Notes under the pieces: generated by a model
Told to the model about the DNA's origin: nothing
What the model saw: only the letters and a program-made list of their open reading frames with translations
Database searches by the model: none
Source of the DNA: Anolis carolinensis
Lineage: Eukaryota
Assembly: GCF_035594765.1 (NCBI RefSeq)
Contig: NC_085844.1
Span: 54,699,923 to 54,763,922, forward strand
Length of the DNA stretch: 64,000 bases
Reading direction: 5' to 3'
Made by a program: the position numbers and the translations under genes
Shown: in pieces, positions 1 to 64,000 of the stretch
Numbering within the stretch: position 1 is the stretch's first letter
How the letters are laid out: the number at the start of each line of letters is the position of its first letter

Positions 1-548
1 TACAACCAAATAGCTAGATGGGAGAAGCACTTATTAAGTGAATAATACACCCTAGCTTTCATCTTTTCATGTATACATTTTATCTTGTCCCAATTTAAAA
101 TTAAACCTGAGCTGAACATCTCATGTCACTATCGCCTAATATTAGTTAAAAAACCCCAGCATGACTACAGTTATCAGCTATTCCTACCTGTTTTCTCTAC
201 TCAAAGTTAGTTTTCTCTACTCAAAGCACACTCTGTATGTAATACTTTGGGCAGGACCAATATCTTCTAAAACAGAAGGTTTGCAACTCCCAGCAAACAG
301 AGCTAATAGTGAGGAATGCTGTGGATGTAGTCATGCCTTGACTTTAGTAAGCCTTTTTACAATGTCCCCCATCATATTCTGGTAGCTAGAGACAGTGCTA
401 TTGTTATGTGGATTTGTAACTGGCCAATGGATGAAGCTCAAAGAAAACTCACCAATAGCCTCTCTTCATCCCGGATATAAGTAACTAACAGGACACACAG
501 TGCTTTATCCTGGGCTGAGTGTTGCTCAACATCTTTATATATGACCAA

Positions 549-699
549 GGGCCCTTCCGCACAGCCTTATATCCCAGAATATCAAGGCAGAAATTCCCAC
601 AATATCTGCTTTGAACTGTGTTATCTGAGTCCACACTGCCATGTATTCCAGTTCAAAGCAGAAAATGTGGGATTTTATTCAGCTGTGTGGAAGGGGTCC
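549..699. mobile_element. PIF/Harbinger-like MITE
   Basis: Terminal inverted repeats gggcccttccgcacagc / gctgtgtggaaggggtcc and an internal inverted segment (tctgctttgaactg / cagttcaaagcaga). Confidence 0.65.
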
Positions 700-719
700 A
701 GGATCTTGGAATAGAGAGC

Positions 720-870
720 AAATTTATACAACTTGTAGATGGCACAAAATTAAGAGGGGTAATATGCTAGAGATAGATCAGAATATAAAATTGCCATAAC
801 ATACTGGATGACTAGACCAAAACTAACATTTTTTTTTCATGTGAGCCAAGTGTTACAGAGGGAAAATAGA
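720..870 (+). mobile_element. Degraded CR1 LINE RT fragment
   Basis: caacttgtagatggcacaaaattaagagggg resembles the CR1 KFADDTKLGG region; a further CR1-like piece lies at about 1400-1455. Confidence 0.45.
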
Positions 871-1097
871 GTTCATAAATAAAGGATTATAATTGTGTTG
901 GATAGAAAGGAAGTATCAGCCCTGCTGTATCCTCCCAAATGGCACACAAAGTTAGTATGAGCAAATAATGTTTTATGACCTTTTGATAAGGAGGATGTTT
1001 CTCAAGATCTGGCATTGTATGTAGCCATAGCATCTGATTGTTGACCCTGTAAGAAATGCTGGAATTTTGTAGTTACAACATTTCTTCCATAACATAA

Positions 1098-1376
1098 GTA
1101 AAGGTAAAGGTTTCCCCTGACGTTAAGTCCAGTCATGTCTGACTCTGGGGGTTGGTGCTCATCTCCATTTCTAAGCCGAAGTGCCGGCGTTGTCCGTAGA
1201 CACCTCCAAGGTTGTGTGGCCGACAACGACTGCATGGAGCGCCGTTACCTTCCCGCCAAAGCAGTGCCTATTGATCTACTCACATTGGCATGTTTTCGAA
1301 CTGCTAGATTGGCAGGAGCTGGAGCTAACAGCGGGCGCTCACGCCACTCCCGGGGTTTGAACCTGGGACCTTTCAG
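1098..1376 (-). mobile_element. Sauria SINE, 5'-truncated
   Basis: (AAAGGT)n tail on the + strand; body matches the four other copies in the window; tRNA-like head missing. Confidence 0.9.
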
Positions 1377-3552
1377 TTTATTTTTGTTTAATACCATCAG
1401 CAGTATGAGTGAAAAGGATATTGGAGTCTTAGTAGACCACAAACTAAATATGAGTTCTAGTGATACCTGGAGGCTTTCAAGTTGTGGGTGCAATTAATCT
1501 ACTGTGTGAATATTGAAGAGGCTATCCAATGTGCTGATTCCTAACCCCAAAACAGGATCAGAACCTTGGATAAGACCTAGAGTGTGAATTTACTTCTACA
1601 AACAGACAGGACACTGGGGACAATATAGGATTAGGAACCCAGGAGATGTATATTCAGTTCTCCTCTGCTTCTCAGTTCTTCATCCTATCTAAGCAATAAT
1701 TCACTTTCCTAGTGTTTTTCAATGGAGACATCCACTTCACAGTGCTTTTATAGTTACAATGTCTGCAGAAGAAAGTGGATTCAATAACTGTCAAATGCAT
1801 TCAACCTTTTTGCTCAAAATGCTTGAGTGGGTACACCACTTGTTCACTCATTCTCAGTATGTTATGTGAAAGTTCACCAAAGAGAAAGATATGAGCAGAG
1901 AAAACCAATATAATCTTTATTACCTGCAGCCTTTTCTCATTGTGACTAGTTTTATGACTTGACTATCAGGTAGCTGCTGGATTGTCTTACCAACATATTT
2001 CTGATGCGTGTTCATTCCTAGTATTTATGAAGTTTAGGAATCAAGGAGAATGGTAATTCAAGGATCCCATATTTAATGGTCTGACCATATCTTTCAACAG
2101 ATGGAGTCATTTTGCCATTACATTTTTCTCCACATATCATTTTGTACTTCCATCTATAGACTGTGATACTTAATAGATGCAGAACTAGCATAGAACTTGA
2201 TTGGACTGTGAAAGACGGAGACAGCATTTTTATAGCCCTGGTTATATATATACAGTATATATTAATGGTTACTATGCAGATTCTCCTTATCCTACACCAG
2301 GAGATTTGTAACAAATAGACAGAGAGAGGGAATTATTTGAATTCTGTATAATATACATAGTGCTTAATACCTAACTGAATTTCAATCATTTTGAGCTTAA
2401 AATATTAATTTCTGCTTTGGTGCAGATTACTTGTCAAAACATTATTTCGATCAAAATACAAAAGCAAACAGAGACCTTATCATACTTTTTCAAACCTTCT
2501 GCAGAGGTTTACCATGAACACTTTTAACACATACAATGTAGTCCTCGACATGTTTATTCAGAAATAAATCTCACTCAGTTCTAACAGATTTACCACCTAA
2601 TAAATGTATTCAGGGTTGTAGATGAAATACAAGCACTTAGTGGATTGTGAGCTTCTTTTAACTATAAGGTGTTTAGTAAAAATTGTAATGGGATGAATAA
2701 AGGAGACATTTGTGACATTTGAAATTTGTCATATGTGTTCAAGTCAGCTCTGACTTCAATGGCAACCCTCTCCTATCAAATTCTGATATGTCTCCATCTG
2801 TATCAAAACTTCCACTTAAAGGAAACTGGTATGGCTAAAGGAATAGTGAGAAGAAAACATAACTCTTCTTGATACAATAAAGCTGGCACAATTGTAAATT
2901 TCAGATGTTTCAATCAAAAAGTAGTTCAGCGTCCAGGCAACACATTTCATAAAATATTTTTCTTGTGCTACACATCAAGATGCAAACAGGTAATGACTGG
3001 ATTAAGTAATTATGTGTCTAATTTTCCTAGCTCCAGAGAATGAGTAATTTAAGGGCTATGCTAATGTCCTGCAGTTGAACATCTGTACTTTGACAATAGA
3101 ATTACAAGACTAAGGGCCATTCCACACAGGCTCTAAAACACAAAAGAAACTGGGACAAAAGTGGGGTGGCTAAATGACATTTAAGGAAAATGTGCACTGA
3201 TTCGGCTTAACAGCTGAAAAACGTGTTAAAAGGGCACGCTTAAAATCCGATTTTGACCCAAAAAAAGTGCATATTCACATCACTGTATATCCCTGCAGTC
3301 AAGGAAAACATGTAACTTTGTTCCTATATGATGATGTGGACTGCTCCAGTGCATCTCTGAATTTTAAAATCCTGAAACAGTTGGTGAGGGCTGTAAACAA
3401 ATGGAACCACAGACACACAGGTGGCTACATGTAAGCACAATTGGAAAGCAATTCCCATGAAAACTCTCTGCAACCATTCCTTTTTTCTGATGTTTATGAA
3501 ATTGAACAGAGCTTGAATTTACAGGAAGGCCATGAGGAGAGGTGGGTAAGAA

Positions 3553-3597
<45 letters not shown>

Positions 3598-3603
3598 AAT
3601 AAT
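3553..3603. repeat. (TTA)n microsatellite
   Basis: Directly visible. Confidence 0.95.
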
Positions 3604-6388
3604 CTGCTTGTGTGCACATAGATATCTGCATCACTACGTATGAGGTCCAGTGCATCTCAGAGAGTTATTTTAAAAAAACTTCCGGCAGATGTCCTCCATC
3701 CATCTTGTATATCAGGACACCAGGGGAGCATTTACTGGGACTGACAGCTCCATGTTTGGACTTGCTGTCAGGTTCTGTGGTTTTTTGCCCCACTTATTTG
3801 TTCCAGATTATGAGGCTGACTGGAAGTGTCTTTAGTGGATTAATAGAGTTTCTTAGATTACAAAACATTATTTAGTGCTTTGCTTGATTTTTGCTCTCAG
3901 CATAGGGAAAGTGTTCTCCTTCCTTCTTTGGGTACAATTTAAGATGCTTGATCTTTTCTGAAGATAAGCATGAATCAATTTGACTCATATTAAATGTGGA
4001 TAAATGAAGCCAATGAGAAACATATCTTTGGCATACATTTCTCTTCACAATTAGACTAAAGTACTCTCAGAAAAAATTCGGAGGAAGTTCAACTGAAAAT
4101 GTGTCCTAACTGTATAAAGTATTTTGGTGTGACCCAATACATTCAGCAGATGAATCCAGCTGCTTCAGATTTGTTATAAAATCCACAGTTGCTCACAGTT
4201 TACAGTTTTCATTTCTAAATAAAATTTCAAGAGAAATGAGACTCCAGAATCAAGTATTTATGCATCAAATTGATAAGGACAGAAGTAGGGCTTATAAAGT
4301 AGCTGATGGACCAATACTAATAAACTTACTGACCATACAAACAGTGTTGATGAACAGTTCAAATAGTCAAGGTTGGAAAATGCTGAAAATGAATACCATC
4401 TACCAACAGTTTTAAAAGATCAGGGTATTTTCTGGCTAAAGATTCCTGATTTGGATGTCGTAAACTTCAAGATGGAAAAGAGTAAATTTCCTTATCTGTA
4501 AATATATGTCTAATTAGAATGGGAATTATGCAGCCCAACAGAAGTTGATGGACTGAAGTTCTCAGCTTTCACTAACATAAGCCATGATGAGGAATTCTGG
4601 AAGTTGCAGTCCAGCGATATTTAGAAGACTGCATGAATTCCCATCCCTTGGCCAATTCCAATATTAATACTAAATAGAGTAGCACCATCAAAATAAATGG
4701 TACCTGTCAGTTTCAACTCATGTAAATTTCAATAATTGTAGTGGATCAAATGGGACTAAATTTGTTTTAGTCCGTAGTGACTTTAAAATGTGAGATGATT
4801 AATCTGAGCCATGAAATTCTGAGGTTGCTTTTTAAAAAGCTGCTTTCTTTCATATACAGTTCCTATTTTCCATCTACATGCTTTCCAGGGTTGCTGAAAG
4901 GATTGTACAACCTATAATGTTTCTTCAAGTCTAACAGGGTACACATTGCATTGAACTGAGCGGGTCTTACTTTTCAGTAAATAGGATTGCACCATCTATG
5001 AAGGCACAGAAAACACTCAGAGTCTTCAAGAAATACTATAGTCATATAAGATAGTATTATTTTAAAAATATATAGCAGAAAACCCATTAACAAATTGTCA
5101 CAGCCTATGGCTATGGCTACAGTTAAACACAGACACATCTGAGCATATACTCATATATACCCCACTTTGCAGGGTGCCTCATGCAAAGGTTTGATTATGG
5201 CTGATGAAGAATGAAACTTGCCAAGAAAGATTGAATACTGGGAAATCTGAGATCTAGCCTCACATTTTAAGTAAACAAAGCTGATGTGGATGAGGAAGAC
5301 CTTATTCAGATTGAATATAAGCACCGGAAGAAGCATGTTGTATTCTACGTACTTCCCATTATGCTGTTTTCTCAGCTAAAACCACAACATCCCAAATCGA
5401 TGTTATCTGAAGGGGAAGCTTATTAGGCAATAAGATACCTGTTTTTCCATGAAGCAACAACAATTCAGCATGAGTGTTTTGGAAGTTTGGGAAAATGGGA
5501 CAGGGACTTGTAAGATAGTTTAAAAGTTCTGAAGTGAATTAGCCTTCTGTTTGCTGTTGCTAGCAAAAATGGTCACCTAGTCTGCCTCTTAATGTTTGTG
5601 TCTGTAACAGCAAAACCACTCTCTGTGGCACAGTAAAGAAGTTATTTGTATTGGAGCTATAGATATGCACTTTTGAAGGGTTAATGGGTCAGGAAAATAT
5701 TCCATTTTATTTTTTCTAGGTACTACATAATTAATAGTTAGTTCCTTGTATGAAAGATTAGGAGTTATGGAACAGTGGCCTTTTGTGCTTCAAGGTAAGA
5801 AATGAATTCCAGTTTGGGCAAATATCTAGTTTCTTCAAATCTTCTTAGTAATTGCAGTTTCATACTTGCCACCCTAAATTGTTATTTACAGCTGCAAGAT
5901 GAAGTTAAACAACATAAATTATATTCAATTCGTTCAGTCCTGTCATTGCGGTAGGATGAGGTAATCTCAAGTTATTTGCTTTATATAAGTGTGTGAGACA
6001 GTTTCAAACATGTCGAATGGAAAAAATCCATGGATGTTACTGATATTCTATGAAGCAGGAATACATGAAGATAAAAACTTCAATAAAATAAATAGCTGCA
6101 TTAAAATAATTTCATTATCCATGGGATAAGAGGTAACCAGGTTGTATAGTCTGGATCAGTTGCTGGATCATCATTCATCTCCGCAAGGTTTAATGGGATA
6201 GTGAAGGTCAGGAGTTTTATCTCAGTAGTATAGTGAATATCTGTAAGGCTGTTTATGGATTATTTAACCAATTTATCCTTCTGGGATTTATTTTCTTTAT
6301 TTTAATGATTAAACATATGTCTGGTAGCTGGCTTTGAAATTACTCCATCCCCATGTTTTGAATGGTTAAACCATAGCAGTCAAGAGAA

Positions 6389-6890
6389 ATACAACCATCC
6401 CTGCACATTTGTGGGTTAAGTATTTGAAGATTAAAATATTGTCAGATTGCTAACTATACCACTGCTTACACTGCTGTTTTACACACAATCAGAAAAGTTC
6501 TTTCTAGGCCCAAAGTTGACCATAGAACAGCTGTGGATGACATACAAATACCTAGATAAATTGTTGTCGAAGGCTTTCATGGCCAGAGTTACTGGGTTGC
6601 TGTAAGTTATTTTCAGACTGAATGTCCATGTTCCAGTAGCATTCTTTCTTGATGTTTCACCTGCATCTGTGAAAAGCATCCTCAGACCGACCTCTGAACA
6701 AACCTCTGAGAAGGCTTGCCACCAATGCAGGTGAAACTTCAGGAAAGAATGCTACTGGAACATGGACATACAGCCTGAAAAACTCACAACAACCCATCTA
6801 GAGAAGTGTTTGCAATTTTTATTTATATTTGTGGTTTTGCCATTTCCATAGGGATCCTGTTCCCCTATCCCCTGAAAATGTGGAGGTATA
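6389..6890. mobile_element. Degraded Tc1/pogo-type MITE interrupted by Penelope ends
   Basis: Similar to the copy at about 41395-41652 (ggatcctgttcccctatcccctgaaaatgtggagg end); interrupted at about 6560-6797. Confidence 0.45.
6562..6797. mobile_element. Inverted pair of Penelope 3' ends (pseudo-LTR fragments)
   Basis: 6590-6686 and 6703-6797 are reverse complements of each other and match the Penelope ends at 21157-21255 and 26370-26505. Confidence 0.8.
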
Positions 6891-7054
6891 AGAGTGTGAG
6901 CGCAGCTCTTAAGGAAAATAAAACATCCACCTTTACTTTAAATGAAGGATATGTGAGCCTGCAAGGATGTCAAAGCTGGGGAGACTTTGATCACAATCAG
7001 CTAGGTAACTGTAAGGGAGGTGTGTGAAAAGAGTGGGGCTGGGGAGATACAAAG

Positions 7055-7344
7055 CAGAGCCGGCCCTAGGTATTTTCAAGTGTAGGTGAACAGAATTTTG
7101 GCATCCCCCGCCCAAAAAAAACAATCACTGAAAAATAAAAGCGTTGGATAAGCAAAAATGTTGGATAATAAGGAGGGATTATGGAAAAGCCTATTAAACA
7201 TCAAATTACATTTAGATTTTACAAATTAAGCACCAAAACATCATGTTTTACAACAAATCAACAGAAAAAGCAGTCTCGACTGCGCCCCGTATGTTTGGCG
7301 CCCGAAGCAACCGCTTAATTCGCCTCATTGTTGGACCGGCTCTA
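7055..7344. mobile_element. Non-autonomous hAT element carrying a mariner-MITE fragment
   Basis: TIRs cagagccggccc / ggaccggctcta; 8-bp TSD atacaaag at 7047-7054 and 7345-7352. Confidence 0.85.
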
Positions 7345-10300
7345 ATACAAAGAGATATGGAGAGGAGGAAGAGAAAGGATGGGAAGATTTGCCTTAAATC
7401 TGTCTGCTACAAAGACAAAATAAAAGATATTTTGTGAGTATTTTGGCAACCCTACTGGCTTTTGTTTGAGGACTATCTGAAAGAGTTTCCTTTTTTAATT
7501 TACTGATTCAAATGGCAAAGGAAGCTTTCACAATGCAAGCTGAAGCTTTTGCAGTTCCCCTTCCCAAGGTAGAGGGTCAATTTGCAACAGGGGGGACAAC
7601 TGTTTAGCCAGCAAGCTTAGCATTATGGGAAAATAATAGACTGTGGTTCAGCTGTCACCAACATGACTCCTCACAACATGACTCTGCGAGTCAAAATATA
7701 AGGTTTGCTTGTTATAGACTTAAGGATAGTTGTCTTATCAAGGGCTAGAAAACCAATCTCTAGCCCCCCTCCCCTTGCATATTGAAAAACTTGCACTCAC
7801 AGTGAGAAACTGTATCACTTTGTAAATTAGGCATTCCTACCATGTGATGGGCAGTCCTCAAATATCAGTACAATGCTTTCTTTACTCCTACAGAGCCAAA
7901 AATAATGATTACTTCCTTCTTGCATGCATATGTCAAAATAGGAACTATTTTATGCAGTGAGACATATACTACAATGTGCGTAAGACTGTATAGTACAAGC
8001 TCCACATCTACATAACTGGTATCCACAGTTTAATTTATCAATACCCAACAAAATATATAATAGCTAGGCATTTTCTAGGTCCTCCAGCATAATTTTATGC
8101 TATTTGCAGGGTAGTAGTTCTTCATTTCAATAGGGTTCACTACTATCTACAGTTTTGCATAGCCACAAAAAGTCTAAAAAACGTATCTCCATGAATACAG
8201 AATTCACATAGTAATCTTAGATGCATACTTTGAAAATATCCCTCTTTTGAACTACAGCTGCCTGGATCCACTGACCATGTTGACTGGGCAATTCCTTGGA
8301 TTTGTCAACCAAAAAGGGAAGTTTTCCAGATGTTTTGTTAGACTAAATGATATTCAAGGAGTTAATATTGGTCATAGGCCTTGTTTTCCATAGGAACTTA
8401 AGGGTTTGATGGAGCTAAGTGTAACATCTCTTGATTAAATGGTCTCCAGACAAGTAACAGTAACAATAGTAGCAGGTATAGCATAGACAACATTAGGCTA
8501 AAAATCTTCTCCTTGACATATTCACTGTATGGGGAATTGCAATCTATGCCAATGTAAAAACTCAATGTAATCTGAAACTGTTCAGTTGTTTACCAGTGAG
8601 AAAGGTCATAATGTATATTTTATTTACTGTGAGGTACAAAATAATCCCATAAAAGCTTGGCTTAATTCAGTTACCTCCATCTCATGTTGCCTGACATATG
8701 ATCTGTGACTTGCAGTGTAAAGCATTCAGGTTTCTGCTATCAGTATCACAGCAGTATTCTGTGTTAGAAGTTTGCCACAATGTCTGCCTCTAACTTTTCT
8801 TATCCTATTGACCTGATCATCACTATCACCTGGACTTTTTAAAAAGAAAATATTGGATTCAGACATGAAAATATAACAAACCCACTGTCTTGAAAACAAA
8901 TGCACATCCTTCCTTCCACTTGCAATAGCCTTGTGTACAGATATTGGGATATTTTCTATTTACTACACTTTTTAGGCCACAAAAGGGATTTCATATCCAA
9001 GTTATGCTGTATTGTGGTGTGTGTGTGTGTGTTCAGCTGAAGCCTTTAAGGGATAATTTTACTTTTTAAAATTATGGTGCTTCTTACCAGGTGCTGGAGG
9101 GAGATGGTTTTGGTTTCTATGGGGAAGAAATGATGAAAGTCTCCCATCGATTTATAATCTCTGCACTTAGGATGTTATAAAAGGGGAATTCACCAGCAGC
9201 AAAGTGCATTTCCCTCTCTGTGATTGATACTTTAATGCAGTACAATCTCTCTCAAACTTTTGGTCTTGTGGAAACATTTGAAATAAAATTCAGGTCTTGG
9301 ATAACTCCTCCAGAAAAAAAATCTTTAATTTTTAAAAAAAATAAAAGTTTACTTTTTCCAACCATGATCTCTCAAAGTAAATTTTAGTGACCTCTTGCAC
9401 AGGTACCAGGGAAACCTGGTTGAAAAACCCTAACTTAGTATGTCTTTGGAAGACATGTCCCTCAAGAGGTGATAGACATGTTTTCTTCTTGGGCTGCACT
9501 CAAGGAGAAAGCTGGCAAACAATTACCATATGATACAATATGTCTGTATTTTATATTTAGAGTGCTTTGTTTTATAATAGGTCACTGGGTAATAAATATT
9601 GACTTAATTTATAAATCTGGTTCCTGAAGAAACTCCTTTGTGCGGGGGAAAATAAGTTTATCAATGGGTTTCTCAAATTCACCTTGTGGCTTTATTGAGC
9701 AGGTTTGTCCTTCTATGTACCATTACAATTAAGGTAAAAGAACAAATGACCAAGTAAAACTCATTTAGGGACAGTAGGCCCCTTTGAAACAATGTCTGCA
9801 TCAACTGCCAGGGTGTTGTCCACTGCATGGGCCTTGGCTGGGATGTGGATTGTCTGGAACCAATATCAAACCAGAGTGCTGTGATCGCAAGTGTCCACCT
9901 TGCTGCATCCAGCTGGCAGGAAGGAGAAACAATAGCAGCCACTGTTGCAGCTGAGACAGGGAAGGGAGAATATGGGGAGTGGAGGCTGGCAAATGGCAAC
10001 CTAACAGCCTGTTGCCAGCTTTTCACTGTTCCCATGGATCTTATGAATGAGAGGTCTCCAAGGCACTCTGTCATCAATTGCCCTGCTCTGGCTAGACAGA
10101 GTTCTCCTCTGTTGCAAAAGAAGGTACCTCTATTTTTAACCAATATCACAAAAATCAGGAAAATAATACAATATATCTCTTCTCTTGTGCAAAAGTCCTG
10201 CTCCTCTACTCCAGTGTTTTTATATTTTAATAAAACTGCAGACTTCACTGAGTCATAATATCCAGAACTGAATGCTATATTTCAGATGAAGTGTTTGCAG

Positions 10301-10544
10301 GGTCAAACAGTGTATTTACATTATTTTCTAAGAAATAGCATGTCACTTCTGTCAACATAATGTTATGAAAGTATAGTGGTCTCCATGGTACAGGTTAAAA
10401 ATGTTTTCTTTGAATATTGTGAGTACAGGTTCTTGGAAAAGCAAGGTTTCCCCCTCAGTATTGCGAGTCAAGTGTGGGTTTTTTAAAAACTGAAAACATT
10501 TTGGTTCTCTCCAAGAATCAAAATGTTTTCAGTTTTTCCCTCTG

Positions 10545-10551
10545 AATAATA

Positions 10552-10613
<62 letters not shown>

Positions 10614-10670
10614 TTTATTTTTGTATACAGCCACCATCTCCCCGAAGGGACTTGGGGCAGCTTACATGGG
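10545..10670 (-). repeat. (AAT)n microsatellite forming the tail of an L2-type 3' end
   Basis: AAT run followed by actttattt...ccaccatctccccgaagggacttggggcagcttaca. Confidence 0.7.
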
Positions 10671-11392
10671 GACAAGCTGTTTCTATAAATGGACTAGCAG
10701 AAACATCTTGGATAGCTGGATACGCTCCCCCTCGATGGATTGTCACCTTGCCGTGGTGAGGGGGCTTGCGTGTTCCGATGAACCTGTGGGCACAACCACT
10801 GGAGTCACGCACTCCCAGGAGTGGCCGCAGGGGAGGTTCCAGACCAAGCACAATCCGAAGACCTAAAGACCTCAACGGCGGAGCAGGCGGAGGATAACAT
10901 GGTACATGTTACAACGGCTGTGAAGGCGGAAGAAGGCTGCAACAGACTGAGAAGCCACTTTCGTTGTGTTAACCACACCACTGCTGGAACCTCACTCTGT
11001 GAAGACTGTGTGTTGACCAGCCGTGCACCGATCTCCACACATTAAAAAAAATCACGCACAGGCGTCTTCCAACAAAAATAAAAACAAACCTACAAAAGTC
11101 CCATGGCGATCAGCGAGTGGCGACGGGGGCAGGACTGTGAAATCTGGAAGCCCCTAGTCACAGACTGGCACATGGGCGGTGGATATGGACTCAGTCGTTC
11201 TACCTCAAGGACCGAGGCAGTTGAGTAGTCCGGCAGCTGTATCCATGACTGAGCAGCCCTTTTTAGGATCCGCTCTGCTCACCACACACAGGGAAGGGGC
11301 TAGAAAAGGTGCCCTAAACATAGTCTGCCTCTCCTACCCTGACTGCACTGCCGCGTCCAGAGGGGTCACCACTCTGCGGCCAAAAAAGAAAA

Positions 11393-14300
11393 ATGAATTT
11401 TGGAACATGGAACGTACGGACATTGTTAGATAACACTGACAGCGAACGCCCCGAACGCAGGACTGCTATCATTGCAAGGGAGCTGGGACGCCTTAAGATT
11501 GACATAGCAGCCCTTCAGGAGACCCGGAGAGCAGGAGAGGGGCAGCTGAAGGAAGAAAAGGGAGGCTACACCTTCTTCTGGAAGGGACTGCCTGAAGAAG
11601 AGCGAAGAATACACGGAGTTGGCTTTGCGATCAGAAACGACCAGGTGAAGCACCTGACTGAAGCACCCACTGGCATCAACGAACGACTTTCAACCCTCCG
11701 AATTAACCTTGCCAAAAACCAACAGGCAACCATCATATGCGCCTATGCACCAACTCTAGATGCTGACAAAGACATCAAGGAAAAATTTTACTGTCAGCTG
11801 GACACCATCCTATCGGAGATACCTAAGGAGGACAAAATCATCCTCCTGGGGGACTTTAATGCAAGAGTCGGAAGGGACTCTGACCTGTGGCCAGGGATCA
11901 TAGGAAAAGACGGGGTCGGAAACAGCAACTCCAATGGCATCTTGCTTCTCACCAAATGCGGAGAGCACAACCTTGTCATCACCAACACGCTCTTCCGCCA
12001 GAGAAACAAGCTCAAGACATCATGGAAGTACCCTCGGTCAAAGCATGGCACCTCTTGGACTATGTTATCACACGTGCCAGAGACCGCCGCGATGTGCTTC
12101 TCACAAGAGCCATGACAGGTACTGATGACTGCTGGACAGACCACAGGTTAATCCGATCCACGATGGCTATCAAGATCGTCCCCAAACGCAGACTCCAAGG
12201 AAGAAAAACAAGGCGCAAAATGAACACCCAAGCCCTTCAGGAGCCCTCCAAACGAGCCCTTCTCCAAACAACACTCAAGGATCATCTACCCACAGAACAC
12301 CCCGAAAATGTTGAGGAACATTGGAACAAACTGAAGACCTCCATCATCACAGCCTGCGAAGAAAGCATTGGATACCTAACTAAGAAACATCAAGACTGGT
12401 TTGATGATAACGACAAAGAGATCCAACAGCTGATTGATAACAAAAGGAAAGCCTTCCAAACATGGCAGAGAGACACCAACTGTGCTGCCAAGAAAAAGAT
12501 CTATGCCAGTGCAAAAGCTGAGGGCCAAAGAAGGACCAGAGAACTCAAGAACATCTGGTGGACAAAGAAGGCTGAAGAAATCCAACACCTTGCAGATACC
12601 CATGACACTCAAGGATTTTTCAAAGCCACAAAGATCATTTATGGACCAAGAAACCATGGCATACAACCCCTACGCTCATCAGATGGAACCAAAATTCTGA
12701 AGGACAAAACATCAATTGCACTACGCTGGAAAGAGCACTACCAGAACCTGCTGAATCGCAGCTCCAATGTGGCCGAAGAGACCCTCTCACAAATCCCACA
12801 ACAATAAACCAGGGATGACCTTGCAGCACTGCCTAGTTTGGAAGAAGTCAGCAATGCCATCAGCCAACAAAAAAACAACAAAGCCAGCAGACCTGATGGG
12901 ATTCCTGCTGAAATCTTCAAAGAGGGTGGACCTGAGCTGATACAACAACTCCACCAGCTCATTGAAAAGGTGTGGATGACTGAGAAAATCCCAGCAGACT
13001 TCAAGGATGCCACCATCATCACCCTTTTCAAGAAAGGGGACAGAACAGACTGCGGGAACTATCGTGGTATCTCCCTTCTAACCTCCGCCGGGAAAATCCT
13101 TGCAAGAATCCTTGCAAACCGCCTTCTCCCTGTTTCAGAAGACACCCTCCCAGAATCCCAGAATGGCTTCCCTCCAGAGGAACAGTGGACATGATCTTCA
13201 CTGCTCGACAGCTCCAAGAAAAATGCAGGGAACAAAACCAACCTCTGTACATGGCATTCATTGACCTTGCAAAGGCATTTGACACAGTGAATCACAGCGC
13301 TCTCTGCACCATCCTCCAAAAAATTGGGTTCCCTGACAAATTTGTGAACATCCTGCGGCTCCTCCATGATGACATGATGGCAACAGTCTTGGACAGCAAC
13401 GGCTCCCAAAGTGACCCATTTAAGGTGGAATCAGGTGTCAAGCAGGGATGTGTTATTGGCCCCACCTTATTTTCCATCTTCATCGCTATGATACTTCACC
13501 TTGTTGATGGGAAGCTTCCCACCGGAGTGGTAATCATCTATCGGACAGATGGCAAGCTATTTAACCTCAGCAGACTGAGAGCCAAAACCAAGGTCACCAC
13601 AACATCTGTTTTAGAACTCCAATATGCTGATGACAACGTAGTCTGTGCGCATTCAGAAGAAGACCTACAAGCCACTCTAAACACCTTCGCAGAAGCATAC
13701 GAGAAGTTCGGCCTCTCACTGAACATCGAGAAAACCAAAGTGCTCTTCCAACAGGCACCAGCTAATCCCTCTGCAAAGCCAGGAATACAGCTTAACGGTG
13801 TCACATTAGAAAACGTTGACCATTTCCGCTACCTTGGCAGCCATCTCTCCACAAAAGTCAACATCGACACTGAAATACTACACCGCCTGAGCTCTGCGAG
13901 TGCAGCGTTTTTCCGTATGAAGCAGAGAGTGTTTGATGACCGGGTCATCCGTAGAGATACCAAGGTGCTTGTTTATAAAGCCATTGTCCTCCCAACACTG
14001 CTCTACGCCTGCGAAACGTGGACTGTCTACAGACGTCACACCAAACTCCTGGAGCGTTTCCATCAGCGTTGCCTCAGGAAAATCCTGCAAATCTCTTGGG
14101 AAGACAGGCGGACAAATGTCAGCGTGCTTGAGGAAGCAAAGACCACCAGCATTGAAGCGATGCTCCTACGCCATCAACTCCGCTGGACTGGCCACGTTGT
14201 CCGAATGCCCGATCACCGGCTCCCAAAGGAGCTCCTCTACTCCGAACTCAAGAATGGGAAACGGAATGTTAGTGGGCAGGAAAAGAGATTTAAAGATGGG

Positions 14301-16034
14301 CTCAAAGCCAACCTTAAAAACTGTGGCATAGACACTGAGAACTGGGAAGCCCTGGCCCTTGAGCGCTCCAATTGGAGGTCAGCTGTAACCAGCAGTGCTG
14401 CGGAGTTCGAAGAGGCACGAACGGAGGGCTTAAGGGAGAAACGTGCCAAGAGGAAGGAGCGTCAAGCTAACCCCGACCAGGACCGCCTTCCACCTGGAAA
14501 CAGATGTCCTCACTGTGGGAGAATATGCGGGTCAAGAATCGGTCTCTTCAGCCACATGAGAACACACACTAGGCTTGTCCGATCGATGGAAAAAATGTTT
14601 CAATTTTTGTTTCAAAAGTAGGGGGTGCCAGCTCTTCGATGTAGAAATTATTTCTAAATGTTTCACCCAAAATTTTCGGATATTCCCAAAAATTCGTAAT
14701 GTTTCTAAAATGTTTCTAAAATGGCGGACGCGCATGCGCAATCGCGAAAAAACAGGAAACCGGGGGGGACCTTTCTGGGGGTCTCCCGCCCTCATTTCTT
14801 GAGCTATTTGCATCAAATTTGGTACAGTGGGAGAACACATTCCACACTCTTTTCTCAACAAATTTCAGAATGTTTCCTGTCTCCCATGATTTTTGGCGAA
14901 TTTTTATAACTTTTTATAATACACTATTTTTCAATATTTGAAGAAACCTGTTCCTGGTTTGAAAGTCTTATTTCCTGTTCAACTGGGTTCTTATCACTGT
15001 AAAAGTCCCTCTTCTACTTGTGTAGACTTTGGATTGGAAATGCAGCACACGCCAAGCAATGCCTTGACAGGATTGGCAACGTCCTTTGGAAACTATAAAT
15101 TGCTGTGGACCCTCTATTGAATCAAATCAATGTCTGACTTTGTGATTGCAGAAATAAAACTCAGCCCAAGGCTTGGGAATAGAAATGGAGCGTGAGGGAA
15201 GCAATGCCTTGGCGGGTGCCCCACGTCCTTTGGAAACTATTTCTTCCAATGTACCCTTTAGGTTTGAAAACAATGTGTGTCTTTGTGATTGCTGCAATAA
15301 CACTCAGCCCGGGGGCTTGGGATTACAAACGGAGCGGGAGGGAAGCAATGCACTTGCAGGAACGCAGACATCCTTTGGAAAAAAAAGTTCCCTAAAGCCA
15401 GCCACAGCAAGGACTCTGCCCCATGCCCCCAGCCAATTTCCCCCCAAAAAAACACAATATCGAACCAGCAACAACAGAAACACTCTACCCCCAGTTAGCC
15501 CTCTCTCCCCCAAACAAGCAAGCAGCAGCTTCCCAGCGCGCGCCAAACACCCTCTCTCCTCAGTATCGCAACCCAGAATGGCTTGGGTCGGCTGCAGTTG
15601 GGGATTTTCATAGAGATCCTCCACGTGGACACGGAGGATGCTAGCCCCCACCTTTGGCAGCCATCGTGGAAGACTCTGATTGGCCAGGGAGCGGACCATG
15701 TTAGGCTGCGCTAGGCTCCCATTCATGTTGGGTTGCAGAAACAAAAAATAAAAAATAAAAAATGATTTTAAAAAAATATTTTAAAAAAATTTTGGAAGGA
15801 AAAAAATTAACGAAAATTTTAAGAAACAATTAGAGAATGGGCCAATGATGGTTCGAATTACATTGCCAGTTGCGCCCAGGGAAAACGTTTCAATACTTGT
15901 TTCAAAAAACGAGAACAATCCGAAATAATTACGAAACGAGAAACATAACGAATATTTGGACAACCCTAACACACACCCAAGATACCAAGGATGGAAGACT
16001 ATCGTCCTCGAACTACGAGGGATCGCCTAAGTAG
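11393..16034 (+). pseudogene. Disrupted RTE ORF: APE endonuclease, reverse transcriptase, C-terminal C2H2 finger
   Basis: MNFGTWNVRTL, LQET, GDFNARVG, FIDLAKAFD, GVKQG, QYADD, CPHCGRIC...HMRTH. Frameshift at about 12045, TAA at 12805-12807, frameshift at about 13170, hAT insertion at 14570-15968; the frame resumes to TAG at 16032-16034. Confidence 0.95.
14570..15968. mobile_element. Non-autonomous hAT element (1399 bp) inserted in the RTE 3' end
   Basis: TIRs taggcttgtcc / ggacaacccta; 8-bp TSD acacacac at 14562-14569 and 15969-15976; RTE sequence is continuous once it is removed. Confidence 0.9.
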
Positions 16035-16299
16035 TAAGTAAGTAAGTAAGCTGGATACGCTGCTTTCAAAGCTACTGCCAGAGGCTTCCAAATTCTGTTC
16101 ATGATTTCCCAGGTAGTTCTAGAAAAGACTATTGTCTAACATCCAGAACTGCTGGCCACTAGCCCTCCAATGAAAAGGTAGGACATATTTCACTTCCGTT
16201 TTCTCCCAGAGAACTGTGTGCTTCCATGCAGCAGAAAAGAACTTGCTGCAGAAAAAGATTGCAGATCAAAATTGATAGGGACTTAGTCAGGAGTCATCT

Positions 16300-17870
16300 A
16301 GCTAATCTAATAAGTTCAAATCTGCAGGGCCAGACAAATTATATCTCAGAGTACTGAAGGAACTTGCTGATATACTCTCCATACCACTTGCCATCATTTT
16401 GCAGTAATCTTTGTGAATAGGTGATGTGCCAGAGGACTGGAGAAAGGCAATCATTATCTCTCTGTTGAAAACACACACACAAAAAACGCTCCAGGAAAGT
16501 ACAGACATGACCTCAATATCAGAAAAAGTGTTTGAATGTATTATGTAGGGACCTATCTGCTAGAAGCTTGATGACAATACAGTGATCAGTAGAAGCCAGC
16601 ATGTGTTTGCCAAAATCAAATACTGCCAAATAAATCTTATGTCTTTTTTAGTTTGGTCACTAATTTAGTAGATGCTAGGAACACTATGAGTGTCCTATAT
16701 CTAGATTTCAGCAAAGCATTCGATGTAATTCCCCCATAACATTTTGATTAACAAATTGAATAACTGTGGAATATGTTGTTCAGCAAAAGGACCTGGAGTT
16801 ATTGTTGATCAGAAATTTAACATTGAGATACTGCAGCAAAGAAGGTGAATGCTATTTTAACTGCGCCAATATAAACATCTGTTCTGATCTTCATTCAATG
16901 AAGATCAGAGCAGATATCTTCAACACTACAGTTTTACCGGCAATGTTATATGCATCTAAAACATGGGCAACAACAAAATTAGAGGAGGAAAAGCTGGTGG
17001 AAACTCAGAGAATAAGAGATAAAGTCAGCAGTAAAGAGCTGCATCAAAGAACCGGGGTACATGACATAGTCAAGATGTGTAGGGCATATAGCATGAACAA
17101 AAGACAACCGATGGACATGTTGACTAACAAACTGGATATCAAGAGACACAAGCGACCCTTGGGCAGACCTCATATTTGATGGGATGAACCAATGGATAAG
17201 CTATTTGGCCAGAAATGGAAAAGAAAAGCACAGGATCTATATTTTGGCAAATGGTAAATTTGAGTGAAGCCCAAAGGAGTGGACCACTGACAAATTGGAT
17301 AGGAATAAAGGCATAGTTTGCAGTTCAAAGAAAGTAATAGTCCCACAATATCTGCACTGACAAGCAACCTTGTCACATGGCCCTTTTGTAAATAAATAAA
17401 GACTGGGGCTTTCCTCCCTCTGGTGGAGGACAAAACACCTTTAGGTGCTTCACCTCCACTTTGGGAGGAAAGTGGGTGGGGCCTGCCATGTGTCGTGTGA
17501 TAGCACATGGCAGGCCCCATCCAAGCTGCAAAATAAAGCAGCAAAATGGGGCATTTTTTTCCCCCATGTGAAGATGTCCAAGGTCTCATTTGAAGTACTG
17601 TGTTCAATTCTAAGTGCTTCATTTTAGGAAGGACATAGACAGGTTGCAGCAAGTTCAGAGAAGGCCAACAAGGATTCTAAAATGTATGGAGAACTTGGAA
17701 AGGTTAAAGAAGCTGGCTGTGTTCAGTTTGATGAAGAAAAGACTGCAAGGTGATATGTTTACTCTCTTTAATACCTCAAGGAATGTCAAAGAGAGGAGGA
17801 GACAAGTCTGTTTTCTACTGCTTCAGAGGGTAGGATCAGGCCTAATAGTTTTAAGTTTCCAAAGGGTAAC
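16300..17870 (+). mobile_element. Degraded CR1 LINE fragments (about 16300-16870 and 17570-17870)
   Basis: KSAGPDKLYLRVLKELA, VPEDWRKA, YLDFSKAFD, LQQVQRRPTRI motifs with stops and deletions. Confidence 0.8.
16880..17260 (+). mobile_element. Degraded RTE-clade fragment, distinct from the other RTEs in the window
   Basis: RADIFNTTVLPAMLYASKTWATTK; VGHIA*TKDNRWT; KRPLGRP. Confidence 0.75.
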
Positions 17871-19399
17871 TGAGTTCTGAATGCAGAAGTAGTGTGCACG
17901 CGATTAACTCAGTAGAGGTTAGAAGGGGCAAAATCTTACCCTTCCCAGAAGGCTCATCCAAAAGCAAACTGCTGCAACCCCTCTTAGCTTCTTTGTTCAT
18001 CCTCATTAATAACCTGTTGTCATCTTGACCACAGTCTGATATTTGGCCACACATGTCCCTATTTCCATCTGTAAAATGTTGAAAGGTATGCCATGATTGC
18101 ACCCACTCCAGGATTTGTAATTTAATGAGGCACTAGAGTTTTCTGGTTGAGAGTTGTAAATAACACTCAATAAATTGTAAATTGTAGGATTCCAATAGAT
18201 GGAAATATGGCAGTTAAAGCAGAATCATAGAGCTTATAACTGTGCAGTGTAAAAATGCCCATACAATTTCACAAGTCTAGAGTAGCAATTGTACATTTTT
18301 CTGGAAGTAAGCTGTAAAGTGGCATTATTCTCAATAAACACACAGAGAATTGTGTTATAAAAACATCATAATGATAGAAAGAATAAGCCCATACAAGGTC
18401 ATATTTGCAGGCATCAGCAACATTTATCTTATCCATTTGAGAAGTAATTGATATAGAAAGAAGAAAACAATCCATGGCCTGAATAATTCATATATAGTTG
18501 TGGCGGTGGTGGGTATATAACATGCTATACTATGACATAAGAGACATGTAACTATATATTTTCCCACAAAAATCCCGAGAGGTTGAAAATAAAACCAGCA
18601 GATGATCCTAGTTGTATGTATAAATTGGATGTTTGTTTTGAACTGGTTACATGCTCTGACGTGTTTAGAAAAATGTTTTAGAAAAAATAAACTTCTTTCC
18701 CTTTTTACCTGTTCATTAATACTAAAGGTAAAAATCAGAATATTGACAGCAAACATGAACTACCAGACAAAAAACTTTCCTACAACAAAGACAAACTACA
18801 AGGAATTAAACTCTCAAAATGTATTGCTATCCAAGCAACACAAATGTCTTATCTAAAAGAATTTGTTGAATCGTATGTGTTTTTATATTGCAAAGGCTCT
18901 GTTTTGGGCTGATCTGTGATGTAATTGAAAGATGGAGAATAAGTTCTGTCCTCAGCAGGATGAAGTATTGCCAGGAGTATCAGGGCCAACAGACTGCCAT
19001 ATCTATAAATTGTTGAGAAGTGAAAGATAAAAATGGCTTGAAAATCCTCTGCCATATTTCTCTCTGCCCGGAGTGAAAAAGATTAAGGGATAACAGGACA
19101 ACAGTTTCCCGGGGCTGTTATAGCCATGAGAGAAAACAACAGAGAGAAGGGCAAGGGCACGAGAAACAGGATTGGAACTGCTGTACTGTTGTGATTTAGT
19201 TTGGATTACAAGAAAAATAAAACTTTGTTAACTTTAAATTACAGAAAGGCTCCAGTACTATGGAATGGAACTTTGACCTTCCCTCCTTGGTAGAAATTCT
19301 ATATACACTCATCTGAGAGCAATACCTATGGGACATAATGATTGTTTTTCTGCATGAACATGATTGGATTTCTTTCAGGGCTCCAATCCAGTTCTAGGT

Positions 19400-19566
19400 G
19401 TAAGTGGTCCATTGGACTAAGACTCCAGGAAACCAAGGTTCAAATCTTCATTCAGCCATCTTATTGTCAGAGGAAGGCAATGGCAAATCTCATTTGAATA
19501 AATCCTGCCCCACAATAGGCTCACTATAAATTGAAACTGACTTGAAGGCACATAACAGCAACAAAT
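19400..19566 (+). mobile_element. Degraded tRNA-head SINE with an RTE/BovB-type tail
   Basis: B-box-like ggttcaaatc, gaggaaggcaatggcaaa core, gacttgaaggcacataacagcaacaa tail. Confidence 0.55.
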
Positions 19567-19894
19567 CTCAATGCCAGGAGACTCACTGACATAAAGGGGT
19601 TGATGCACTAGTTGATTTACTACCAGCAATCAATTCAGTGAGTCTAACACTTGTGGGGACTAACAATTGAATTCTGGCTAAGAATAATTATGGTTCGCAT
19701 CCTGTTTTTAGTCCCAACTGTTTTTACTAACAGCTAACACAAAGTTGACTTGACAGCAGTTAACAAGAAATAAAAATCAGACTACATCCCACAATTCTCA
19801 AGTCTGGCTGCCTCCGTTTACTGAACACATTTCAATATCCCTAGACTGAGATTGCAGACTTGAGGATTGTGGGACGTAGTCTGATTTTTACCTG

Positions 19895-20500
19895 TTATTT
19901 GCTGTCGACTTCGACTTATGGTGACCTCATAAACTAAAGACCTCCAAGCCCCCCTATGCTCAACAACTCAGTTGTGCTCAGTTTTTCAGACTCAGGACTC
20001 TGGCATTTTTGATTGTGAGTCTGGTTTCTGTATTTTGTTGTATGTATTTTATGTTAATGTTTTGGCTGTGTTGTACCCCACCTTGAGCCATTAAAATAAA
20101 TGTTGTTATTGTTAATAATAATATCATCACCATCATCATCTGGATTGCTGTCTCCCTCTTCTTCTGATGCATTGCTGTCTTTTTAGTGAGTCATTTCTTA
20201 TGATATGGCAAAGTACCTCGATTTGTTCTAAGATCCATTTATTTGTCTTTTTAGTAGCCCAGGGTATCCGTAGAACTCCTCTCGAACTCATTTCAAATGA
20301 GTGGATTTTCTTCCTATCAGCTTTCTTTATTGTCCTGCTTTCACAGCCATGCATAGAAATAATAAATGTGATGCCATGACCCATCCTAAAATTAGTATTC
20401 AATGGTCTATCCTTACACTTCAGTACTGTGTCTCGTTCCTTCATAGCTGCCCTTCTATTTTCCTAGTCTTTTTCTAGTATTTTGACTGCAGTCTCTTAAT
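19895..20500 (-). mobile_element. BovB-like RTE 3' fragments
   Basis: Minus-strand translation HGCESRTIKKADRKKIHSFEM...LRIPWATKKTNKWILEQI. Confidence 0.75.
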
Positions 20501-20904
20501 GACTTGAACTTATTTCAGCTGACTGAGTTTTTTTTTAACAAAAACACCAAAATCCATCACACAGAAACAAGTTAAGATGAAATCTAATTGATAGTCCCCC
20601 TGGATGGATGACTTTTGCATAAAGTCTTATTTTACTGATTCTCAGTACTTCAGGAGACTCTCCTCTCATGGCACAAACCATAAAATGTAGGCCATGCTTT
20701 TCTGCCCTATCTTCCTCCCCTTACTGGCATGCAAGCAAAAATCTTGGCAGACTTGAGCTCACCTTTGCTAAGACATTTCACAAAGGATGTTCACACCAAA
20801 ACAAACAGAGGGATGTAGCAAAAGCTGCCGTTGTGTGCCCTCAAGTCACTTCTCACTTCTTGGCAAGGTCTCTTCAGAGAGTGTTTGCCTTGGCCCTTCT
20901 CTGA

Positions 20905-21065
20905 GGCTGTATCTACATTGTAAAATGAATACAGTTTGACACCACGTTCACTGCCATGGCTCAATGCTTTGGAATTCTGGGACTTAAAGTTTGATGAGGC
21001 ACCCTCACAATTTGGCAGAGAATACAAAACACCTTGCTTACGGGCATCCAATGAGTTTTTGTAGC
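20905..21065. mobile_element. Partial palindromic MITE of the same family as 44672-44890
   Basis: gtatctacattgtaaaatgaatacagtttgacaccacgttcactgccatggctca. Confidence 0.55.
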
Positions 21066-21156
21066 TTGAGCCAGGATTCGAAGCCAGGCATGGGCAAATT
21101 TGGCCCTACAGGTGTTTTGGACTCCAATTCCCACAATTCCTAACATCCAATTGGCA

Positions 21157-22755
21157 GGGTTGTTGTGAGTTTTCCAGGCTTGTATGGCCATGTTCCAGAA
21201 ACATTCTCTCTTGAAATTTCACCAACATCTATGGCAGGCATCCTCAGAGGTTGTGAGGTATATTGGAAACTAGGCAAGGGCAGTTTATAATTATATATCT
21301 GTGGAAGGTCTAGGGTGGGAAAAAAAACTCTTATCTGTTTGAGGTGTGAATGTTGCAATTAGTCACCTTGATTAGTACTGCAAAGCCTTGCAGCTTCAAG
21401 GCCTGGCTGATTACTGCCTGGAGGAATGTTTTGTTAGGTGGTATTAACTGCCCTAATTGTTTCATGTCTGGAATTCCCCTGTTTTCAAAGTGTTGTTCTT
21501 TATTTGCTGTCCTGATTTTAGAGTTTTGTAATACTGATAGCCAGATTTTGTTCATTTTTTTAGTTTCCTCCTTTCTGTTGAAATTGTCCACATGCTAGTG
21601 GATTTCAATGGCTTCTCTGTATCGTCTGACATAGTGGTTGTTAGAGTGGTCCAGCATTTCTGTGCTCTCTAATAATATGCTGTGTCCAGTTTGGTTCATC
21701 AAGTGCTCTGCTATAGCTGACTTCTCTGGTTGGATTAGTTTGGAGTGCCTTTCATGTTCCTTGATTCGTGTTTGGGCAATACTGCATTTGGTAGTCCCTA
21801 TGTAGACTTGTCCACAGCTTCATGGTATATGATAGACTCCTGCAGAGCAGAGAGGATCCCTCTTGTCCTTTGCTGAACGTAGCATTTGTTGGATTTTCTT
21901 AGTGGGTCTTAGATAGTTTGTAGGGTGTGTTTCTTCATCAGCTTCCCTATGCAGTTAATGGTTCCCTTGATATATGGTAAGATCATTTTTCCTCAGGGTG
22001 GTTCTTTGTCTTGACTCTCATGGCTTGTTCTTGGCCTTACAGTTCTTCTGATGTCTGTGGTGGAGTCTCCATTGGCCTGTAGAACCCAATTTAGGTGGTT
22101 CAGTTCCCCTTGGAGGAGGTGGGGTTCGCAGATTCTTTTTACACGGTCTGACAGTGCTTTGATTGAGTGTGTTTTTTGACTTGGGTGATGGTTGGAGTTT
22201 TCATGTAGGTATATCTGTGTGTGTAGGTTTTCTGTAAACTGTGTGGCCCAATTGCTGATTGGGTTTGCAGGTGACTAGGACATCTAGAAATGGCCATTTT
22301 ACTTCATTTTCTTTTTCCATGGTGAATTGGCTTTGGGAGCAGGATGTTGAGAAGTAGTATTGTGAAATACGTTTACTTGTAATTGTACAATTGACCTTGG
22401 ATTGGTCTTAGACCTTGCTTCTTGGATGATGTGTCTTAACATTGGATTGTATTTTTAACTATGTTTTTATGTATGCTTAATTTTTAATTTAATGTATTTC
22501 GGGTTTTTATGCTTTAGGCACTATGTAGTGCCATTTGTAAGCTGCCTTGAGTCTCCGCAGAGGTAGAGAAAGGCAGGCTATAAATATTGTAAATAAATAA
22601 AATAAATAATAATATTTGGGTGGATGCTGTTGAGGTGGTCCAGGAACTTCTTTTCCATGGCTCCAAAGGGTAAAGGTGTCATCCATATAACTGAACCATA
22701 TAGTGGGCTTTTTGCTGCTTTTTCTAGGGCTTGTTTTTCATAGTGTTCCATGTAT
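21157..22755 (-). mobile_element. Penelope-like element (RT C-terminus, GIY-YIG endonuclease, 3' end), degraded
   Basis: Minus strand: WFSYMDDTFTLWS (RT); AGVYHIP*SCGQVYIGTTK...RIKEHERH...KSAIAEH...REAIEI (GIY-YIG). Confidence 0.9.
22332..22612 (+). mobile_element. L2-type LINE 3' end nested in the Penelope
   Basis: tgtaagctgccttgagtctccgcagaggtagagaaaggcaggctataaat followed by a (TAAA)n tail. Confidence 0.6.
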
Positions 22756-22833
22756 CTGCAGTTAGGAATTGTGGGTGCTGAAGTTCAAAACACCTGGAGG
22801 GCCAAAGTTTGCCCATGCCTGATCTAGACACTA

Positions 22834-23507
22834 AAGGTAAAGGTAAAGATTTCCCCTGATGTTAAGTCCAGTCGTGTCCAACTCTGGGGGTTGGTGCTCA
22901 TCTCCATTTCTAAGCCGAAGAGCCGGCGTTGTCCGTAGACACCTTCAAGGTCATGTGGCCGGCATGACTGCATGGAAAGTCGTTACCTTCCCGCCGGAGT
23001 GGTACCTATTGATCTACTCACATTTGCATGTTTTTGAACTGCTAGGTTGGCAGGAGCTGGAGCTAATGTCAGAATGGCTTTGCTAGGCACACGCAGCAGA
23101 AGTCATTGACTAGGAAGCTCTGGATAAATGACGACACTGCAGTCTTCAGTTTTCTATCAAAAGTTTACTTACGAACGGAAATCCACAAGACAATACACAG
23201 CTCTCACGCAGGCACACACGGGAAGGGGCAGAGATAGGAAGTAGAGGCTATTTATCTCACCCTCTGCTGTCTGATGCAATCCAACTTTAACCCTTTACAC
23301 ACTGGCATAGTAGGCAGCACACAGTGTATGATGCAATCTTCAGCACACATTGCACCACCATGACTCAATTACATTTAAACAACTCTATATACAATCATTC
23401 CCACTTCAACAGCTAACAGCGGGCTCTCACGCTGCTCCCAGGGTTTGAAACTGGGACCTTTCGGTCTCCAGCTCAGTGCTTTAACACACTTCGCCACCGG
23501 GGTTCCT
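22834..23507 (-). mobile_element. Near-full-length Sauria SINE interrupted by a solo LTR
   Basis: 12-bp TSD atctagacacta at 22822-22833 and 23508-23519. Confidence 0.92.
23067..23411 (-). mobile_element. Solo LTR (345 bp)
   Basis: TGT...ACA termini; 5-bp TSD gctaa at 23062-23066 and 23412-23416; TATA-like gataaatag and polyA-like agtaaa on the minus strand. Confidence 0.8.
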
Positions 23508-23519
23508 ATCTAGACACTA

Positions 23520-23680
23520 GGCTCTTGTTAATGCAGGCCAAAATCCCATTGGCTTTTTTTTTTTTTTTTTTTTTGCCGTTGCGTCACTTTGTAGGCTCAT
23601 GTTTAACTTGTTGTCCAGGAGGACTCCAAGATCTTTTTCAAAGGCATCCTCCCCCATTCTGTATCTTCATGGGGCTTGAC
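23520..23680 (-). mobile_element. CR1 fragment (left arm of an inverted duplication)
   Basis: Reverse complement of about 24910-25060. Confidence 0.85.
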
Positions 23681-23849
23681 TTTCAGACCTCTTTGCCCCT
23701 TTTTGCAATGTACCAATATCCTTCTTGAAGGCACCACATTCCCATGGCAGTCTCCCCTGGTGTCAAACTTAATTCATTTTACAGTAGATGCCCACAAAGC
23801 CCGAGGCTGAAACCAAGGCACACTTCTATCCTGTCCAGAAGCCCTGAAA

Positions 23850-24450
23850 GGGGCACTACTAGCCCTTTCTCTTCCTGGCCCGTTTCTGCTCCAGGTGGGC
23901 GCTCCCTCCCTCCCTCCGGACTGGGAGGCGTGGTGGCGGAGGAGGAGGAGGAGGGAGAGGGAGAGAGAAAGCCACTCGCCCGGCTGGCTCCGTCCCGCCT
24001 TGTCCTGCCCAGCCCACCTTGGAGAGTCCCAGGCAGAGCGAGTTCGTGGGAGCAATCAGCCGGCTCTTTGCCTCCGGAGGCGAGCGCCAAGGAAGGCGTC
24101 AGGAAGAAAGACGGGGAAGCAGTCTCTCCCGGCGCGGTAGATCAGTTCCTCCGCCAGGTACGTTGCCCTTCTCTCTCTCCCCAATAGTCGCTGTTCTTGT
24201 CCCATCTCCCGTGTATGTCAACCCCTGCGCCATTCCCTGCGGCGTGGCTTTTCTCAGCAGCTCCTTGTTGGACGATCTCCCCCTTTGCACCTTTCTCCAC
24301 TGTATCAGCCAAAGCCTTCCTCCCCTCTTGGCAAGCGCTCTGCCTCCCGGCCCTTCACCTTGCCTTGGCTTGTGTTTGAGGGTGCTTTCTTCCCTCCCCG
24401 GCCTCCTGCCTTTGGCCCTTGCTTGGAGTTCAGCAAGGATTGTCACGTTT
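23850..24450 (+). promoter_or_regulatory. CHST9: GC/CpG-rich putative promoter and non-coding exon 1 of CHST9 (donor after 24157)
   Basis: The main non-TE CpG-rich island in the window, GA-rich tract, strong donor CAG|GTACGT at 24157/24158, upstream of and co-oriented with the CHST9 coding exon. The link to CHST9 is inferred. Confidence 0.6.
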
Positions 24451-24555
24451 TTCCCTCTCTCTTGAATTTGTCAAAGGAAAGTTGCGGCAGCAGCGCTTTC
24501 TCAAACTTTGTAGGGTCCGCCTGGGAATGTGGTGGCCTCAAGAAAGATATTGGTA

Positions 24556-24866
24556 CAGTAGAGTCTCACTTATCCAACATAAACGGGCAGGCGGAATGTT
24601 GGATAAGCGAATATGTTGGATAATAAGGAGGGATTAAGGAAAAGCCTATTAAACATCAAATTAGGTTATGATTTTACAAATTAAGCAACAAAACATCATG
24701 TTATACAACAAATTTGACAGAAAAAGTAGTTCAATACGCAGTAATGCTATGTAGTAATAATTACTGTATTTACGAATTTAGCACCAAAATATCACGATGT
24801 ATTGAAAACTTTGACTACAAAAATGCGATGGATAATCCAGAATGTTGGATAAGTGAGACTCTACTG
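24556..24866. mobile_element. Tc1/mariner (pogo-like) MITE
   Basis: TIR cagtagagtctcacttatccaaca at both ends; TA TSD; the empty site is visible in the duplicated arm at about 23711. Confidence 0.93.
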
Positions 24867-24909
24867 TACACTGCAAAAAGGGGCAAAGAGGTCTGAAAGT
24901 CAAGCCTGA

Positions 24910-25726
24910 TGAAGATATAGAATGGGGGAGGATGCCTGTGAAAAAGATCTTGGAGTCCTCCTGGACAACAAGTTAAACATGAGGCTACAAAGTGATGCAG
25001 CGGCAAAAAAAAAAAAAAAAAGCCAATGGGATTTTGGCCTGCATCAATAGGAGTCTAGTGTCTAGATCAAGCATGGGCAAACTTCACCTCTCCGGTTGTT
25101 TTGGACTTCAACTCCCACAATTCCTAACAGCCAGTAGGGCCGAAGTTTGCCCATGCCTGATCTAGATCCAGAGAAGTCATGCTCCCCCTCTATTCTGCCT
25201 TGGTCAAACCACACCTGGAATCACACTGTATCCAATTCTGGGCACCACAATTGAAAGGAGATGTTCACAAGCTGAAAGGTGTCCAGAGGAGGGCGACTAA
25301 AATGATCAAGGATCTGGAGAACAAGCCCTATGAGGAGCAGTTTAAAGAGCTGGGCATGTTTAGCCTGCAGAAGAGAAGGCTGAGCAGAAACATGATAGCC
25401 ATGTAGAAATATGTGAAGGGAAGTCATAAGGAGGTGGGAGAAAGCTTGTTTTCTGCTGCCTTGGAGACCAGAATATGGAACAATGGTTTCAAACTTCAGG
25501 AAAGGAGATTCCACCTGAACATCAGGAAGAACTTCCTGACTGTGAGAGCTGTTCAGCAGTGGAACTCTCTGCCCCGGAGTGTGGTAGAGGCTCCTTCTTT
25601 GGAGGCTTATATGCAGAGGCTGAATGGCCATCTCTCTGGGGTGCTTTGATTGTGATTTTCCTGCTTCTTGGAAGGGGGTTGGACTGGATGGCCCATGAGG
25701 TCTCTTCCAACTCTGTGATTCTATGA
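24910..25726 (+). mobile_element. CR1 LINE 3' portion
   Basis: [30 protein letters not shown]..., 3' UTR ending in gattctatga. Confidence 0.93.
25068..25159. mobile_element. hAT MITE inserted in CR1
   Basis: TIRs caagcatgggcaaact / agtttgcccatgcctg; TSD gtctagat / atctagat. Confidence 0.85.
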
Positions 25727-25734
25727 CCTATATA

Positions 25735-26078
25735 TGTGTGGTTTAGAAAAGAGGAGATTGGGGAGGGATGTGATGTTTAAATATTTGAAAGGGTGCCCTA
25801 TTCAGGAGGGAGCAAGCTTGTTTTTTGGCTACTCTATAGACTAAGACTTGGAGCAATGGATTCAAATTGCAGGGAAAGAGATTCCACCTAAACATTAGAA
25901 AAATCTTCCTCACAGTAAGGTAAGGTCTGTTTGACTATCTGGGAATGTGATGAAGTCGTCTTCTTTGTCGTTTTTAAGGAGAGGCCGGATGGCCATCTGT
26001 CAAGAGTGCTTTGTGTTCCTGCATGGCAGGGGTTGGACTAGATGGCCCTTGAGGTCTCTTCCACCTCCATGATTTTAT
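25735..26078 (+). mobile_element. Second, older CR1 3' end
   Basis: Parallels 25360-25726 (ttccacctaaacattag, ggttggactagatggccc). Confidence 0.8.
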
Positions 26079-26289
26079 ATTCCACTTCTCCACTTATGGC
26101 AACCTCATGAATTTCACAGGGTTTTCTTATGCAAAGAATACTCTTGGCACCTTACTTCTATTAGATCAATGGTTTTCAGCAAGCCACCCACACATAAAAA
26201 TCCCCTCGTGCCTGATTTGCAACTGTATTTTGCTGGTTCTGCACGTATACCAATGCACTAGACAAAGACTTTCTTCCACAATACAATTG

Positions 26290-26508
26290 CTTATCTGAAC
26301 TTACCTGTCTGTCACATCTCTCCTTTAGGACAATCAATTGATACCCTACTTGCATAGTTTTCCAACCGACCTCACAACTTCTGAGGATGCCTGCCAAAGA
26401 TGTGGGCGAAACATCAGGAGAGAATGCTTCTGGAACATGGCCATACAGCTCAGAAAACTCACAGCAACCTAAGTGATTCCTGCCATGAAAGCCTTTGACA
26501 ACACATTA
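26290..26508 (+). mobile_element. Penelope 3' end containing a hammerhead-like motif
   Basis: Reverse complement of the 21157-21290 Penelope end; ends catgaaagcctttgacaacac. Confidence 0.85.
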
Positions 26509-27972
26509 AATACTCCAATATGTTTTGCATTTCCATGACATTTTACATACTTATTCCTGTCTATCCACTGTGGCTTCACTCAGTGAATCTGATGAAGTGG
26601 ACATGCTAGCATTTTCTTCTTTCCAGTTATCCCAAAGGTGTTTTTTTTAATGCTAAAACAGATTTACACATCTATTTCTTTGAACTGGTATCCTTGACAT
26701 GTGACATGTGAATACAGTTGTTTTAGTGTGTGTATTTGAACATTTACAGTCCTAGTCTTGAAGTTAAGGAACTAGACTTTGATGTTCTGTGGATCCATTA
26801 CAAGGATTTTGAGGATATAGCACATATATTATTTGATTGTAAATTGTATCAGAAGGTGAGGGACTTGTACCTTGGTCCATGTATCAAATGGACAATTTAT
26901 TTATAATCTCTCATCAGAACAACTTATTTTAGGTGTGACCAAGACCCAAAATAACATATAAAACAGCTATGTATTTAAACAAAGCAATATGTCTGAGAGC
27001 CACATATGTGGGGCTGATCGGGGTAACTTGTAGGTAGGGTAAAGGTAAAGGTACCTTTACCTATTCAGTTTTATCATACCTATTTACTGTATTGTTATAA
27101 AAGTCTTATTTAACTTACTATGTAGAGTTGCATTAAGTTGTAACAAACTTTGTTGTTTGGTGTGGTATGGTGATATGGCCCAAGAACTAATCAATACAAT
27201 TTATTCTGGGGTTGCTTCCCATCCATAAGACCTGATCAAAATTACTTCACTGTTGAGGGGCTCTGTCCCCAACTATTTATGGAATGATATCTGAGTTTGC
27301 ATACTTCTCAAAGAGTTTTCTTTGAAGTTAGTCCTTATTTTCACTGTGTTTTTATGAATGAGTGGTCCTAAACTTCTGTTTCCAAACAAACAGGTATTTT
27401 GTTTGCAGTGATGGTTCTTCCTTGAAGTCCATCTGTGGATTTAGGTCTAACAGAGAGAAGTAGAAATGTGGTAGATGTAATTTATACATTTCCCTCACAT
27501 ATTGTGAGTATACACATAACTCCTATTATGGTCTAAACAAGAGACTAGAATGACTAAACCACTGCAGAAAACTCATAAAAACAAGTTTTGCTTTTTATGG
27601 GCTTCAGTATGAAGTGTAAATGTTCTTGAACTTAAACTCACCCATCATCCTGCTATAAAAGGAAAAGTCACTTTGGATTCTTCAAACAATGTTGTGCAAC
27701 AAAGTCAAATGTTTAAGTCTCAGAGCAAATTATGTTAGAATTATGCAGGTGTCAGTGACAAAGTCTTTTTGAAATGCTGTCAAGACTGCATCCTTAGTGA
27801 AGACAGAAACTGAGAATTGCATGTTGCTGTTTTGAGAATTCAAATCACTTTGATTACTTTCTTTTCAATTATTTATATTTTAAAGAAGGTTCAAGAGCCT
27901 AACTTTTAAAATAAATATGTAGCAATTGCTCAAAACGGACAGAAGTGGTTGCTCAGGGCTGTAGCACTTTAC

Positions 27973-30175
27973 TTAGAAATAACTTTTTATTGTTTTATTG
28001 TGTATATAAATAATAAAACAAACAATAAAAAACAAGAAACAGAAATAGAAAAAGAAATGTGTACAAAAATGCAAGCATACAAAAAAAGTTAACAAAGCAA
28101 TATACAGCAAACACTTCTGGAACATAGGAAAAACAGAGATTAGCTGTACTGTTAACATGTCTTAACATGTCCTTACCCCAATAACCCCACACCTGTGAAC
28201 TCATCCCCCTTGACCTCCGACACCACTCAATATGGATCACATAACTAACCAGCACTACCCTTATATCTTCTTTCAATAAATCCCATTTGTAGCAATCTTC
28301 AAATCTACCTTTGTCTTCTTTTCCAGATAAGCAAGTGCCAGCTTCCATTTGTTTGCAAATTCTTCATTAGTTCCTCCTTTGCTACTTTTTGTCAGCCTGG
28401 CCATTTGGATATTAATCTAATAATTTGTCTCTCCAATCTTTAATAGTTAGCTCTTTTTCCTCCTTCCATGTTTTGGCTATTTTTGGTCTTGCCACAACAA
28501 AGCAGTATTGATAAATTTCTTCATCTCCTGCACTAATACTCCTTCTAAATAGTCCTAATAGACACATTTCTGGGTTTTTCTAAAGTATTCACCCACTCCA
28601 TAATGGGCCAATATCTTATTTATATAGTCCCAATGCACATTATCAAATGCATTCTCTGTATCTAAAAACAGTAACACAATCTCTCTGCTAGGGTCCTGTT
28701 CAGCATACTCTATTATATCTAACACCGTTCTCACATTTTAGCTTAGATGTCTTCCTGGGAGGAAACCTACTGATCCCCATGTATTATTTTAACTGAATTT
28801 TGTTTTACCCCGTTTGCTAAAATTTCTTCAAATAGTTTATAATTGTTATTAATTAATGAAATTGGTCCATAGTTTTTAACTTGTTCCATGTCTCTGTCCT
28901 GTTTAGGTAGGAGAACTATTGTGGCTTCCTTCCAGGACTCTGGCATCTCTCATTTTTGGAGCACTTGGTTCATTGTTGAGAGCAGTAACGGGCCTCATTC
29001 TTCTTTTTCCAGTTTGTAGAACAGGACAGAAGAATCCACCCAGGCCTGCGACTTTATTTAATTTGGCCTTATCTATGGCTGTACTCAATTCTTCCTATGT
29101 AATTTGTCTATCCAGGTCTGATTTCATTCTTTCTGATTGTTTGGTGATGTTTATTGGTCTAATTTTTGATTTTCTATCTGATTATTTTTTATAAAAGTTA
29201 CTATAATAGTCTCCAAAAACTTTTTGGATTCTTCTTATATCTCTCCTTTGTTCCTTATCTTAGCTGTTAGTGGCCTCTTCATGTGATCTTTCATTTGCCA
29301 CGCTAAAAAGCTTGCCAGGTTTATTCGCATTTTCAAAAAAATTACGTCTATTATACATAATTTTCCTTTCTAGCTCATTTGATAAGAATAAATTATATTG
29401 CTGCTGAACTTTGGCTCGTGCTTTTTTCTCTCTGTCTTAATTCCTTTTCTTTATATCTATTTATGATAAGCAACTCTTACCTATATTGGGGGGGGGGAGT
29501 TTGCACCAAAATTTTGTTGAGTTAGAAACCTCTTTCCACCACTTTTTCTGCGTCCCAGACTATCTTTTCAGCTATATCCTCCTTAAGATTTTCTTTAATA
29601 TAATTTTGTATTTCTGTCCTAATCTTTTCCTTCATTTTTTGGTCTTATATAATTATTTCGTCTACAAAGCTTCCTTTCCTAGAGTCCCCCTTTTAACTGT
29701 AAGAGTATCAGATTGTGGTTTGCAAATACTCTGGGTAGCTATTCCACCTTCTCTGTTTTGATTACCAACTCCTTAGTTGCAAAAATATAATCTATTCTGG
29801 ATGATCATCCATGTCTATGGAATAATATGAGTATTCCCTTCTATCTAGATTTTGCAACCTCCCATAGGTCATACATTTCCCAGTGTTTGTTGTAAGAGTA
29901 AGGATGCCTTGGTGTCCTTTTTCTTTTAAAATTTTTGAAATTTCTGAAATTTCTATTTTGGTATCCATTACCTTCATTAAAGTCCCCTAACCATAACATC
30001 TCTTTCTCCCCAAATTCTGCTAGGATATTGGATAATGATTATAAAATATTTTTTTGATTTGTGTTGGGTGCATAGATCCCTACTAATAAGATGTGCTTAT
30101 ATTAAAACCTTACTTTAACTATTAATATTCAGCCTTCTTGATCATCATATATTTTCTCTGAATAGAACCTACTTT
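27973..30175 (-). mobile_element. Degraded L1-clade LINE (ORF2 remnants and 3' UTR)
   Basis: Minus strand: LVGIYAPN (APE), ENANKPGK, AIDKAKLNKVAGLGGF, KNYGPISLIN, LFLDTENAFDNVHW, IAKTWK. Confidence 0.8.
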
Positions 30176-30801
30176 CTTAGCAGACATACAGGATACTGTA
30201 CTGTAAAGTAGATGCAGCAGTTTTTTTTAGAGTGTAAGCCATGTTACTCTTACAACATAACATTGAAAATATGGTATTTAATGGACCAAAAACCCATTAT
30301 TAAGAAATGGGTAAAACTACCTTTGACCATTCCTTGCCGGGACTCCCTCAACCACTGTGGAAGTGGGAGGAAGTCTCTACTGCCCAGCTGTGCTAGATGT
30401 CCCTCTCCACCCCCTGTGTCATGGCAAGTCTGGCTACAACACGTCACCTGTCTTATCCCTAGGGGGGAGATGAGGAAAGCCTCCTCCTCTGAAATCAAAG
30501 CAAGCATAAGGAATATGGAAGATGGCATGGTGTGGCCAGGGACCATCGTGATGTGGAGGACACAGGGAAGTGCCATGACATGCCCTCCGGCAGCCCAAGC
30601 CCAGGAAAAATGGGATGACAGGCAGGCAGGACAGCTACAACTGATTCTGGTTGGGAACCAGCCTAGCTGCCTTTACTGTCCCTAAGTCAGAGGTAAAGTT
30701 TAAATCGTGGAGCATTTAGGGTAGCTAGCATGGCTAATGTGGATATATTATCAATGAATATTTGATTTTTATACCGGTTTTATATACCTATATACTTGGG
30801 G

Positions 30802-31070
30802 CAGGATCATAGCCAGAAAAAAATGGGGGGGGGGGGGTGTGTGATTTTTTTTTAGTGAATCATGAAGAGTAGTTCCATAACACAAAATAATTTTGAAATC
30901 AGGCTCCATCAATAAACTTCAGTGGACACTCAAGACAGATAAACTTTAGTGGACACTCATGGGGATTTAGTTAACCAGTTAAAATTCATGAGTAAACCAG
31001 TTTTTAAAAAACCAGAAAAATTTTGGCCGGGGGGGGGGGGTTTGAATCCCTACCCCCCCCCCCTTGGGGT
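30802..31070. mobile_element. hAT MITE with right end truncated (same family as 35443-35707)
   Basis: Colinear similarity with 35443-35707. Confidence 0.8.
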
Positions 31071-33179
31071 CATGTGAAAGTTTCTTGGAACAAACAGAGG
31101 TCCTACGTAGAAAAGTTTAACAAGCACTTGACTCAGGCTGGAGGGAAGACCTGCTACTTCTCAGCTCAAACTCTATTGTAATATTTACTTCATACATAGT
31201 GCTGCAGCCTGACACTGAAAGTCAGAGTTTCTTCAGTGCTGCTTTGTCATTTCCTCAAAGCTGATACTGATTAATAACTTCTACCTAGCTAGAAATAAAG
31301 GAGGAAAAGGGGGAGATGCTGGGCCATCATTAAAAGGAGCTTCTCTGTTGGAGGCTTTCTTAACTGAGGCATGCCTGTGAGGTCTCTTGAATTTGATGGG
31401 TCTTCCCTCTGTCACTGACTTTGACAAAAGTGTGTGCCTCATTTTGACTGTATTGTAGCTTGAAGCTAAAAACATTAGTGAATGTTGTTGTTTTTTTACT
31501 TAGTAAAACATCATAACTTTTAAACTTTTACTAGAATTAATTGTAGGAAAGAAGCTTTGTGTTCCAATTCTGATGGAAAGGTTGACTCTGCAAAGCTGGA
31601 TCTTTTCTAATTCTACAGAAATAGGACTTTATTATGCAAAGCCACTGCCCCATGGCAGTTACGCAATTACAGTTAGCAACAGCTGTGCCAATTTGCCAAT
31701 CTGTGGTCCTGTAACAGTACCTGTGCTTAGCTTCATAACTCCAGCATCCCATAGTTGTGATACTCCATAATATTTTTTAAAATACTGTTTAAAAGACAAC
31801 ATCACAGTTACAGCTGAGATTAATAAAAAAAATTAAAATAAAACTTCAAATCAATGATTTACTTCCTTGGGAATAGCAAAGGGTTGGGTGGGAACGGAGG
31901 AGAATCCCACCCTATGATGTCACTTCATGCTGGCACAGAAGCACAAAGGGCTCATCACATTAGACAAGTGATGAGAATGTGGCACAATCTGCGGCTGTTG
32001 GGTTTTTTCATCAGTTGTAGGTGATAGATTTATTTTGGCGAGGTAGCAAACTGACAATGGATTTTACATGGCATTTTGTGATAAGAATCATCCCCAAATA
32101 TGTCTGTCTTGCTTTGATGCTAGTTTGCCATCTTTGTCCTTAGGGACTGAAATGTTAGTTATCAGAGCTGTCTGGTTGTTTCTAGCAGTCAATTAAACCC
32201 TTCCAAGACTTAAGAGGCAGTCTCCCCAGAATGCGTTCTTGCTCTGAGCCATGAAAAGTCCTGGATCACTCACGTTATTATTTTATTCTTGTTGAATATG
32301 TAAGCTTAACAGAGTCTTCAGTAGTGCAATAAATGACATGAATCCAACCTGGTAGTCCCAAAGAGAACAGCGCTATTAAATCAGTGGAAATTATATAAGT
32401 GCTGAGTTATGAATCTGATGCTGAGGATCTTTTGTGATTGAGACTGGCATCTTTACTTATAACAAAGTGCTGTTTCCCATTCGCTCCAGCCTCAGAATGA
32501 AAAGCTCCTATCGGCAGAATATGGAGAGGTGATTTCTGCTCCTCCTCCTGTCTCATTTACCGCCCCCTCCCCACCAAATCAATTTAAATACATGAGGGCA
32601 GGCAGGCATAGAGGAACATTTCAATTCCTCCTGACCTGACAAATCTTTCTTCTCTGATTTTTCTAATGGTTCAGCATTCCCTAGTGAGTAACAATCAGTT
32701 CTGAGAGGGATAAGAACAATGAATTATTAAATTCAAAGAAAGATGTGGGGAGTAAGGGTATCTGGCTTATAGATGAAAATCATATTTAATTTTTAAAAGA
32801 TTCTAGAGGAAAGAGTGCAATTCTATTACATTTCTACAATTTTATCTCTCCTATAAGGAACTTAATAGACATGTCTGAAAAGTCTTCCATGCAATTTTCA
32901 TTATAGGATCAAGAATATAGGCTGTAATGTTATTGGATATCTATTGTTTTGTGCCATTGAGTCATTTCTGACTTATACGTATCCTAATCATGGAATCTGA
33001 AAGGTCAGTGCAGGATCTCCAGCTAAAATATCCTCAGCAGGTAGTTACCCAGCCTAATTTTGAAGACATTTAGAAAAAGACACATCAGCATATCTCACAA
33101 TTTGTTCCATTTTCAAATTGTTTTCACTGGTAAAAGGTTCATTCTGATGTTCAGTCCAAATTACCATCCTGTAATGGTA

Positions 33180-33445
33180 ATGGGTTTCTATATCTGAGTG
33201 GGAATTTGAACATTAGCCTTAGACAGATTGGACTATGACTTGGAATATGCCTCTGAATTGTATATTAATATTGGATGTTAATTTAATGTTACTGTTTTTA
33301 TTGTAATTGTTTTTATATACTATGTCTTTATTGGTGTACAACATCTAATGATTGCTATTGTAAGGCCACCCTGAGCTCCCCTTTGGGGGTGAGAAGAGCG
33401 AGATATAAATGCTTGTAATAAATAAATAATGAATAAATAAATAGT
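33180..33445 (+). mobile_element. L2-type 3' end with (TAAA)n tail
   Basis: gtaaggccaccctgagctcccctttgggggtgagaagagcgagatataaat. Confidence 0.6.
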
Positions 33446-33559
33446 TCATTGCTCAAACCATTATGTCATACTGGGAAATTACTGAAATGTAAAAATGATT
33501 GTGCCCTCTTAGAGGTTGCATCAGTGAGGTCCATAATGTAGTCAACATTTTCAAAGTAC

Positions 33560-34085
33560 ACAATTTATTTATAATTTAATTAACCCCATTTCTGCCCCGC
33601 AGGGGACTCAAGGCGACTTACATATGGCAGCTATTAGATGCCTTAAAACATATACAAATAGTAGACTTAAAATTGAATTTAAATTAGTACATATTCAGCA
33701 TTTAAAAACATTACATTCAATATTAAAATCATGTCCAAAAATCATAGTCCAAGGCCGTTCTGTCGTCATTCTACATATTCCAAAGTCAATCATTGCAGTG
33801 TACTAAGCACTGAAAGCCTGATCCCAGAGCCAAGATTTTACTTTTCTTCTGAAGGCCAGAAGGGAGGGGGCCGATCTAATATCATTAAAGAGTGAGTTCC
33901 GCCGTTGAGGGGCCACCACTGAAAAAGGCCTGTCTCTCGTCCCTTGCGAAGCAGGTGGGATCTAGAGCAAGGCCTCCCTAGACGATCTTAATCTCCAAAG
34001 TGTCTCATAGTGGGAGACACGTTCAGACTGGTAAACTGGGCCAGAACCATTTAAGACAGCTAAAGCCAGCACTTTGGATTGAACT
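33560..34085 (-). mobile_element. L2 LINE 3' fragment
   Basis: gggactcaaggcgacttaca tail; RAFFSGGPSTAELT-like and FKWFWP remnants on the minus strand. Confidence 0.7.
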
Positions 34086-35442
34086 CCTCTCTCAATTATT
34101 TTGTGTCGTGAATGGGGAAGTAATCAATCATTGTGCAACATCTGTGGCATCCCATTCATTGCACAACTGAGGGATCCATCATAATTACACTAGGGAATAT
34201 TTACACTGTGCTAAAACTATATAGGATCTTGGCCATAATTTCCATGATGGTCAAATAAGAAACTTTGTTGTGAATGAAGCTTGTATTGTAATGTGTGGCA
34301 GTTTTGAGGAGCTTAATATTACTAAATAAGGTTTATGATAAATGTGACAAGATAAAAATCTAGTAATTATCATTGTCCCTAAGGTTTTCAGTTGCAGGGT
34401 ATTTCTGTACTGATTGCACCAGAGTTGCTTCTGAAGAAGTACATCCATGCCTATTTTAACTAGTCTATAGTGCAGTATTTTAGAATGCACCTCCCTTTTA
34501 GCTGAATAGGCCATTGAGGAGGGAGAGATGGTTGAATTTTCCTTTTTAAAAATGAAATGTAGCCATTGACAGACTTGTGTCTGCTTGCAGCACGTGGGGG
34601 TGGAGCATTTAAACTTTTCAATATGCAACCTTCTGAGTCTTTATCTGTGTTTCCCCCCACTAAATAGCTATATGTGCATATATTAAATTTAAACTATCCT
34701 CGTGCCACCTATGTGAACCACTTCCCACCCCCAGAGCTGTGTTTTCATAATTAAAAGGAATCATGAGAAGATCCAGTGTTCTGCACACCTTGGAACCCTA
34801 ACTTGAAGGTGTCAACAGATATCAAGTAAGTGGACCAATGCTAAGCCAAAGATCTTCAAGAACTGTATTGGTTATGAGCTCCACATTGATAAATTCTGTC
34901 TGGTCATCATGTTTATAGTGGGAGCAGGTAGGCAGACAGAGCTTTGCTTCACTTCACTGTTGATTTATCATGTCATCTCTGTTGGGTAATTTCAAAATGG
35001 AAAAATACAAATCAGCAACAACAACAGTAGCAGCAGTTTAGCAGATTGGAAGCGTCTTGAGCAGTAGAACAGTAGAGCAAATGAGCTTCAGCTATACAGC
35101 AGCAGTGTCAAGCTTTCAGAGTTAGAAAATGCTTTATGAAAAGAATAACATGTCTATATAGGAATGTTAGGGGCTAGCTATCCGTCTATCTTTCAGAAGA
35201 CATCCATGTTCAGAGGAGGAGAAGAAAATGGAGACTCGGAGGCTAATCATGTAGTCAGAGACTGACTAAAAAGAGGAGTATCAGTGTAACAAACAGGAGA
35301 CAGCAGGAGAGAGGCGGGCGGGGGGGGGGGGGGATAAACAAAGAGGGCAGTGAGGGAAGGGCTTTTCTTACCAGCTAATTCAGCTGCCTGTCTACTCCTT
35401 GTTGAGGACTACAAACTTGTGCAGGATGTGGCTGACTTCCAA

Positions 35443-35707
35443 CAGGACCATAGCCAGATAAAAATTTGGGGGGGGGGGGGTTAAAACTTTTTTTAGTGAA
35501 TCATGAAGACTAGTTCCATGATGCAAAATAATTTAGAAATCAGGCTCCATCGATAAGCTTCAATGGACACTCAAGACAAACTGTAGTGGACACTCATGGG
35601 TTTTTAGTTAATCAATTAAAATTCATCAATAAACCAGGTTTTTTTTTAAACCTGAAAAATTTGGAGGGGGGTTGAACCTCTAAACCCCCTCCTTGGCTAC
35701 AGCCCTG
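35443..35707. mobile_element. hAT MITE
   Basis: TIRs caggaccatagcc / ggctacagccctg; 8-bp TSD acttccaa at 35435-35442 and 35708-35715. Confidence 0.88.
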
Positions 35708-38086
35708 ACTTCCAACAATCTCAACAACCATGTTGTCTCCTCTACCTACTCTAAGGAGGCTCACAATTTTGTATTTGTTTCTCTACTGACAAACCAGATA
35801 AACAAAGTTGTAGCTAAAGTAGGTTAAATTCTATGATGTGTGTGTGTGTGTTTTAAAAAAACTAAATAGAATTTTTTTCAATTTAAATTGAATTTTTAAA
35901 GATATCATAAATGGTGATTTTTCTCTTTTAGCTCTCAGTAAAATTAAAACAAACATTACACTGAGCCATCTGTCATCTCCCGGATCTATTGTATAGCTGC
36001 AGGACTCGCCTCCTCACATCTCACTATATTGTGCCAGGTAGAAAGTAGACAAATTGGAGAATTACCTGGTTACATCCCGATAGTCAAATGCAAAGAATTA
36101 CAACATCCCCTGGTGTCTGATGACTAGTAATAATTTTGCACTGGAAGTGCTACTCAACGGTAGCTATGTTGCAGGCTGGCTTGTTCCCAACTTCCCACCT
36201 TGATGATTTGTATGAAAACCATGTAGATATTCATGATGAATTTTACTGGTTTGAAGTGCAGATGTTTGAAGACAGGATATGAATTCTTAGCCACACAGAA
36301 GTCATGTCAACTTACATTAATGCTGTTGGTGGTCACAGATAATTTCACCCATTTTATTTTTACCAAGCATCTAGCAAGACCAGAATGATAGAAATGTCAT
36401 ATCACCAGAGGTGTTATTTCCAAGAACTAAGATGATTCATTTCATATGATGAGTAGGAGTTGGGAACAGAGGTGCTTTATATGTCATGCAGCTGATATAA
36501 ATTAAATTATGTTTATTTTTAATAGGTTTGTTTAAGGTTTTAATTGTATTTTCTCCATATAATTGTATAGCACCTTTAGTCTGTTCTTGCCAGAAAGGCA
36601 GGATATACATGGAACAAACAAAAAAAAATCTAGACCCTTTCCCATTTCTTAGTTGAGACTCAACTACAAAATATGTGCATATATTACATTTTCCTTTTAT
36701 ATTATTGTACTATATCCCATTATTTATAATGTCCAAAGCCCAGAGGAAAAAATGAAGAATTAAAATAGATGTGCATGGAATTTAAGACTCTTGCATTGAA
36801 TTTGACAAATGTAAATGAATATTTTGAGCCTTAGAATGGATACATTTATTAAAAATAAATGAAAAGGAGATTGTTCTGAAGCTTTTAAGATCTTATTTCG
36901 GCTCTTGCTTGAAATGATGTTTCAAGTTTCAATTACTGACTGTACGTGATCACCTTTACAGACTCATTGCATAGTATTGCAAGAAAGATGCAGTAAGTTT
37001 TGGGATTGCAGTCATAGGTCTAATCACTTGGTGAATTTCAATATCATTGAAACACAAATGAGGTTTATCTTCTGTAGAAGTGTACATAAGGCTGGTCTGG
37101 TCCCATTTTGTTAACATATTCATTTGAAATGAAATTTCTATGTAAGTGCCATCACACAACCAAAATTACTCCTTAGACTGGTTGTTCTTGTACATTTTAG
37201 ACCTCCTATCCTCTTTATCTTTTTAGAGTTTATAGTAAGATTACTACATATAGATGGTCACCCAAGTGCTTTTCAATATTAGTGTACCTACCGTAGTATA
37301 TGATTTTCTCATGTAAGTATAAACAGTAGTAGCAAAAAGGAAACCCTTTTTGTCTTCCTCCGACATTCCAGATGATACATTTTAGCCACTGCTTTCTAGT
37401 GGTATCACGTAAAAATTAGAACTGGATTAAATTCTCAACTTTGTGATGAACTTTCTGTGTACTTGTGGGCAAGTCAGTTTTAGTTTCCCAGATACTTAAT
37501 AATGAATAGTGACATCTTATTCCACTGAATGGGTCAGATGGTTGAAACAACCTTCCTTTGATGGGATGGATCTGCAATGAGGATTAATTTAAATCTTTTC
37601 TTTACTCACTTCCTATTCTCACTGTGGACTGGCTCTGTCTCCCTCTACAGTGCTTAAAATGAGTTCCTTCCAGAGGTACTTTCCTCACGTTTACCAACTG
37701 AGACATCTCTGCTATCTGTATTTATTTTCTACACCAAGGGGTATTTCATCTTATTAATATCTAGGATTGGCAGCTAGTCCTGCCTCTTTCTAAACTTAAT
37801 TGGTTCTCCAAATATTAGACTGCACCACTAAGGTGCCTTAATCTTGGTTTTACTGCTTAGGACAACCACTGGAGTTGTGGATTAAGACGGATCTGGGGAG
37901 CTACATTATTCCCATCCCTACTCTAAACTAAAAAAAAAAGAAGCAAAATTGAGAAAAGTTATTCTTTTACAACACAGTTGTTAGAATTCCCTCCTTCTGC
38001 TGCCTGAGAGTTTCTGGGATTTTGTGGTTAAAAAGTAAGTTTACTTTATATATAGTACTTTATAGTACTTTATAGATAGGCATGCA

Positions 38087-38482
38087 TTATTTATTTATTC
38101 ATTCATTTGCAGTATTTATACCCCACCCTTCTCATCCCAAAGGGGATGCAGAGTGGCTTACAGAATACACATATGGCAAACATTCAATGCTGACTATACA
38201 ATTAACAAGGACAGAAACACAGAGGTAAAAGCAGTTTTTCCCCATCTTATTTCCAGCAGCAACTCCGGCCATTGGGGGGTGCGGTGGGGGTTGTGCTGTC
38301 GCTCCATCTTCCATGCTGATAAGCTTTCCTCTGATCAGTGTCTTTAAGGGCTCCTTTATTACCTCAACAATTACCTAAAATCAGTACCTATTTATCTACT
38401 TGCATTTCTGCTTTTAACCTGCTAGGTTGGTAGGTGAGCTGGAGCTAACAGCAGCTGCTCAACCTCACCTGGGCTTGAACTA
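38087..38482 (-). mobile_element. SINE with a Sauria-like core and L2-type tail (Anolis SINE2-like)
   Basis: 38383-38480 resembles the Sauria SINE body; 38087-38165 is an L2-type tail. Confidence 0.65.
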
Positions 38483-38858
38483 TCATTTTTTGCCAATGGA
38501 AAACAGGTCTATGAATTAAATCATTTATTGTTGTAGACGTAGGATGAAATCAGCATTACCTCCTTTTAAGAGATGTTCGATCCCTGTGGTATGGATAGAA
38601 ATACAGTGTATATATTCATGAGTTCTGCATCCAGAGATTCAACCAGCCATGCTCAAAAAATATTCAGGAGGGAAATTTGAAAAAGTAAACCTTGATTATG
38701 CTGCATGCCAAGCATTATCCTGGTGTGTAGGCACATCCTGCTGCAGCCTCTCCATTTCATAGATTCTCTGGCTGCCTCTGATACTCATTGAGTTGTTTGC
38801 TGTTTTAAATAAGGGATAACATTTTACTATCTGCATCCACAGATTTTAGTATCCATTG

Positions 38859-39323
38859 GGGGCCCATCTACACTGGCCAAAACACAAATGGAATTAGAGT
38901 TTAAACATTTTGGCTAGGGGTGGCCACACCCATTTGTGAAATCAGCATGGGTGAGCAAGGACACTGCCAGTCTCTCCCCCCCCCCCCCTCTCCTCTCCCC
39001 TCCTCAGACCTCTGGTGTCTGTTTCAGGCACCAGAAAGAGAAGGAAAGCATCCAGGCCTCTGTCCGGAGGCTTGTCTTGATAAATACAGGGCAAAAGGGG
39101 GGGGGGGGAGGTTGGTGGTGTCCTCCCACTGCCTGAGCCCACAGAGGCAGGATGGCTGTGGGGACTACCTCCAGGGATAGCACATGGTGGTCCTGAGAGG
39201 CAGTCTCCACAGGCTGTATTCCTGAAAGTTCCACATCTTTCCAGATGTTTTTGAAACCTGGACCTGGATGCCTCAGGATAATGTATCCCCTACAACACAT
39301 TATAGGATAGTGTAGATGGGACC
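38859..39323. mobile_element. PIF/Harbinger-like MITE
   Basis: TIRs ggcccatctacact / agtgtagatgggacc. Confidence 0.6.
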
Positions 39324-39663
39324 TGAGTTGTTCTGGAACCAAACTAGAATGGATACTGAGGACCGACTGTACTATGATGAAGTAGATATTGAAATACGGA
39401 CATTGTCAACCTCGTGCATTTAAAAATCAATAACCTAGTTTTCATACCTTTACTAATGTAATCTATTCTTAAAGCCTTTCAAGCCTTTGTTAGTCTTCTG
39501 CCATTTGGTAAGAGCAAGTGTTTCTCTACAGTAAGGGAGAAGAAGAGAGAATAAGAGACAGCACAACCTATTGTAGACTTCCAGTTCATGCCACTGTTGT
39601 GAAGTTTGGTATAAGAGTCCAGCAATCCCTCAAAGTCCACAGGTTCCCTAGATTGCTCTACAG

Positions 39664-39772
39664 CAGTGGTTCTCAACCTATGGTCCTCAAGTCCCAACAG
39701 CTGGTAAACTGGCTGGGATTTCTGGGAGCTGTAGGCCAAAAACATCTGGGGACCCCAGGTTGAGAATCACTG
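39664..39772. mobile_element. hAT MITE, internally deleted
   Basis: TIRs cagtggttctcaacct / aggttgagaatcactg; TSD ctctacag. Confidence 0.9.
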
Positions 39773-40739
39773 CTCTACAGTGTTCCATAGCATGGCACTT
39801 TCCAACCAAGATCAGTCATCATTTTCATATCCCTCCTTCAAAATAATATAAATGTTGCAATGCATTTGTGTTATGCTTCAATTGAAGCATGTTTGTCATA
39901 AGAGGTCAATTTCCCAGGTGATAGTTGGATGAGTGCAGAATTTCTGGGATTTGTGTATTAAGCAAAGGGGGGTCGGTACTACTGCTTATCAAGATGCAAG
40001 TGGCATCAACTTAAGAGATTCCTTACGGAGTGCTCTAATGGAAAAGTCACCTCCTGTTGTGTTTGACACAGAAGGCAATGATCTATCTTGGTGTCACAGT
40101 CACAGTTTTAATGAAGCTTATAAGCATAGGCTGTAGATCAGAAATCATTGTATTAACTGCAGTAATTAATCAGGCTGACACTTTCTCAAATCTCATGTAG
40201 AATAATAGCTCTAAAGCTTCATCTAATGTGCAGGAAGTCTGAGCTAGAAGTGTGAGAGCCTTAATTAAAACTCTGCCTTAGCACAATAAAATTTAAATAC
40301 CACATGTTTTAATTAGGGTTGCTGCTGCCAGAACTCTGAAAGAGGAATCAGGGGCTGAGTTCATAGTTGCATCAAAGCAGGATGGTGTTCCAAAGTGGCA
40401 GCTGTACTGCATGATATCTGGATCTCTTTAGTCAAAACTGGTACATATTGGTCTGGGAGTTTCTTGTTGACCATGCCAACAAATATTCTGTGTGTAGTCT
40501 GCCTCCATTATTCTTGTTCTGCATTACAAGAAAGGGAGAGAGAAAAAACAGCACCAAGCTAAACATAGAGAAAATTCAAAGGGGGACAAAGTTTCAAATT
40601 GGTGCTGAAAAACATATGGTATTATAAGGAAGATTTTTTGAGGAGCACTTAAAGAACAATTGTGGAAATAAGCTGCTACTCAGAATCAATATCTTTGTAT
40701 TATTCAACAATCCTTGGCTTTCAAAAATGCTGTAGTGCA

Positions 40740-41300
40740 TTAAATCTTTTTTTGTTATTTATTAAAAGTATTGTTTATGTTCCTGGCCACTAGGATTCCA
40801 CAAAGTAATGCACAATAAAATATCAAAACAGTCTTTAAATACAACTTTAAAACAATGTTAGTCTCATCTTCAGAAAAAACAAAGCCAGATGCAACAATCT
40901 AGTTTTGGCTGCCAAGCAAACAGCTACAAGGATGGCATCAGCCTCACTTTTTTCACAGGAAATTCCAGGATTGAGGCATAGCTATAAAGAAAAAAAAAGC
41001 TTATCTTCTGTTTTGACCCACTTCACCACTTGAATTGATGGGATATGAAGCAAGACCTCTGTTGAAGACCTCAGATTTTAGGCAAACATTTATCTTTCAT
41101 AATTTAAGGCTTCATAGGTCACCAGCACCATTTTGCATTAAGCTTAAAAACAAATTGAAAGCCAGTGCAAGATACATGGTCTGCAAAGCACATTACAGAA
41201 ACAGTTGGGCTTCTGTATATTACAGTAAGCTGAAGCTTTCAAACCCTTTTCAAGGGCAGCTTTATGTAGAATGCGTAAGAATAATCTAAGTAAGAAGTCG
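40740..41300 (-). mobile_element. Highly degraded L2 fragment
   Basis: Weak similarity to the L2 3' region (agcttaaaaacaaattgaaagccagtgcaag). Confidence 0.4.
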
Positions 41301-41394
41301 TTCAGGCATCGATCTCAATAGCCAAATCAGCCTTTTAAAATTGTTGTTATTCATTTTATGTCAAAATGCTATGTAGAACCGAACTGAATCTGAT

Positions 41395-41652
41395 GGAAAT
41401 ACCTTGACTTTACAAGTTTGCGGATTTGAGTTTTGTAGATCTGAATATTCACAGGTTTGATTAAAATGTTCTCTCCATGAAACACTAGGTCATCCGTGGC
41501 ACATCTGTGGCCAATGTCTCCTGGAAGTTAACATGCTGAAGAGCCTAAAGATCCCCAGAGAGTTATGAATCTTTAAGTCTTTTTTAATTTGTGGTTTTTC
41601 ACTTTCATGGGGGTCCTGTGGCCCTAATCCCAGTGAATGTGAAGGGCTGACT
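41395..41652. mobile_element. Degraded Tc1/pogo-type MITE
   Basis: Same family as 6389-6890. Confidence 0.45.
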
Positions 41653-43149
41653 TAACTTTATCTGAACAATAAGTCACTTAAATTATAAATGCTTATTCCC
41701 AAGGTGTCTCTGTTTTTCCATCTGGGATCTACCTTGAGTCACAATGCAAGAGGATTTGGGTATGCTTAGTGAGATTTCAGACTTCTCCCTGGGGTCAGCT
41801 GACCATTGTGCCAGATGAAAACAGCCTAATATCTAATCCCAGCTTCTAAATCAATTTGGTACGTGCTGATTATGGTGATCAAAGCACAAGCACAAAGGCT
41901 TTTCAAAAGCACAACACATCAGATGGAGTTTGTTGCAAGTTCTTTTTGATCCTGACCATTATATTAATGAATAAAAACACATGTAAAAAAAAAACAGCAG
42001 AAGGAAGAATTTGAAAACTACATGAAACCAGTGACAGCAGGTTTGTTTCAAAAATCCATAGGGCAGGCAAGGCAAGCGGCATCAGTGCAGCTGTTCTGAC
42101 AGATAAATGAACACAGCTGATGATACAGTGATCCTGTTATCTCTTAAAGACAATTGTTGACTCGACTTACTTTACCTTGTGTTCCTTCTAAAGTCATCTA
42201 AACTACTGAAGGCAAAATATCTGACTCCAACCCAACTTTATGTGATGCTGTTTATCACTGGCAAGCACATCTCATCACAAATCTGTATCTAGGGACATGT
42301 TTGCCTTTGAGCTAGAACTTGATAAATCAATAGAAAAAAGAGAACTTCCGTTGGCATGATTGAGACAGATCTTTGGCCTGGGTGAGGGTTATGCTGAAGA
42401 CATATACTGTGTGTGTATATATATATTTGGATCATTATGTGAAATAAAATGTAATTTATGTCCAATAGCAGCTTCCCTTCTGATAGAAATAGTCTCTTTT
42501 GATGAAGAGATTTTGATCATGACTGTGGCATGAGGGAAAGCATCTGTAAAAAGTAAACTATCTTTGATGCCTAAAACCACATTCTCCGCTTTTCAATGAT
42601 AAACATGAAAAACAAATCGTGCAACAGCAGGCTTGTTTAACATAACTTGTAGTTTGACCTTGGCTTTGAATTTTCCAATGAAGGCTCACATTTGTAAGAC
42701 ATGTTGGTATTGTCCTGATGGACTGCTCTACTCCAGCTTGTTCCATGATGGCAGCTGTGTGGCTGCTTGTACTGCACAGATTGCCATAATTGTCTGTGGC
42801 CAACCGTGTATCCTTAGATATGGGTGGCCTACAAATAACAACAATACTATAATACAGGCTAGAATTATGAAAAATGTAGTCCCAATTTCCAAGGACCATG
42901 GACTGGGAAATAACACTGTGGACACATACAAGCAAGAGAAACATTTTCATATCTATTAGCAATTGGTGTTGCAGAACATCCCAACACATAGGTCCCAAAC
43001 ATGTGCATCCATATTATTTTTACTGATGCTATGGAATATCTTCAGATAACATATCAATGTTTTGTCTCTGCTATGTATGCAATCAGAGTGAGTTTCCCAT
43101 TCCTTTCTTCTGAAATTGAGAATATATGGGTTGCCTTTGCTGAAAGAAA

Positions 43150-43473
43150 GGAGCCCGCAATGGTGCAGCAGGTTAAACTGCTAAGCTGCAGAACTTGCTG
43201 ATAGGTCAGTGGTTTGAATCTGGGGAACAGGATGGGCTCCTGCTGTTAGCCCCAGCTTCTGCCAACCTGGCAGTTCAAAAACATGCAAATGTGAGTAGAT
43301 CAATAGGTACCACTCCAGTGGGAAGGTAATGGCAGTCCATGCAGTCATGCTGGCCACATGACCTTGAAGGTGTCTACGGACAATGCTGGCTCTTTTCGGC
43401 TTAGAAATGGAGATGAGGACCAACCCCCAGACTCAGACACGACTAGACTTAATGTCAGGGGAAAACCTTTACC
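43150..43473 (+). mobile_element. Full-length Sauria SINE
   Basis: tRNA-like head ggagcccgcaatggtgcagcaggttaaa through ggggaaaacctttacc. Confidence 0.92.
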
Positions 43474-44254
43474 AACCCTTTTGCGGAGATAATGTGATTT
43501 TCAGATGGCCACCCAGTGAGTTTCCATGACCAAGCAGCGATTTGAATAATGCTCCTGGAGTTTCAGTTCCAATAGTCACACCATTGCACCATGCTGGGTC
43601 TCCTTGCATATTTTACTGGTGCATAACCGTTGTGCTAGCAGAAGTCTAAGGTAGGCTTTTTAAAAAGAAAAACAGAAAAGGCACTTCTCTGACAGCTATT
43701 GTTTACATGCTGACAGTTTGCTTAATAAAATCCAAAAGGCTGAAAATGATTAAAAATCTGGTGTTTTCATGTAATTGCATTTGTCTGCAAACCATATGGT
43801 GTTCAACGGATAATCTGATAATAACTTGTTTATAGGGCTTTTTCTTTACAGAGATCTAGGGCTAGAAATAGAAACTCTTCTAGCAGAACAGCAAATAAAT
43901 CAACAAATGTTATTTTCCCCCAAATGATTGTTCCCAAGTGTCTTATTTTACCTTATTACTTTTGCTTTAGTTCACTGGAAACTTTTCTTACCTAAATAAC
44001 CCTTCCAAGGGCCTCATTGTACCGATTGTCAGTACAGGTTTGGGTCCCCCTCGCCACCCCTCATCCAATTTAATACTCCCGCTATACTATACTCAATTGA
44101 ATTACAATGTGCTAGAATTTAAAAGCAATCTAAGTAGCTTTACTTTCCCCTGCTTTCTACAAAAGGTTCTATATTGCATTTTTGTAACCTAACATCCTGC
44201 TGGTTTTGAGTGGCAGGTGAAGGGCATTTAAATTAATGATTTCCTTCTCCTCAG

Positions 44255-44324
44255 GCTCTGTGTTGCAAGTAAGATTATTCTTCAGAAAGATTTGGGCTTG
44301 AGCCTGTTCCACTTGAAGCCACTG
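44255..44324 (+). other. Candidate 70-nt non-coding (5' UTR) exon
   Basis: Acceptor tttccttctcctcag| and donor CTG|gtaaga; no ATG; lies between putative exon 1 and the coding exon. Confidence 0.35.
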
Positions 44325-44671
44325 GTAAGAATGTGCCTCTTAACAGTGCTGTTTCTTGTGTAGTTTAAAATCAATGACTGCTGAAGTGGCACATAAAAAA
44401 TAACTCCTTGATGGGTATGCCTCATAGAGCTCTGTGCTTTAAATAGGAGCTGCCATGGTTTTCCTTAAGGTGCACATGAATATTGTTTAGAAAGTAGAGT
44501 TGCTTTTGCGTCCTGTACAGCTGCATTGATATATCGCTCTGCTTCTAAAGAGCTCAAGTTAACTGTTCATGTTGTCTACAGTTCTCTGTGATATAGGCTC
44601 CTGGAGTTATGTCCTGGGCACATTGTTCAGTCAGGCCAGCTGCTGGGGTACTCTGGGCACAGGAAACATAT

Positions 44672-44890
44672 GATACATCTACACTGTGGCATTAATGCAG
44701 TTTGACACCGCTTGAACTGCTACAGCTCAGTTCTGTGGATCATAGGCATTGTTTTTTTCAAGATGTTTAGAGTTCTCTGCTAAAGTGTGCTAGTGCAACA
44801 CCAGACTACAACTCCTATGATTCCATAGCTCTGAGCCATGGCAATTAAAGTGGTGTCGAACAGCATTAATTTTACTGTATAGATGCACCC
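44672..44890. mobile_element. Palindromic MITE (Harbinger/URR-like)
   Basis: Long imperfect TIRs catctacactgtggcattaatgcagtttgacacc / ggtgtcgaacagcattaattttactgtatagatg. Confidence 0.7.
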
Positions 44891-45659
44891 AAAGGCTTAC
44901 ATTTCATTCTTAGGGATCACTATATCAGCAAGATTTTGTTCACAAGAATATTTTAACATTTCTCATTGGCTTGGATCAATGATCATGAATAGACTTTTAA
45001 AACTTCAATCCAAGATCCTACCCTACTACTCTATCCAAGGTTAGTACAGCCAATCCACAATCAAGATATATAGGAAAAAATGTTCTAAATTATTCTGATG
45101 GAAATAACATGCTGCATATCTGTGAACACATCTTCCCAACTATTCAGAATCAAAAGCTGGAAACAGAAGGCAATGTTTACTAGTAGTTCATACAATGGAC
45201 ACCTCTTCTTTGGATCAATTGGTTTCCAGTGACTGTGTTAGCAGATATTGGAAATATTCCTAGTTTTTACCTGCAAAGGTGGCCCTGCTACTTGAGAGAT
45301 TTATAGAGTCTTCAACAAAGTATTATTGTTATTTAACAAAAATCTGTGCAAGCTTTGTCGTTTACAGTGTATACAAAGATGGAGTCCAATACAAATTAAT
45401 ACTGGGAACTATCTTTCTTTTTCTGTTCATTTAATGGCAGGAAAAGTGTTTGAGAACAAAAAGCTATTTTTACTGCACTTCATATCTTACATTATAGTGA
45501 TGGGTACATGAGAAAAATAGATGTTAATAGCCTACTGGTTATAACCTGATTTGTTTACATCCTCAAATGGTGCATTACATGCATTTATGAGTAATACATA
45601 AACCCACATTTATGCAGCTATACTGGGAACAGCTCTCTGCTTTATCTTGGAGAATCTGG

Positions 45660-46184
45660 TAGTGGTATAACACCAAGCACAAAGTAGCTGCACGCAATAA
45701 CATCCTGCGGAAACTTATTGGCAATGCATAGGGTGCAGACTCACAATTAATATGAATATCAGCCCTGGCCTTGTCTTTCTCAACTGCTGAGTACACCTGT
45801 CCTGTCTGGCACAAGTCTGTCCATGTGAAGCAGGTGGACATAGCACTGAACGAAGCATGGAGAATAATCACAGGATGCCTTAAACCTACACCTGTTGATA
45901 GACTGAGAAGCGGAGTTGGCAGATCAAAAGACAACCTGGCAAGATGGCACTACCTGGAGGAATCCTCCACCTTGTGTGACTGTTGAGCAAAACAAACAAC
46001 TCCTCATATGTATGCTTGCCCACAATGCCCTGCCTCATGCATGGAGGAAGAGTTGTTCAAAGCTACGGACAATGTGATTGCTGTTGCCCACTTTTGGTCT
46101 AAAACTATTTAGCTGTTTGTGATTCCTTTATCACTTTTAAATGTATTTATTATACAATGCTTTTGACACGAAATAAATAAATAA
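45660..46184 (+). mobile_element. Vingi non-LTR retrotransposon 3' fragment with internal deletion
   Basis: KVAARNNILRKL, AEYTCPVWHKSVHVKQVDIALNE, CDC*AKQTTPHMYAC; tail tttgacacgaaataaataaa. Confidence 0.85.
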
Positions 46185-46662
46185 GGTACAAAAGGATGGT
46201 TTATGATTTCCAGTGGAAACATGGAGTGGCAATCTGCATTCTAGAAAACTGTCTGGAACACAGGGTATTGCTGGGAGATTCCAAATGGATAAGTAGATAG
46301 GCATTGATTGGAAAAGTAATGGAATAGATAATATTCTCTTCCAGTCCAAGGAAAAACAAATTGCAAAAGCCTATAAAATATTATTAAAATTACACACAGA
46401 AGTACAGATTGTATGATTCAATGGGCAAAGAATGTGGGCCACAATATCCCCCTAGACCAGTCATAAAAATAGAGAAACTATTCCTTGCATTCAGTCATTC
46501 AGGTACAAAATACACTTTGAAACTATATGTGTTTCTTCCCATTATTAACATCTTTGATAAGTGCAATCTTTTTTTAAATGAATTTTTAATTTACTTTATT
46601 TAGGAAAATGATTGTTGCATCTAAAATGTAATTGACCTTTTGACCAATGCTACATTGCTGAT

Positions 46663-46890
46663 CAGAAGGAGGGTAGATTTTGATTGAACATTAGAAGGGC
46701 TTTCTTGATGGTGAGAACAGTTTGGCAGTGAAACAATTGCCTAGAGATGTGGTGAGTTCTCCTTCTCCTGACATTGTCAAAAAGAAGCTAGGTAGCTGCT
46801 GATGCTTTAGCAGATGATCCTGCAATGAGAAGGAGATTGGACATGATTGCCCATGAGCCCAATTCAACACTATGAAGCTGTGAATCTATG
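46663..46890 (+). mobile_element. Old CR1 3' end
   Basis: ttgaacattagaagggctttcttgatggtgagaacagtttggcagtg. Confidence 0.7.
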
Positions 46891-48169
46891 AAATTTAATT
46901 TCTTTGTTCAACATTTTAACTGAGCAGTGTACCATACAGGCTCTTGTTTTATACCTTCCCCCATTAGGTTGTACATTTTCCATCATAAACTATCACCATG
47001 TAAGAAAAAAAAACATTTCAGAGCAAACAATCTTTTCAATCCATATCATTCCATGATTGTGATTTTTTTCCCTGCCTATTTAATGGTGTTTACCAAGAAA
47101 TGAGAAATCTAATCCATGTTCTAAATGCCAAGTTATCACACACACACAGTCTTTCTCCCTCCCTGGTCTCATTTTTATTGTATCAGAGTGGTAATATTAG
47201 TCCTGTTGAAGCACATGCAGACAACTTGGGACGTAAGGGTGGTGGAAGAGTAAAAACCACTGCTATGTTCACCTCTGACAAGAAACCCAAAAGACTGGGA
47301 ACCTACTGGTTATTTGTTGTTGATTTGGCCTTAACTCAGTTTTGCATATTGAAATTCTTCATGAACATTACTTCCAATACCAGAAAGTGTTTTAAAAGCA
47401 CATAATTCCATTCCTTGAGCACATAAATCTCACTGAACTCTTCTCCTATTCCATTGAGTATTTAGCTGTTGATTCGGGCTTCTATTCCTCAAGGGCCAGA
47501 AAAAAGAGTTCTGTTACTCTTTAATAGCAGTGTTTTCCAAAGCATCGATTTTGCTTCAGAAATCCTTACATTTGTATGAAGTGCAAAGAACATATCTAAT
47601 TTTGACTTGCAGTTTCACACTAAAACTTTGAGATAATCCATGATGTCCATCAAGAATGCCAGGTCTTGTGGCCTCTTTTGGTTGTCAGATTATTTGCAGG
47701 TCAGCATTTCATCTCAGTGAAAAGTTCTGTATTCTTCTTAAGTATGTCAGCCTATTTCTTTAGCTCATCCAGCACACTTCACAATAATAAACCAAATCCC
47801 TGTGCTCTTCTTTGAGACCTTTCAGTAGCTCCTTGAACTAATGACTGTTCAGTGCCCTACTTTTGATAAAGCAAACGTGGACAGATTGTTTTCATTCCAA
47901 AGGAGTGCTTGCAAGAAATCTCCAAAAGAATGATGCTATGCCACAGTACCTATTTATTTGGATCAAAGCTAACACAGGACCTTTCTTTTTTAACAAGGCC
48001 TGTAAGTCTCTTCTGAGCACTAGTTATAGGCTGGTGCAACATCAATAGCAAGACAGGTTTTCTCTGATGTCATGACGGTGAAATTCCACATGAGAGACTA
48101 GCTAGCTAGATGCTGTTATGTCAGTTGTCTTGTCAACAGCCAAAGGGTTGAACACAAATTAATAAACAG

Positions 48170-48800
48170 AGCCTTTCTGAGACCAACATTGTTGCCCTTC
48201 TCTGAACTTGTTCAGATTTGTGTATGCTCTTCTCAAAATACAGCATCTCAAAGTAGACACAATATTCCAGATGAGATTAGACTGGTTCAGAATAGAGTGA
48301 AATCACTGCTTCTTCAGACTTGGAAATGATTATTGTACCAATGCAGTCTAAAATTGAATTAGCCCTTTTTGCAGCTCCATCACACTTCTGATTTCTGACC
48401 ACCTTGAGGTTGACTGACCACGGGTTTGATCCATTTCACATGTACTTCTCCCAAACAGATACTTCTCATACTATGNNNNNNNNNNNNNNNNNNNNNNNNN
48501 NNNNNNNNNNNNNNNNNNNNNNNNNNNNNNNNNNNNNNNNNNNNNNNNNNNNNNNNNNNNNNNNNNNNNNNNNNNNNNNNNNNNNNNNNNNNNNNNNNNN
48601 NNNNNNNNNNNNNNNNNNNNNNNNNNNNNNNNNATTTGTTTGTTGAATTCATTTTTGTTTTCATTTGGTTTTTCACTTTTAAATTGTTGAATTTTAAAAT
48701 GTTTTTATATCTATTGAAGCATTACCCAACACTCCCAAGTTCTGTGCCATCTATAAATACGAGAAAGTTTCCGCCCTTCATCTATTTCACACGACCAGTC
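48170..48800 (-). mobile_element. Degraded CR1 fragments on both sides of the gap
   Basis: Reverse-complement CR1 RT-region remnants. Confidence 0.55.
48476..48633. other. Assembly gap (158 N)
   Basis: Run of N. Confidence 1.
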
Positions 48801-49354
48801 CTATATACGGTTAGCATAAAATTCATCTAACCTGCTGGAACTATGCAGATATTATCTAAATTGAAAATGCATAAGATTTATAGTAGGCACCGTTGTTACA
48901 GTGCTGTAAATTAAGCCTGATTGAACTGGCAGAAGTTTCCCTTCAATATGTAGATCTAGAAAACAAAATATTCGGAAGTAAGCTGTTGAATTGTGATAAA
49001 GAATTGTGATAAACACCTCTTGTTTGGTTAGAAATCAAAGTGTTTTGTTTTTCAATTTCACCAATGTACACATGAGTGAATGGGAGAAGTGTTAAGAAAC
49101 TATAAGACAAGTGGTGAGCATAAGTTTGAGGATATTGGTTTGACACTGGATGTTGGTGGTTTGATATGGTATTCTACAATCTTGTATGTAAGACTTTCTA
49201 CATACAGAGCCAGTGGAGGGTTAGGCCAGAACATAACACTTTCCAGTATCAACTGGTGCCTCCTGTGTTAATGGGGCAGTGAAGCTACTCTGGCTCAAAT
49301 TTGAAAGAAGCTATCCAAAATATTGGACCTATTTGAGGAACTGCTCCTGTAACC

Positions 49355-49745
49355 TTTATTTTATTTATATTTGTTTATACCCTGATTTTCACCTAATAAT
49401 ATGACTCAATGTGGCCAACAACATATTTAAAAATATTTTTAAACTATTCAAAAACTAAAAACCTATACAAACCTTTAAAAGAGCACTGCACAGTATTTAA
49501 AAGCCATTCCCAGTCAGTTTTCAAAATGTTTTCACTTGCCGATGGTAGGAGAGCAAGGATGGGGTCATCCTGTCAATCCTAGGGAGCAGCAACTGTGTCG
49601 TTCTCTTCCTTGTTCTCACATGAGTCTAAGAAGGTGTTGGGACAGAGAAAATGACCTCTTTGGGTGATCATAAGGCTCTAATGGGTGTATAAACAGAGAC
49701 ATGGTCCTTCAAATAGCCAGGATCCAAGCCACACATGACCTTAGA
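49355..49745 (-). mobile_element. Degraded L2 3' fragment
   Basis: tttattttatttat tail, gactcaatgtggccaaca, ggtccttcaaatagccaggatccaagcc. Confidence 0.5.
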
Positions 49746-50365
49746 AGTCATCGCTTTCAATTGTGCCCAGAAATGGACTAGGAGCTGTTGCCACAAGGGT
49801 GCTCCATATAGGCTTTCTATTGTTATTTACAACATATGATGGGCAACCTTTGGGGACGAAGTGGTTTAAATGGCTTATTGGGAAAGGCCACACACTTTTC
49901 ATTGCACCAAATGAAAAAAAAGGTTGGCCATCAAACCACACCAACACACCCTTGGGAGCTGGGACAGGGTTTTCTCATATCTCCCCCCCCGCCCGCCCCC
50001 ACCCCGCCCCCAAAAATAGCACCCTTAGGCCTAAAAAGGGACTTTTGCAAAAGTTAGTAAACTGAATTTCTACTTCTGTAGCTTTTTCCAAATAGGAAAA
50101 AATGGCCTCTTCTGGGCTAAAATGGCCTGGGGAAGATGAAGGAATGTCTGTGCCCCACAGCCCCTTATAGCATTTAGAAACAAAAAACAGGCATTAGAGG
50201 CCATAAAATGTCAAGATGGGTTCACTTACCCACCCCTGGCATAAAATTATGAGAATGATTGCCCACTAGTTTTTGTGTTGCAGAGACACTCTTTCAGTTT
50301 ATGACCTTTCAGAACCACAAATGTATATTCAAGGCAGAACACTTTGAAACTTCTAACAATTGATA

Positions 50366-50704
50366 AGGTAAAGGTAAAGGTAAAGGTTTTCCCCTGACAT
50401 TAAGTCTAGTCATGTCCGACTTCTGGAGGTTGGTGCTCACCTCCATTTCTAAGCCGAAGAGCTGCTGTTGCCCGTAGACACCTCCAAGGTCATGTGTCTG
50501 GCATGACTGCATGGAGCGCCATTACCTTTCTGCCAAAGCAGTCCCTATTTATCTACTTAAATTTGCATGTTTTTGAACTGCTATGTTGGCAGAAGCTGGG
50601 GCTAACAGTGGGAGCACACCCCGCTCCCTGGATTTGAACCGCTGAATTTTTGGTCAGTAAGTTCAGCAGTTCAATGGTTTACCCGCTGTGAGACTGGAGG
50701 CTCC
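50366..50704 (-). mobile_element. Full-length Sauria SINE
   Basis: 11-bp TSD aacaattgata at 50355-50365 and 50705-50715; (AAAGGT)n tail. Confidence 0.95.
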
Positions 50705-50869
50705 AACAATTGATAGAAGGTATAATTTATTTGCAGACAGAGGAAAGAAATGGATGTGTGCCATCTTCCTTGGATTGAAAGCAGATGAAAGCTGCAAAAT
50801 TGTTATTGCATAAGAATCATAGGGGTACAAGCAGACTAGAAAATTAACATTTTTCTTTTGTCTTTACAG

Positions 50870-50992
50870 ATTGACTTTTCCAGAACAGAAAAGGAAACAG
50901 AAGAAAAAATATTGAAAGCGAAGTGAACACTTGTAAGAAGTGAGCCACATGCACCTCTGAAGTGGGTCGAAATGTAGTCCTCTGGTAGGGCC
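50870..50992 (+). other. CHST9: 5' UTR part of the first CHST9 coding exon, with two tiny uORFs
   Basis: Acceptor tttttcttttgtctttacag| at 50869 (alternative AG at 50883); ATG CAC CTC TGA at 50949-50960; ATG TAG at 50972-50977. Confidence 0.7.
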
Positions 50993-51092
50993 ATGAACCT
51001 ACAATTAATCTATATATCTGTACTGATGTTTGGAGTAGCAGGTCTACTCCTCTTCATGTATCTGCAAGCTTGGATAGAAGAACAACATACAG
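50993..51092 (+). CDS. CHST9: Carbohydrate sulfotransferase 9 (GalNAc-4-O-sulfotransferase 2), first coding exon: type II signal anchor; the gene continues beyond the window
   Basis: Translates [33 protein letters not shown](G), matching the recalled human CHST9 [34 protein letters not shown]; phase-1 donor CAG|gtaaca. Confidence 0.93.
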
Positions 51093-51351
51093 GTAACATA
51101 ACTGATTGATTAGGTTGGATCGATAATTTTCTTTGTTCTGTTTTAGCTCTTTCAGTGTAGATAGCACTGTAGACAACCCTATTACATTATTGGATCAAAG
51201 GTTCCTGAGTTTTTATTAATGGAATCAAAAAGTACTGTTTACCCTCCCAATAGAAGGAAAACTCCTGCAAGCAATTGGAGACCTTAGGGATTTTTTTCAT
51301 GGATAGTCACCTGCTTATTGGAAAATAAAATATAATAAATGTTGGGCATCT

Positions 51352-51470
51352 TAAGAATATAAGAGCTATGCCGGATCGTACCAAAGGCCTATGTAGTCCA
51401 GCATTCTGTTGGAATCGTGGCTAATCAGTTGCCCATGAATAGTCCACAGACAAGACATGCATGCAAGTGC
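51352..51470 (-). mobile_element. Old CR1-type 3' tail fragment
   Basis: taagaatataagagctatgccggatcgtaccaaaggcctatgtagtccagcattctgt. Confidence 0.55.
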
Positions 51471-52553
51471 ACCCTTATTGAAAAGTATTAAAATTAATGT
51501 TGGCTGGGTCATCAAAGCTCAGATACAGCATGGAATTGTGGATGGGTTGTCTTTCAGGAAAAGTCTTGAAACAGAAGCAAGGCAGCCATATGTTGGATGG
51601 TTTTGCTCTAAAAGTTCTGCATCAAGTCAGGTGGGATTTGAATAGAGATTCCCTACAAATATTTACTTTGTAGTTGCTAAGCAGAAAAGAAAGCAAAAGA
51701 GGAGATCTGGTAGAGAAATTGTTTCTCAGGCCATCAGTCTGTCAATGGAAGACAAGTGATAGCATGATCAAACACAGTTCCCTGATCTATTTTATCAGCT
51801 TGTTAATGGTTTAAGTTCAGAAATCAAGAAAGTATAATTGTTCACTGTCTCTAAAGACAGAAGGGATCTCTAAAACCTCATAGCATTGTTAACTGTTTTC
51901 CTGGTTTTTGCCTTGATTTTTTCCTAAATGCTTCTCATAATCTTCTGATTCTGCAAATCTTTCAAAAGAAAGATCTTTACACGTGTGTATACATCTGCCT
52001 GAGGTTTTCACTAGATATGCAAGCTTAATCAAGGCCTGCCATACAACTCACTCCAGAAGAAAGAAACAAAATGAAAAGAAAAAAACCAGTAATCTTTAAA
52101 GAAGTAGCTTAGTTTGCATTAAATGACACAACATTGATATAGACTTAAGACATAAACATGAAGAGACCTAATATAGCAGTTATATAATCTGCAATTACTA
52201 GTTGAGCAAGAAAATTTGTCCAAATTTGTATGTATTTAAAAGTTAATAACTAATACACTGAAGAATCTCAAAGCAGCTATTGTTAGTCAGTTATCTGAAA
52301 TGAATGGCTTCTGATTAAATGGAATTTGCAGAATTACATGGTATTTAACCTTCTGGTCAGAATAGACCACCCAGTGCGCATAATGTTTATCTTTCTATAA
52401 TTGGTTTTAAGCAGAAAAGAAGAGGATTTAAAGAGGGAATTGGAGAATCTTCTGGGTGGAATACCATAAATTATAATGTAGGGAAAGAATATGCCAACAA
52501 AAATGAGACTGAAGTGTAAGAATTCATTTTAGCATTTCAAACTTCATTTAGAA

Positions 52554-52688
52554 CAGTGATTCTCAACCTGGAGTCCCCAGATGTTTTTGGCCTTCAACTC
52601 CCAGAAATCCCAACAGCTGGTAAACTGTCTGGGATTTCTGGGAGTTGTAGGCCAAAACACCTGGGGACCCACAGGTTGAGAACCACAG
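52554..52688. mobile_element. hAT fold-back MITE
   Basis: TIRs cagtgattctcaacctg / caggttgagaaccacag; TSD atttagaa. Confidence 0.9.
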
Positions 52689-52748
52689 ATTTAGAATTAT
52701 TCAGGACTATATGATCCGTTTTCTTTAGGTGTATATTAGGTGCTCTTT

Positions 52749-53084
52749 GGAGCCCCCAGTGGCACAGTGGATTAAACTGCTGAGCTGCTGAACCTGCTGT
52801 CTGAAAGGTCGCGGTTCAAATCCAGGGAGTGGGGTGAGCTTCCGCTGTTAGCCCCAGCTTCTGCCAACCTAGCAGTTCAAAAACTTGCAAGTAGATGCAA
52901 GTAGATCAGCTTGTGAGTAGATCAATAGGTACCACTCTGGTGGTAACGGCACTCCATGCAGTCATGCCGGCCACATGATCTCGGAAGTCTCTACAGACAA
53001 CGCCAGCACTTTGGCTTAGAAATTGAGGTGAGCAGAGTCGGACACGACTAGACTTAATGTCAGGGGAAAACCTTTAGCTTTATC
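52749..53084 (+). mobile_element. Full-length Sauria SINE
   Basis: A/B-box-like head; imperfect TSD ttaggtg(c/t)tctt at 52736-52747 and 53085-53096. Confidence 0.92.
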
Positions 53085-53677
53085 TTAGGTGTTCTTCAGT
53101 TCACATACAATGATTCACTTACAGTTTGGAAGTAGAAATAACAATAACAGCTTGAAGACAGAACTAATTTACATTAAGAGCCTTGGGCAAATGAGCAAGA
53201 CGTCTTATGCAAAAACATATCAGACTTGGTGCAGGACAAACACATCTAAGGAGAGCATTCTAAAACACAGTGCCCCTCTTTAGGACCATCATCGCAAATG
53301 CCAGAAAATATAAAGGTCTGATGCATGGGGGTATTGAGATAATGATACAAAAGGTTTGCTAGGGTAGATCCTCTCTCACTCAGACTCAGCCACCCCCCCC
53401 CCCCCCCCATCTGTAGTAAAAGGCGAACAGGGAACTTTAAAACCAGATCTGGCCCATACTATGTGTGAGAGGCACAAAGCTTAGTACTAGAACATATACT
53501 TTGCAAGCTGAAGATTCCCAGGTAACTGGCATCTCCAGTTTGAAGAGGAAAAGGAAATGAATGATGTGAAAGACATCGGTGCAAGACCCAGAAAGCTGCT
53601 TTCATTCAACATCAATATTACCAAGCTAGATGGATAGTCTGATCTTAGGGTCGAGCAACTTATGTTCTGTGTGGAAA

Positions 53678-53868
53678 GGAGCATAGCTCAATGATATAAT
53701 AAAGCTTTACATGGAAGAGACCCAAGATTTATTTTCTGGAATTTCATGGGAGAATTGGGAAATACACACTTCTTGATACTCTCAATCTACTGCCAATTAA
53801 TGTCAATATTTCTAGGCTAGATAAATCAGTGGTTTGGCTGGTTATAAGTATTCTCCTGTATCCCTAAT
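53678..53868 (+). mobile_element. Old tRNA-head SINE with a CR1-type tail (Squam2-like)
   Basis: ggagcatagctcaatg head; ctaggctagataaatcagtggtttggctggttataag tail. Confidence 0.45.
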
Positions 53869-54329
53869 AATTCTATCATTTGAGCAAACGATGAGACGTT
53901 AACCTAAGATTGAAAATGAATATCTCTGCACACTCACATTGGTCTTTAGTCCATCTGTTACTTGTAGATGGTTAACTGGCTCAACAGGATAAACAATCAT
54001 CAATCACTCCTCGTTGTCAATAACTCCCAGTGCCATAACAGTCTCATCAACTACCTTGATACAATAGGTCCCTTCTGCTTTTGCAATGTAGTGCTGGTAA
54101 TAAAGTGATCTCGGAAGATTCTTCTCCCTTCCTCATTATTTCCAAATTAGTCATTTTCTTTTTCTTTTATATATTATGATGATTATATTTGATTTTTTTT
54201 TGTTGTTTTTAAATTCTGGAATAGCACAGTTGCAGTAAAAATTGGAACAGTAGTAATGTGGGAAGGTGGGGTTATAAGGGAGTACAGAAGTATGATTGCA
54301 GGACCATGAAATGGCTAATTGATTTGCTT

Positions 54330-55840
54330 TATTTATTTCGTGTCAAAAGCATTGCATAAATAAATAAGTATACAACTGATGAAATAGAGGGAGCACAAGC
54401 AGATAAATAATTTTAGACCAAAAATGGGCAACAGCGACCGCATTGCCTGTAGCTTTGAACAGTTCTTCCTCTCTGCATGAGGCATGGCATTGTGGGCAAG
54501 CATACAGATGATGAGTTGTTTGTTCTGCTCCACAATCACACAAGGTGGAAGCTTCTTCTAGGTAGTGCCTTTTTGCCAGGCTGTCTTTTGATCTGCCAAC
54601 TCCGCTTCTGAGTCTGTTCAGGGACTTCCAACTTACCCATTCTTGGTTTGCCCCTGGAGAAAGACCCTCGTGGGGGGCCATCCAGCTGGAATTGCCTGAT
54701 TTTGTACCCACACAGATATTCTTGCTGTTGCTGGAGGAACACTTGGAGGAGTGGTGGTTCTCATGAAAATTTTCCCTAATTTAAGTCTGCTGGGAGGAGG
54801 CTGATAGCCAGGGCCGGCCGGAGATATTTTTTGATGTAAAGCGGGGGTGCTGAAAAGCGCCCCCGCCACCGGCGCCCTGGCCCCGCCCAGCGTGCCCTGG
54901 CCCCGCCTCCCACGCTGCGTGGGAGGCGGGGCCAGGGCGAATAGTGAGGGGGCGGGGCCAGAGTTGGCCCCGCCCCCCGTGCCCTGGCCCCGCCTCCCAC
55001 GCAGCGTGGGAGGCGGGGCCAGGGCACGCTGGGCGGGGGGGCGGGGCCAGAGTTGGCCCCGCCTCCCACGCTACCCCCGCTCGCCCGTCTGGCCTTTTGT
55101 AGCAGGCCAGACTCAGCGGAGGTTTCTCCAGGCCGCGATTGCGGCCTGGAGGAACCTCCGCTGAGTCTGGCCTGCTACAAAAGGCCAGACGGGCGAGCGG
55201 GGGTAACGTGGGAGGCGGGGCCAGCTCTGACGCCGCTCCCCCCCCCCGCCCAGCGTGCCTTGGCCCTGCCTCCCACGCAACGTGGGAGGCGGGGCCAGGG
55301 CACGCTGGGCGGGGGGGGCGGCGTCAGAGCTGGCCCCGCCTCCCACGTTACCCCCGCTCGCCCGTCTGGCCTTGTGTAGCAGGCCAGACTCAGCGGAGGT
55401 TCCTCCAGGCCGCAATCGCGGCCTGGAGAAACCTCCGCTGAGTCTGGCCTGCTACAAAAGGCCAGACGGGCGAGCGGGAGTAGCGTGGGAGGCGGGGCCA
55501 GCTCTGACGCCGCTCCCCCCCCCCCCGCCCAGCGTGCCTTGGCCCCGCCTCCCACGCTGCGTGGGAGGCAGGGCCAAGGCACGCTGGGCGGGGGGGGGGG
55601 AGCGGCGTCAGAGCTGGCCCCGCCTCCCACGCTACTCCCGCTCGCCCGTCTGGCCTTTTCTAGCAGGCCAGACGGGCCAGGGCGCACTGGGCGGGAGGCG
55701 GGGCACCGTCAGGGCGGTGCCCCGCCTCCCGCCCAGCCTGACGGCGCCCCCCCGGGCCTGCGCCCGAGGCGGCGGCGTCAGCTGCCGCATTAGTGGGGCC
55801 GGCCCTGCTGATAGCCATACAGCTGGTGGCTTTCATGGTA
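54330..55840 (-). mobile_element. Vingi 3' fragment interrupted by a hAT element
   Basis: Minus-strand WKSLNRLRSGVGRSKDSL...CDCGAEQTTHHLYAC; same family as 45660-46184; resumes at 55816. Confidence 0.88.
54809..55807. mobile_element. Non-autonomous hAT element (999 bp) with a GC-rich nested palindromic interior
   Basis: Perfect 11-bp TIR cagggccggcc / ggccggccctg; 8-bp TSD ctgatagc at 54801-54808 and 55808-55815. Confidence 0.93.
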
Positions 55841-57519
55841 TTCAACCTTATTTCTCTCACAATTGGCAGCAACTTCCCATCGCATATTGGGGGGGGGGCA
55901 ATGCCCAATAGCTTATAAAGTCTATCAGATAATTGGTGTGTCTGTGCGATTGAATAGAGGTGTGATATTGAAGATGTTCAACCCTTATATACAAACTATC
56001 AATTGAAACACAACTATAGTGTAATAGTAGATTCGTATGATAAAGTCCTTAGTGTGCCTGCACAGATAATGACCTCTTCCTGAAATTCAGCTTAATAGTG
56101 AAGTTAGAAAGACATGTCATCAATAATAAGTGTATGTTTCTTTCCCCTCAAAGTTTATTATTTGTTATTTCCTGCATGAAGTATTGGATACATGGTGGTT
56201 GTGATTTCATAGCCTGTGGAGAGCATTCTTAGATTTGCCAAAGTTTGGGAATGTTGTTTATACCTATATTTGGATATTACTCTACAATCCAATGTTGTGG
56301 CCCATTTATCTAGCACAGCATCTTTAAATCCAACAGATTTGTAAATTGTATGCATTTTCCACCTTACTTGGTTCCAATTTTTCCTACTTCATTCACTTTT
56401 GGTCAAGGTAGGGAAGTCACTCTCAATGGAGGGTAATAATAGATCTCCTCTTAACATACCTGCCAAGAAAACCTTTGATAAATTATTCTTAGGGTAGCAG
56501 GGAGTCGGAAATGACTTGAAGGTGCACAAGAACCAAATTGAGCATTTGCAGTGAAAAGATATTACTGTAATATTATTTTCTTGTATTTATTTCAGAGTAT
56601 ACCTAACTCAGGGGAAACTAACAGCTGTTTCTAAGGCTCAGATGAGGATAATCTTTAGCCAACAAATTAGTCCTGCTAAGTATATTTTTGGTTTAACTGA
56701 AATCTTTTCAGTAAGGTTTATATATGTAGCAAACAGTCATGTATTTATTAATCAGCTGCCTCTCTGTCTAGGATACACATCTTGAACAAATTTTAGAGGC
56801 CACTGTTGCCTATCATTCATCAAATTATACATTTACTGTAATTCCTTATTTAATCTGTACTGATTGATTATCCAGTGAAGGAATATGCTTTTCCAATAAA
56901 TCACTCTAGTATGATAATCTGTCATATTAAACTGGATTATGCATAATACAAATCTTATTTTGTTTAATAAAGTTTGCAATAATTTTTATACTACACAAGT
57001 GAAATGTTTCCAAAAATTCTGAAAGTGTCTTGTGAAGGGAAGGAGTAAAGAAATTGGCTAAGATTATCCAGCCTTTTCCAAAGAGGAGAATTCCCACTAC
57101 AAATCATTGAAACTACCTGATGAATTTCATTAATCTCTGTGTTATCAAAACTGGACAAACTGTGACTAGTCTGATTCTTAGTAATAGCTAATAGAAACAG
57201 GCAGTCTTTTAACCCCTAATTTACGAAGCTAAGCACTGCGAATTAATCACTGTTAAGATTAACTGCTGTCTATGATTCAGATGGCACAGTAAACTGGGGT
57301 TAATCTCCAATGAAAGGAAGTGCTTTTGGTCTACTTGTGGCCGTCGTAGAGAAAAGAGACCATCGCCTCAGGAGGCCATGATCCGGAGCAGCATTTCTTT
57401 GCAAGTTGAAGTGTGAGATATGGTCTTTATTGGAGGTTGCCATATTAATTTTCTTAAGTAGTTACATGTTGGAACTTTGAACACTATTGGAGTCTAAGAT
57501 GTTATTTTTCATAGTAATA

Positions 57520-59580
57520 TGAGCAAAAAAGATATTGAAGGTACAATTTCAAATAGTTCCAGCAGGGCAGAAAAATGGGAGATGCCTTTAGAAAAGAATG
57601 CATAACTAAAGAACTTACAAGTGAGCTAAATTCTAAAAAAAGACATGCACAAGAAATAGAAAAGGGGAAAGTCATCAAAGAGGAATTAAAATAATAGAAG
57701 AGATAAAAATATTAACAAGAGACAAGAGAAAGGGGAGAACTACTCAACACACTATCTTTGCTTCATCTTCTCCCCAAAAAAGAAAACAGTGCTCAAACTG
57801 GGAAAAACAAAGCAGACAATGCAGCCAGGAAAATGGAGCACATAATAGGTAAAGAGGTAGAACAGCACTATCTGTCTACTCTAAATGAATTCAAATCTCC
57901 AGGGCCAATTGACCTACACTCAAGTATATTAAGAGAACTGGCAGAAGTAATCTCAGAACCACTGACAATATTTTCAGGGAATTCCAGGATAACAAGAAAA
58001 GACTTAGCAGATTGGAGGAGGACAAATGGTACCCCATCTTCAAAAGTAAACAAAAAAGGGGGCAAACAATTACTGCTCAATTACTAGTAAGATTCTAGAG
58101 CAGATCACTAAACAGACAATCTGTAAGCACTTAGAAAGAAATGCCATGCTCGCTAAAAGATTTCTCCAAAACACAGGTTTCTCAAAAACAAATCACAGCA
58201 GACTAATCGTCAGACTAATCACTTTTTTGTTTTGATAGAGTTGTAGCACACCTTGATTTCAGTAAGGCCTTCAACAAGGTCTTACAAGCAAACTAGTAAA
58301 ATGTGGCTCAATTATGCTACTGTTAGGTGGATCTTTAAGTGGTTAACTGACCAAACCCAAATTCATTGCATATCAAATTTGCAGATGATATGAATTTGGG
58401 AGTAATAGCTAATACCCCAGAGGATAGGATTAGAATTCAAAATAACCTAAGCAGATGGGACCCAACTAACAAGATGAATTTCAACCGAGAAAAATGTCCT
58501 TTCCTTAGGCAATCCCTCGTAGTTCGAGGATGATGGTCCTCCATTTCTTGGAAGACTCCTATGCGTGATTTTTTTTTAATGTGTGGAGGTCGGTGCACGG
58601 CCAGTCAACACACCGTCTTCACAGATTGAGGTCCCAGCAGTGGTGTGATTAACTCAACGAGAGTCGCTTCTCAGTCTTTTGCAGCCTTCTTCTGCCTTCA
58701 CAGCTGTTGTAACATGTACCATGTTATCTTCCGCCTGCTCCACCGTTGAGGTCTTTGGGTTTTCGGATTGTTCTTGGTCTGGATCCTCCCCTGTGGCCAC
58801 TCCTGGGAGTGTGTGACTCCTGTGGTTGTGCCCACAGGTTCATTGGAACACGCAAGCCCCCTCACCACGTCAAGGTGACAATCCATCGAGGGGGCGAGAA
58901 AAATGTAAAGTACTACAAATGTGCAGAAATAATGAAATGTGCTGATAGGATGGATGACACATGGTCTGACAACACAACATATGAAAGGGATTTGGAGTTT
59001 TGGTAGACCACATTCTAAATATCAGTCAACAGTGTGATGCAGCAGCTTAAAAAACTAATGTAATTCTGTGCTGCATCAATAGGAGTATAGAGTTTAAATC
59101 GAGGGAAATAATAGTCCCATTTTTTTCTGCTTTGGTCAGATGTCACCTGAAATAATGTATCAATTTCTGGACACCACAATTCAAGAAGCTGGAACGTGTC
59201 CAGAGGAAGGCTACTGAAGCAGTAAAAGATCTGAAAACTTTGCCCTTTGGGGTGTAGCTTATAGAACTAGGCATGTTTAGTCTGGAGAAGGTTCTGCATG
59301 ACATGATAGTCATATTTAAAAATTGGAAACACTCTGATACTGAATATCTAGCAAGCTTTTTTTTCTGCTGCTGCAGAGACTAGGACATGAAGTATTCAAT
59401 ATAAATTGTGGGAACAGAGACTCCACCTAAACATTAGGAAGAGTTTCCTAATGGTAAGAGTTGTTCAACAGGTGAACATGCTGCCCTGGAGGGTGGTGGC
59501 ATTTCCATCCCTGGAGTTTTCAAAGGGTGTCCAGATAGCCATCTGTCAGGAGTGCTTTAATAGTGATCTCTTCAGATTCT
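57520..59580 (+). mobile_element. Degraded CR1 LINE (about 1.7 kb net)
   Basis: LNEFKSPGPIDLHSSILRELAEVISEPL, LDFSKAF, KFADD, LERVQRKAT remnants. Confidence 0.88.
58498..58894 (-). mobile_element. Bipartite non-autonomous RTE derivative (5' UTR fused to the 3' terminus)
   Basis: Matches 10727-11072 joined to 15985-16031; 12-bp TSD cgagaaaaatgt at 58486-58497 and 58895-58906. Confidence 0.9.
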
Positions 59581-60828
59581 GATGTTTTGAATCCAAGTAA
59601 GGATGCATGTTTAAAAGTTCTGGGTACTTTTTTTCCCTTGAGGGGTGTTTGTATTTCATCTTTTAAAAAGTTATACAGTAGCGTCTCACTTATCCAAGCT
59701 AAACGGGTCGGCAGAAGCTTGGATAAGCGAATATCTTGGATAATAAGGAGAGATTAAGGAAAAGCCTATTAAACATCAAATTAGGTTATGATTTTACAAA
59801 TTAAGCACCAAAACATCATGTTATACAACAAATTTGACAGAAAAAGTAGTTCAATACACAGTAATGTTATGTTGTAATTACTGTATTTATGAATTTAGCA
59901 CCAAAATATCACAATATATTGAAAACATTGACTACAAAAATGTTTTTCCATCCCTGGAGTTTTCAAAGGGTGTCCAGATAGCCATCTGTCAGGAGTGCTT
60001 TAATAGTGATCTCTTCAGATTCTGATGTTTTGAATCCAAGTAAGGATGCATGTTTAAAAGTTCTGGGTACTTTTTTTCCCTTGAGGGGTGTTTGTATTTC
60101 ATCTTTTAAAAAGTTATACAGTAGCGTCTCACTTATCCAAGCTAAACGGGTCGGCAGAAGCTTGGATAAGCGAATATCTTGGATAATAAGGAGAGATTAA
60201 GGAAAAGCCTATTAAACATCAAATTAGGTTATGATTTTACAAATTAAGCACCAAAACATCATGTTATACAACAAATTTGACAGAAAAAGTAGTTCAATAC
60301 ACAGTAATGTTATGTTGTAATTACTGTATTTATGAATTTAGCACCAAAATATCACAATATATTGAAAACATTGACTACAAAAATGTTTTTCCATCCCTGG
60401 AGTTTTCAAAGGGTGTCCAGATAGCCATCTGTCAGGAGTGCTTTAATAGTGATCTCTTCAGATTCTGATGTTTTGAATCCAAGTAAGGATGCATGTTTAA
60501 AAGTTCTGGGTACTTTTTTTCCCTTGAGGGGTGTTTGTATTTCATCTTTTAAAAAGTTATACAGTAGCGTCTCACTTATCCAAGCTAAACGGGTCGGCAG
60601 AAGCTTGGATAAGCGAATATCTTGGATAATAAGGAGAGATTAAGGAAAAGCCTATTAAACATCAAATTAGGTTATGATTTTACAAATTAAGCACCAAAAC
60701 ATCATGTTATACAACAAATTTGACAGAAAAAGTAGTTCAATACACAGTAATGTTATGTTGTAATTACTGTATTTATGAATTTAGCACCAAAATATCACAA
60801 TATATTGAAAACATTGACTACAAAAATG
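59502..60828 (+). repeat. Tandem triplication with a 443-bp period
   Basis: Units start at 59502, 59945 and 60388; identical ORF translations at 59563, 60006 and 60449. Confidence 0.95.
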
Positions 60829-60884
60829 GCTTGGATAATCCAGAGGCTTGGATAAGCGAGGCTTGGATAAGTGAGACTCTACTG
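60562..60884. mobile_element. Tc1/mariner MITE (complete copy; truncated copies start at 59676 and 60119)
   Basis: TIRs cagtagcgtctcacttatccaag / cttggataagtgagactctactg; TA TSD. Confidence 0.92.
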
Positions 60885-62345
60885 TATATTTGTTTGTGTT
60901 GTTAGAACTAATGTTCTGTTTTCTGAAATTGGATGCGTAACATGTCAAAAATTATCGTGGTCATCTAGGGATCATTCTTTCATAATTAGCAGCAAGACAC
61001 ATTTTCATTTTTACTCTGGGCTTTCTTTTTCCCTGGTGTTAATATTTCTGTTATGCAGTTCATAGCTATTTTTGTATCAGCGTTTAAAGTATTGAATCTC
61101 TCTGGCTCTGGAGACCTTGGGGTCGGCTGAACAGCATATTCCTGCAAGTGGAAGATTAAGAAGCATAGCATGGATCTCAGGAAATGTATTCTGTCTCACT
61201 TAATGAGGTTAGAAATGAGATGGACAGGCAGAAGTTTATATAATCATGCTGTCTGAAAAAATCAAAAGATAGGCCAAATTAAAGGATGCCTGCTTCTTGC
61301 TGAATGACATGTTCACTGCTTTGGTTAAAAAAGTGTGGTGATTGTGATGCTGAAACTGCTCTATCATTTTTTCTCTCAAATTAAAATTAATTTGAAACTA
61401 TTGTAGTTTTTGGAGTCATGTTTATTTATGTTTTCAAATAACCATAACGGATTATCATATGTATAGGGATCTCTTGTGATTTCTTTTAAAAATGTTTTGT
61501 GCTTAGAATTGTTTCATCATATCTTCTGTTTTGAAGTTTTGCCAGACACAACTTCAAAATAGAAGAAATGAATGTAAGTGACAAAATCTTCTTTTCCCAG
61601 TATTTGTAGAATGTGTGCAAAGATATAGTCATTTTAATGGGATACAGATTCCATTTATTGGGCACAAAAGCCTCTCTAATCCACTCTAATAGGATGAAAT
61701 CCATTGCAATGACTGAATTCTATGGTTATTTGGTCCTTTAATCAAAGAAAACGAAATGACACAACCTTTTATTTATTTTCAAATGTTTTGCTTTCAATTA
61801 TTTACCATACTATGTGACAGAATGTGAGTCATAATGCCTTTGGTTTCAAGATTTGTTAAGTAATTCCCGTAGGAGTTTACATCCGCTATTCCAATATTAA
61901 ATTCCTGACCTTCAAATGATTATGTGATGAATGAACGGTCTATGTTATTGTGCATCTATGTTAAATGGAATGTTGGATTTAAATACCTTCAATACTCTTA
62001 GAAAAGCAGGCTGAATCTGTAGAGAAAGTTTAAGTTGCATACCTTGTAAGTGGAATACTTTTATAAGGTGCACTTTGGTCATGGCATTCCTTGCAAAACA
62101 GAGCCAGGTTGGGATTTTTGTATCCCATTCAGCTTACAGTTTACAGCTCCCCATTGGCTACAGAACTTTCTGCAAGCTGTCACATCTTCTGGTGTCAGAA
62201 CAGGGTGCCTATGTGACAAGCAAGAAAGAGGAGAAATCAAAACTTCTTTCTGGTTGCATTGCTGCCATGTTGTGTTAACACAGATGTGACCACAACAGCC
62301 AGGTGCAAGCACACAAAGGATGAGATGACAGCTCATTGCGACTGA

Positions 62346-62678
62346 AGGGTCCCTGTTGAGGGGCCTGAGTATAGTTTGAAAAAAAACATGAACAAATTCA
62401 TGTACACACTTCACATATCTTATTTGTAGTGCAAAAAACCCATAAAAATACAATATTTAAAATGAAGAATAATTTTAACCAACATAAACTTACCAGTAAT
62501 TCAGTGGGAAATGTGGACCTGTTTTTGGCTGATGAGATAATCAAATTAATTATATTGTTGTTGTTGCTGTATGACTTCAAGTTGTTTCAGACTTAGGGTG
62601 ATTCTAAGTCTAATGTTTAGGGTGATTGACCTTGGAGGGCTGCATCTGGCCCACAGGCCTGGGTTTATGGACCCCTGA
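62346..62678. mobile_element. hAT-Charlie-like MITE, left end degraded
   Basis: Right end gagggctgcatctggcccacaggcctgggtttatggacccctg. Confidence 0.6.
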
Positions 62679-63272
62679 TCTAAGCAACAGACCCAGGTCC
62701 AACACGTACATGCTGGATCTGGACTGCTCCAGGTTAAATTTTCACCAGACTAACCTGCCCAGGTAGCCTATCCTTTGGTGCCTTTTTTTAGAATTTCACA
62801 TTTCATTAAGAATATCCAAAAGGGGAGAAACATACTGTTATATGTTTTATTCTGTCTTGTTTTCTATTGTGCATTACACAAAGGCGGAATTTCAAATAGA
62901 CATTTTATTCATTAAAAGATTAAACGAGATGGAAGGAACTCTGTGTCTTTGCTGTTGGACAAAGAAGAGCAAATAACTGTTCTTGAAGGTGCCTGGAGTT
63001 CAAAATAAGTGTGCTGTACTTAGCAGAGTACAGCATATTACCCAGATCTGTGTTAAATTGAGCTTGATATTTTGTAACCATTACACTTTAAGTAAAATAT
63101 TTTAGATTCAGAGTAAACCTAGACAGTCTAGTCTAGTATTACAAACTCATCTGTAAATATGGCAAGCCCTGTGTAGTAATCCATGAATGATATAGAGTCA
63201 ATGAGACATTATGAGTTCAGCTCAAGTAGGCAAACTACTGCCTTCCTGGTTTATTGAAGCCCCTGCCACCAA

Positions 63273-63604
63273 AAGCCAGTGTGGTATACTAGTTAGAGCA
63301 GGAATGGGCAAACTTGGGCCCCCAGGTGTTTTGGACTTCAACTCCCACAATTCCTAACAGCTGGTAGGAATTGAAGTCCAAAACACCTGGAAGGCCCAAA
63401 TTTGCCCGTACCTGAGTTAAAGACTATAAATTAACTCCCTATTGAAAAATAAACCTTACTGGGTTACTTTGAGCTAACCACACTCTCTTAGCCTGACGTA
63501 CCTCCCAGGGCTTTTGTGAGGACAAAATGTGGAGGAGGAGATTAGCCATGAATGCTGCCTTGGGCTCATTGCAGAAAAGACAGAATATAAATGAAACCAA
63601 TAAA
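63273..63604 (+). mobile_element. MIR/CORE-like SINE (Squam3-like) interrupted by a MITE
   Basis: agccagtgtggtatactagttagag head; ctctcttagcctgacgtacctcccagggcttttgtgaggacaaaa core. Confidence 0.6.
63299..63414. mobile_element. hAT fold-back MITE
   Basis: TIRs caggaatgggcaaact / atttgcccgtacctg; TSD agttagag / agttaaag. Confidence 0.85.
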
Positions 63605-64000
63605 CATCGCCAAGTATCCAGATTGAGCTTCATGTCAACTGCATGCATCCCCAGCCACCACTGATTCCAAAGTTTTGTTGAAGTCAGCCATTTTTGCTCT
63701 TGGATCTAGTGAAACGGAGAGATGGATTTCATTTCGAAAATGAGCTGACAGCACGTAAATCTCTGGGCAAATATATCTAGCATTTTCTTCAACTATTGCA
63801 CAGAAAGGGAGATGGATGCTATAAGGCAAATTCCAACATAAATAGAAATCCAGCACCTCTTCCAGTCAGAGCGGAATACTGGAAATGCAGTATTCAGTCC
63901 CTAGGACACAGAAGCAATATGAAAAGATGGCACAGTCAATGGTATCCAATGGTTTTGCTTTTATCTTTGGAAAGGACTGGAATAGCAATGGTTCAATTGT

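What the first reader, a model, noticed from the sequence alone, without database searches (positions are those of the whole stretch)
54809..55807. hAT element filled with a palindrome of palindromes with flip/flop loops
Seen: between perfect TIRs and an 8-bp TSD, a roughly 138-bp unit is repeated in alternating orientation. Symmetry axes fall at about 55003, 55138, 55279, 55415 and 55558, with a shorter hairpin at 54916. The loops are reverse complements of one another (GATT at 55137 vs AATC at 55414; CAG at 55002 vs CTG at 55557). Even a stem mismatch is mirrored (ggtttctcc..ggaggaacc vs ggttcctcc..ggagaaacc), so about 54980-55580 is one large palindrome built from smaller ones. Each unit carries its own mini-hairpin (gtctggcct-tttgtagc-aggccagac) and GC boxes, and CpGs are largely intact, suggesting a young element. 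Established: mirrored loops in alternating concatemers are what fold-back or rolling-hairpin synthesis produces (parvovirus ITR flip/flop), and hAT excision passes through hairpin intermediates. Inference: this MITE interior grows by repeated self-priming fold-back synthesis. It puts a cruciform/G4-prone, Sp1-site-rich CpG island 3.7 kb downstream of the CHST9 coding exon.
Basis: partly seen in the sequence, partly recalled or inferred. Interest (0 to 1): 0.7.

Follow-up and report, generated by a model that had tools for sequence, protein, structure and literature searches.

The report
Lizard transposon with shape-shifting hairpin array
A young jumping-DNA element, present in hundreds of copies in what is very likely a green anole genome, is packed with back-to-back hairpins whose number differs from copy to copy; the zigzag likely began with a DNA polymerase copying backwards at a hairpin, but most recent length changes are same-direction gains or losses of whole repeats, not repeated fold-back.

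Summary
54809-55807 has perfect 11-bp TIRs, an 8-bp TSD, the stated axes and flipped loops. It is no assembly artefact: 27 other loci carry it at 97-100% identity, one letter for letter. Its left end occurs 765 times. A young 6.7-7.5 kb hAT with an intact transposase frame shares its TIR and likely mobilises it.

The interior is not fixed: 395-2192 bp in 81 position-sampled loci. An unrelated hairpin array at the autonomous element's 5' end behaves alike; four copies with no substitution in 2.9 kb carry four different arrays.

The mechanism is only partly as proposed. Inverted copying best explains how the alternation began, and a few copies show it recently (one reads back through the TIR into 104 bp of flank). 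But in the window's own clade (32 complete copies, 719-1556 bp) length moves mostly in 277-bp same-direction steps. The internal CAA loop is never flipped there, and allowing inverted jumps improves the fit for only 1 of 32. Loop flips also occur without growth.

Verdict: a hypervariable hairpin array in a hAT MITE, made by known template-switch and slippage errors. A good natural assay, not a rolling-hairpin system.

The parts
54801..54808 (.). left target-site duplication CTGATAGC
   Evidence: single copy in paralogous empty sites
54809..54819 (+). terminal inverted repeat CAGGGCCGGCC; corresponds to the 3' TIR of the autonomous partner, so the element is written in reverse
54809..54870 (+). 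conserved terminal segment: about 35 bp resemble the autonomous 3' end; small hairpin (axis 54853.5); G(C/T)GCCCC motif at 54857, found about 50-60 bp from both ends of the autonomous, sister and hAT-N6-like elements
   Evidence: median 1 difference in the first 60 bp among 81 copies
54895..54937 (.). hairpin a0 (loop CTG, axis 54916)
54968..55038 (.). hairpin a1 (loop CAG, axis 55003)
55003..55138 (+). unit U1 (forward) with mini-hairpins c (axis 55051.5) and m (55099.5)
55028..55249 (.). long hairpin b1 (loop GATT, axis 55138.5)
55139..55279 (-). unit U2 (reverse)
55240..55318 (.). internal hairpin a2 (loop CAA, axis 55279) with asymmetric arms; the marker that keeps its orientation when the 277-bp dimer is gained or lost
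55279..55415 (+). unit U3 (forward); like U1 near a, like U2 near b
55307..55524 (.). long hairpin b2 (loop AATC, axis 55415.5), flipped relative to b1 together with its stem mismatch
55416..55558 (-). unit U4 (reverse)
55516..55600 (.). hairpin a3 (loop CTG, axis 55558)
55558..55673 (+). partial unit U5, ending at mini-hairpin m (axis 55660.5)
55687..55736 (.). single-copy hairpin r (axis 55711.5)
55736..55796 (-). subterminal segment 80-83% identical over 46-52 bp to the 5' end of the autonomous hAT
55797..55807 (-). terminal inverted repeat; corresponds to the 5' end of the autonomous partner
55808..55815 (.). right target-site duplication CTGATAGC
50993..51092 (+). host coding exon (membrane-anchor-like N-terminus; CHST9 by recall only), 3717 bp upstream; the element likely lies in the following intron

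Best explanation
This is one copy of a young non-autonomous hAT DNA transposon whose hairpin-rich interior varies between copies; the alternating array likely began with an inverted template switch at two hairpins, and it now changes length mainly by same-direction slips of the 277-bp dimer. Steps: (1) Shown: TIRs, TSDs, 765 left ends, and an autonomous hAT with the same TIR; that its transposase moves this family is inferred. (2) Shown: one-pass forms exist (a-U-b, 538 bp), and triplicated forms (a-U-b-U'-a'-U-b, about 810 bp) need an inverted copy. Inferred: a polymerase stalled at a GC-rich hairpin switched to the opposite arm or strand, copied back to the next hairpin and switched again, a small-scale inverted triplication of the ODIRA type. 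(3) Shown: once U-b-U'-a exists it is a direct repeat, and close relatives differ by plus or minus whole dimers, with different breakpoints and unflipped internal loops. Inferred: slippage, re-invasion during gap repair, or unequal exchange. (4) Shown: loops flip and arms convert without length change; new inverted copies appear in a minority of copies. (5) Shown: some variant architectures recur at several loci, so transposition amplifies them. The array is probably selfish baggage rather than the transposase-binding site (inferred).
For: Family and partner. Variable interior: 395-2192 bp, median 820, with 71 loop-string and length-bin classes in 81 loci (the 25-bp binning inflates the class count). 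Own clade, chosen by a right-end 27-mer and not by structure: 32 of 33 complete; 14 share the window's loop string, 4 are 719-723 bp with four different breakpoints, 6 are 1275-1280 bp, 1 is 1556 bp, none has a TTG loop. Jump alignment to the window copy: inverted jumps lower the cost for 1 of 32 (20 to 18). They lower it for 3 of 3 positive controls, for 6 of 6 tests of the 538-to-810 step and for 12 of 14 other sister copies built from the 476-bp form. Loop counts in 81 copies: CAA 68, TTG 4; adjacent CAA-CAA 16, CAA-TTG 0; 18 of 21 adjacent internal a hairpins share one arm type and orientation. The same architecture arises from unrelated sequence: the window array and one autonomous 5' array (L183) share no 9-mer, yet the sister and autonomous arrays show base form, inverted triplication and 390-bp direct additions. 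Control: hAT-N6-like elements with a related TIR show no internal inverted repeat (1 copy tested) and were 808-809 bp at three of the five longer loci retrieved, the other two 1127 and 1417 bp.
Against: By copy-private SNPs, mirrored duplicates are at least as common as direct ones: 3 copies mirrored (L076, L096, L107) against 2 direct (L044, L049) among 112 private SNP calls in 81 copies. So inverted copying is ongoing, not only historical. Adjacent b loops are flipped as often as not (29 flipped, 30 same, 8 other). In sister and autonomous arrays 4 of 11 adjacent w hairpins are flipped. The jump test is biased towards 'direct' because the founder already holds both orientations; only loops and SNPs discriminate. 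Repeated switching between the two parental strands could also give same-orientation loops. All structures come from one assembly; singletons were not confirmed by reads.
Confidence: 0.68

Rival explanations
1. The interior grows chiefly by repeated self-priming fold-back (rolling-hairpin-like) synthesis.
For: Flipped b loop with mirrored stem mismatch in the window. L076 holds an inverted copy through the TIR and 104 bp of flank, with mirrored private SNPs. A 58-bp inverted addition occurs in L068 and relatives. New fold axes occur in sister copies.
Against: No CAA-TTG neighbours against 16 CAA-CAA. 31 of 32 own-clade copies need no inverted jump, and losses occur beside gains. The window's units are a mosaic of mirror and direct patterns. 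No nicking site or hairpin-resolving protein is evident; the partner encodes a hAT transposase.
Confidence: 0.1
2. The array is remodelled mainly during transposition, by gap repair of the excision site with repeated strand disengagement at hairpins, rather than during ordinary replication.
For: Four autonomous copies with 0 substitutions in 2.9 kb have 5' segments of 583, 753, 920 and 1092 bp with different structures. Template switching during gap repair is proposed for MITE formation (PMC3814204, passages).
Against: 14 of 32 own-clade copies kept the founder structure through transposition. L076 keeps both original TSD copies around the rearrangement, which fits either route. This rival concerns timing and overlaps the best explanation.
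Confidence: 0.35
3. The array is a selected functional module (transposase-binding sites or a CpG-island promoter) whose expansion helps the element spread.
For: It sits at the 5' end of the autonomous element, upstream of the transposase gene. CpG o/e is 0.70 and there are 13 GC boxes in the window copy. Both families keep arrays.
Against: The two arrays share no 9-mer. The motif common to all related ends, G(C/T)GCCCC, lies outside the variable array. Copies with a single pass (395-545 bp) also carry perfect TSDs. Intact CpGs are expected from youth alone.
Confidence: 0.12
4. The variation among copies is produced by sequencing or assembly errors at GC-rich palindromes.
For: Palindromes trouble assemblers (general knowledge). 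Singletons rest on one assembly.
Against: The same mosaic structure with the same diagnostic SNPs recurs at 28 loci, one pair identical over 999 of 999 bases with different TSDs. Variant classes also recur (four copies of 1224-1234 bp, four of 1054-1062 bp).
Confidence: 0.04

Closest known systems
Orphan non-autonomous hAT-N6/N7/N8_AC of Anolis carolinensis (PMC3014272; hAT results, Table 1 and passages read; supplement not available)
   Same: 8-bp TSD, related TIR (CAGAGSCGGYCC against CAGGGCCGGCC), young and high-copy. One end of hAT-N6-like copies is 77% identical over 92 bp to the 3' end of the autonomous element found here.
   Different: The TIR differs at position 4. hAT-N6-like copies are 42-44% GC, the one tested has no internal hairpin, and none aligns to the window element. 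Table 1 lists no family with this TIR, and the main text holds no 'palindrom' or 'hairpin'.
ODIRA / inverted triplication by template switching at short inverted repeats (PMC11790251, passages)
   Same: [quoted passage not shown]
   Different: ODIRA events span kilobases and need an origin and a linear intermediate. Here the unit is about 138 bp, sits inside a mobile element and is spread by transposition.
Short-range template switching that inverts spacers and homogenises arms (PMC8604942, passages; PMC8794818 and PMC7954356, search listing only)
   Same: Flip/flop loops and mirrored arm changes without growth.
   Different: Those reports concern single hairpins; here nested hairpins, dimer slippage and transposition act together across hundreds of copies.
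Galileo / foldback elements with variable TIRs, and hairpin MITEs (PMC4168063 and PMC3814204, passages)
   Same: DNA transposons with conserved ends and dynamic internal repeats, attributed to slippage and template switching in gap repair.
   Different: There the long inverted repeats are the two ends and the tandem repeats are direct. Here the TIR is 11 bp and the alternating array is internal or one-sided.
Parvovirus ITR flip/flop and rolling-hairpin replication (recalled)
   Same: Two loop orientations coexist; nested palindromes.
   Different: No Rep-type nicking protein or site; successive internal loops do not alternate in gains.

Membership tests
hAT superfamily, non-autonomous element | 8-bp target-site duplication | tested here: met
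   Perfect in the window; perfect in 79 of 81 sampled loci (one 1-mismatch, one unmatched) and 15 of 15 sister copies
hAT superfamily, non-autonomous element | short TIR starting with YARNG (as given in PMC3014272) | tested here: met
   11-bp CAGGGCCGGCC (motif)
hAT superfamily, non-autonomous element | no transposase of its own; a cognate autonomous hAT with the same ends exists | tested here: met
   Only GC-rich chance frames overlap the element. The partner has DUF4371 and Dimer_Tnp_hAT over cut-off, the same 3' TIR and 9 matching bases at the 5' TIR, and perfect TSDs in 11 of 12 copies extended
hAT superfamily, non-autonomous element | mobilisation by that transposase | not testable with these tools
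   Inferred from shared ends and from sister elements that join the autonomous 5' end to this family's other end
hAT Tip100 group | transposase falls in the Tip100 clade (TTF zinc finger, DUF4371) | tested here: inconclusive
   DUF4371 present and relatives are named 'TTF-type domain-containing'; no tree with reference Tip100 proteins was built; the group assignment is recalled
hAT-N6/N7/N8_AC (PMC3014272) | TIR CAGAGSCGGYCC and family interior | tested here: not met
   TIR has G at position 4; no alignment to hAT-N6/N7/N8-like copies
Classical MITE | homogeneous length within the family | tested here: not met
   395-2192 bp in 81 loci; 719-1556 bp in the own clade. It works like a MITE but is not length-homogeneous
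Rolling-hairpin (parvovirus-like) concatemer | successive loops alternate flip and flop in concatemers | tested here: not met
   CAA-CAA 16, CAA-TTG 0; b loops 29 flipped and 30 same; no TTG in 32 own-clade copies
Repbase/Dfam named family | match to a deposited consensus | not testable with these tools
   No repeat library on hand

The most novel reading that the evidence does not exclude
An active vertebrate hAT whose 5' subterminal region is a self-remodelling palindrome array that is rewritten at nearly every transposition cycle, far faster than point mutation, and that has twice converted unrelated sequences into the same zigzag. The element would diversify one of its own ends, and with it a portable CpG-island promoter. 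The undescribed autonomous copy may also be the missing partner of the orphan hAT-N6/7/8 families.
Probability: 0.2. Interest if true: 0.7.

Novelty: new variant of a known kind. Interest (0 to 1): 0.45.

Why it matters
The mutational processes are known, but they are seldom seen together in hundreds of near-identical copies with built-in orientation markers. The family lets one count, in a vertebrate germline, inverted template switches, in-place loop flips and direct slips on the same substrate, and ask whether they are tied to transposition. It also shows that flip/flop loops alone do not prove rolling-hairpin growth. The young autonomous partner (intact 759-aa frame; copies 98.6-99.9% identical) is a candidate active vertebrate transposase not listed in the 2010 survey read here. 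An effect on the host gene is untested and probably incidental.

Tried and rejected
Read support for the L076 inverted-flank junction: no listed contig of 4 runs spans it, and the flank proved to be a high-copy repeat, so the result is inconclusive. Insertion polymorphism of the window copy: contigs of two runs end at 54808, but the flank is a repeat, so filled and empty alleles could not be told apart. Whole-element read support was not obtained; this leaves singleton structures unconfirmed. Structured-RNA family: no Rfam match at gathering threshold in 54700-55900. Coding potential: only GC-rich chance frames. Identity with hAT-N6_AC (similar modal length, 810 bp): rejected. Array as transposase-binding sites: the shared end motif lies outside it. 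TSD consensus: weak, no NTTRYAAN pattern in 80 sites. Literature: ten full-text searches; from listings and abstract openings none describes this family or an alternating hairpin array inside a hAT. The library lacks most subscription papers and Repbase Reports, and the supplement of PMC3014272 could not be seen; it may hold consensus sequences that bear on novelty. Rows dropped before counts: L077 (same locus as L076); L089, L097, L098 (no right end found); L243 (interrupted); L023 and L198 (duplicate locus; mis-called end). L198 was kept although its TSD does not match.

Full report
Observation. The element runs from 54809 to 55807 between perfect 11-bp TIRs and the 8-bp duplication CTGATAGC. 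The fold is far beyond chance (z -56.5). It inserted into an older repeat whose paralogues show the empty site with one TSD copy. A coding exon with a GT donor ends 3717 bp upstream; the name CHST9 is recalled. One claim needs correction: aligning the five units shows mirror inheritance only near the b axes and direct inheritance near the a axes, so the 600-bp region is a mosaic and not one fold-back product.

Family. A search of the own genome returned 28 full-length matches at 97-100% among the 40 scored of 1590 candidates. One is identical over 999 bases at another locus with another TSD. The left 24-mer occurs 765 times. I fetched the first 100 by position on contig C1. They gave 81 loci with this family's right end (395-2192 bp, median 820; 79 perfect TSDs), 15 sister elements with a different right end and interior (476-2584 bp, all TSDs perfect), 3 without a right end and 1 internal inverted end. 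Only 4 of 81 share the window's loop string. The ends are conserved: median 1 difference in 60 bp and 2 in 100 bp. The interior is therefore not fixed.

Partner. A DUF4371 search found a young family with a 759-aa open frame carrying DUF4371 and the hAT dimerisation domain. It is 100% identical to a protein that the database labels Anolis carolinensis, so the host is very likely the green anole. Eleven of 12 copies extended have both TIRs and perfect TSDs; ten are 6735-7518 bp and one is 11776 bp. The 3' TIR equals the window's. The 5' end is 80-83% identical over about 50 bp to the window's right end, so the window copy is written in reverse. The autonomous 5' subterminal region is itself a nested-hairpin array, the same one found in the sister elements, and it shares no 9-mer with the window's array. 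Four autonomous copies with no substitution in 2.9 kb have 5' segments of 583, 753, 920 and 1092 bp. Mobilisation of the window family by this transposase is inferred, not shown.

How the zigzag arose. Both array types have a one-pass form (538 and 476 bp) and a triplicated form with an inverted middle (about 810 and 866 bp). A jump alignment fits the triplicated forms better when inverted jumps are allowed (6 of 6 and 12 of 14). This matches triplication by template switching at short inverted repeats (PMC11790251, passages). Recent inverted events exist. L076 copies back through the left TIR and 104 bp of its own flank, with private SNPs mirrored, then returns to the array. L096 and a class with 58 extra bases also gained inverted sequence. 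The L076 junction could not be confirmed in public contigs.

How it changes now. Self-priming fold-back repeated in series predicts alternating internal loops. In 81 copies the internal loop reads CAA 68 times and TTG 4 times, with 16 CAA-CAA neighbours and no CAA-TTG neighbour. To avoid selecting by structure I took all 33 genome matches to the window's right-end 27-mer. Of 32 complete copies, 14 keep the window's loop string, 4 lost one dimer at four different breakpoints, 6 gained one, 1 gained two, and the rest carry other changes; none has TTG. Inverted jumps improve the fit for 1 of 32, marginally. Loops also flip or convert in copies of equal length, a known product of template switching without growth (PMC8604942, passages). 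Against this reading: private SNPs are mirrored in 3 copies and directly duplicated in 2; b loops flip as often as not; and the jump test favours 'direct' because the founder holds both orientations. Inverted copying is thus real and continuing, but it is not the main driver of length in the window's clade.

Function. The motif shared by all related ends lies about 50-60 bp from the termini, outside the variable array, and single-pass copies also transposed, so the array is probably not required (inference). Its CpG content, GC boxes and G4 patterns are real, but youth explains the CpGs and no regulatory data were examined.

Comparison and novelty. The 2010 survey of anole DNA transposons lists no family with this TIR and does not mention palindromes (PMC3014272). 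Its orphan hAT-N6/7/8 families are separate, AT-richer relatives; one end of hAT-N6-like copies resembles the autonomous element found here. Dynamic interiors with conserved ends are known from Galileo and hairpin MITEs (PMC4168063, PMC3814204, passages). Ten searches found no description of this architecture, but Repbase and Dfam could not be checked. Earlier AI notes on this genome report similar hairpin arrays in hAT elements; they are leads, not support.

Verdict. This is a new variant of a known kind: a hAT non-autonomous family and its autonomous partner with hypervariable hairpin arrays, made by known template-switch and slippage errors. Interest 0.45.

Noticed in passing
L161-L173, L181-L192 (e.g. 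G000:C2:186405373-186412162): Young autonomous hAT of 6.7-7.5 kb with an intact 759-aa frame, annotated in databases as 'zinc finger MYM-type protein 1-like'; not in Table 1 of PMC3014272; its 3' end is 77% identical to one end of hAT-N6-like elements, so it or a relative may be the missing partner of those orphan families.
   Followed up: partly
L076 (G000:C1:81587605-81589176): Element holding an exact inverted copy of its own left end plus 104 bp of flank (itself a high-copy repeat), a likely in-place template switch.
   Followed up: partly
L157-L160, L172, L173, 3' region of the autonomous hAT: An 88-bp AT-rich tandem repeat behind the transposase stop also varies in copy number among near-identical copies.
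   Followed up: no
L061, element positions about 2400-3004: An older relative with an autonomous-like 5' end and window-type hairpins lies 200 bp away; its end and L061's right end share a reverse-complemented 8-mer, suggesting an inversion between two elements.
   Followed up: no
L062 about 715-790; L093 about 1075: Sister copies with short stuttered templated insertions and with an internal direct re-copy of the left end.
   Followed up: no
L089, L098, L243: Copies interrupted by other sequence; L089 has a 1119-aa and L098 a 795-aa open frame nearby, likely LTR retroelements; observed only.
   Followed up: no
window 59502-60828: Three perfect head-to-tail copies of a 443-bp unit that includes part of a TA-site MITE-like element; a very recent duplication or an assembly artefact.
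   Followed up: no
window about 6610-6780, 52560-52680, 63300-63410: Ordinary single-hairpin MITE/MER-like palindromes; a CAGAGCCGG end at 7055 may be a hAT-N6/7/8-type element.
   Followed up: no
window 48476-48633: A 158-base run of N.
   Followed up: no
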